From: Methanocaldococcus jannaschii DSM 2661
GTDB taxonomy: Archaea; AGJL01; Methanococci; Methanococcales; Methanocaldococcaceae
Assembly: GCF_000091665.1 (NCBI RefSeq)
Contig: NC_000909.1
Coordinates: forward strand, 706,049 to 730,710
Reading direction: 5' to 3'
Length of the DNA stretch: 24,662 bases
A model generated the notes under the pieces. That model saw nothing but the letters and a program-made list of their open reading frames with translations, was not told the DNA's origin and did not search any database. Positions 1-24,662 of this stretch are shown piece after piece. Numbering within the stretch: position 1 is the stretch's first letter; the number at the start of each line of letters is the position of its first letter. The position numbers and the translations under genes were made by a program.

Positions 1-35
1 CTATATATGCTGATTTATCTTTATTCATAACTACT

Positions 36-62
36 ATATATAGTTTTCGAAAACTTTATATA
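36..62. promoter_or_regulatory. Near-perfect palindrome (core AGTTTTCGAAAACT, 42-55) flanked by TATATA tracts, upstream of the cyclase-like gene
   Basis: The 14-bp core is its own reverse complement. The flanks (ATATAT / TTATATAT) extend the symmetry with one mismatch per arm. It lies about 70-90 nt upstream of the ATG at 131. Confidence 0.3.
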
Positions 63-130
63 TATGTGGATTGAAGAGGTATATATACTTAATGAAAATA
101 CATTTAAATATATAAAACTGAAGTGAAAAT

Positions 131-691
131 ATGGAAATCTTAGATTTAACTCAAACTCTAATCAATTTTCCGTATCCTGGAGACCCAGAACTGAGAATTA
201 TTGAGAAAAAGATAGATGGGTTTATAGTATCAGAAATAATCATGGGTTCTCATCTCTGCACACACATAGATTATCCAAAACATGTTGGATTGGAAAATAG
301 GATTCCATTTAAAGATGGAATTATTAAGGGAAAAGGGTATTGCATATCTTTAGATGATTTTGAAAGAAATAAATTACCCGCATGTGACATTTTGTTAATC
401 TATACCGGATTTTCAAAATATTGGGGTAGAGATGAATATTTTGAGAAAATTCCAGAAATACCATTTTTAGATGATATTATTAAAAGCAACATAAAATGTG
501 TTGGTATAGATGCTTGCACAATTGGTGGATTTGAGGAGCATAAAAGGCTCTTATCCAATAATATTTTAATTATTGAAAATCTAAATGAAAATCTGAAGAA
601 TTTAGTTGGTAAGAGTTTTTATTTTTTAGGACTACCTTTGAAGATATTTGACATTGATGCCTCACCTATCAGATGTATCGCTATTTTATAG
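131..691 (+). CDS. Putative cyclase / arylformamidase-like metal hydrolase
   Basis: 186-aa ORF. GSHLCTHIDYPKH fits the HxGTHxDxPxH-type His/Asp signature of the putative-cyclase (kynurenine-formamidase-like) family. There is an AGTGA SD-like motif just upstream of the ATG. Confidence 0.6.
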   Translation: MEILDLTQTLINFPYPGDPELRIIEKKIDGFIVSEIIMGSHLCTHIDYPKHVGLENRIPFKDGIIKGKGYCISLDDFERNKLPACDILLIYTGFSKYWGRDEYFEKIPEIPFLDDIIKSNIKCVGIDACTIGGFEEHKRLLSNNILIIENLNENLKNLVGKSFYFLGLPLKIFDIDASPIRCIAIL

Positions 692-897
692 TCATTTTCA
701 AAACTATTCACAATTTATTAAGGAATGGATATAAAAGCCCCTTGGTTTTTATAAATGCCTTTTAATACAGAACTTTTTAAAATGACTATGGATTTCTTTT
801 AGCCTATATTTAATTTTTGATATTGGCTATTAAAAAATATAATATCATTGATAATACTTATTTATGGCTATTTACTACTTAGAACCAAATAGATAAT

Positions 898-905
898 TTT
901 ATATA
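898..905 (+). promoter_or_regulatory. Candidate TATA box (TTTATATA) for hmd
   Basis: Archaeal TATA-like octamer 62 nt upstream of the hmd ATG, preceded by an A-rich BRE-like stretch. A GGTGA SD sits at 958-962. Confidence 0.35.
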
Positions 906-955
906 TTACCAAACATAACAATAATATTACCAAAGTCACTCACAATATTAACAAA
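903..955 (+). repeat. Three phased direct repeats ATATTA(C/A)CAAA starting at 903, 924 and 945 (exact 21-bp spacing)
   Basis: Read directly: ATATTACCAAA (903-913), ATATTACCAAA (924-934), ATATTAACAAA (945-955). The first copy overlaps the candidate TATA box. All three lie between the TATA box and the hmd start codon. Confidence 0.6.
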
Positions 956-966
956 AAGGTGAGAGG

Positions 967-2043
967 ATGAAAATAGCAATCTTAGGAGCTGGATGTTACA
1001 GAACCCACGCAGCAGCAGGAATAACCAATTTTATGAGAGCTTGTGAAGTTGCTAAAGAAGTAGGAAAACCAGAAATTGCTTTAACACACTCTTCTATAAC
1101 CTATGGAGCTGAGCTTTTACACTTAGTTCCTGATGTTAAAGAAGTTATTGTTTCAGACCCATGCTTTGCTGAAGAACCAGGATTAGTTGTTATTGATGAA
1201 TTTGACCCAAAAGAAGTCATGGAAGCTCACTTATCTGGAAACCCAGAGAGCATAATGCCAAAGATTAGAGAAGTTGTTAAGGCAAAGGCAAAAGAGTTGC
1301 CAAAACCACCAAAGGCATGTATCCACTTAGTCCATCCAGAGGATGTTGGTTTAAAAGTAACATCAGATGATAGAGAGGCAGTTGAGGGAGCAGATATTGT
1401 AATTACATGGTTACCAAAAGGAAACAAACAGCCAGACATTATTAAGAAATTTGCAGATGCAATTCCAGAAGGAGCTATTGTAACCCACGCATGTACAATC
1501 CCAACAACAAAGTTTGCTAAAATCTTTAAAGACTTGGGAAGAGAGGATTTAAACATCACCTCATACCACCCCGGATGTGTTCCAGAGATGAAGGGACAAG
1601 TTTATATCGCAGAAGGTTATGCAAGTGAAGAGGCAGTTAATAAATTATATGAAATAGGTAAAATTGCAAGAGGAAAAGCATTTAAAATGCCAGCTAACTT
1701 GATTGGTCCTGTCTGTGATATGTGTTCAGCAGTTACAGCAACAGTTTATGCTGGTTTATTAGCATACAGAGATGCAGTTACAAAGATCTTAGGAGCTCCA
1801 GCTGACTTCGCTCAGATGATGGCTGATGAAGCTTTAACACAAATTCACAACTTAATGAAGGAGAAGGGAATAGCAAACATGGAGGAGGCGTTAGACCCAG
1901 CTGCTTTATTGGGAACCGCTGATAGTATGTGCTTTGGTCCATTGGCAGAGATCTTACCAACTGCTTTAAAGGTCTTAGAAAAACACAAAGTAGTTGAAGA
2001 AGAAGGAAAAACAAAATGTGAAATAATGTCTCAAAAGGAATAA
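967..2043 (+). CDS. hmd: H2-forming N5,N10-methylenetetrahydromethanopterin dehydrogenase ([Fe]-hydrogenase, Hmd)
   Basis: 358 aa. The N-terminal Rossmann-like MKIAILGAGCYRTH is present. The IVTHACTIPT motif places Cys at residue 176, the Fe-ligating Cys of M. jannaschii Hmd as I recall it. The sequence is recognised as jHmd (MJ0784). Strong GGTGA SD. Codon usage is visibly GC-richer than neighbouring genes. Confidence 0.95.
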   Translation: MKIAILGAGCYRTHAAAGITNFMRACEVAKEVGKPEIALTHSSITYGAELLHLVPDVKEVIVSDPCFAEEPGLVVIDEFDPKEVMEAHLSGNPESIMPKIREVVKAKAKELPKPPKACIHLVHPEDVGLKVTSDDREAVEGADIVITWLPKGNKQPDIIKKFADAIPEGAIVTHACTIPTTKFAKIFKDLGREDLNITSYHPGCVPEMKGQVYIAEGYASEEAVNKLYEIGKIARGKAFKMPANLIGPVCDMCSAVTATVYAGLLAYRDAVTKILGAPADFAQMMADEALTQIHNLMKEKGIANMEEALDPAALLGTADSMCFGPLAEILPTALKVLEKHKVVEEEGKTKCEIMSQKE

Positions 2044-2100
2044 ATAAAGGGATAGGTAAAATTTAAATCAAAATAAATTGTAATTTAACTTAATTTCTAA

Positions 2101-2113
2101 TTTTTTATTTTTT
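2101..2113 (+). terminator. Oligo-T termination signal downstream of hmd (T6-A-T6)
   Basis: TTTTTTATTTTTT lies about 58 nt after the hmd stop. Archaeal RNAP terminates at oligo-T tracts. A second T7-GC-A7 palindrome is at 2176-2191. Confidence 0.4.
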
Positions 2114-2312
2114 ATAAGATAATTTTTCATTTTTTCTATAAAAATTCATTAAAAAATTTACAGGAAAATTGTTTCTTTTTTTGCAAAAAAATACATTAAA
2201 AATATTAAAGTCAGAAAATATTAAAAATTATTATTAATATTAATGCAAAATAAAATATAAAAGTGTGAAATATACTTATAAAATAAGTAAAGTAAAAATA
2301 TCTGGTGATTTA

Positions 2313-3392
2313 ATGGTATTTGGAAAAATTGAAGAAGAGTTTAAAGAATTTTTAGAAAGTAGAAGAAAATATAACGAATTTATAAAAAATGGGCTTATAG
2401 ATGAAGATGAGGCATTAAAATTATTTAAAATAGACAATTGGAGAGATTATTTAAAGCTATTTGACATTGCCTCAAGGGTTAGGGATTATTTTAAGAAGAA
2501 GATTGAGATCACATCAACAATTCACATAACCAACATCTGCCATGTGAATCCTAAATGCTTATATTGCGGTTTTGCTGCCGGAACTTCAAAAGAGGGCTAT
2601 TATGAGCCGTTTAGATTAACAGATGAGGAGATAAAAAAATCAGCAATAGCCATTGAAGAGAGTGGGATAAAAAGAGTTAGTTGCTCTTCTGCACATGGTT
2701 ATCAAGGAAAAGAAGTAATAAGAGCTTTAAAGATAGTTAAAAAATACACAAACTTGGAAGTTTTAGTTAATGCAGGGGCTGATTTAACAGAGGAATCTAT
2801 TAAAGAACTTAAAAAATATGGAATTGATACAATATGTTGTAATTTAGAAACAATAAATGAGAATCTTTTTAAAAAGGTTAAGCCGGGAGAGGAGTTGGAA
2901 GATAGAATAAGGGTTTGTAAATTAGTTAATAAATATGATATTGAGTTATCTACTGGCTTATTGATTGGTATTGGGGAGAGTTATGAGGATAGAGTAGAGC
3001 ATTTATTTTATTTAAAAAATGAGTTAAATGTTGGGGAAATTCCAATAATGGGTTTCAACCCTTACAAAGGAACTCCTATGGAGAATCATCCAAAATGTTC
3101 TGCTTTGGAGCAGGCAAAGACGATAGCTATAACAAGGCTGATATTTCCAAATATAAGGATTACATCACCAACACCAACTATAGGGGCTGAGTTGGTGCAG
3201 TTTGCATTATTTGGAGGGGCGAGTAATGTAGCAACGGTTATTCCTAAAAATCATCCAATGAACGTAAAGGGAGTTGGAAATCCAAAAACTGGGAATTTGG
3301 AGGAAGTTGTTAAGATGATTATGGATTTGGGATTAAAGCCAAAGTTGGATTGGAGAAGGTATGAGAATTATTTGAAGATTTATGGAAAATAA
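2313..3392 (+). CDS. hcgA: Radical SAM enzyme HcgA (BioB-like; FeGP cofactor biosynthesis)
   Basis: The Cys motif CHVNPKCLYC is CX5CX2C, the atypical spacing reported for HcgA rather than the canonical CX3CX2C. The rest of the protein is BioB/HydE-like and the gene sits directly downstream of hmd. The ORF is open from GTG 2265, but ATG 2313 is preceded by GGTGAT (2303-2308), so 2313 is preferred. Confidence 0.85.
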   Translation: MVFGKIEEEFKEFLESRRKYNEFIKNGLIDEDEALKLFKIDNWRDYLKLFDIASRVRDYFKKKIEITSTIHITNICHVNPKCLYCGFAAGTSKEGYYEPFRLTDEEIKKSAIAIEESGIKRVSCSSAHGYQGKEVIRALKIVKKYTNLEVLVNAGADLTEESIKELKKYGIDTICCNLETINENLFKKVKPGEELEDRIRVCKLVNKYDIELSTGLLIGIGESYEDRVEHLFYLKNELNVGEIPIMGFNPYKGTPMENHPKCSALEQAKTIAITRLIFPNIRITSPTPTIGAELVQFALFGGASNVATVIPKNHPMNVKGVGNPKTGNLEEVVKMIMDLGLKPKLDWRRYENYLKIYGK

Positions 3393-3951
3393 TAAGTGTG
3401 GAACTATGAGGGGAGAAAGTGTTTATTTAGCCTATCCATTTATCTTAGGTAGTGTAATATTTGTTGAATTTTTTATTTTTGGCTTAGTGTATCTAACATT
3501 CGGATTAGGTCTAAAAACAATAATCATAACTTCGGGAGTCATTTTGATATGTTTATTGCCGATTTCCATTATTTTAATTAGATTATTTATTAAATCAATT
3601 GCTGGAAAAAATAAAGGAAAATTAATTAAAAAATACACAAAATTAAAGATTTTAAATAAAAAATATAAAATTTTGAAAGTTTTATTGTTTATTGTTGGGA
3701 TTAATTTTTATCTTTTTGGAAACTTAGTATCATTAAACATAAATCCATATACTAAATTTGTTTTATATTCGATTTCTGCGTTTTTTATAATTATTTCAAT
3801 AGTTGTTGGAGATGTTATTGTAGAATTTTATGAAAATGGGGTTTTTATTAATCCATTGGGCTTTTATAAATGGGGGGAGGTTGGTAAAGAGGATTTAAAT
3901 GATAGGCTGATTTTAAAGATTGATAAGTTGGTGATAGAATGCAAGAGGTAA
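3382..3951 (+). CDS. Polytopic membrane protein with a C-terminal PH-like (bPH/DUF5673-like) soluble domain, paralog 1 of 3 in this window
   Basis: Has several hydrophobic helices and a Lys-rich loop. The C-terminus YENGVFINPLGFYKWGEVGKEDLNDRLILKI shares a motif with the ORFs at 12958 and 20935. The start is uncertain: ATG 3382 overlaps the hcgA stop, and ATG 3406 is the alternative. Confidence 0.6.
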   Translation: MENNKCGTMRGESVYLAYPFILGSVIFVEFFIFGLVYLTFGLGLKTIIITSGVILICLLPISIILIRLFIKSIAGKNKGKLIKKYTKLKILNKKYKILKVLLFIVGINFYLFGNLVSLNINPYTKFVLYSISAFFIIISIVVGDVIVEFYENGVFINPLGFYKWGEVGKEDLNDRLILKIDKLVIECKR

Positions 3952-4028
3952 ATAAATTTTTTGGGGGTTTATAGCTGAAAGAAATCAAAAAGAGATAGTT
4001 TTGAATAAAACAGTTGATACGTGGAACT

Positions 4029-4574
4029 ATGAAAATTGGAATAACAAAGATGTATAAAGAGATTGCTGATTTGATAGGTTTGGAAGAGTATGAGATAGTT
4101 AATCCCTACAATACCAAAGTTGATTGTGATTTTTTAATTATATCTAAGGGATATAAGGAGAGAGTTAAAAAGCTAAATCCAGAATCGGAGATTTTTGAAG
4201 TTAAATCAGCAACTTTTATGGATTTAATTAAGAGTTTAGAAGAATTAAAAAAATTAGGCATAGGAAAGGAAGGAAAAATAGATAAATCAATAGAATTCCT
4301 AAAAAATAAAGAAAAAGAAATAAAAAAATTGGTTAAAGATTTGAATGTAAAAGTTAATCCAAAAACAGAGTTTATTAGAAAGGTTGTTGAAGATTTAGGC
4401 TTAGAAATCTCTGATAATGGTATTTTAATAATTCCAGATTATTTGTTTGATGGGAAAAATATAGAAAACATTATAATCTTAAAAACACACAACTATGATT
4501 TAGGGTTAGTTGAGAGGATTGAAGATAGATATCTGCAAATTATACAATCGATTCAGAAATACCTCAATAAATAA
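4029..4574 (+). CDS. Uncharacterised soluble protein embedded in the hmd/hcg cluster
   Basis: The ORF is open from TTG 4014; the first ATG is at 4029 (MKIGITKMY...). No TM segments and a Lys/Glu-rich central helix. I recognise no catalytic motif. The alternating beta-alpha pattern is vaguely like small periplasmic-binding-protein folds, which is weak inference only. Confidence 0.5.
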   Translation: MKIGITKMYKEIADLIGLEEYEIVNPYNTKVDCDFLIISKGYKERVKKLNPESEIFEVKSATFMDLIKSLEELKKLGIGKEGKIDKSIEFLKNKEKEIKKLVKDLNVKVNPKTEFIRKVVEDLGLEISDNGILIIPDYLFDGKNIENIIILKTHNYDLGLVERIEDRYLQIIQSIQKYLNK

Positions 4575-4584
4575 ATGCTAATGG

Positions 4585-4680
4585 AAGAGGCATCATCGAG
4601 TGAAACGAGATGAGTAATGAAATTCCAAGGGAATTTCATCTGATTGCCGAGCAAAGCGAGGCAATGCATCCATTTTGATC
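4585..4680 (+). repeat. GC-enriched structured element, long copy. Shares its 5' end AAGAGGCAT and 3' end GCAATGCATCCATTTT with the element at 24623-24662
   Basis: Starts 11 nt after the stop at 4574. Contains a perfect 10-bp hairpin ATGAAATTCC-AAG-GGAATTTCAT (4617-4639) flanked by GAUGA (4609-4613) and CUGA (4640-4643). A second hairpin is ATTGCC/GGCAAT (4643-4648 / 4660-4665). It ends in ATCCATTTT. Confidence 0.55.
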
Positions 4681-4723
4681 AACCTTTCTTAAAAGGTTGT
4701 TATAAATAAATTGAGGGATTTTT

Positions 4724-6238
4724 ATGAGAGAACTCATTAAAGAGGCAGTTAATAGCTTAGATTCAGCATTAGAGCTAAGAAAACTGATTATAAAAAAACT
4801 AAATGAGAAAAAATTAAAAGAAAGCGACATAATTGAGATTGTTGATGCAGTTGATGATTTATCCTTGGAAGAGATTCAAAAATTGGGTAGTAATTTAAGA
4901 ACATTCCCAATGGGGTGTGATTTGGTTGAGATTGCTGTGGGGCCGTGTTCATCATCATTAACATTAATTCAGTTTATTGAAAATTGTATATTAACCGATT
5001 ATATGGGATTTCCAATTCATATATGCAGTTATGCGGTAGCAGATATTGCTGAAAAAGAGGGTTTAAAGCCAATAGAAGTTTTAAAAATGGTTTTAGAAAA
5101 TGTTGATGTGCCAATAGATATAGACCACTTTGGAATGTATGGACCTATGAGGTTTCCAAAGGAGATAACTCACTGTTATGGGGATTGTTACTTTAAAGGA
5201 CCACCATTTAAAGGTTGTCCAAGAAATAGAATTCATAAGAGATTGATAGAGAAGGAGAAAGAGCATGCAGATGAATTTGAAGATTGGATAAAGTTAGCAT
5301 CAACCCTCTGTATAAATGTTGTTGAGGAGCAGGGTGGAGAGGAGCATGCAGCTCCGTTAGAAGAGATGAAGATTGTTGCAGAGACAGCTAAAAAGTATGG
5401 TAAGGGATTAGAAGGCATTTTCCACATTGGAGATGGATATGATGATTTAATAACTGGAATTAAAGCATGCATTGATTTAGATGTTGATGTGTTTGTTGTT
5501 GAAGGTGCTCCATTTAATAGGGCTAAGAATAGGTTGAAGGCTTTTGCTAAGGCTATAGCTGTCTCAAGGATTTTGGTTAAAGGAGGAGTTGTGGCAACAA
5601 ATGGAGCTTATGAGGATGAATGCAGAGTTGGTTTAAGGAGTGGGCTAAATACAATATTAACTGGCTTTCCATTAAATCATCATGGGTATATGTGCGGCTA
5701 TAGCCCAAAAACTGCAAAGAGAGGGAATTTTGGATTGAGAAGAGTTATGAGAATAATTAAAGAGGAAATAAGAGCAGGAAATGTCAATGCAACATTTATT
5801 GATAAAGATATGGTTAAAGCAATTGCCTTAGGAAATAGGTTTTTGAAAGGGAATATTTACCCTTACAGCATTGGAGGGTTTTATTTAGGAGATGCACACT
5901 GGGCGGCTATAAAGGAGAGTAATTTATGCAAAAAATTGAAGATAAATAAAACTATTGATGATATTTCAGCTGAAAAGGTTGGATTGATTGGGGGGAGATA
6001 TATAAGTTGGGCAATTGCTGAAAAAGCAGAGGAGGTTTATATTTCAGATACTGATAGTTGGGTGGAGAAAGCCACTATCAAAATTTTAAATGAGGCAGGA
6101 ATCAATGCTTATCCATGCAATGGAGATGATAAGAAGGTATTAGAGGCAGATAAAGCATATATAACAACCTTTATCCCAAATATTGCCTTGAAGATATTAA
6201 ATAAGCTTAGAGATAGTAAGGTTGAGCTTTTGATTTAA
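4724..6238 (+). CDS. hcgG: HcgG-like protein (hmd co-occurring gene; large N-terminal domain plus C-terminal Rossmann/fibrillarin-like domain)
   Basis: 504 aa, GAGGGA SD, clustered with hmd and hcgA. Cys-rich patch HCYGDCYFKGPPFKGC. The C-terminal VGLIGGRYISW...VYISD segment has a nucleotide-binding-fold pattern. The assignment rests on context plus my recollection that HcgG is about 500 aa and lies near hmd/hcgA in M. jannaschii. Confidence 0.55.
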   Translation: MRELIKEAVNSLDSALELRKLIIKKLNEKKLKESDIIEIVDAVDDLSLEEIQKLGSNLRTFPMGCDLVEIAVGPCSSSLTLIQFIENCILTDYMGFPIHICSYAVADIAEKEGLKPIEVLKMVLENVDVPIDIDHFGMYGPMRFPKEITHCYGDCYFKGPPFKGCPRNRIHKRLIEKEKEHADEFEDWIKLASTLCINVVEEQGGEEHAAPLEEMKIVAETAKKYGKGLEGIFHIGDGYDDLITGIKACIDLDVDVFVVEGAPFNRAKNRLKAFAKAIAVSRILVKGGVVATNGAYEDECRVGLRSGLNTILTGFPLNHHGYMCGYSPKTAKRGNFGLRRVMRIIKEEIRAGNVNATFIDKDMVKAIALGNRFLKGNIYPYSIGGFYLGDAHWAAIKESNLCKKLKINKTIDDISAEKVGLIGGRYISWAIAEKAEEVYISDTDSWVEKATIKILNEAGINAYPCNGDDKKVLEADKAYITTFIPNIALKILNKLRDSKVELLI

Positions 6239-6253
6239 AATTTTGATTTTGAG

Positions 6254-6576
6254 ATGGTGAAGTTAATGGATATTGATGAATTTCTTAATTATCTATCTAA
6301 TGCTACAAAGGAAAATTTTAAGAAAACCAAACACTTTGAAATTAGAATTGAACTTAGAGAAGATAATATACCAAATGAAGAAGAGCTATTTGAAATTTTA
6401 ACTAAAAATAAACCAGTTGGGATATTAAAGCAGAAGGATGATAAATTTTTAAGGTATATTATGAGTTTGATGAAAAACATGATGTTGTTGTAGTTATGAG
6501 CATAAAGTCAATTGAACCATTGCAAATAAATTTAATTACAATATTTCCACAAGATAGAAAAAGGAGGGAAAAATAA
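6254..6576 (+). pseudogene. DUF4258-like (toxin-like) gene interrupted by a 1-nt frameshift in a T-run near 6446-6450
   Basis: Frame A (6254/6266-6493) reads ...KTKHFEIRIELREDNIPNEEELFEILTKNKPVGILKQKDDKF and then continues as implausible sequence. Frame B is open from 6445 and reads (F)KVYYEFDEKHDVVVVMSIKSIEPLQINLITIFPQDRKRREK. It stops at 6574-6576, overlapping the next ATG (TAATG). The likely start is ATG 6266, with GGTGA at 6256-6260. Confidence 0.55.
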
Positions 6577-6926
6577 TGAAAGTTAAAATAGATTACGATT
6601 ATGAAAATGATAATTTGTTAGTTTATAAAGAGGGGGCAAAATCTAAAAAAACTTTGGATTTAGATGATATTTTAATCGATTTTGATGAAAATGGTGATGT
6701 TGTAGGAATTGAAATTCTTAATGCTTCAAAACTATTTAACGTTGATAAGTATGATTTACTTAAAAATCTTATTAAATTTGAGGCAGTTGGTAAAATTACT
6801 AAGGATTTGATAACTTTAAACATAAAACTATATCTATTAAGAAGGAAAAAAGAAATTATTAAAGAATCAGTTGTTAAAGGACTAAATACTATTGGATTAA
6901 AAGAGGGAGAGGTTGTAATTGGGTAA
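6576..6926 (+). CDS. DUF2283-like small protein (putative antitoxin-like partner)
   Basis: YDYENDNLLVY...DFDENGDVVGIEILNAS matches the characteristic DUF2283 pattern (YDxxxDxL...D.d..G.ivGIEIL.AS). Strong AGGAGG SD. The start overlaps the upstream frame-B stop. Confidence 0.6.
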   Translation: MKVKIDYDYENDNLLVYKEGAKSKKTLDLDDILIDFDENGDVVGIEILNASKLFNVDKYDLLKNLIKFEAVGKITKDLITLNIKLYLLRRKKEIIKESVVKGLNTIGLKEGEVVIG

Positions 6927-6960
6927 ATAAAATAAAAAAATAAAAATATAAGGGGTTTTT

Positions 6961-7650
6961 ATGAATTGGAAGGGACATACAATCTTAGGAATTATCTTTG
7001 GATTGCCTTTTATCTCCTCACCAGAACAGATATTTTTAGCTTTAGCTGGAGCCTTGTATCCAGATTTAGACCATGATGTTAAGGAGGATATTGTTAAAAG
7101 AGGGCTTTTAATATCTGGAGGGATTGTTTTTATAAATATTTTACTGTATTTTTTTGATAAACATCTATTTAATGTTGATTTATTTATTTTGGGGGTTTTA
7201 ATTCTTCTAATATACTTAATTCCATATTTTTCAGATCATAGAGGTTTAACACATACATTTTGGTCTCTGTTATTTGTATCCTCTATTTTGGGATATTTAG
7301 CTTACAAACTCTCATTTATCTCATCAGTTTTTGCTGGACTGATATCTCTATTAATGGTTACCAATGAGGTTTTACTTGGTAGAGTTATGATTTTTGCTGT
7401 GTTTGCATGGGCTGTTTTGGATATTTTAAATCCAAATATAAATGTTAATGGAGCTTTATACTATATACTACCAGTTGTTTTTGGATATTTATCTCATTTA
7501 GTTGGAGATACAATGACACCAGCTGGGGTTAGGGCTTTTTATCCACTATCTAACTATAAATTAAGAAAAAAAGAAGGGTATATTTTAGTGGCAATATGGG
7601 CTTTAATGGCAGTTTATGTTTGGAAATATATGATTTTATCATTACTTTGA
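6961..7650 (+). CDS. YdjM/DUF457-type membrane-bound metal-dependent hydrolase
   Basis: Polytopic membrane protein with N-terminal [19 protein letters not shown] and HLVGD motifs, all typical of the YdjM family. Confidence 0.65.
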
Positions 7651-7671
7651 TAAAATGCAAATAAAAATAAA

Positions 7672-9126
7672 TTAAATTTCATAGGATAAAAGTATCTCCT
7701 TAACTTTATTTATCTTCTGCAATTTCTCATCAACCTCTTTTTCATATCTGTCTAATCTCTCCCTAAATACCTTTATCCTTTTTTCAACTTCTTCTGGAGC
7801 AGGGCCCCCTATAACATCTCTCATCTTAACATTCTCATAAGGGTCTAATGCCTTTTTTATCTTCTCCTCATCAACTTTCAAATTGTATTTTTCTAAAACT
7901 TCATAGATAACTTCAATCATATCCTTTTTTTCTTCTATACTTCTTCTAACAACTTCTCCAACAATGCCATGTGCTGTTCTAAATGGAATTCCTGTCTCTC
8001 TAACCAAAGTATCTGCCAATTCTGTTGCAGTTGAGTAGTTTGCTTTAGCTAATTCTTCCATTCTCTCTTTATTAATTTTTATTGTTTTTAGCATTCCATG
8101 AACCATTTTTATTGTGTCTATTGTTGTATAAACGCTATCCCATAAATGTGGGCTTATTTCCTGTAAATCTCTATTATAAGTATTTGGTAGAGCTTTTAAT
8201 ATTGTTAATGCAGTAACCAAATTTCCATTTAATTTGGATAGCTTAGCTCTCGCTATCTCCGCCACATCAGGGTTTTTCTTTTGAGGCATTATTGAAGATG
8301 TTGAGCAGAACTCATTAGCAATCTCAATAGTTCCAAATTCATAGGTTGAGAATAAAATCAATTCTTCACAGATTTTTGATAAGTTTGTTCCTAATATTGC
8401 TAAGTCAGCCATTGTCTCTAATATAAAGTCCCTTGCTGAAACACCATCCATTGAATTCTCTATCAAAGCATCAAAGCCCAATAATTCTTTAGTTCTCTCC
8501 CTGTTTATCTTAAATCCAGTTGTTGCCATTGCTCCACAACCTAATGGAGAAATATTTATTCTTTTGTAAGCATCTAACAATCTTAAAATATCTCTTTCAA
8601 TTGCTGAAACGTAGCTAAGCAAATGATGAGCAAAAGTTACTGGCTGAGCATGCTGTAAATGTGTATATCCAACGATTAATGTCTCTTTATGTTTCTCAGC
8701 TAATTCTAAAATATCTTTTAACATCTTAATTAAAGATTTAGCTATTATTAAGACCTTCTCTCTTAATGCAATTCTTAAATCTGTTGCTACTTCATCATTT
8801 CTACTTCTTCCAGTGTGCATTCTTCCTGCTACATCTTCACCAAGTTTTTTAATTAGCTCACTTTCAATGACCATGTGTATATCATCCAAGGAAGGGTCTA
8901 AGTTGAGATTTTCCATTCCTTTTTTATAAATCTCTTTTAACCCTTCAATAATCTTTTTTGCGTCTTCCTTTTTTATTATACCTTGTTCATAGAGCATTAT
9001 TACGTGAGCTATGTCGCATAAGATATCCGCTTCAAAAATCTCCTTATCAAAGCTTAAGCTTGTTGTGTATTTTGCTACATCTTCTTTTATTGAATTTCCT
9101 AATCTTCCTCTCCTTAAGATGTTCAT
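7672..9126 (-). CDS. argH: Argininosuccinate lyase
   Basis: 484 aa. Fumarate-lyase superfamily signature SSIMPQKKNPD and the GRSRND and TGYTHLQHAQP motifs are present. GGTGA SD 5-6 nt upstream of the ATG on the minus strand. Confidence 0.95.
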   Translation of the reverse strand: MNILRRGRLGNSIKEDVAKYTTSLSFDKEIFEADILCDIAHVIMLYEQGIIKKEDAKKIIEGLKEIYKKGMENLNLDPSLDDIHMVIESELIKKLGEDVAGRMHTGRSRNDEVATDLRIALREKVLIIAKSLIKMLKDILELAEKHKETLIVGYTHLQHAQPVTFAHHLLSYVSAIERDILRLLDAYKRINISPLGCGAMATTGFKINRERTKELLGFDALIENSMDGVSARDFILETMADLAILGTNLSKICEELILFSTYEFGTIEIANEFCSTSSIMPQKKNPDVAEIARAKLSKLNGNLVTALTILKALPNTYNRDLQEISPHLWDSVYTTIDTIKMVHGMLKTIKINKERMEELAKANYSTATELADTLVRETGIPFRTAHGIVGEVVRRSIEEKKDMIEVIYEVLEKYNLKVDEEKIKKALDPYENVKMRDVIGGPAPEEVEKRIKVFRERLDRYEKEVDEKLQKINKVKEILLSYEI

Positions 9127-9395
9127 TATTTCACCAATGCATTTTAATCGTGTTTAAATAATATTGATTATGTTATATTTCATTTTTTGATATAAAATTA
9201 TAAAATAGTTAAAAATAATTTACTTTTTTAAAGTTATAATTGTTTTATTATTAAAAATTCTAATAAGTTAAAAATTTTAACATATATAATTTACTATTTA
9301 ACTTTAAATCATAATATATATAGAGGTTTTGTATTATTACATTTGTGAAAAATGTGGAAAATAATAGGGGCACCATACAAAAAATTAAAGAATAG

Positions 9396-9430
9396 TTGGC
9401 GATGACGCTCCCTATATGGAGCTGAGCCAG
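9396..9430 (+). promoter_or_regulatory. Kink-turn (box C/D-like) hairpin in the leader of the 9462 gene. Alternatively a stand-alone small RNA
   Basis: C-stem TTGGC (9396-9400) pairs with GCCAG (9426-9430). Next comes a 3-nt bulge GAU (9401-9403). Tandem G04/A25 and A05/G24 pairs follow, then C06/U23. The second stem is GCTCC (9407-9411) with GGAGC (9418-9422), closed by hexaloop CTATAT. The strands read GCGAUGA (box C-like) and CUGA (box D). Confidence 0.5.
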
Positions 9431-9441
9431 TGCCTACACAA

Positions 9442-9457
9442 CCACCTTAAGAGGTGG
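9442..9457 (+). promoter_or_regulatory. Hairpin CCACCT-TAAG-AGGTGG that sequesters the Shine-Dalgarno sequence of the 9462 gene
   Basis: Perfect 6-bp stem. The 3' arm AGGTGG is the SD, and its last base is 4 nt from ATG 9462. Confidence 0.45.
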
Positions 9458-9461
9458 CAAT

Positions 9462-9731
9462 ATGAAATTTTTAGAGAAGGGAGTATATAAGATTTTTGGG
9501 GCAGTGATTTTAGTAAGTATGATAGGGGCTTTAGTGGCTGAGCCAATAGCTTTGGGAGATGCTGGATTGTATTATCAATACTATGTAGGAGATATTGATA
9601 CAGCTCAGCAGTGTTATCTTGTAGCTGCGGATTCAGCTATTACTGGAGCGGCTATTTCTGCTGCATTAGGTCCTGCAGGATTGGCTTCTGGAGTATTTAC
9701 TGTTGTGTTTAGTACTACGGTATTAGCTTAA
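9462..9731 (+). CDS. Small (89 aa) secreted or membrane-anchored Gly/Ala-rich hydrophobic protein
   Basis: Strong SD GAGGTGG. Sec-like N-terminus (MKFLEKGVYK, then IFGAVILVSMIGALVA, then EP). The C-terminal half is Gly/Ala/Ser-rich and hydrophobic (AITGAAISAALGPAGLASGVFTVVFSTTVLA). Followed by T-rich tracts (9737-9750). Confidence 0.55.
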   Translation: MKFLEKGVYKIFGAVILVSMIGALVAEPIALGDAGLYYQYYVGDIDTAQQCYLVAADSAITGAAISAALGPAGLASGVFTVVFSTTVLA

Positions 9732-9799
9732 AAATGTTTTTCTTTTTTAATTTTAATAATTTTTTGATATTTTTTAGGTGATATAATGGGTGATAATAC

Positions 9800-10288
9800 A
9801 TGAACTTTGAAAAGAAATTAAATGGTATATTGTCTTTCACTTATTTAGCGTTGGTCTTATGTTTGGTTATGCCTTTCATGCTTATACTTGTACTTGATAC
9901 TACATTTACATTTAATAAATTTAATTTGAATTTTGTATATCGCCAGATAGTAGAATTGATTGTTTTATCTATATTTGCTGGGTTTATTACATCATTTGCT
10001 CTTTATAATAAAATATGTAGGATATCTACTGAAGAATTAAAAAGAGATATATTAGAGAATAATGGATTAAAAACTATATTTAAAATTGCACAATACGAAG
10101 TGATGGTTTCGATATTCTATTCGTTATTATTACTGATTATATTATTAAATAAGCAATTATTATATTATGGTTTTACTGCTATATTTCAGATTTTCTTTAC
10201 ATTCTGTGCAATTTTTGTACCTTTATTTATCTTTGGTTCATTAGTATGTAGGACAATATTATTACATAAAATAAGAGGTACTACTTAG
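9800..10288 (+). CDS. Polytopic membrane protein, function unknown
   Basis: 162 aa with about 4 hydrophobic helices. GGTGAT SD at 9789-9794. Confidence 0.5.
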   Translation: MNFEKKLNGILSFTYLALVLCLVMPFMLILVLDTTFTFNKFNLNFVYRQIVELIVLSIFAGFITSFALYNKICRISTEELKRDILENNGLKTIFKIAQYEVMVSIFYSLLLLIILLNKQLLYYGFTAIFQIFFTFCAIFVPLFIFGSLVCRTILLHKIRGTT

Positions 10289-10348
10289 AACACTATACTA
10301 TACAATAATGATGATAAAATAAATAATAACTTTAACAATTGTGAAACC

Positions 10349-10885
10349 ATGAAAATACCAATAATCTTAACTCTAATGCTCTTCTCATTGGGTTTTATTT
10401 TTGGATTTATCTCAATAAACAACTTATCAAAAATTAACGATAAGGATTTATCCAACTATATACCCAATATACAGTTTAACTTTCCTTCAATATTAACAAA
10501 CAACTTAAAAGTTATCTTCCTAATGTTGGCTGGTTCTATAACTTTTGGATTATCTACTTTTATAAATCTAATATTCAACGGTTTTAATGTTGGTGTCTTA
10601 ATTGGTTCTATTTCCCTAACTAACGAACCGTTAAAATTAATAACCGCTTTAATTCTTCCACACGGAATATTCGAAATCTCAGCAATGTTAATATCAGCAG
10701 TAGCAGGTTTTAAAATTCCTTACAAAGTAACTCTCTACTTATTAGATAAAAAAGAAAAACCACTTACAGAAGAAGATATTAAGGACTTTTTAAAATTATC
10801 TCTAATTTCAATAATTCTAATCGTTATAGCCGCTTTTATTGAAGTTTATATCACTCCAAAGATAGCCACTTATCTACTAACGTAA
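10349..10885 (+). CDS. SpoIIM/DUF95-family membrane protein
   Basis: LPHGIFEISAMLISAVAGFKI matches the conserved PHGxxExxA motif of the stage II sporulation protein M-like (DUF95, COG1300) family. About 4-5 TM helices. Confidence 0.65.
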   Translation: MKIPIILTLMLFSLGFIFGFISINNLSKINDKDLSNYIPNIQFNFPSILTNNLKVIFLMLAGSITFGLSTFINLIFNGFNVGVLIGSISLTNEPLKLITALILPHGIFEISAMLISAVAGFKIPYKVTLYLLDKKEKPLTEEDIKDFLKLSLISIILIVIAAFIEVYITPKIATYLLT

Positions 10886-10942
10886 GATTTAAATAGTTGA
10901 AGTAACAAATACAATCATTGAAAAATCTAATAGGTGATACTA

Positions 10943-11359
10943 ATGAATTTAATAGAAGCTTTAACAAATCCAGACACTTTCTTCAAAAAACTCTCTCAAA
11001 AAGAAATCTCTCTAAAAGAACCATTTTTAATTGTTTTAATCTTTTCCATATTGATAGCAATTTCTGCCTACATATCAACTTCAATTATATACAAAATCTT
11101 TCCTCCACAGTATCAGCAAGTATTGGCATTTACCAAGATTATTGCGTTAATATCCACATTTATTGGTGGAATTGTTGCATGGTTAATTATAGCTGGATTT
11201 ATGCATCTCATTTCAATGATATTCAAAGGAGAAGGAAGCTTTAAGAAAACATTATCCTTTACTGGCTATGGATTCCTTCCAAATATAGTTGGAGCTTTAA
11301 TAACAATACCTATTGCCTATTATATGCGAGAAATCTCACAACAAGAAATGCGTTTATAA
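10943..11359 (+). CDS. Yip1-domain membrane protein, apparently frameshifted near its 3' end (C-terminal helix continues in another frame to 11424)
   Basis: The N-terminal LIEALTNPDTFFKKL followed by multiple TM helices is typical of Yip1/DUF1282 proteins. ATG 10943 is preceded by GGTGAT (10933-10938); the ORF track begins at GTG 10934. The frame starting at 11359 encodes TALIPTVIFGLYQLYSVLKLL* (to 11424), a plausible missing last helix. Confidence 0.55.
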   Translation: MNLIEALTNPDTFFKKLSQKEISLKEPFLIVLIFSILIAISAYISTSIIYKIFPPQYQQVLAFTKIIALISTFIGGIVAWLIIAGFMHLISMIFKGEGSFKKTLSFTGYGFLPNIVGALITIPIAYYMREISQQEMRL

Positions 11360-11438
11360 CTGCACTAATTCCAACAGTTATATTTGGTTTGTATCAACTA
11401 TACAGTGTATTAAAGTTACTATAAAATGAGGGAAAAAG

Positions 11439-12953
11439 ATGAAGAGATTAAAAAACTTATTTATCATCTTTATCTTCCTATTTCTTTTATCTCAGGTTTC
11501 TGCCTATATAACCTTCAAAAATATTGATTATAACGCTCAATACTTGGAGCCATCTAAAACCTATGATTTATATATAACAATAGAATCAGACAAAGAAATC
11601 AATAATACAGTTGTATATATAGAACCAACAAATCAAATATCCAAAGAAAACATAGAGATTATTAGAGGAAAGCAATGGATTGGACATCTTTTTCCTTATG
11701 AGTATGGTGTAGCTCACTTAATAATAAAAATAAATCCTAATGCACCAAATTATGATTATAAGATAACAGGTTATTGCAACTATACAAAAGGTAATCAGCA
11801 ATATTCTGAAAATAGAATTTTTACCCTTCCAGTGAGAGGAAAGGCAAACTTAGTTATAGAAACCACTAATAATATACTAAAAGTTGGTAATAATCAAATT
11901 CTCTTACTATTGACAAATAAAGGAACAGGAACTGCTGAAAATATAAAAATAGAATTTCAAAACTCGAATAATTTAATGGTTTTAGGAGATAATACTTTCA
12001 CAATATCTGCCTTGGGTTCAAAGACATCTACATACATTCCACTAACTATCTTTGCCAAAAAAGAAGGAGTTTATTCTATAAATTACAAAATATCTTACAA
12101 GAACCCTTATAATTTGTTGGAATTAACCCAAAAATCAGAGACAATAGAAGGGGACTCAAAAACAGAGACCTTAACGTATCAAAATAAAAACATAGTTGAA
12201 GAAACTGGAATTTTAACCTTCAATGTATTCCCAAATGAGTTAATTTCAATAAATATAAAAAACCCAACTATTACAGTTGGAAAGATAGAAAATCTAACAA
12301 TTTCAATAAAAAATAATTATAAAGATTCTTTATTTGTTGTTCAAATAAGTAAATACTTTATTGGAAATAACCAAAAATCTATATTCATCAAAAAAGGAGA
12401 GACAAAAAATCTAACTTTCCAAATAAAAGTAGATAAAGAGGGAGTTACTTCAATTCCTATAGTTATATATTTCGATAACAATCAGATTGAGAAAAATCTA
12501 ACAATAAATGTTGTAGGAAAGGCAGATTTGGTTTTAAGTGGGATTGATATAGAAAGTTCATTTAACGAAATAAAGATAACTGGAGATATTGACAACATTG
12601 GAACTGGAAAGGCAAAGAGCGTCTTAATCTCAATAGAAAAAACAAAAAACATCATTCCAAAAAAGCCGTATGAAAACTACTTCGTTGGAACATTAAATCC
12701 AGATGATTATGGTAGTTTTGAACTGCACTGCCAAATTAATGGAAATGTAAATGAAATTCCACTTAAAATAAGCTATAGAGATGAAGATAACAACCTAATA
12801 ACCATATATAAAACAGTAAAAATCAGTAAAGAAGTGGTTTCCTTAAAGACTAATAATAATGGAGGAATTAATTATTTAGTTGTTGGAATAGCTATATTGT
12901 TCTGTGTTGGAGTAGTTTATTTAATTTATAGGGGATTCGTAAAGAAAAAGTGA
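11439..12953 (+). CDS. Surface-anchored protein with repeated CARDB/S-layer-like beta-sandwich domains (COG1361-like)
   Basis: Signal peptide MKRLKNLFIIFIFLFLLSQVSA. Recurrent N-x-G-x-G-x-A motifs (LTNKGTGTAENIKIEF, DNIGTGKAKSVLISI). C-terminal TM helix LVVGIAILFCVGVVYLIY with a basic tail RGFVKKK. GAGGGA SD. Confidence 0.7.
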   Translation: MKRLKNLFIIFIFLFLLSQVSAYITFKNIDYNAQYLEPSKTYDLYITIESDKEINNTVVYIEPTNQISKENIEIIRGKQWIGHLFPYEYGVAHLIIKINPNAPNYDYKITGYCNYTKGNQQYSENRIFTLPVRGKANLVIETTNNILKVGNNQILLLLTNKGTGTAENIKIEFQNSNNLMVLGDNTFTISALGSKTSTYIPLTIFAKKEGVYSINYKISYKNPYNLLELTQKSETIEGDSKTETLTYQNKNIVEETGILTFNVFPNELISINIKNPTITVGKIENLTISIKNNYKDSLFVVQISKYFIGNNQKSIFIKKGETKNLTFQIKVDKEGVTSIPIVIYFDNNQIEKNLTINVVGKADLVLSGIDIESSFNEIKITGDIDNIGTGKAKSVLISIEKTKNIIPKKPYENYFVGTLNPDDYGSFELHCQINGNVNEIPLKISYRDEDNNLITIYKTVKISKEVVSLKTNNNGGINYLVVGIAILFCVGVVYLIYRGFVKKK

Positions 12954-12957
12954 TATT

Positions 12958-13470
12958 ATGAAAGGAATAAATCCATTTTATTTTTATATTGGAATGGCTT
13001 TAATACTCGCGTCAATCGTATCCATACTTTTAATTACTAAATCAATACTGCTATTTATACTGCTGGCTTTTGGAAGTTTAGTAGGAATTACTTTAATTTT
13101 AATCTATATCTCAAGAAAAATATTAAAGATAGATAAAGGACGGCTTAAAAAAGAAGTTAAGAGAATATTTGGAAATAGAGTTTATAAAATTTTAAGATTA
13201 ATGTTAGTTTTAGGATATGCTGGATTTATATACTTCTCTGGGACTTTTTATAACAGTGCAGTTTTATTTTTTATATTTATAGTGGCATTTACAATTTCTG
13301 AGTTTTATAAAACCTATAGGATAAGAATCTACGAAAAAGGGATATTGATTGAGGGTATTGCATTTTATAGCTGGGAAGAGATTGAAAAAACAACTAATAA
13401 GGACAAAAATCAAACAATATTAAAAATTAAAGGCATTCCTAAGAAAATAGTAATTAACGAAATAATTTAA
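12958..13470 (+). CDS. Membrane protein with a C-terminal PH-like domain, paralog 2 of 3
   Basis: Four hydrophobic helices. The C-terminus IYEKGILIEGIAFYSWEEIEKTTNKDKNQTILKIKG aligns with the C-termini of the ORFs at 3382 and 20935. Confidence 0.6.
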   Translation: MKGINPFYFYIGMALILASIVSILLITKSILLFILLAFGSLVGITLILIYISRKILKIDKGRLKKEVKRIFGNRVYKILRLMLVLGYAGFIYFSGTFYNSAVLFFIFIVAFTISEFYKTYRIRIYEKGILIEGIAFYSWEEIEKTTNKDKNQTILKIKGIPKKIVINEII

Positions 13471-13489
13471 AAATTCTTAGGGGGAATTT

Positions 13490-14197
13490 ATGATTAAACT
13501 CAAAAATGTAACAAAAACATACAAAATGGGAGAAGAAATTATTTATGCTCTAAAAAATGTAAATCTGAATATAAAAGAGGGAGAGTTTGTTTCGATTATG
13601 GGTCCTTCTGGCAGTGGAAAATCAACAATGTTAAATATTATTGGCTGTTTAGACAAACCAACAGAGGGAGAGGTTTATATTGATAATATAAAGACCAATG
13701 ACTTAGATGATGATGAATTAACAAAAATTAGAAGAGATAAAATTGGTTTTGTCTTTCAGCAATTCAACTTAATTCCTTTATTAACTGCCTTAGAAAATGT
13801 TGAACTTCCACTGATTTTTAAATATAGGGGAGCAATGAGCGGAGAAGAGAGGAGGAAGAGAGCTTTAGAATGCTTAAAGATGGCAGAGTTGGAGGAGAGA
13901 TTTGCCAATCACAAACCAAATCAGTTGAGTGGAGGGCAACAACAGAGAGTTGCTATAGCGAGGGCTTTGGCAAACAACCCACCAATTATATTGGCGGATG
14001 AGCCAACTGGAGCATTAGATAGCAAAACAGGAGAAAAGATAATGCAATTATTAAAAAAATTAAATGAAGAGGATGGAAAAACCGTTGTTGTTGTTACCCA
14101 TGATATAAATGTTGCGAGATTTGGAGAGAGAATAATTTATTTAAAAGATGGAGAGGTTGAGAGGGAAGAAAAATTGAGGGGATTTGATGATAGATAA
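13490..14197 (+). CDS. ABC transporter ATP-binding protein, LolD/MacB type (recognised as MJ0796)
   Basis: Walker A GPSGSGKST, Q-loop, signature LSGGQQQRVAIARAL, Walker B ILADEPTGALD and H-loop VTHD are all present. The full sequence is recalled as the crystallised MJ0796 ATPase. Confidence 0.95.
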   Translation: MIKLKNVTKTYKMGEEIIYALKNVNLNIKEGEFVSIMGPSGSGKSTMLNIIGCLDKPTEGEVYIDNIKTNDLDDDELTKIRRDKIGFVFQQFNLIPLLTALENVELPLIFKYRGAMSGEERRKRALECLKMAELEERFANHKPNQLSGGQQQRVAIARALANNPPIILADEPTGALDSKTGEKIMQLLKKLNEEDGKTVVVVTHDINVARFGERIIYLKDGEVEREEKLRGFDDR

Positions 14198-14597
14198 CAT
14201 CTCAAACTTCGATAAAGTTAGAGCAGTTGTAGTAGCGATATTGTTGTATATTTTTATAATTTTGGTTGTAGATGGAAGCATTTCTTCTTTAATTGGAAAA
14301 TATATAACTTATCCGAGTGATGAATATCATATTATAGAGTTTTATGATTTTATCCATATTATTGGTTTTCTCTTATCTTTATCAATTTCGACATATTTTT
14401 CGTCAAAAGATATTATTAAGGATTTTGCAAAATTTTTCACTATATTCTTTGGAATTACCTTTATTTTAGGAATCACGTTATTTTTGGGCTTAACATTTTT
14501 TGAAAATCACATCCCAAGCATGAGAGGTTATACGACATTAATGTTATTCTTCTTTCTTTTAAATCTTTTTAAGAAGTTGGATAAAATAACAAATTAA
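14187..14597 (+). CDS. Small 4-TM membrane protein wedged between the ABC ATPase and its permease
   Basis: ATG 14187 overlaps the 3' end of the ATPase gene by 11 nt, with a GAGGGG SD at 14176-14181. Hydrophobic throughout. I recognise no family. Confidence 0.5.
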   Translation: MIDNISNFDKVRAVVVAILLYIFIILVVDGSISSLIGKYITYPSDEYHIIEFYDFIHIIGFLLSLSISTYFSSKDIIKDFAKFFTIFFGITFILGITLFLGLTFFENHIPSMRGYTTLMLFFFLLNLFKKLDKITN

Positions 14598-14609
14598 ATA
14601 AGTGAGAGT

Positions 14610-15713
14610 ATGTATTTTGAATTAGCAAAGAGAAATTTAAAAAGAAATTTGTTAAGAAGTATTTTAGCTTTATTGGGGATTATAATAGGGGTTGCGGCAA
14701 TATCTTCTTTGGGAATATTAGGAGGAGGATTAAAACAAGGAATTATGGAAAATTTGGGGAGCATATCTAACTATATAATTGTTTTTCCAAATTATCAAAA
14801 TGGTTATACTTCTTTTGATAAAAGAGATATTGAAAAACTGAGAGTTTTAAATTGCAAAGTTATTCCAGTTTATGCTACTTCTGATTTTGTTTATATAAAA
14901 GGAAAGAATAGAAAAGCATACGCAAACATCTTCGGCATTGATAAAAATGACATAAAATACTTAAATTTGAAAGTGAAGGTTTCTGACACTTCTGTTGCTG
15001 TTGATACGTTCTTTTCTAATGTTAATGATGTTAATGTTGGAAATCAATTGGAGATTAAAAATATCTCATTGAGGATATGTGGGATTTATAACAGCACATT
15101 TTTATTCCCAGATAATTCTTTAATTTTAACGGCAAAAACATACAGAAGGTTTTATGGAGAAAATAATTACAATTATTCAAGAATAATCCTCTATGTTAAA
15201 AATATAAATGATATTGATAAAATAAAAAATGAAACAGATAAAATTTTAAACAGAAAAGAGAAAAAATGCATAATAATATCTTTAAACTCTATATTGGAGG
15301 CGATTAACGGAGTTATAACTAAGGTTTCTTACTTTTTAATGGGTATTGGAGCTATTTCATTGTTAGTTGCTGGTATTGGAATTGGAAATGTTATGTTGAT
15401 GAGTGTTGTTGAAAGAACAACGGAAATTGGAGTTATGAGAAGCATTGGAGCATCAAAAAAGGACATTATAATTTTATTCCTTTATGAAGCGTTGATATTG
15501 GGAGTTATTGGCTCTTTAATTGGGGCATTTTTGAGTTTATTCTTTGGGTATTTGATTGTTCATTATCTGTTAAAAACTTCACTGTCTTATTATGCAATCT
15601 TCTATATGATAATTGGCATAATATTTGGAATTTTAACATCTCTGATTTCAGCATTATATCCAGCATATAAAGCATCAAAATTAGACCCAATAAAGTCATT
15701 GAGAAATGAATAA
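14610..15713 (+). CDS. FtsX/MacB-type ABC transporter permease
   Basis: N-terminal TM helix, an extracytoplasmic domain of about 200 aa, then a C-terminal 3-TM FtsX domain with GIGNVMLMSVVERTTEIGVMRSIGASKKDI and the terminal YPAYKASKLDPIKSLR motif. Confidence 0.9.
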   Translation: MYFELAKRNLKRNLLRSILALLGIIIGVAAISSLGILGGGLKQGIMENLGSISNYIIVFPNYQNGYTSFDKRDIEKLRVLNCKVIPVYATSDFVYIKGKNRKAYANIFGIDKNDIKYLNLKVKVSDTSVAVDTFFSNVNDVNVGNQLEIKNISLRICGIYNSTFLFPDNSLILTAKTYRRFYGENNYNYSRIILYVKNINDIDKIKNETDKILNRKEKKCIIISLNSILEAINGVITKVSYFLMGIGAISLLVAGIGIGNVMLMSVVERTTEIGVMRSIGASKKDIIILFLYEALILGVIGSLIGAFLSLFFGYLIVHYLLKTSLSYYAIFYMIIGIIFGILTSLISALYPAYKASKLDPIKSLRNE

Positions 15714-15729
15714 TAAATAATAATAAATT

Positions 15730-16734
15730 ATGGCGATTAAAATGGACAAAAACTTCACATTAGAAATTTTAAACTTATTGAAAAATAATGTTTTAAAAAA
15801 TAGGTTAAAGATTGGGAAAGAACTTACAGAAATGCTTATTGATGAGATTGATAAGCTAATAGAAACTGCTAATGAAATTTCAGAAGAAATATCAAAAAAT
15901 AGTCCAAATAATTCGAGTTTGTATGATTTAAGGTTGATATATAATAAGTTATCAACTCTTTATGAAGATATTGATAAATTATTGGGTGAAATAGAGTGTA
16001 TTTTAAGTTTAAGCAATAAAGATATTAAAAACTGGAAACTTTGGAAAAACCTTGGAGATAAAGCATATCTATGGAAAGCTTATTATGAAGCATTATTTTG
16101 TTACAACAAAGCATTAGAGTTAAATCAAAATACAGAACTTCTATGTAAAAAGGGCTATGCTTTATTAAAACTATATAAAAGAGATTTAGCAATAAAATAT
16201 TTTGAAAAGGCATCGGAAAAAGATAGAAATAACTATAAAGCACTTTTTGGATTGGGAAAGAGCTATTATTTAATGAGTGATAATAAAAATTCAATAAAAT
16301 ACTTTGAAAAAGTTTTAGAATTAAATCCAAATGATGTAGAAGCATTGGAATATTTGGGAGAGTTATATTATGAAGAAGATTGTGAAAAAGCGATAAACTA
16401 CTTTAAAAAAGCTTTAGAATTAAAACCAGATGATATTGATTTAATTTTAAAAGTTGCCTTTACATACTTCAAATTGAAGAAATATAAACATGCACTAAAA
16501 TATTTTGAGAAAGCTTTAAAATTAAATCCAAATGTGTTTGAATTAGAACAGATTTATGAATCTATGGGAAGAATATACATTTATTTAGGAGAAGATGAGA
16601 AAGCAATAGAATGTTTTGAAAAATTAAAGGAAATAAACCTTTATCATTATGAAATATATGAAATTATTGCTTTAACTTATGAAGAGGTTGGAAATATTGA
16701 AAAAGCTAAAGAATTTTATAAAAAGTTGGTGTGA
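15730..16734 (+). CDS. TPR-repeat protein with an N-terminal coiled-coil region
   Basis: At least 6 TPR-like units (e.g. AYYEALFCYNKALELNQN, SIKYFEKVLELNPNDVEAL, AINYFKKALELKPDD, ALKYFEKALKLNPN). The stop overlaps the next gene (GTGA). Confidence 0.8.
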   Translation: MAIKMDKNFTLEILNLLKNNVLKNRLKIGKELTEMLIDEIDKLIETANEISEEISKNSPNNSSLYDLRLIYNKLSTLYEDIDKLLGEIECILSLSNKDIKNWKLWKNLGDKAYLWKAYYEALFCYNKALELNQNTELLCKKGYALLKLYKRDLAIKYFEKASEKDRNNYKALFGLGKSYYLMSDNKNSIKYFEKVLELNPNDVEALEYLGELYYEEDCEKAINYFKKALELKPDDIDLILKVAFTYFKLKKYKHALKYFEKALKLNPNVFELEQIYESMGRIYIYLGEDEKAIECFEKLKEINLYHYEIYEIIALTYEEVGNIEKAKEFYKKLV

Positions 16735-16736
16735 AA

Positions 16737-17621
16737 ATGGAAAATTTTGAATACGAGCTAAAAATGGCTATAGAGCATATATTAGAAACAAACTATCCAA
16801 GAAAGGCATTTTGGCACTTTGATGATTTAATTGATGATTTAAAAAGTGGAATTAAAGCTGGAGATGATGCAGTAGTTATAAAAAACATGGTTATTAATAT
16901 GGAAGGGCCCTATCCTTTAAAATTAGGGGCTAAAACAGCTTTAATTCACACTGCCTGTGATGTTGTAGCAATGGGGGCAGAGCCAAAATTTGCATTAAAT
17001 GCCATTCAAGCAAAAAATGAAGATGAGATAAAGTTGGCTGTTGATGGTTTAAGAAAACAAAGTATAGGACTAAATATTCCAATAATTGGGGGAAATACAC
17101 AAACGGTTGAAGAATTGAAATCCTGTATTTCAGTAGCTGTTTTTGGGGAGTTGATTGATGAAAATTTGATAATAAAAGATGGAGGAGCTAAAGATGGAGA
17201 TTTACTAATTATGCTTGGAGACCCAGTAGAGGGAGATGTTGGAGAGAGAATTTATAAAGCAAAGAAAAAATTTGACACATACTTAGAAATCTTAGAGAAT
17301 GGGATAAAAATAAACGCATGTAAGGATGCATCAAGGGGAGGATGGTTAGGGAATTTATTGGAAATGTTAATTAAGGCAAAAAAAGGAGCTGAGATAAAGT
17401 CCCTTCCATATCCAAGGGCTACAAGATATTTAGGGACTTATATAATAGCAGTTCCAGAGGAAGAATATGAAAAAGTAGTAGATATTGCTTTAAAAAATAA
17501 ATGCCCTGTAGTATTGTTTGGTAGAATATTAGAAAAACCAAAGCTGATTATAGGCACAAAGGAATATATATCTGAAAATAAAATGTTAGAATTAATAAAA
17601 AAATTTCCATATAAATATTAG
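16737..17621 (+). CDS. PurM/AIR-synthase-related ATP-binding protein (methanogenesis marker 2-like)
   Basis: The GDDAVVI motif and Gly-rich segments are typical of the PurM/HypE/ThiL/SelD superfamily. ATG 16737 follows GGTG; the ORF track starts at GTG 16731. The marker-2 label comes from recollection of the TIGRFAM family description. Confidence 0.6.
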   Translation: MENFEYELKMAIEHILETNYPRKAFWHFDDLIDDLKSGIKAGDDAVVIKNMVINMEGPYPLKLGAKTALIHTACDVVAMGAEPKFALNAIQAKNEDEIKLAVDGLRKQSIGLNIPIIGGNTQTVEELKSCISVAVFGELIDENLIIKDGGAKDGDLLIMLGDPVEGDVGERIYKAKKKFDTYLEILENGIKINACKDASRGGWLGNLLEMLIKAKKGAEIKSLPYPRATRYLGTYIIAVPEEEYEKVVDIALKNKCPVVLFGRILEKPKLIIGTKEYISENKMLELIKKFPYKY

Positions 17622-17724
17622 AGTTGAAGATATTTATAAATAAACCAAGAATCAGATAACAATATATTTTGATGAAACTAAGAAAAGTTTCATTACTATA
17701 TAAATATTAAATTGGGTGAAGTTA

Positions 17725-18963
17725 ATGGTAAAGATTGCATTATTAACATGTGGTGCTGAATGGAGCGGAGTTTATCACGAAATTGAAAAAGCGGCACAAA
17801 AAGTTGGTGGAGAACTCATTTTTCCAGAGGTTGATTTATCATATATTGATGAAGTTGAGGATAGATTAGGGTTTAAAGTTGGCTCAGCAAACTTAAAATT
17901 GATGTTTGCAAGGGCAATGTCAATTATTGAAGGAAATACAGACGCTGAGGCAGTGTTTATAGCTACATGTTTTAGATGTGCTGAAGGAGCTTTGGTAAGA
18001 AATGAAGTTAGAAAGCTTATACAACAAAACACAAATCTGCCAGTAGTTATGTATTCATTCACAGAGAGAACAAAAGCATCTGAGTTATTAACAAGAATGG
18101 AGGCATTAACCACAATTGTTGAAAGAAAATCTTTATTGGCAAGAAAAAAGCAGGAGGGAATAAGCTTAGGTATTGACAGCGGTTCTACAACAACAAAGGC
18201 AGTTGTTATGATAGATGATGAAGTTGCTGGAACTGGATGGATATATACAAAGGATGTTATTGAATCTGCTAAAGAAGCAGTTAATAATGCTTTAAAAGAA
18301 GCTGGCATATCATTAGACCAAGTTGAAACCATTGGAACTACTGGGTATGGTAGATATACAGTTGGAGAATACTTTAAAGCTGATTTAATCCAAGAGGAGC
18401 TAACAGTCAATTCAAAAGGAGCAGCATATTTAGCTGATAAGCAAGAAGGAGAAGCAACAGTTATAGATATTGGGGGGATGGACAACAAAGCTATATCTCT
18501 ATACGATGCCATTCCAGATGGATTTACAATGGGAGGAATCTGTGCTGGGGCAAGTGGTAGGTTCTTTGAGATTACTGCAAGGAGATTGGGGGTTTCTTTA
18601 CAAGAGCTTGGAGAATTGGCAGCTAAGGGAGATTGGAGAAAGATAAAGATGAACAGCTACTGTATAGTCTTTGGTATTCAGGATTTAGTTACTGCATTAG
18701 CTGAAGGAGCTAAGGCTGAAGATGTTGCTGCAGCAGCAGCTCACTCAGTAGCTGAACAAGTGTTTGAGCAACAATTACAAGAGGTTGATGTTAGAGACCC
18801 AGTTATATTGGTTGGAGGAAGTAGTTTGTTGAAAGGTTTAGTTATAGCTATGGAAGAAGTTTTAGGAAGAAAGATTATTGTCCCAAGATACTCCCAGTTA
18901 ATTGGAGCTGTTGGAGCAGCTTTATTATCATCTGGATATAGATACAAGAAGATGAAGGCATAA
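17725..18963 (+). CDS. BcrA/BadF/BadG-type (ASKHA) ATPase with an N-terminal extra domain of about 150 aa (methanogenesis marker 15-like; 2-hydroxyacyl-CoA-dehydratase-activator-like)
   Basis: The ASKHA motifs [32 protein letters not shown] and VGGSS are present. The N-terminal domain is Cys-containing ([17 protein letters not shown]). ATG 17725 is preceded by GGGTGA (17714-17719). Confidence 0.7.
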
Positions 18964-18987
18964 TTTTTTTAAATTTTTGGTGGAATT

Positions 18988-20127
18988 ATGAAATTTTTTG
19001 ATAGAGAGAGGGAGATTAATGAAATTCTCCATATTTTAAATAGAGAGCCAGATGATATTTATTTTATCTATGGCCCTTTAAATAGTGGTAAAACTGCCTT
19101 AATAAAACACATCATTGAAAACAAACTAAGTGATGATTATAAGGTTTTTTATATTAATTTTAGGACTTATTTAATTTCAGAAAAGAGGGAATTTATTGAA
19201 GCTATCTTTACCACTAAAAAAGATGATTTCTTTGAGAAGATTAAGGATAAGGATGAGGTTTTGAATCTAATAACCAAGGGTGTTAGGATTTTAACTGGAA
19301 TTCCAATACCAGAGGTAGAGTTTGATAAACTATTTGAGGAGAAGATAAACGATGCCTTCCAATACTTAAACAGCTTATTGTTAGAGGTTAAAAAGAGTGG
19401 GAAAAAGCCAATATTAATTTTTGATGAACTTCAGATGATTAAAGATGTTGTATTGAACACTGAAAATCAAAGATTTTCAGCGTTTCCTTCGCTTCGCTTC
19501 GGAAATGGGCAGAAGTATTTATTAAAAGAGTTGTTTCAGTTTTTAGTCTCTCTAACTAAAGAACAACATCTATGCCATGTTTTTTGTCTAAGTTCAGATA
19601 GCTTATTTATTGAATACGTTTATAGCACTGGAGAGTTAGAGGGAAGGGCAAAATATCTATTAGTGGATGATTTTGACAAGGAAACTGCCTTAAAGTTTAT
19701 GGATTTCTTAGCAGTGGAGAATAATATTAACCTAACTAACGAAGATAAAGAGCTTATCTATAGCTATGTTGGTGGAAAGCCAAAAGACATAAAATACGTT
19801 GTTGAAGAAAGCAAATTTAAGGATTTAAGAGAGATTTTAGAGTTTATGCTAAAAGATGCAGTTCAAAAATTGGACATGTTTTTGGACATGCTGAATTATT
19901 CAAAACCAAAGGTAGATGTTGGTGATGAAGTTATAGAGATTAAAAAAGATAATGTTATTGAAGCTTTAAAGTTATTTAAGGATGAGTATGAGGTTAGTAA
20001 AAAACATATCCCGGTGCCAGTTTATACTTATCTGATTAAAAGGAATATCTTATTTTTAAATCCCATTGAAGGGATTTTAAAACCTCAAAGTTATTTAGTT
20101 TGGAATGCTATAAAAAGGTTATTATGA
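18988..20127 (+). CDS. Archaeal P-loop ATPase (Arch_ATPase/PF01637-like with a C-terminal helical/wHTH-like region)
   Basis: [11 protein letters not shown]...[12 protein letters not shown] gives Walker A and ILIFDELQ gives Walker B. It belongs to the large paralogous 'uncharacterised ATP-binding protein' family of M. jannaschii, as I recall. GGTGGA SD. Confidence 0.75.
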
Positions 20128-20284
20128 TTAAAAATTGGACATTAATTGGGGCTGAAAGCCCCCAACTTATAACCAATTATCAAAGTTTTTAAATTAATAT
20201 GGCACTTATAGAACCCTTTGGGCTTCTAAATGTTCCTTAATAGATGATTTAGCTTTGATAATTGGTTAATGGACGGGAGGTATA

Positions 20285-20308
20285 CCAATAGGAGGTTTCC
20301 TCCTATGG
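20285..20308 (+). promoter_or_regulatory. GC-rich hairpin CCA(A)TAGGAGG-TTT-CCTCCTATGG in the leader of the 20349 gene
   Basis: 10-bp stem with one bulged A. The upstream GGGAGG (20275-20280) could pair alternatively with CCTCC(T) (20299-20304). Confidence 0.4.
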
Positions 20309-20348
20309 TTGCGAATGCTATAAAGAGAGTGTTATAATTGGTGATAAC

Positions 20349-20915
20349 ATGGCTGAAATAGTTGTCCATTGTGAAGATAAAGCCGGGAAGGAGATTTATA
20401 CAAAGGTCATACAAACAGCGTTGGAAGATTTGCTTTTAGGAAAATCAATAATTAGGGTTGAATTTATTGCTAAAGAGAAAGAACCTTATTTTATATTAGG
20501 GGTTTTACCAAAACATACAAGAAGAGCTATTAAGTTGAGAGATTTTGCTGAAATTGTAGAGCAAAAAAAAGAAGGTGGTAAAATAATATACAAGCTAAAA
20601 ATCACTGATGAGACATATCTCCCACATCTGTTAAAAAAGATACACGTCATAGACCAGCCATCAAGGTTTGAGGTTGTTACAGATTCAGATATTGATTTAG
20701 ATATGGAAGTTTATGATGCAGGTAAGGATTTCATAGATAAGGTTATGGATTTTATGGGTAGGGTGTTTCCAGAGGGTATGAGGATTAAAAATACCTATAT
20801 AGACAAAGCCATTGTTTGTATTGCTTCAGAAAGACCATTGAAGGATGAGGAGATAGAAGAGGCATTAAAATTAAAGGATAAGTTAGAGAAGATGAATACT
20901 GCTGGTTATTATTAA
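20349..20915 (+). CDS. Conserved cytosolic protein, possibly methanogenesis marker protein 17
   Basis: 188 aa, soluble, GGTGAT SD. The marker-17 suggestion rests on its size (about 190 aa) and its position next to the marker-15-like ATPase, not on a recognised motif. Confidence 0.4.
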   Translation: MAEIVVHCEDKAGKEIYTKVIQTALEDLLLGKSIIRVEFIAKEKEPYFILGVLPKHTRRAIKLRDFAEIVEQKKEGGKIIYKLKITDETYLPHLLKKIHVIDQPSRFEVVTDSDIDLDMEVYDAGKDFIDKVMDFMGRVFPEGMRIKNTYIDKAIVCIASERPLKDEEIEEALKLKDKLEKMNTAGYY

Positions 20916-20934
20916 GCACTGATAAGGGGAGTTT

Positions 20935-21453
20935 ATGAACTCCTATGGAGTAATTCTTATATCGTACGTTGGGTTAATCAAGCTTGCATTAGCTGGGATT
21001 TTGTGTTATGGGATTTATTTAGCAATAAAATCAGAAAAGAATTTAATAAAAGATGCTTTATTTGTCTATAAGGATAACAACTTTAACGTATTTGGGAAAA
21101 AATATGCTTTAATGATTTTTTTAGCTTTTGGGTTTCCTATATTTTTTATTGGAAGTTTTCTGTATTTATTCTGGGAAAAACTGCCAGAAGGTTTTAGATT
21201 TTCTTTAACATTTGCCATAACATTTTTCGTTTTGTTTATCTTTGGTTTGTTGTTTGTAAAATACAAAATCCGTGTTTGCAAGAATGGGATATATGTAGGA
21301 TTTAGATTTATAACATGGAAAGGTTTTGAAGGTTATAAGATAGAAAATAACAAAATCATACTCATTGGGAAGAAAGGAGTTACTTATCCAGTGCATTTAA
21401 AATATAGCAAAGAACTTGAGGATATAATAAAGAACTATTTAAAAAAGATTTAG
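20935..21453 (+). CDS. Membrane protein with a C-terminal PH-like domain, paralog 3 of 3
   Basis: About 4 TM helices. The C-terminus VCKNGIYVGFRFITWKGFEGYKIENNKIILIGKKG aligns with the C-termini of the ORFs at 3382 and 12958. Confidence 0.6.
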   Translation: MNSYGVILISYVGLIKLALAGILCYGIYLAIKSEKNLIKDALFVYKDNNFNVFGKKYALMIFLAFGFPIFFIGSFLYLFWEKLPEGFRFSLTFAITFFVLFIFGLLFVKYKIRVCKNGIYVGFRFITWKGFEGYKIENNKIILIGKKGVTYPVHLKYSKELEDIIKNYLKKI

Positions 21454-21480
21454 ATTGATAAAAACTAAAATGGGATTTGC

Positions 21481-22341
21481 ATGATAGTTTTAAGAAATGA
21501 GATTTGCGATAAATTGGAAAATATAGCTAAGATTTTAAAATTTGTTAGACATTGCATTGGCTGTGAAGGCATAAACTTAGAGATAGAAAATCCTCAACAT
21601 CATCCCTCAATAGAATTAACACAAAAATGCAATTTGAACTGTATATATTGCTACTCAAGGCTAAAAACTGTAAAAAGAGGAATTTATGGAAACTTAGAAG
21701 AGGCTGAGACAGTTACTATATCCCAATATGGAGAGCCGTTGTTGGATTTAGAAGGTGTTAAAAAAGCTATAGAGTTTTGTAAAGATTTGGGGCTTAGAGT
21801 TGATTTACAGACAAATGGAACTTTGTTAAATGAAGAGATTATTAAAGAGCTTAAAGATTTGGGATTAGACTTAATAATGATTAGTTTGAGCTCTTTTAGT
21901 AGAGAGAAGTATAAACTATTAACTGGAAAAGATTATTTTAATAGAGTTTTAAATAATATAAAAATTGCCTCAAAGTATTTACACACAATTGTTAGGTCTA
22001 TTTATATTCCAGGATTTAATGATAATGAGCTTTTAAATTTAGCTAAAGAACTCAACAACTACGCTGATGAGATTATGGTTCATCAACTCATCTCATACAA
22101 AGAGAATGAAAATCTCTTAAAAAATGCTGGAATAGATTTGAATAACTTGGGAAGAATTAGAGATTTACTGCTAATAGTTGATGAGATGCAAAAAAACGCT
22201 CCTAAAATTAATGTTACCATTAAAGGATGCCTATTGGTTCAATTAAAGGAAATGGATGGTTTTATATTAAACAATATAACCTATGATGTATTCTCGGAAG
22301 TTCCAGATATTAAAAGAGAACATAGGCCTTTACCATGGTGA
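21481..22341 (+). CDS. Radical SAM enzyme of unknown function
   Basis: Canonical CNLNCIYCY (CX3CX2C) motif. An extra N-terminal HCIGCEG Cys pair. TIM-barrel-like alternating pattern with GEPLL and a Gly-rich SAM-binding region. Confidence 0.8.
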   Translation: MIVLRNEICDKLENIAKILKFVRHCIGCEGINLEIENPQHHPSIELTQKCNLNCIYCYSRLKTVKRGIYGNLEEAETVTISQYGEPLLDLEGVKKAIEFCKDLGLRVDLQTNGTLLNEEIIKELKDLGLDLIMISLSSFSREKYKLLTGKDYFNRVLNNIKIASKYLHTIVRSIYIPGFNDNELLNLAKELNNYADEIMVHQLISYKENENLLKNAGIDLNNLGRIRDLLLIVDEMQKNAPKINVTIKGCLLVQLKEMDGFILNNITYDVFSEVPDIKREHRPLPW

Positions 22342-22345
22342 TTTT

Positions 22346-22948
22346 ATGGATTTTGAAGTTTATGATACTGAATATATGTCTATAATCTTTGTTAAGGATA
22401 GATTAGACTACACTGGAAAAGAGATAGAACCATTATGGGCATTTAAAACCTTTGACATTCAAAAAGATAGCATAGTTGTTTTTAGAGGTAGAATGGAAGT
22501 TACTACAGAGAATATGAAGGATTTAAAAGATATTAAGAGAGAGAAAGATATTAAAACCCCAATAAAATCAGAGGATGCCATAAATTTTGTTGTAGAGCAT
22601 TTTGATGTCATTGATTTAAAGACAATATATTTAAGGCAGAGATTACTGGTTTTTATAGCTAAGGAAGTGATTGAGAGCTATAATATAAAGCTAAAAAGAG
22701 ATGGGGATGATTTATACTTTGAGGACAAAAAATTATCTGTTTGTATTGCATGTAAAGGAACTGTTTCCGCAAAAATTCATTTGGGGATAAATGTCAAATC
22801 AAAAGGGGCTGAGCATGTTAAAATTATTGGATTGGAAGATTTAGGAATAAAAGATATAGATAAAGTTATGAGAGAAATAGCTATTAATTATGCCAAGGAG
22901 ATAGACAAGATTGAGAGAGATTTGAGAAAGACATTGCCGTTAATTTAA
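22346..22948 (+). CDS. Uncharacterised protein translationally coupled to the radical SAM gene (possibly DUF366-like)
   Basis: ATG 22346 lies 4 nt after the radical SAM stop, and the SD GGTGA sits within the end of the upstream gene. The ORF-track start at 22283 would overlap by 59 nt. The DUF366 label is recollection of a small archaeal family that neighbours radical SAM genes. Confidence 0.5.
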   Translation: MDFEVYDTEYMSIIFVKDRLDYTGKEIEPLWAFKTFDIQKDSIVVFRGRMEVTTENMKDLKDIKREKDIKTPIKSEDAINFVVEHFDVIDLKTIYLRQRLLVFIAKEVIESYNIKLKRDGDDLYFEDKKLSVCIACKGTVSAKIHLGINVKSKGAEHVKIIGLEDLGIKDIDKVMREIAINYAKEIDKIERDLRKTLPLI

Positions 22949-23964
22949 TATTCTGAAATCTCTGCTTTACTTAACTTTTCAAATCCATTCTTTTTAACTA
23001 AATATAAATCTTCTATTCTCACACCAAACTTGTCTTTTAAATATAAGCCCGGCTCAATGGTTACAACCATGCCCTCTTTTAAAATAATATCCTCATCATC
23101 TTTCAATTTGTTTGATAGCCTTGGCTCTTCATGAACCTCCAATCCAACGCCATGCCCCAAAGAGTGAATAAATAGCTCTTTATAATCATTGAAGAACTCT
23201 CTAACTATGTTATCAATTTGTTTAGCTGAAATTCCTTCCTTTAAATGCTCTTCAGCAACTTTTTTTGCTTCATAGACTAAGTTATAAATTTTTTTCATCT
23301 CTTCATCGTCTTTTAATAAAAACGTCCTTGTTATGTCTGAACAGTAGCCCTCATAAACTGCTCCAATATCAACTAATAAAATATCTGCAATCTTATCTTT
23401 TGTAGGTAAAGCGTGAGGGAATGAAGTTTTTTTACCAGAAACAACGATAGAATCAAATGCCGGCTTTATTGAACCATGTTTTTTCATAATATATTCAATC
23501 TCAGCAACCAACTCATACTCTGTTAGATTTTTAACTTCATCTAAATTATTTAAAACCCAATTTATAGCTTTATCACTAATCTCAGCAGCTTTTTTAATTA
23601 GTTTTATCTCCTCTTTATCTTTAATCATCCTCATCTCTTTGATTTTGTCAGAGATTATCTTATACTCTTTATCAATGTATTTTAAATAACCAATTGATAA
23701 TTCTTTTTCAACTCCATCGCATCCTTTAAATATCTCTTCCCAGCTTTTAAACTCTCTAATCTCTAAAAAATTAAAATGCTCTTCAGCATAATCTTTGTCA
23801 AGCTTTCCAACGTATAAATATGGCTGTTCTTCAAAAACTAAAACAGAAAAGCTCATAAAGTATTTACCTAAGAAGTAGTTTATATTCTCTTTCTTTAAAA
23901 TCACAGCCTTTTTTATACCTTCACTTTCCATATACTTTAAAAACCTCTCTATCCTATTGTTCAT
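22945..23964 (-). CDS. pepQ: M24B Xaa-Pro dipeptidase/aminopeptidase
   Basis: The metal-ligand motifs DIGAVYEGYCSDITRTF, HSLGHGVGLEVHEEP, VVTIEPGLY and RIEDL are present. The ORF is open to TTG 23988, but ATG 23964 is preceded by GGTGAT on the minus strand, so 23964 is preferred. Confidence 0.9.
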   Translation of the reverse strand: MNNRIERFLKYMESEGIKKAVILKKENINYFLGKYFMSFSVLVFEEQPYLYVGKLDKDYAEEHFNFLEIREFKSWEEIFKGCDGVEKELSIGYLKYIDKEYKIISDKIKEMRMIKDKEEIKLIKKAAEISDKAINWVLNNLDEVKNLTEYELVAEIEYIMKKHGSIKPAFDSIVVSGKKTSFPHALPTKDKIADILLVDIGAVYEGYCSDITRTFLLKDDEEMKKIYNLVYEAKKVAEEHLKEGISAKQIDNIVREFFNDYKELFIHSLGHGVGLEVHEEPRLSNKLKDDEDIILKEGMVVTIEPGLYLKDKFGVRIEDLYLVKKNGFEKLSKAEISEY

Positions 23965-24015
23965 AATATCACCAATAGTTTTTTGCAAAACATTTGAAGT
24001 ACATAAGGAACTTAT

Positions 24016-24041
24016 GAACGCCTTCCTTTGGGAAGGCGTTC
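24016..24041. other. Perfect 11-bp GC-rich hairpin GAACGCCTTCC-TTTG-GGAAGGCGTTC in the divergent pepQ / 24100 intergenic region
   Basis: Read directly. Followed on the plus strand by AATTTTT. The inner stem CTTCC/GGAAG and the TT-starting tetraloop resemble the hairpin at 24628-24653. Confidence 0.5.
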
Positions 24042-24099
24042 AATTTTTCATTATGAATTTTAATAACTTTTGCAAAAAACTAAATTAAGGTTGATATTT

Positions 24100-24624
24100 A
24101 TGATTATTTATAAAGAAATAGCTAAGCTAAATAAAACATTTCCTTTATTGAATGAGGAAAAGATACTCTTAGGAACTGACGGAAGTGTAACAAACATCTT
24201 AGAAATTTTATTTGAAGGGGAGTGTAGAGTAGAGACAATTAACCAAAAAATTGTTGCTAACACAAACTATAGAGAGGTTATTCTCAAAGTCAATAATATA
24301 CCTTTAGTTTATGCAGTATCAAAAACACCATTTAAAAATATTGAGGAAGAGAACCTTAGAGAGGAGATAAAGAGAGATTTACTATCTGCAGATATTCCCA
24401 TAGGTAAAATTATAAGAAAACACAACTTAGAAACAAGGAGAGAGATTAAATATATAGGAATTGCTGAAATTGATGATTATTTAAAATCACTTTTAAAAAC
24501 AAATTATAGTAGATTACCAAAAAGAACATATAATATAATATATAAAAATAAAGTATTGATGGAAATTACTGAGATATTTGCCGTTAGAGGAAAGTTAGTA
24601 AAAAATACTTACAGTATAGATTAA
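24100..24624 (+). CDS. Chorismate-lyase-fold (UbiC/DUF98-like) protein
   Basis: LLGTDGSVTNILE resembles the conserved GS(L/V)T motif near the N-terminus of UbiC/DUF98 proteins. About 175 aa from ATG 24100; the ORF track begins at TTG 24070. Confidence 0.5.
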   Translation: MIIYKEIAKLNKTFPLLNEEKILLGTDGSVTNILEILFEGECRVETINQKIVANTNYREVILKVNNIPLVYAVSKTPFKNIEEENLREEIKRDLLSADIPIGKIIRKHNLETRREIKYIGIAEIDDYLKSLLKTNYSRLPKRTYNIIYKNKVLMEITEIFAVRGKLVKNTYSID

Positions 24625-24662
24625 GAGGCATTGCTTCCTTACGGAAGCAATGCATCCATTTT
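24623..24662 (+). repeat. GC-rich element, short copy: AAGAGGCAT..., an 11-bp hairpin, then ATCCATTTT. Overlaps the stop codon at 24622-24624 and runs to the window edge
   Basis: Hairpin GCATTGCTTCC-TTAC-GGAAGCAATGC (24628-24653). The final 16 nt GCAATGCATCCATTTT are identical to 4661-4676, and the first 9 nt AAGAGGCAT are identical to 4585-4593. Terminator-like (hairpin plus T-run). Truncated by the window end. Confidence 0.6.

Follow-up and report, generated by a model that had tools for sequence, protein, structure and literature searches.

Features of the window and of the two elements

In this study, two GC-rich hairpin elements were analysed in a 24,662-nt stretch of the Methanocaldococcus jannaschii chromosome (G000:C1:706049-730710, G000 denoting the M. 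jannaschii genome; hereafter the window). The genome consists of three replicons of 1,664,970, 58,407, and 16,550 bp with approximately 31% G+C, and the ORF calls used throughout are crude. Copy 1 (4585-4671, plus strand) starts 10 nt past the stop codon (4572-4574) of a gene encoding 186 aa without a Pfam match, and is followed 52 nt downstream by an HcgG-like (Fibrillarin_2) gene with its ATG at 4724. Copy 2 (24623-24657, plus strand) is situated between an Rv2949c-like gene, whose TAA (24622-24624) overlaps the first two bases of the element, and a radical SAM gene. A start within 11 nt of a stop codon, which an initial annotation had claimed for both copies, was observed at each.

The two copies have the 9-mer AAGAGGCAT in common at their 5′ ends (4585-4593 and 24623-24631) and the 16-mer GCAATGCATCCATTTT at their 3′ ends (4661-4676 and 24647-24662), both words being present as annotated. 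The 16-mer had been judged to exceed chance, and it does: with up to 2 mismatches allowed, 2 matches were obtained in total, versus 0.04 expected from shuffles. Since a hairpin module (module A) is followed by a second one (module B) at both copies, the 16-mer is composed of the last 11 bases of module A and the first 5 of module B. Module A is defined as TAAGAGG, a stem of at least 7 bp, a variable core, the matching stem, and CATCC, and module B as a T run, GAT, and an 8-bp hairpin. Behind copy 1, module B occupies 4672-4699 of the plus strand and comprises the run ATTTTGAT and a hairpin with the arms CAACCTTT/AAAGGTTG. Behind copy 2, also on the plus strand, it is cut by the window end after its first bases (24658-24662) and is split by nested hairpins at L009:1513-1579. 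An ambiguous base N occurs in this module (ATTTTNATGAA) at G000:C1:730711 (L009:1517), one base past the window end. The T-run that was said to terminate both copies is present, but it has only 4 T and belongs to module B.

As described earlier, the short copy folds into a perfect 11-bp hairpin (TTCC-TTAC-GGAA type), and a 10-bp AT-rich and a 6-bp hairpin fold within the long copy. As DNA, the short copy folds with a z-score of -8.0 and the long copy with one of -4.5; as RNA, the long copy gives -2.5.

Repeat search of the window returned AT-rich chance matches and TPR-like coding repeats only, with no further members of the module A family. The coding repeats, four tandem units of approximately 100 nt with a TPR-type look at 16189-16652, are unrelated to the hairpin elements. 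A tRNA scan found none. The Rfam scan proposed in the initial annotation gave no match in the window at the gathering threshold, and the 3-kb loci surrounding the two copies yielded none there even when E values up to 1 were admitted; the sole match, HgcC, was at an unrelated locus.

Module A is a dispersed repeat family

The element had been regarded as having two copies, which is correct only within the window. Genome-wide pattern search detected the 11-mer GCAATGCATCC in 12 exact copies in M. jannaschii, versus 1 for the reversed control, and when the exact 11-mers and their one-mismatch relatives were read in context, approximately 28 short and 2 long copies of module A were recognized. 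Among these 30 copies, each of which is a hairpin, 27 lie between ORF calls. This census refutes the reading that the shared words arose by chance or belong to a segmental duplication including the flanking genes, which retains next to no probability. The upstream genes are indeed similar in length (186 and 184 aa), but they differ in family, one lacking a Pfam match and the other being Rv2949c-like; the similarity ends at the element borders, only 0.04 matches are expected by chance, and approximately 30 further copies are found elsewhere in the genome.

When exact termini were required (AGAGGCA, 20-30 nt, TGCATCC), 129 copies were found in 14 of the 17 genomes of the genus, and 2 and 39 copies in the two genomes of a second genus of the class. 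Reversed-pattern controls gave 0-1, and these cross-genome counts take in orthologous, non-independent copies. No exact-termini copies were present in the 21 genomes of the other three genera of the class.

Module A is normally accompanied on its 3′ side by one of two other hairpin modules: in M. jannaschii, module B follows 16 of the 30 copies and a GGGTATCCCAATAGGGC-type hairpin follows 12. The copies at G000:C1:97737 and 619059 come after tRNA genes instead of protein genes, and at G000:C1:97737 the tRNA 3′ end is duplicated beyond the far side of the insert.

Module A forms a hairpin with strand-specific features

Sixty-three copies of the commonest module A type were aligned (alignment A1). 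The ends and a tandem G.A/A.G pair are nearly invariant, and the 7-bp stem between them varies. In this alignment 98.8% of the cells pair, and 8 of the 12 pairs change on both sides; such pairing was reached by none of 500 shuffles, and registers slid along the sequence paired at 23-48%. The stems are kept by compensating changes. Since the conserved ends also pair (G-C, A-T, a G.A mismatch, G-C), the whole 35-nt module is one hairpin. Its termini GAGG and CATC pair only with the G.A mismatch and are partly inverted repeats. Compensated stems can come from arm-to-arm correction or from exchange between copies, and selection on the fold is not proved by them.

The hairpin tip is mostly GCGAAGC or GCGTAGC and less often GCGTTAGC or GCGTAAGC. 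A GA..GA core with GCGNAGC or GCGNNAGC was present on the TAAGAGG strand in 67 of 112 copies and in flipped form in 2. On the M. jannaschii chromosome as a whole, 71 motifs of this kind cap stems extended by at least 4 bp, compared with 0 for control words, and 59 of the 71 are intergenic, although the share of sequence outside the ORF calls is only 13%. The TAAGAGG strand also had 16-18 G.T versus 6-8 A.C mismatches in a tally made after false matches were removed by eye, a modest excess from copies that are non-independent.

The commonest module A cores are exactly the DNA mini-hairpin motif described by Hirao and colleagues (reviewed in PMC13037366), and on one strand only. DNA 7-mers of the types d(GCGNAGC) and d(GCGNNAGC) melt at 70-76°C, are nuclease-resistant, and bind SSB poorly, and the RNA form of a related 8-mer, GCGAAAGC, melts at 39°C (PMC13037366). 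Both window copies differ from the motif, their cores being degenerate or of another kind: H1 and H3, two hairpins of the long copy described below, have GTGAAAC and GCAAAGC, and a TTAC loop closes the perfect stem of the short copy; none is an exact mini-hairpin motif. Hitherto, the mini-hairpin has come from phage single-strand origins, the phage N4 promoter, and engineered oligonucleotides, and we know of no genomic repeat family that is capped by it.

Structure of the long copy and occurrence of hairpin E

Approximately 67 nt were previously thought to replace the hairpin interior in the long copy. The arrangement is different: a complete GA-core module is interrupted by 50 nt, so that AAGAGGCAT (5′ terminus, 4585-4593) is followed by the 50 nt (4594-4643) and then by TTGCC-GAGCAAAGCGA-GGCAA-TGCATCC. 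The 50 nt comprise hairpin H1 (4594-4612), which has a GA..GA design like the module A core, and AGTA, the 10-bp AT-rich hairpin E, and CTGA (4613-4643); the remainder is hairpin H3 with its GA..GA core (4644-4664) and the 3′ terminus TGCATCC (4665-4671), all on the plus strand. The 3′ 29 nt are identical to those of a short copy at G000:C1:738612. The long copy is a nested composite in which a two-hairpin unit (H1+E) sits inside an otherwise standard module A. Nesting is normal in the family; at the copy 2 site, for example, module B is intact in G012 and split by extra hairpins in M. jannaschii and G011.

Pattern search of 40 genomes detected only three copies of the long form, the other two being at G000:C1:25252-25337 and G001:C1:1458599-1458700, in unrelated loci and each followed by module B. 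Their stems differ from one another in both H1 (CATC/GATG, CACC/GGTG, and CGCC/GGCG) and H3 (TTGCC/GGCAA, TTATC/GATAA, and TCACC/GGTGA), and every difference is compensated. As the stem variants of long copies also circulate among short copies, exchange between copies is as likely a source of them as point mutation. BLAST of the 50-nt insert detected no second full copy, the E hairpin family being found instead. The three long copies differ in their junction bases (CAT, CAC, and CGCC), which does not support a simple insertion in which the 50 nt generated a target duplication.

The k-turn that the initial annotation had suggested for the long copy fails because its GAUGA belongs to H1 as the 3′ arm and varies together with that stem, being GGUGA and GGCGA in the two further long copies; CUGA is replaced by CUAA in G001. 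A kink-turn or box C/D motif was accordingly discarded, its G and A being Watson-Crick paired within H1 and its boxes not kept. More generally, the long copy might be an independent small RNA gene (k-turn, C/D-like, or an RNA with a spliced insert), a reading to which its 87 nt, three hairpins, folding scores, and the GAUGA and CUGA flanking the central hairpin lend some colour, as does the related two-hairpin unit within a probable TnpB guide-RNA scaffold elsewhere (see below). We consider it very improbable, since GAUGA and CUGA are not conserved among the long copies, Rfam gave no match even at E up to 1, and the sequence starts 10 nt past a stop codon, lies within a gene pair resembling an operon, and lacks a suitably placed TATA box; moreover, no relative compared has the element at the same site, and each of the three copies in 40 genomes is at another locus.

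Hairpin E, searched as AATGAAAT, 4-14 nt, and ATTTCATCTGA, occurred 27 times in 8 genomes of the genus, versus 0 for the reversed control, and in three settings: 1) inside module A, as in the long form; 2) in larger mosaic arrays beside reversed module A copies; and 3) in a conserved unit of approximately 110 nt with its own TATA box. In G010, the last of these overlaps the 3′ end of a TnpB gene (Cas12f1-like TNB, RuvC, and OrfB_IS605 domains), and for this reason the unit is probably the right end plus guide-RNA scaffold of an IS200/IS605-type element. M. jannaschii has one solo unit, at C1:1622769, back to back with the HgcC RNA (RF00062, 130.8 bits). The H1+E unit thus recurs in the TnpB right end/guide-RNA region and beside HgcC; the long copy of the window lacks the remainder and the outer end of that unit and has H1+E between module A termini instead. 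These settings link the repeat modules to IS200/IS605 ends, and the solo unit, within G000:C1:1622700-1623010, is probably a TnpB right end or guide-RNA scaffold.

At the same M. jannaschii locus (G000:C1:1622700-1623010; L029:905-1205), a single palindromic TATA element lies between HgcC and the unit. The unit adjoins HgcC also in G005 and G010, and in G013, G016, and at one locus of G010 its neighbour is a different GC-rich sequence. Depending on the genome, the H1 tip of the TnpB-end unit reads GCGTAGC or, in flipped form, GCTTCGC, and a reversed GA..GA core (CTCGCTTCGCTCG) within unchanged module A termini was observed at G005:C1:436210, G011:C116:25088, G011:C140:16756, and G039:C1:885542. 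Together, the reversed cores in intact termini and the flipped H1 tips suggest that hairpin tips invert in place.

Insertion sites and flanking duplications

In seven relatives, the copy 1 junction measures 23 nt (beyond where the alignments stop) and has no element; in G002 it measures 44 nt. The insert in M. jannaschii is bracketed by the 10-bp AT-rich direct repeat ATAAATAAAT, the upstream copy of which (4567-4576) contains the stop codon of the 186-aa gene and the downstream copy of which (4702-4711) is just 5′ of the ribosome-binding site and ATG of the HcgG-like gene. Taken alone, this repeat is not above chance because its score of 10 is within the control range of 6-11.5. The history of this junction is more complex, because M. 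jannaschii has 22 extra nt in common with G002. At the corresponding junctions of L032 (G016) and L036 (G011), inserted small genes were noticed, a nucleotidyltransferase/HEPN (toxin-antitoxin-like) pair by the look of the sequence. With other inserted genes in two relatives, the junction appears to be an insertion hot spot.

At the copy 2 site, G006 has a single junction of 34 nt and no element, and M. jannaschii has a 130-nt insert between two copies of 32 nt. The arms of this duplication are identical at 29 of 32 nt with an exact core of 20 nt; the upstream arm (24566-24597) is the 3′ end of the Rv2949c-like gene, and the downstream arm (L009:1580-1611) stands directly before the ATG of the radical SAM gene. 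By the insertion, the Rv2949c-like gene gains 13 new codons up to the TAA overlapping the element. The orthologous insert is present in G005, G011, G012, G013, and G014 and absent in G006, G001, G002, and G009; five further genomes match in two pieces only. The G002 site holds the duplication and module B without module A. Since relatives have empty sites, both window copies are insertions.

At 16 of the 30 M. jannaschii copies, the flanks proved to be duplicated over 22-60 nt with 80-100% identity, as compared with 0 of 30 control positions, so the check for target-site duplications proposed in the initial annotation was positive for the family as well as for copy 2. In most cases, a duplicated stretch of the junction stands on either side of the element, so that neither neighbouring gene is disrupted. 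The length of the duplication is not fixed, being 10 nt at copy 1, 32 nt at copy 2, and up to approximately 60 nt elsewhere. Taking the census, the folds, and the empty sites together, we conclude that both window elements very probably belong to a family of mobile, non-coding DNA repeats that form hairpins and are found in the hyperthermophilic Methanocaldococcus lineage.

Orientation relative to genes

Between co-directional genes of M. jannaschii, module A is in sense orientation in 20 cases and antisense in 3. The same preference was seen with a cruder ORF call in M. jannaschii and seven further genomes (34 versus 18; 116 candidates, a few of them false), and all mini-hairpin-capped hairpins of the chromosome are biased 33 to 15. 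A stop codon lies within 8 nt of the module A 5′ end in 20 copies, versus 1 at the mirror position, and in 8 copies the TAA of TAAGAGG itself serves as the stop codon. Likewise, 32 of 109 copies have the end of a long open frame no more than 45 nt from their 5′ end, versus 9 at the other-strand mirror. This mirror comparison is not quite symmetric, as the 3′ side is taken up by modules B or C. The element thus has polarity: its 5′ end abuts stop codons, and the strand favouring the hairpin is the sense strand. Replication strand was rejected as the cause of the orientation, since plus- and minus-strand copies were interleaved along the chromosome by inspection.

Such polarity would be expected if the hairpins were primarily functional 3′-UTR RNA (an exonuclease barrier, processing site, or termination aid) that was spread by mobility and kept by selection. 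A role combining mobility and selection has been proposed for bacterial REP sequences. The sense orientation of 20 of the 23 copies lying between co-directional genes, the 5′ end at the stop codon, the excess of G.U over A.C mismatches, the invariance of the tandem G.A pairs while the stems vary, and identical termini in two genera all agree with this reading. It is nevertheless the less probable one in our estimation, though it deserves serious consideration, for several reasons: RNA is by far the less stable form of the commonest core, a run of 4 T follows only about half of the copies (16/30), and the junctions concerned are free of the element in the closest relatives. Termination in archaea depends on a U-rich tract, with no hairpin required (PMC7515710), and the two genes flanking copy 1 overlap in relatives, so that a terminator at this position would stop transcription ahead of the downstream gene. 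With no hairpin needed, a T-run at only half of the copies, and overlapping flanking genes in relatives, a dedicated terminator role is unlikely for copy 1. A literature search found no map of M. jannaschii transcript 3′ ends.

Relationship to known repeats and possible mode of spread

The nearest known entities are MJRE1-3, the palindromic repetitive elements of M. jannaschii (Suyama, Lathe & Bork, FEBS Lett 2005; cited in PMC2229807 and PMC2996958). Module A is from the same organism and is likewise short, GC-rich, palindromic, multi-copy, mostly extragenic, and occasionally inside genes; the family is almost certainly the published MJRE repeats, as judged by their description. The 2005 study reportedly counted 141 elements with 14.3 kb in total, a number of the same order as the approximately 70 mini-hairpin-capped hairpins plus other modules counted here. 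Because these repeats of the same genome were reported in 2005, the window pair as an observation is already known: it is a known kind of element and no new RNA gene. The 2005 work may already cover the mini-hairpin cap, polarity, nested long form, 10-60 nt flank duplications, unit shared with TnpB, and occurrence in a second genus.

Among the interpretations offered initially was a MITE-like repeat with conserved ends. The multi-copy state, empty sites in relatives, and duplicated flanks agree with it; the variable duplications (10 to approximately 60 nt) and the failure to find a parent transposase do not. MITEs such as the Sulfolobus MITEs and Correia/NEMIS are likewise non-autonomous, shorter than 200 bp, multi-copy, and flanked by direct repeats, and their copies can similarly be read through as coding sequence or mRNA structure, but module A differs in having flank repeats of unfixed length and termini that form inverted repeats only in part. 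No parent insertion sequence with module A ends was identified, the genes searched being those for Y1, TnpB, and reverse transcriptase.

The REP/BIME mosaics resemble module A in being imperfect short palindromes with conserved flanking bases and compensated stems, arrayed with several hairpin types and placed after gene ends. A derivation of this kind, in which a Y1 (TnpA/RAYT-type) transposase acts in trans to move REP/PATE-like derivatives of IS200/IS605 ends in single-stranded DNA form, would account for the REP-like design (conserved single-stranded flanks around a hairpin with a compensated stem), the strand specificity, and the occurrence of the H1+E unit in the TnpB 3′ end of G010 and in promoter-bearing solo copies beside HgcC RNA. 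Its probability is small, however. Search for Y1 transposase (PF01797) gave 0 matches in the M. jannaschii genome, and no Y1 gene was found in the copy-richest genomes G001, G002, and G039; in all, only 3 of the 14 genomes of the genus that carry the element have Y1 genes, as does one of the two genomes of the second genus, so that most carrier genomes lack RAYT or Y1. Furthermore, IS200/IS605 and REP insertions make no target duplication, in contrast to the 22-60 nt at 16 of 30 copies here. No reverse transcriptase was found in the M. jannaschii genome either, and both enzymes were therefore rejected as the movers.

Returning to module A as a mobile repeat, its active form would be a hairpin on one strand, as a single-stranded nucleic acid, because the G.A pairs, the mini-hairpin cap, and the G.T excess are all strand-specific. 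The active strand would most likely be single-stranded DNA, during an insertion or copying step; DNA is favoured over RNA because the commonest core d(GCGNAGC) is the more heat-stable as DNA and M. jannaschii grows at approximately 85°C. The element lands at gene junctions, the duplication of which spares both genes, and after insertion it would simply form part of the mRNA, at the 3′ end or between cistrons, where it may protect the upstream message or do nothing. The orientation bias could reflect selection, a transcription-linked step, or a function as RNA; selection for the sense orientation is conceivable because this orientation supplies a stop codon at once.

With rather low probability, the family could be a prokaryotic mobile element of an undescribed type, that is, a strand-specific single-stranded DNA hairpin capped by the heat-stable d(GCGNAGC). 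It would have no transposase of its own, and its spread in hyperthermophilic methanogens would depend on a process coupled to repair or replication that copies 10-60 nt of the target. Were this so, tightly packed or overlapping genes would both survive the insertion, and in sense orientation the element could also act as the 3′ hairpin of the upstream mRNA.

Implications

For annotation, GC-rich hairpin islands after Methanocaldococcus genes should be read as repeat insertions and not as new RNA genes or k-turn RNAs, and short "extra" gene ends beside such islands as duplicated targets. The features pointing to an unusual mechanism belong to the family, none being specific to the window copies. 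With identical termini in two genera, strong polarity relative to genes, long target duplications of variable length, no recognizable transposase, and a core that is, to our knowledge, the most heat-stable small DNA hairpin known, the family is a candidate for an unusual insertion mechanism in a hyperthermophile.

Follow-up and report, generated by a model that had tools for sequence, protein, structure and literature searches.

The window analysed here is a stretch of 24,662 nucleotides of the Methanocaldococcus jannaschii DSM 2661 genome (contig NC_000909.1, positions 706,049 to 730,710), and all positions below are counted from its first nucleotide. It contains an open reading frame for an 89-aa product, probably MJ0792, which is preceded by a structured leader (Table 1), and the divergent gene upstream encodes argininosuccinate lyase (argH). 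The N-terminal 33 residues of the 89-aa product (MKFLEKGVYKIFGAVILVSMIGALVAEPIALGD) are conserved and signal-peptide-like, and its C-terminus is hypervariable and rich in Gly and Ala. Homologues are confined to Methanocaldococcus and close relatives and share a near-invariant N-terminus of 33 residues (MKFLEKGVYKIFGAVVLVSMIGALVAEPxAxGD); a second peptide subfamily begins MNIFKSNILKGFAA. No family in Pfam or NCBIfam matches the 89-aa product, which looks like a small peptide bearing a signal peptide.

A hypervariable island lies between argH and a conserved block of genes for a SpoIIM-like protein, a Yip1/YknW-like protein, a CARDB protein, the MJ0796 ABC ATPase and an FtsX/MacB permease. The ATPase (13490-14197) corresponds over its full length to PDB 1F3O (MJ0796), with an essentially full score of 510 bits. 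In M. infernus, a module of k-turn leader, small peptide, protein of about 110-140 aa and SpoIIM-like protein is repeated about five times.

Table 1. Features of the leader and of the peptide gene, in order along the window; features within the k-turn hairpin follow the hairpin itself.
Feature	Position	Strand	Sequence or remark
Predicted TATA box	9315..9322	+	TATATATA; M. jannaschii consensus TWTATATA
Predicted 5' part of leader	9346..9395	+	blocks recurring in other loci
Conserved motif	9347-9362	+	GAAAAATGTGGAAAAT
A-rich tract	9379-9395	+	AAAAAATTAAAGAATAG; abuts the k-turn
K-turn hairpin	9396..9430	+	from sequence, MFE fold and covariance model R1
C-stem	9396-9400 with 9426-9430	+	TTGGC with GCCAG; U9396.G9430 is a wobble
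K-turn bulge	9401-9403	+	GAU
K-turn core	G9404.A9425 and A9405.G9424	+	tandem G.A/A.G
K-turn 3b.3n	C9406.U9423	+	non-Watson-Crick
NC stem	9407-9411 with 9418-9422	+	GCTCC with GGAGC; 5 bp
K-turn hexaloop	9412-9417	+	CTATAT
Single-stranded linker	9431..9441	+	UGCCUACACAA; 11 nt between the two hairpins
SD-sequestering hairpin	9442..9457	+	CCACCU 9442-9447 with AGGUGG 9452-9457; loop UAAG
SD	9451-9456	+	GAGGUG; within the SD hairpin
89-aa ORF, probably MJ0792	9462..9731	+	ATG at 9462

Structure of the leader

The predicted TATA box is followed by a conserved G(A/T)GGTTTTGTATTA, and the conserved TATATATAG..GTTTTGTATTA block also precedes paralogous leaders. The TATA consensus of M. jannaschii is TWTATATA, with a TATA-TSS spacing of 23 ± 2 nt (PMC2699501), and this spacing rule, applied to the box in the window, predicts a TSS near 9346 (9345-9348), about 50 nt before the k-turn. 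Genes MJ0791-0793 do not occur in the main text of Zhang 2009, which deals with M. jannaschii TSSs. Between the k-turn and the ATG there is no TATA-like sequence. Short-type leaders at other loci keep the promoter block and are about 40 nt shorter, which brings their k-turn to about 20 nt behind the predicted start of the transcript; there the A-rich tract forms the predicted 5' end of the transcript.

The original prediction, made from the sequence of the window, described two hairpins before the start codon, a k-turn and a hairpin burying the SD, and every coordinate it gave agrees with the sequence. The C-stem ends at the bulge with -1b:-1n = C9400:G9426, the C:G pair of the standard simple k-turn, and the other sequence features of that motif are also present, namely a Watson-Crick C helix, a 3-nt bulge, tandem G.A/A.G and an NC helix beyond 3b.3n. 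The two strands read GCGAUGA (box C-like, with one deviation from RUGAUGA) and CUGA (box D), and by sequence and MFE fold the mere 17 nt between the boxes are self-paired as a 5-bp stem with a hexaloop. Both hairpins are present in the unconstrained MFE fold (z = -2.3). GC content is 0.55-0.58 across the hairpin segment versus 0.075-0.15 in the upstream spacer, bearing out the remark that the hairpins are GC-rich islands in AT-rich sequence. In the MFE fold of the window, 9430-9435 can also pair with 9368-9373; this long-range pairing occurs in the window and in no other locus, and was rejected as a conserved feature.

For 85 °C, folding energies give the k-turn hairpin no more than marginal predicted stability (-1.5 kcal/mol). 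According to published rules, k-turns fold by themselves when -1b:-1n is C:G and either 3b is C or 3n is G (PMC6298567), and the copy in the window, with C:G at -1b:-1n and C at 3b, is predicted by these rules to fold independently of protein.

The SD ends 4 nt before the ATG, with CAAT as spacer. The SD-burying hairpin of the original prediction is part of the MFE fold, and SD pairing at this locus and across the family exceeds the background of other genes: in the window, the predicted probability that the SD is paired falls from 0.99 at 65 °C to 0.77-0.86 at 85 °C, a temperature at which nearest-neighbour parameters are unreliable, and at 65 °C family leaders reach a mean of 0.66, whereas 47 SD-led genes outside the family but in the same loci average 0.33 (Mann-Whitney p = 8e-4, in a comparison where family members are not independent of one another). 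Nearly every copy has an anti-SD of the form C(C)ACC 4-10 nt before the SD, with a loop that varies in length and sequence, and some leaders use another, longer register (TTGCCA-ACC/GG(G)TGGCAA) in which the SD is likewise buried. The SD strand itself is not free to covary, since it must match 16S rRNA. The linker between the two hairpins varies among copies in sequence and in length (10-21 nt). A secondary-structure switch, in which folding of the k-turn would be coupled to exposure of the SD, was considered and rejected, since enforcing the k-turn in partition-function folding left the probability of SD pairing unchanged in 18 of 18 leaders.

Distribution and conservation

A generic k-turn pattern (5-bp C-stem, any 3-nt bulge, GA/GA, 5-bp NC stem, loop of 3-9 nt) also arises in 14% of shuffled windows of equal dinucleotide content, and is therefore weak evidence when taken alone. 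The 229 chance k-turn hairpins found in 1500 shuffles are AU-rich, with at most 4 G:C pairs each; a k-turn hairpin with at least 7 G:C pairs, as observed, occurred in none of the 1500. The decisive evidence that the element is real is its conservation and covariation over 38 copies.

Loci were collected from a genome collection and from metagenomes through homologues of the peptide protein and not through the RNA motif, so that their choice carries no bias towards the RNA. A covariance model (R1), made from 20 distinct units aligned with MAFFT, found 38 copies (24 distinct), every one on the sense strand, in the window and in 19 loci around genes of the peptide family; the located loci do not include those of the homologue from Methanotorris igneus and of one homologue from M. 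infernus. Copies come from M. vulcanius, M. infernus, M. lauensis, strains FS406-22 and 28A, several MAGs and vent metagenomes, and the single copy in the window scores 49 bits (E = 2e-11). The same hairpin precedes every intact peptide-family gene in the sampled loci, and 36 of the 38 copies end 31-43 nt before the start codon of such a gene. Beyond these loci, a scan of viral contigs with the motif pattern returned 13 matches, all in GC-rich unrelated sequence and without a hairpin, which were rejected as chance, and neither the leader nor the mobile element has a match among the PLSDB plasmids, which should include the extrachromosomal elements of M. jannaschii.

None of the 24 distinct copies departs from the G.A/A.G core, the RAU bulge or the C:G pair at -1b:-1n, the bulge being GAU in all but one copy (AAU), and at least 95% of the distinct copies form each of the three C-stem pairs closest to it. 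Standard pairs fill 93% of pair cells, versus 20-50% in controls with slid partners. The 3b.3n position is variable (C.U, U.G, U.U, G.U and, in M. infernus, U.A), box D drifts to CGGA or CAGA in many copies, and the loop is the least conserved part of the k-turn. Two pairs of the NC stem covary, with U-A exchanged for C-G in 10 distinct sequences and C-G for U-A in 6, and in M. infernus a single copy (L036:8374) combines the unchanged core GGC-GAU-GA...GA-GCC with an unrelated 6-bp NC stem (GAAUAG/CUAUUC). The compensatory changes looked for in related Methanocaldococcus loci are thus present in the NC stem, around an invariant k-turn core. This covariation evidence is good and not overwhelming, as the independent events are few (two paralogous stem types and one outlier), and paralogues may have been homogenised by gene conversion or recombination. 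Three G.U wobbles on the sense strand would be A.C on the opposite strand, which speaks for a sense-strand RNA and against a DNA palindrome.

Degenerate copies occur beside disrupted genes. At the true orthologous locus (L001), 333 inserted nucleotides interrupt the gene behind its sixth codon, and the k-turn has two disruptive G->A changes in its NC stem; another copy (L035:9872) combines a C-stem mismatch with a frameshifted ORF. Tandem k-turns, as two abutting hairpins, are found in leaders of M. vulcanius (for example L028:9895-9964) and of loci L003, L009 and L032, always in the order type A (C GCUCC...GGAGC U) then type B (U GCCUC...GAGGC G). One M. vulcanius copy (L028:14884) is intercistronic, directly after the stop of a CARDB-domain gene and before an SD-led start; this copy is without a clear SD hairpin, which makes the k-turn the portable core of the element.

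Interpretation

We read the element as a conserved cis-acting 5'-leader RNA of Methanocaldococcus-specific peptide genes, composed of two independent modules, in which the k-turn likely binds L7Ae and so gates initiation, and we assign this reading a probability of about 0.6. The leader RNA family is undescribed and is built around a known motif; no description of the element was found in the literature searched. Archaeal L7Ae has a very high affinity for k-turns. Module 1 is a consensus simple k-turn hairpin with termini identical to those of archaeal C/D sRNAs (GGCGAUGA...CUGAGCC), in which a 5-bp helix and a loop replace the guides. The ribosomal/RNP protein L7Ae would be its most likely ligand, and by binding would hold a hairpin of marginal stability in the kinked form as an RNP at 85 °C. 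Module 2 is the hairpin 11 nt downstream, in which an upstream CCACC pairs with the SD, and which would give low intrinsic initiation. The L7Ae-bound k-turn would end at -32 from the AUG, where the 30S footprint has its 5' edge, and would adjoin the linker, and the k-turn RNP and SD hairpin together would gate translation initiation, probably by repression.

Although the original prediction regarded a natural k-turn in the mRNA leader of an envelope gene as an unusual device, natural leader k-turns in archaea have precedents in Sulfolobus: there the 5' UTRs of l7ae and of other mRNAs contain k-turns to which L7Ae binds, repressing translation (Daume et al. 2017, PMC5539422; Huang, Ashraf and Lilley 2019, PMC6298567). 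The k-turns of l7ae-type UTRs have a GAU bulge, overlap the RBS and are deliberately poor folders, and binding of L7Ae switches the RNA and occludes the RBS (PMC6298567). Like the UTR k-turns of l7ae, saci_1468 and saci_1520, the element described here lies near an SD-led start codon and has the GAU bulge, and by analogy L7Ae would be its ligand and post-transcriptional control the outcome. Unlike them, it precedes neither l7ae nor another RNP gene but a multi-copy family of small peptides, has its SD in a separate hairpin 21-22 nt downstream with uncoupled folding, obeys the rules for protein-independent folding, can occur in tandem and has no sequence homology with them. Since the k-turn is clear of the SD, and enforcing it leaves SD pairing unchanged, the l7ae-type occlusion switch does not apply, and the separate SD hairpin, the uncoupled folding and the self-folding features place the element outside that class; it may nevertheless work in a related way.

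Synthetic L7Ae/Kt OFF switches (Saito et al., PMC3105309) likewise use a minimal 5'-UTR k-turn hairpin, with a near-identical anatomy of short stems, 3-nt bulge, G.A/A.G and small loop. The leader element differs in being natural and conserved and in standing in series with an SD hairpin, and any effect would be on SD-dependent archaeal initiation and not on cap-dependent scanning. The anti-SD/SD hairpin directly before the start codon is shared with SD-sequestering leaders, RNA thermometers and the translationally inert toxin mRNAs of bacterial type I systems. As in those toxin mRNAs, the upstream single-stranded segment could be a standby site, and the downstream product is a small hydrophobic peptide; unlike in type I toxin-antitoxin systems, no antisense RNA or processing site was identified here. 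A further difference is that the host is an archaeal hyperthermophile, and the melting described here is predicted.

The main rival holds that the element stabilises or processes the mRNA, with a constitutive L7Ae k-turn RNP acting as a 5'-proximal roadblock to RNase J-type 5'->3' decay, and we regard it as possible but somewhat unlikely. Protection by k-turns and L7Ae is established for the ends of archaeal C/D sRNAs, which counts in its favour, and the k-turn is uncoupled from SD accessibility and, in short-type leaders, begins only about 20 nt into the predicted transcript. As a strong predicted self-folder (C:G at -1b:-1n and C at 3b), it would favour constitutive occupancy over sensing, and a strong site that is constitutively occupied would suit a structural or stabilising role as well as it would a sensor; this feature and the intercistronic M. 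vulcanius copy, right after the stop of the CARDB gene, fit stabilisation equally well. A stabiliser would, however, leave a long unprotected A-rich tail in the window, where about 50 nt separate the k-turn from the predicted 5' end, and it would need neither the tight 31-43 nt spacing to the AUG nor the constant SD hairpin. RNase J-type decay is the main route in methanococci. A variant of this reading would have the k-turn RNP delimit stable processed segments of a polycistronic island transcript, with the SD hairpin as a separate matter.

Another reading, which we judge improbable, is that of an architectural k-turn that works without protein in the style of SAM-I or T-box riboswitches, bending the leader so that its loop docks elsewhere on the RNA, with a sensor or thermometer in control of the SD hairpin as the result. 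By the published rules, metal ions should suffice to fold the copy in the window, and the fall in SD pairing from 99% at 65 °C to about 77-86% at 85 °C would be compatible with temperature-dependent opening. The loop, however, is the least conserved part of the hairpin, and complementarity of the loop to the leader is no better than that of shuffled loops, both upstream (4.4 vs 4.1 nt) and downstream (3.3 vs 3.4 nt), on which ground a loop-to-flank pseudoknot was rejected. The linker varies in length and sequence, and some 3b.3n combinations (U.A in M. infernus, and U.U) are not predicted to self-fold, which also speaks against a protein-independent architecture.

The original prediction had also allowed for an unannotated small RNA, and we find it quite improbable that the element is an independent sRNA, or a decayed guide-less box C/D sRNA, that is bound by L7Ae and functions in trans or not at all. 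Many C/D sRNAs of archaea share a transcript with neighbouring genes, which counts for this reading, and a T5 tract (9468-9472) could end some transcripts early; that tract, however, is coding (K-F-L) and is absent in the MNIFK subfamily. The proposed Rfam covariance scan gave no family match: nothing reached the gathering score in the whole window, and nothing relevant appeared at E <= 10 in 9150-9800. The best echo was of a tandem copy with the Pyrococcus C/D sRNA sR49 (RF01303), at 15.9 bits where the gathering score is 50. That alignment covers the termini only (GGCGAUGA...CUGAGC), which are identical to those of the Pyrococcus model, and skips the model's 39-nt guide region, in keeping with the original description of the element as box C/D-like without guides.

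The likeness to archaeal C/D sRNAs such as sR49 lies in a box C-like GCGAUGA and a CUGA closed by a GGC/GCC terminal stem, and, by analogy, the same k-turn geometry would be expected, with L7Ae as primary binder. The differences are that C'/D' boxes and guide regions are absent, that the CUGA D box is not kept across copies and that the element forms part of an mRNA leader. Because it lacks C'/D' boxes and its 17-nt interior pairs with itself, it cannot guide methylation. The low Rfam scores and the drift of box D further weaken the case for a decayed sRNA, and the fixed strand and position relative to start codons of one gene family (36 of 38 copies), with all 38 copies in sense orientation, make an independent sRNA unlikely.

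That the element is instead a DNA-level inverted repeat serving as a transcription-factor operator is highly improbable: nested inverted repeats (TTGGC/GCCAA and GCTCC/GGAGC) do lie downstream of a conserved promoter, but the invariant GAUGA versus GA core is asymmetric and not palindromic, the G.U wobbles are on the sense strand only, the NC stem covaries instead of keeping a recognition sequence and all copies have a single orientation relative to the gene.

Significance

In Bacillus subtilis, YknWXYZ gives protection from SdpC, a peptide toxin. The resemblance of the neighbouring genes to this system suggests, as a speculation by analogy, that the peptides may be secreted toxins or signals, for which tight translational control by the leader would be sensible. 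A doubtful extension of the leader reading is that the k-turn leaders form a post-transcriptional regulon, in which L7Ae, or a guide-less L7Ae-Nop5-fibrillarin-like RNP on single or tandem k-turns, would gate toxin-like peptides together with immunity and export genes (SpoIIM-like, YknW-like and the MJ0796/FtsX ABC transporter). If this were so, peptides of inter-strain warfare or cannibalism would be tied to the state of ribosome and RNP assembly, and the island would hold a natural multi-copy archaeal L7Ae/k-turn gene circuit.

To our knowledge, archaea have so far yielded very few conserved families of cis-regulatory RNA, and the leader element, absent from Rfam, would add to them. It is a compact natural counterpart to the L7Ae/k-turn switches of synthetic biology, and its 38 natural variants, single and tandem, already sample the 3b.3n position that governs k-turn folding. 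L7Ae of M. jannaschii (MJ1203) is in standard use in biochemistry and genetic tools exist for the organism, so that the hypothesis is directly testable. The finding points to an unstudied island of hypervariable peptides beside the well-known MJ0796 ABC transporter, and, if the proposed mechanism is true, L7Ae-mediated control of mRNAs would extend beyond the autoregulation of RNP genes.

Leader features

A 5' motif (GAAAAATGTGGAAAAT) is kept across species at the predicted transcription start of the long-type leaders, occurring in the window and in homologous loci L002, L005, L033 and L036 (the last from M. infernus), and is missing from the short-type leaders; candidate roles are a regulator site close to the initiator and a 5'-end element. 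In the minimum free energy fold of the window, GGGCAC pairs with GUGCCU across a span of 56 nt, lengthening the C-helix of the k-turn. This pairing is absent from all other loci and is particular to the window sequence.

A T5 tract lies 10 nt past the SD hairpin, within the K-F-L codons (AAATTTTTA) of the small-peptide gene. Intrinsic termination in archaea is signaled by oligo-T, so some transcripts might stop here as RNAs made up of the leader alone. This tract, however, is part of the coding sequence, and the second peptide subfamily (MNIFK) is without it. For two protein homologues (P0003 and P0006), metagenome gene callers place the start of the open reading frame at the box C AUG (GAUGA), and read the k-turn and SD hairpin as an N-terminal extension, MTLLYGAEPIKVAEPPYRGGN-MKFLEKG...; this extension is spurious, an annotation artefact due to the leader.

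Coordinates of the features described
Feature	Sequence	Position	Strand
5' motif	Window	9347-9362	
Long-range pairing	Window	9368-9373 with 9430-9435	
89-aa small-peptide gene	Window	9462-9731	+
T5 tract	Window	9468-9472	
Island beside argH	Window	9462-15713	
P0003 as called	L031	986-1366	
Intercistronic k-turn	L028 (M. vulcanius)	14884-14915	
Inserted element	L001 (orthologous to window)	2308-2640	
Second copy of element	L013	~1275-1571	-

k-turns at other positions

In M. vulcanius (L028), one member of this k-turn hairpin family directly follows the stop codon of the CARDB-domain gene and precedes an SD-led AUG by ~40 nt, which places it between cistrons and not next to a promoter. Nothing equivalent occurs in the window, since the genes there abut at 12953/12958.

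At the orthologous locus L001, the orthologous small-peptide gene is broken in two directly 3' of ATGAAATTTTTAGAGAAGGG, where a mobile-looking element of ~333 nt is inserted. The second copy, 81% identical, is found at an unrelated location in L013, also directly after GGAAGGG. This element contains several GC-rich stems and its own k-turn hairpin, unlike that of the family (AUGUC GAU GA G GAGGC ACU GCCUC C GA GACGA). No match to the element was found in Rfam or among plasmids, and no copy in the window.

Peptide family and gene island

Members of the small-peptide family (the 89-aa product and P0001-P0035) are distributed in Methanocaldococcus and Methanotorris only, and matched no family in Pfam or NCBIfam. 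Their 33-aa N-terminus is almost invariant (...GALVAEPxAxGD) and resembles a signal peptide; their C-terminus is hypervariable, hydrophobic and Gly/Ala-rich.

A hypervariable island adjoins argH in the window and in L028, L033, L035 and L036. Repeated modules of a small peptide, a 110-160-aa membrane protein and a SpoIIM-like protein are followed by a Yip1 protein, a CARDB protein, the MJ0796 ABC ATPase and a MacB/FtsX permease. The Yip1 protein resembles the YknW family (NF052650, 47 bits, under cutoff). RelB/ParE and HicAB toxin-antitoxin genes and Bax1-I genes are scattered through the island in some species. This argH-side gene set resembles peptide-toxin export/immunity clusters, such as YknWXYZ of B. 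subtilis.

Follow-up and report, generated by a model that had tools for sequence, protein, structure and literature searches.

What do the nine genes MJ0792, MJ0792.1, MJ0793, MJ0794, MJ0795, MJ0795.1, MJ0796, MJ0796.1 and MJ0797 of Methanocaldococcus jannaschii, all of which carry an uncharacterized annotation in public records, do together? They lie head-to-tail on the + strand of the window, i.e., the 24,662-nt stretch of DNA that was analyzed. A sequence-only reading had located all nine correctly, but its upper limit of about 70 nt for the gaps between them did not hold; in array order, the gaps are 68, 60, 48–57, 79, 4, 19, –14/–11 (overlap) and 12 nt. It had suggested a single module, serving either the export of, or immunity to, a small peptide, or the assembly or remodelling of a surface protein; this interpretation was partly supported, comparative evidence favouring the first option. 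At a probability of roughly 0.55, the array combines a peptide production/immunity cassette with a four-component MacB pump that has a CARDB protein in the adaptor slot. As a whole, MJ0792–MJ0797 looks like an archaeal counterpart of bacterial circular-bacteriocin loci.

Gene order and its recurrence in archaea

Four Methanococcales genera have the array order in a total of about ten loci (the window, L001, L003–L006, L008, L096, L097 and, in part, L095), and it is partly kept in Archaeoglobi. Conservation extends well beyond the ATPase-permease pair, and the synteny is far beyond chance. Cassettes have multiplied in tandem in M. aeolicus (four copies), L018 (three) and L005 (three). The same neighbourhood had already been described in 2014/2015 under other interpretations (PMC4158269, PMC5898192).

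In bacteria, DUF95/SpoIIM is the class-defining protein of gene clusters that encode bacteriocins cyclized head to tail (PMC8659200, PMC6131525, PMC13289728), which comprise a precursor, DUF95/SpoIIM, a transporter and a small cationic immunity protein (PMC8659200 sect. 2.5; PMC6131525; PMC13289728), and often Yip1 (PMC8659200; PMC6131525; PMC13289728). MacB-type accessory pumps of the As-48EFGH and YknWXYZ kind are likewise frequent in these clusters (PMC5985334, PMC4887032). The window array contains every part of this grammar in one row; unlike the bacterial clusters, it is without their indispensable dedicated ATPase/permease pair. The DUF95/SpoIIM hallmark, the four-component immunity pumps that join Yip1 to MacB, and the earlier descriptions of the neighbourhood had all escaped the sequence-only reading. 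We propose a bacteriocin-type conflict locus of two parts, a production cassette (approximately 9290–10885) and a pump (10943–15713).

A small precursor-like protein and its expression signals

MJ0792 (9462..9731, + strand), an 89-aa precursor-like protein, had only 26 relatives in a search of 1.84 billion representative proteins. It is a real gene, conserved as a coding sequence; its leader is conserved and its tail variable. The near-invariant, Sec-like leader (residues 1–33; 9462–9560) ends in E-P-I-A-L-G-D, the motif conserved across relatives being P-x-A-L-G-D. The hypervariable core (residues 34–89; 9561–9728) consists of 56 acidic, Gly/Ala-rich residues with a hydrophobic C-terminus and no Lys or Arg (pI 4.05, GRAVY 0.88). 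Mean pairwise identity is 49% for SpoIIM, 35% for the leader, 29% for the core and 24% for the next gene. Methanococcales and Archaeoglobi have core types in common, under lineage-specific leaders.

Archaeal cores range from 51 to 78 aa, with pI values of about 4–4.7, GRAVY 0.7–1.5 and a G+A content of 32–48%; the verified cores of group ii, those of acidocin B and plantacyclin B21AG, have 58 aa, GRAVY 1.0 and 34–43% G+A (PMC6131525 Table 1). In its size and composition, though not in its sequence, the MJ0792 core resembles group ii circular bacteriocins. Precursors show G(–2) and D/N(–1) before, and A/V/I/L(+1) after, the predicted cleavage site, and end in a hydrophobic or aromatic residue, in agreement with the long-leader rule (–2 small, –1 charged, +1 hydrophobic; PMC13463998). 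The profile comparison with bacteriocin families envisaged by the sequence-only reading was carried out; neither MJ0792 nor the other precursors matched these families or solved circular bacteriocins by sequence or profile (Pfam, PDB, hhalign). An AF2 model of MJ0792 has three helices, but is only moderately confident (pLDDT 68), and a fold search with it was uninformative. Judged by leader, composition and cleavage site, MJ0792 fits a bacteriocin-type precursor, whose core of about 56 residues would be the putative toxic payload. Alternatively, the leader might serve as a signal anchor that stays uncleaved; MJ0792 would then be a 3-TM membrane protein, in line with the proposal in PMC5898192.

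In several leaders, the hydrophobic stretch is immediately preceded by KG or RG (e.g., MKLNLLKG followed by FAAVAM, or FRG followed by LAIAM), reminiscent of the class III signal of type IV pilins, in which [KR]G precedes a hydrophobic helix; a prepilin peptidase would process such subunits, which would then build a surface fibre. We consider this highly improbable, as a pilus ATPase, a PilC-like platform and a prepilin peptidase were found in none of the loci, the most conserved motif, P-x-A-L-G-D, comes after the hydrophobic helix rather than before it, the C-terminal parts, instead of being globular, are hydrophobic, short and rich in Gly/Ala, and the M. jannaschii type has Lys at +3.

The structured leader and T-rich tracts noted around MJ0792 in the sequence-only reading were borne out. 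An A/T-rich promoter-like block, TTTACTATTTAA..TTTAAAT..ATATATATAG (9290..9335, + strand), presumably a TATA/BRE promoter, could be aligned with, and is kept in, 9 other loci, where it likewise lies upstream of precursor genes of the Methanocaldococcus type. Within the 5' leader, a K-turn hairpin (9398..9428, + strand) is composed of a C-stem GGC/GCC, a 3-nt bulge GAU, tandem G.A/A.G pairs, 3b.3n C.U, an NC stem GCUCC/GGAGC and a 6-nt loop, and is reproduced by the MFE fold. Scanning the window and 95 loci with the regular expression GG[CT]GATGA..[GT]GAGCC gave 29 matches (one of them inside the window), 29/29 on the + strand and at a distance of 30–70 nt upstream from the start of a precursor gene. 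In Methanococcales, a perfect K-turn hairpin lies 5' of each precursor gene checked for it, and oligo-T tracts come after most of these genes. The NC stem shows compensatory changes at two pairs, and 98% of cells are paired, as compared to 19–45% in slid controls. In Rfam, the sole match was to the box C/D ends of sR49, at 15 bits vs a cutoff of 50. The hairpin would be expected to bind L7Ae.

A second hairpin, CCACCU-UAAG-AGGUGG (9442..9457, + strand), uses the Shine-Dalgarno sequence as its 3' arm, at a distance of 4 nt from the ATG that follows; its helix is 82% paired over 10 leaders, in an alignment less certain than that of the K-turn. Downstream of the precursor stop, the sequence reads as oligo-T tracts T5, T6, T4, T6 and T6 (9737..9775, + strand). 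T runs of at least five within 50 nt follow the precursor stop in 31/37 cassettes, vs 8/37 after the next gene. Transcription termination at oligo-T is established in archaea, and the tracts resemble a terminator- or attenuator-like element. MJ0792 would be driven by a strongly signalled unit consisting of the promoter-like block, the K-turn hairpin and the Shine-Dalgarno-sequestering hairpin, with the oligo-T tracts raising the ratio of precursor to downstream expression.

The SpoIIM protein and the variable partner gene

MJ0793 (178 aa, arCOG01996; 10349..10885, + strand) is a SpoIIM/DUF95 protein (Pfam PF01944, E = 7e-34) and contains the PHGIFEISA motif, as the sequence-only reading had it. 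Against the sporulation SpoIIM equivalog it scored 43 bits, under the cutoff of 100. A profile of archaeal SpoIIM proteins retrieved a textbook bacterial circular-bacteriocin cluster (L049); residues N52, N77, H105, E109, G120, A161 and E165 are invariant in archaeal, bacteriocin-cluster and sporulation members, and in the family comparison the archaeal cassette proteins are not demonstrably nearer to bacteriocin-linked than to sporulation members. Other roles within the SpoIIM family are sporulation and the housekeeping function of arCOG01994. An AF2 model of MJ0793 has 5 helices and no fold match in the PDB. By analogy, MJ0793 is a candidate membrane protein for leader processing or maturation. 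Acting on the outer face of the membrane, it would cut off the leader at the G-D site and set the core free, perhaps cyclizing it head to tail; this role has been proposed for the DUF95 proteins of bacterial circular bacteriocins.

Slot 2 is occupied by MJ0792.1 (162 aa, 4–5 TM, pI 9.3; 9800..10288, + strand), a candidate cognate immunity or maturation partner, the immunity-like behaviour of which had been overlooked. Across cassettes, slot-2 proteins are small and cationic with 2–5 TM, and mostly unrelated (mean identity 24%, while SpoIIM keeps 49%). Homology appears where the core type is shared, as between the window and L093 (31%, E 4e-9) and, across orders, between L095 and L018 and between L097 and L009. 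Among pairs of the 37 cassettes, core and next gene are both similar in 4, the core only in 14, the next gene only in 1, and neither in 647 (Fisher p = 1.9e-6, the pairs not being phylogenetically independent). This co-variation suggests a toxin-immunity pair, in which MJ0792.1 would be the immunity protein travelling with its core type. It is incomplete, as 14 core-similar pairs lack detectable next-gene similarity.

From the same neighbourhoods, PMC5898192 had proposed a stable integral membrane complex for membrane remodelling or vesicle formation, built from SpoIIM-like proteins, Yip1-like proteins and small, fast-evolving proteins with 3 TM, to which the ABC transporter and the S-layer-like protein would add associated envelope functions. 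Vesicle formation involves Yip1 in yeast, engulfment involves SpoIIM in B. subtilis, the three long helices modelled for MJ0792 could be TM segments, and the cassette SpoIIM keeps the invariant residues common to aligned sporulation and housekeeping members. Such a complex nevertheless seems quite unlikely to us, as it leaves unexplained the hypervariable cores beneath conserved leaders, the core types that are common across orders together with a matching partner gene, the tandem multiplication of cassettes, the acidic "TM" regions without K/R, and the dedicated high-expression signals of the small gene alone; moreover, the housekeeping function is assigned to another paralogue, arCOG01994.

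Hypervariability and horizontal exchange suit any conflict system, and the cassettes reside in variable "dark matter" islands beside toxin-antitoxin and restriction-modification genes and AAA ATPases. "Novel membrane-associated defense systems" have been proposed for such neighbourhoods (PMC4158269), and the variable small proteins might stay in the producer's membrane for virus exclusion or kin recognition rather than act as a secreted toxin. We regard this as unlikely: the array is without a nucleic-acid-targeting effector, none of the membrane proteins had a PADLOC match, such matches being confined to the generic ABC ATPase and the FtsX/LolE-type TM domain, and the leader/cleavage motif, the group ii-like core composition and the linkage to a MacB peptide pump (PMC5985334) point to an exported peptide.

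The proposed MacB-type pump

The pump genes of the proposed bacteriocin-type locus begin with MJ0794 (10943..11424, + strand; likely start ATG at 10943), for which a Yip1-like assignment held (Pfam PF04893, E = 8e-24; NCBIfam YknW_fam 2e-12, under the family cutoff); the gene is not intact, which had gone unnoticed. A tblastn search with the 217-aa M. vulcanius orthologue found residues 1–127 in one frame (10943–11323) and residues 174–217 in another (11290–11421), indicating an internal deletion of about 46 residues plus a frameshift. What remains is a 138-aa product (10943–11359), with the C-terminal 44 residues readable out of frame (11290–11421). As MJ0794 is broken in M. jannaschii, the locus may be partly decayed there.

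MJ0795 (504 aa; 11439..12953, + strand) has the features of the predicted surface protein, with an N-terminal signal peptide, a CARDB/Ig-like ectodomain and a C-terminal TM anchor followed by a KKK tail; a single CARDB domain lies above threshold (PF07705, 25.2 bits vs a cutoff of 22.7, E 2e-5). Its homologues in a word-based search, named "COG1361 S-layer family", are confined to Methanococcales. The idea that the module assembles or remodels this protein gained no support; MJ0795 occupies the place of the extracellular adaptor in YknWXYZ and As-48EFGH pumps. MJ0795.1 (170-aa membrane protein; 12958..13470, + strand), formerly called PH-like, had no Pfam match even at E <= 10. It was found only in L003 and L085, among the closest relatives; in other genomes this variable slot is empty or holds unrelated genes, and MJ0795.1 is not a core component.

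MJ0796 (13490..14197, + strand) was rightly recognized as a MacB/LolD-type ABC ATPase (ABC_tran). It is identical to PDB 1F3O, 1L2T and 3TIF, the next PDB matches being MacB-family NBDs, and matches the NCBIfam MacB, DarD, LolD and lactococcin-972 ABC models, all under their equivalog cutoffs. The permease MJ0797 (14610..15713, + strand) matches MacB_PCD (1.4e-16) and FtsX (8e-22) in Pfam, as anticipated. Between them, overlapping the ATPase stop, lies MJ0796.1 (136/137 aa, 4 TM; 14187..14597, + strand), indeed atypical for MacB operons and also a conserved, Methanococcales-specific component. It is conserved in the same position in L001, L003 and L006 and absent in L004, L008, L034 and L042; Methanotorris, Methanothermococcus and M. 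aeolicus have there a 281–309-aa 8-TM protein, to each half of which MJ0796.1 is homologous.

Is the pump linked to the cassette at all? It might be that in Methanococcales the CARDB-MacB transporter happens to lie beside an independent precursor-SpoIIM(-Yip1) cassette, and that the pump either provides resistance to antimicrobial peptides in general or handles the CARDB surface protein. ABC genes are absent near most Archaeoglobi cassettes, Archaeoglobus L042 has CARDB-NBD-permease (an adjacency also found in L034) beside a SpoIIM fragment only, the slot between CARDB and ATPase is variable, and the oligo-T tracts that follow the precursor gene point to multiple transcripts. On the other hand, adjacency and order are kept in four Methanococcales genera and L034 despite heavy turnover around them, and the Yip1 gene, always at the cassette/pump junction, is common to bacterial circular-bacteriocin clusters and MacB four-component pumps (PMC8659200, PMC4887032). 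Chance adjacency appears decidedly improbable.

About ten Methanococcales loci keep these genes in the order Yip1-CARDB-NBD-permease. In bacteria, YknW (Yip1) with adaptor, NBD and MacB permease protects against the SDP peptide, and As-48EFGH confers immunity to cyclic AS-48 (PMC5985334, PMC4887032). We propose a four-component pump of this kind, made up of Yip1 (broken here), the CARDB ectoprotein, MJ0796 and MJ0797, with MJ0796.1 as an extra, lineage-specific membrane subunit. A TPR protein (TPR Pfam matches) at the MJ0798 position (15730..16734, + strand), 16 nt downstream, is possibly associated with the array; in M. igneus, a TPR gene is found within the array, between CARDB and ATPase, and in L001 and L003 only fragments are left. 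By mechanotransmission, the pump would drive the hydrophobic peptide out of the outer leaflet, for export and/or self-protection. If true, this would provide MJ0796, a much-studied ATPase, with a biological role.

Gene order and its conservation

The sequence-only reading had suggested that nine co-directional genes could form one module, with export of, or immunity to, a small peptide among the options. All nine ORFs are present on the plus strand between positions 9462 and 15713 of the window, corresponding to MJ0792, MJ0792.1, MJ0793, MJ0794, MJ0795, MJ0795.1, MJ0796, MJ0796.1 and MJ0797. Public records annotate every one of them as "uncharacterized"; the SpoIIM-like protein and the M. jannaschii entry share 100% identity, and profile searches assigned no family to four products (89, 162, 170 and 137 aa). 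Our preferred reading of the array is that it combines production of a peptide, immunity to it and a pump, to which we assign a probability of about 55%.

For comparison of gene order, genomes were scanned by means of a SpoIIM profile; the 80 loci obtained were supplemented by single-protein look-ups, and the nine window proteins were mapped onto all loci. The order n × [small protein – small membrane protein – SpoIIM] – Yip1 – CARDB – (variable slot) – ATPase – (membrane gene) – permease is conserved in relatives, a comparison that had been suggested as a check on the module: it occurs in M. vulcanius, M. indicus, Methanocaldococcus sp. 28A and several Methanocaldococcus MAGs, and also in Methanothermococcus, Methanotorris igneus and Methanococcus aeolicus, the last with four cassettes in tandem. 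An uncultured archaeon (L034) has SpoIIM, CARDB, ATPase and permease, and in an Archaeoglobus locus (L042) CARDB, ATPase and permease adjoin a SpoIIM fragment. Most Archaeoglobi carry a smaller, frequently repeated unit, in which a Yip1 gene on the opposite strand is followed by the small protein, the small membrane protein and SpoIIM; ABC genes are absent from the vicinity of most of these cassettes.

Some neighbours of the cassettes are of a different kind. In M. igneus, a HicA toxin (Pfam) and a 70-aa partner are encoded directly beside the cassette (L097, 4380–4827), and small cytoplasmic gene pairs that by eye look like toxin-antitoxin modules adjoin Archaeoglobi cassettes (L011, 10684–11106; L014, 10531–10731; L018, 10542–11114 and 13069–13715). 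Such pairs are in keeping with variable genomic islands. Short contigs from MAG bins labelled Arcobacter, Bacteroidales, Desulfurellaceae and Cyclobacteriaceae (L009, L010, L019 and L030) carry cassettes as well, with SpoIIM matches 41–49% identical to the query and, on L009, L019 and L030, Archaeoglobi-type leaders. These contigs are probably mis-binned archaeal DNA from vent metagenomes, the alternative being transfer to bacteria.

The neighbourhood as such has been known since Makarova et al. (2014, 2015; PMC4158269, PMC5898192). These papers describe cassettes of arCOG01996 (DUF95), arCOG02054 (Yip1) and arCOG09673 (the small proteins, taken as membrane proteins with three TM helices) in Archaeoglobi, Methanococci and Thermococci, accompanied by an ABC transporter of the SalXY type and by S-layer-like proteins, and interpret them first as a membrane-associated defence system and later as a remodelling or vesicle complex. 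Their type cassette from M. vulcanius (Metvu_0322/0323/0325) corresponds to our orthologous locus L001, and MJ0792 is homologous to both Metvu_0325 and Metvu_0328. PADLOC, searched for known anti-phage defence systems, left the membrane components unmatched and returned only a generic ABC ATPase and an FtsX/LolE-type TM domain match.

Precursor, SpoIIM-like protein and slot-2 partner

Relatives of MJ0792 are rare (26 among 1.84 billion representative proteins). Residues 1–33 (MKFLEKGVYKIFGAVVLVSMIGALVAEPxAxGD) are almost invariant among them and the remainder is hypervariable, dividing the window precursor into a leader of 33 aa and a core of 56 aa. A second leader type of the Methanococcales reads MKLNLLKGFAAVAMLCMIGAVFATPVALGD, and that of the Archaeoglobi ..W-N-E-E-V-x-K-W-L-A-V-x-M-C-L-A-M-x-G-M-A-V-M-P-A-V-G-V-G-D; common to all three is a plan of a polar start, a hydrophobic stretch of ~17–20 residues, a proline and a small-x-G-[D/N] end. 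The cassettes were compiled as 24 strict triplets of precursor, slot-2 gene (at the position of MJ0792.1) and SpoIIM gene, and as 37 cassettes recognized by leader motif. The cores following G-D comprise 51–78 residues with a pI of about 4–4.7, a GRAVY of 0.7–1.5 and 32–48% Gly+Ala, are nearly devoid of Lys and Arg, and end in hydrophobic residues without a terminal charge. In size and composition they match verified cores of group ii circular bacteriocins: those of acidocin B and plantacyclin B21AG, verified from the PDB, have 58 residues, a GRAVY of 1.0 and 34–43% Gly+Ala. The junction of leader and core, with G at –2, D or N at –1 and A, V, I or L at +1, fits the rule for circular bacteriocins with long leaders (small residue at –2, often charged at –1, hydrophobic at +1, and a hydrophobic or aromatic residue or Ala at the end; PMC13463998). 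It is just as possible that a cut of the signal-peptidase type falls one residue before this, at A-x-G|D.

Pfam and NCBIfam searches with the 89-aa MJ0792 returned nothing relating it to known bacteriocins, and Pfam at E ≤ 10 gave no match to a circular-bacteriocin family (e.g., PF12173, BacteriocIIc_cy) for 27 precursors. Likewise, a PDB profile search retrieved nothing relevant, and hhalign of the precursor against that of gassericin A gave a probability of 0.05. The AF2 model of MJ0792 consists of three helices (pLDDT 68), for which Foldseek found only generic helical hairpins in the PDB (E > 1). Because there is neither sequence homology nor an informative fold match, the resemblance to bacteriocin precursors is one of architecture and composition, and common ancestry is not demonstrated. 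A pilin-like role of the small proteins was considered and rejected.

Some precursors, one in M. aeolicus (L096, 770–1153) and one in L088 (713–1114), combine the standard leader with long (about 95 aa), polar, Lys-rich cores that end in ..SGLYW and are not rich in Gly and Ala, so that payloads of more than one kind go with this leader. In their terminal Trp, these cores recall AS-48-type precursors such as that of Aeribacillus (..AISW).

MJ0793 (10349–10885) belongs to PF01944 (SpoIIM/DUF95; 7.1e-34, 117.5 bits, cutoff 26.9). Identity with the sporulation protein SpoIIM of the DMP engulfment complex was rejected, since the score against the equivalog TIGR02831 is 43 bits (cutoff 100.2) and since archaea have no homologues of SpoIID and SpoIIP, as stated in PMC5898192. 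The archaeal SpoIIM profile retrieved a textbook bacterial cluster for a circular bacteriocin in Aeribacillus (L049), which comprises a precursor of 108 aa whose leader is hydrophobic, a large membrane protein, an ATPase, a DUF95 protein and a small protein with three TM helices. In the alignment, residues N52, N77, H105, E109, G120, A161 and E165 of SpoIIM do not vary, whether the member comes from an archaeal cassette, is bacteriocin-linked or acts in sporulation, which suggests a common active or binding site without singling out the bacteriocin subgroup; the His/Glu/Glu set within the TM helices may mark a catalytic or metal site. The AF2 model of MJ0793 had no similar solved structure.

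Mean pairwise identities among 21 cassettes are 49% for SpoIIM, 35% for the leader, 29% for the core and 24% for the product of the slot-2 gene. Slot-2 proteins have 52–194 aa and two to five TM helices and are cationic (pI 8–10, mostly 9–10); for MJ0792.1, Pfam at E ≤ 10 gave nothing. Core types recur under differing, lineage-specific leaders, and the slot-2 gene goes with the core. The window pair MJ0792/MJ0792.1 and its counterpart in L093 share 38% identity in the core and 31% in slot 2 (E = 4e-9). For L095 of the Methanococcales and L018 of Archaeoglobus, the cores match with E = 1e-12 and the slot-2 proteins with 39% identity (E = 4e-9), and for M. igneus (L097) and L009, which has an Archaeoglobi-type leader, the values are 63% for the core and 30% for slot 2 (E = 6e-7). 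Correlation of core, slot 2 and SpoIIM by global alignment was too noisy with these low-complexity sequences, and the contingency counts were based on BLAST instead. Among the 666 pairs formed by 37 cassettes, four are similar in both core and slot 2, 14 in the core only, one in slot 2 only and 647 in neither (Fisher p = 1.9e-6, the pairs being phylogenetically non-independent). As judged from these comparisons, the association of core and slot 2 is real, albeit incomplete, and is evidence for regarding the two proteins as a candidate toxin-immunity pair.

A K-turn in the precursor mRNA leader

Every Methanococcales precursor gene examined is preceded by an A/T-rich promoter-like block, a K-turn hairpin and a hairpin containing the Shine-Dalgarno sequence. 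In the window, the conserved promoter-like block lies at about 9290–9335, the K-turn hairpin (GGC-GAU-GA-CGCUCC-loop-GGAGC-U-GA-GCC) at 9398–9428 and the second hairpin at 9442–9457. By the published definition (PMC6298567; pattern in the window GGC-GAU-GA-C..U-GA-GCC), the first hairpin is a standard K-turn of the Kt-7 or box C/D type, with a C helix, a 3-nt GAU bulge, tandem trans G:A and A:G pairs and an NC helix, the latter with compensatory changes in two of its pairs. Position 3b is C or 3n is G, and –1b:–1n is C:G; like Kt-7 or box C/D, the K-turn is therefore predicted to need no protein for folding (PMC6298567). A simple K-turn pattern had 29 matches over all sequence examined, each just upstream of a precursor gene; the 28 copies besides that of the window occur in L001–L008 and L082–L090. 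In M. vulcanius, L003 and L085, two K-turn hairpins stand in tandem. The hairpin was not found in the precursor leaders of Archaeoglobi.

Rfam at gathering thresholds gave nothing for the whole window, and its E-value mode matched only the terminal C and D boxes of sR49 in the leader (15.4 bits, cutoff 50). A box C/D methylation-guide sRNA was rejected on account of this score, the length of 31 nt and the absence of guides. By analogy with l7ae mRNAs (PMC5539422, PMC6298567), we infer that the K-turn binds L7Ae and acts in translation control or mRNA stability. The known element, an L7Ae-binding K-turn, is located in the 5' UTR of archaeal l7ae mRNAs (Daume 2017; Huang, Ashraf, Lilley 2019); the precursor leaders differ in that the Shine-Dalgarno sequence is placed in a separate downstream hairpin and that the gene under putative control encodes a peptide precursor rather than L7Ae.

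Oligo-T runs follow the precursor stop codon in 31 of the 37 cassettes and the slot-2 gene in eight. The runs behind the precursor fit attenuation downstream of a structural gene with high expression. One MAG has an MJ0792 orthologue of 95% identity (L002, 2223–2893); in it, the standard K-turn leader precedes a degenerate MKFLEKG.. start, and the intact orthologue starts with METGNG.. behind a different, GC-rich leader, an arrangement that looks like a recombination scar at the leader.

The candidate pump genes and their proposed function

MJ0794 (10943–11424) matches Pfam Yip1 (E = 8e-24), which bears out its designation as Yip1-like, and scores 47 bits against YknW_fam (cutoff 110); as a gene, however, it is broken in M. 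jannaschii. It aligns with the 217-aa orthologue of M. vulcanius over residues 1–127 in one frame and over 174–217 in another, which indicates an internal deletion of about 46 residues and a frameshift. The gene is intact in relatives (215–217 aa); RefSeq labels the 138-aa remnant "Yip1 family protein". The 504-aa MJ0795 has one above-threshold CARDB domain, a signal peptide and a C-terminal anchor, and a search for its homologues reached Methanococcales only. No product of the array matched a family of membrane-fusion (HlyD/MacA-type) adaptors, and the CARDB ectoprotein occupies that position.

The description of MJ0795.1 (12958–13470) as PH-like found no support, Pfam at E ≤ 10 being empty. 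The gene is restricted to the closest relatives, and elsewhere unrelated genes fill the slot between CARDB and ATPase. In M. vulcanius (L001, 13601–15085) these are the genes of a 175-aa protein and a very acidic 88-aa protein, possibly a toxin/immunity pair, and a second Yip1 gene; in M. igneus, they encode a TPR protein and a 104-aa membrane protein. The MacB/LolD-type ATPase MJ0796 is identical in sequence to the MJ0796 of the PDB, its best further PDB relatives being NBDs of the MacB family, and the permease MJ0797 consists of a MacB_PCD periplasmic core and an FtsX TM domain. The position of the membrane gene within the transporter, pointed out in the sequence-only reading, is conserved in relatives; its product MJ0796.1, for which Pfam at E ≤ 10 gave nothing, is one half of a duplicated protein with eight TM helices in other Methanococcales genera. 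Lipoprotein release of the Lol type was rejected on the grounds of scores below the LolD and LolCE cutoffs and the lack of an outer membrane in archaea. A TPR protein encoded at 15730–16734, 16 nt behind the permease gene, has its M. igneus counterpart within the array (L097, 8654–9664); L001 and L003 contain fragments only. This TPR protein may be a member of the module.

Bacterial clusters that make bacteriocins cyclized head-to-tail encode a precursor, a SpoIIM/DUF95 protein, one or more transporter proteins and a small cationic hydrophobic immunity protein, with Yip1 as a frequent extra, especially near a three-gene accessory ABC set (PMC8659200, PMC6131525, PMC13289728). To judge from its gene products, the window has the same parts and logic as such clusters with an accessory pump, a CARDB ectoprotein standing in the adaptor position. 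With the group ii clusters of Firmicutes (gassericin A gaaBCADITE, acidocin B, plantaricyclin A, butyrivibriocin AR10) it shares a small precursor, whose long leader is hydrophobic (22–33 residues in the published table), and a very hydrophobic, Gly/Ala-rich core of about 58 aa with low to neutral pI, as well as DUF95/SpoIIM, small cationic multi-TM proteins and an ABC ATPase and permease in one row (PMC6131525). In contrast to them, the archaeal locus resides in a hyperthermophilic host and shows no detectable precursor homology, its leader ends in a conserved P-x-A-L-G-[DN], its mRNA leader contains a K-turn, and its DUF95 gene has no adjoining dedicated production ATPase. The sole transporter is a MacB-type pair, corresponding to the accessory As-48GH type, and is accompanied by the CARDB ectoprotein. 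For the archaeal peptides, cyclization is a candidate property.

The four-component MacB-type systems As-48EFGH of Enterococcus and YknWXYZ of Bacillus consist of a 4-TM or Yip1 protein (YknW being a Yip1-family accessory protein with 4–5 TM helices), an extracytoplasmic adaptor, an NBD and a MacB-like permease. Both are tied to a membrane-active peptide from which they protect, cyclic AS-48 in the case of As-48EFGH and the SDP peptide in that of YknWXYZ (PMC5985334, PMC4887032). The array similarly co-encodes an accessory protein, an extracytoplasmic partner and a MacB-type NBD and permease. Its adaptor position, however, is taken by the CARDB/Ig-like, C-terminally anchored protein with signal peptide rather than by a membrane-fusion/HlyD protein, an extra gene for a 4-TM (or duplicated 8-TM) protein lies between NBD and permease, and Yip1 is disrupted in M. 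jannaschii.

According to the production, immunity and pump reading, the leader would insert the precursor into the membrane with the core on the outside, and DUF95 would cut at G-D, freeing and perhaps cyclizing the core. The slot-2 protein would shield the producer, and a pump of Yip1, CARDB, MJ0796, MJ0796.1 and MJ0797 would expel the peptide from the outer leaflet by mechanotransmission of the MacB type. The main weaknesses of this reading are precursors without homology to known families, the want of a dedicated production ATPase, the absence of the pump from most Archaeoglobi cassettes and the broken Yip1 of M. jannaschii. Actual cyclization of the core appears doubtful, with a probability of one in four or slightly more.

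A still bolder and rather improbable reading, that of "circular archaeocins", takes all elements together: hyperthermophilic archaea (Methanococcales and Archaeoglobi) would make membrane-active peptides that are cyclized head-to-tail or otherwise matured by DUF95, from a minimal cassette that lacks a dedicated ATPase and is made up of the precursor, its cognate immunity protein, DUF95 and Yip1. Archaeal orders sharing hydrothermal vents would swap toxin-immunity pairs and re-fit them with lineage-specific leaders, precursor synthesis in Methanococcales would be controlled or stabilised via an L7Ae-bound K-turn in the mRNA leader, and the MJ0796/MJ0797 MacB pump with its CARDB adaptor would serve self-protection and export.

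The searchable literature contains no mention of the MJ0792–MJ0797 tags and ties DUF95 or circular bacteriocins to Methanocaldococcus or Archaeoglobus only in the two papers by Makarova et al., whose available parts contain neither a circular-bacteriocin link nor the leader/core split at G-D, the cross-order co-variation of core and partner, or the K-turn leader. As far as that literature shows, leaving out a 2019 mBio survey of archaeal antimicrobial peptides, the identification with the grammar of circular-bacteriocin clusters, the leader and cleavage motif, the cross-order core-partner pairs and the K-turn leader are new.

If the proposal is true, the array would represent the first archaeal relative of circular-bacteriocin systems and the first candidate class of peptide antimicrobials for hydrothermal-vent methanogens and Archaeoglobi. 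To our knowledge, the antimicrobial peptides known from archaea comprise little beyond halocins, sulfolobicins and lanthipeptides. MJ0796, the structural model ATPase of the ABC-transporter mechanism, would find its place in a peptide-handling MacB pump. How DUF95 acts in cleaving the leader and in cyclization has long been a problem, for which the archaeal cassette, thermostable and free of a dedicated ATPase, would offer a simpler study system. The co-travelling pairs of core and membrane protein suggest real inter-order traffic in conflict genes, and mRNAs with the K-turn leader would possibly form a natural class of their own, new among the K-turn-bearing mRNAs other than l7ae.
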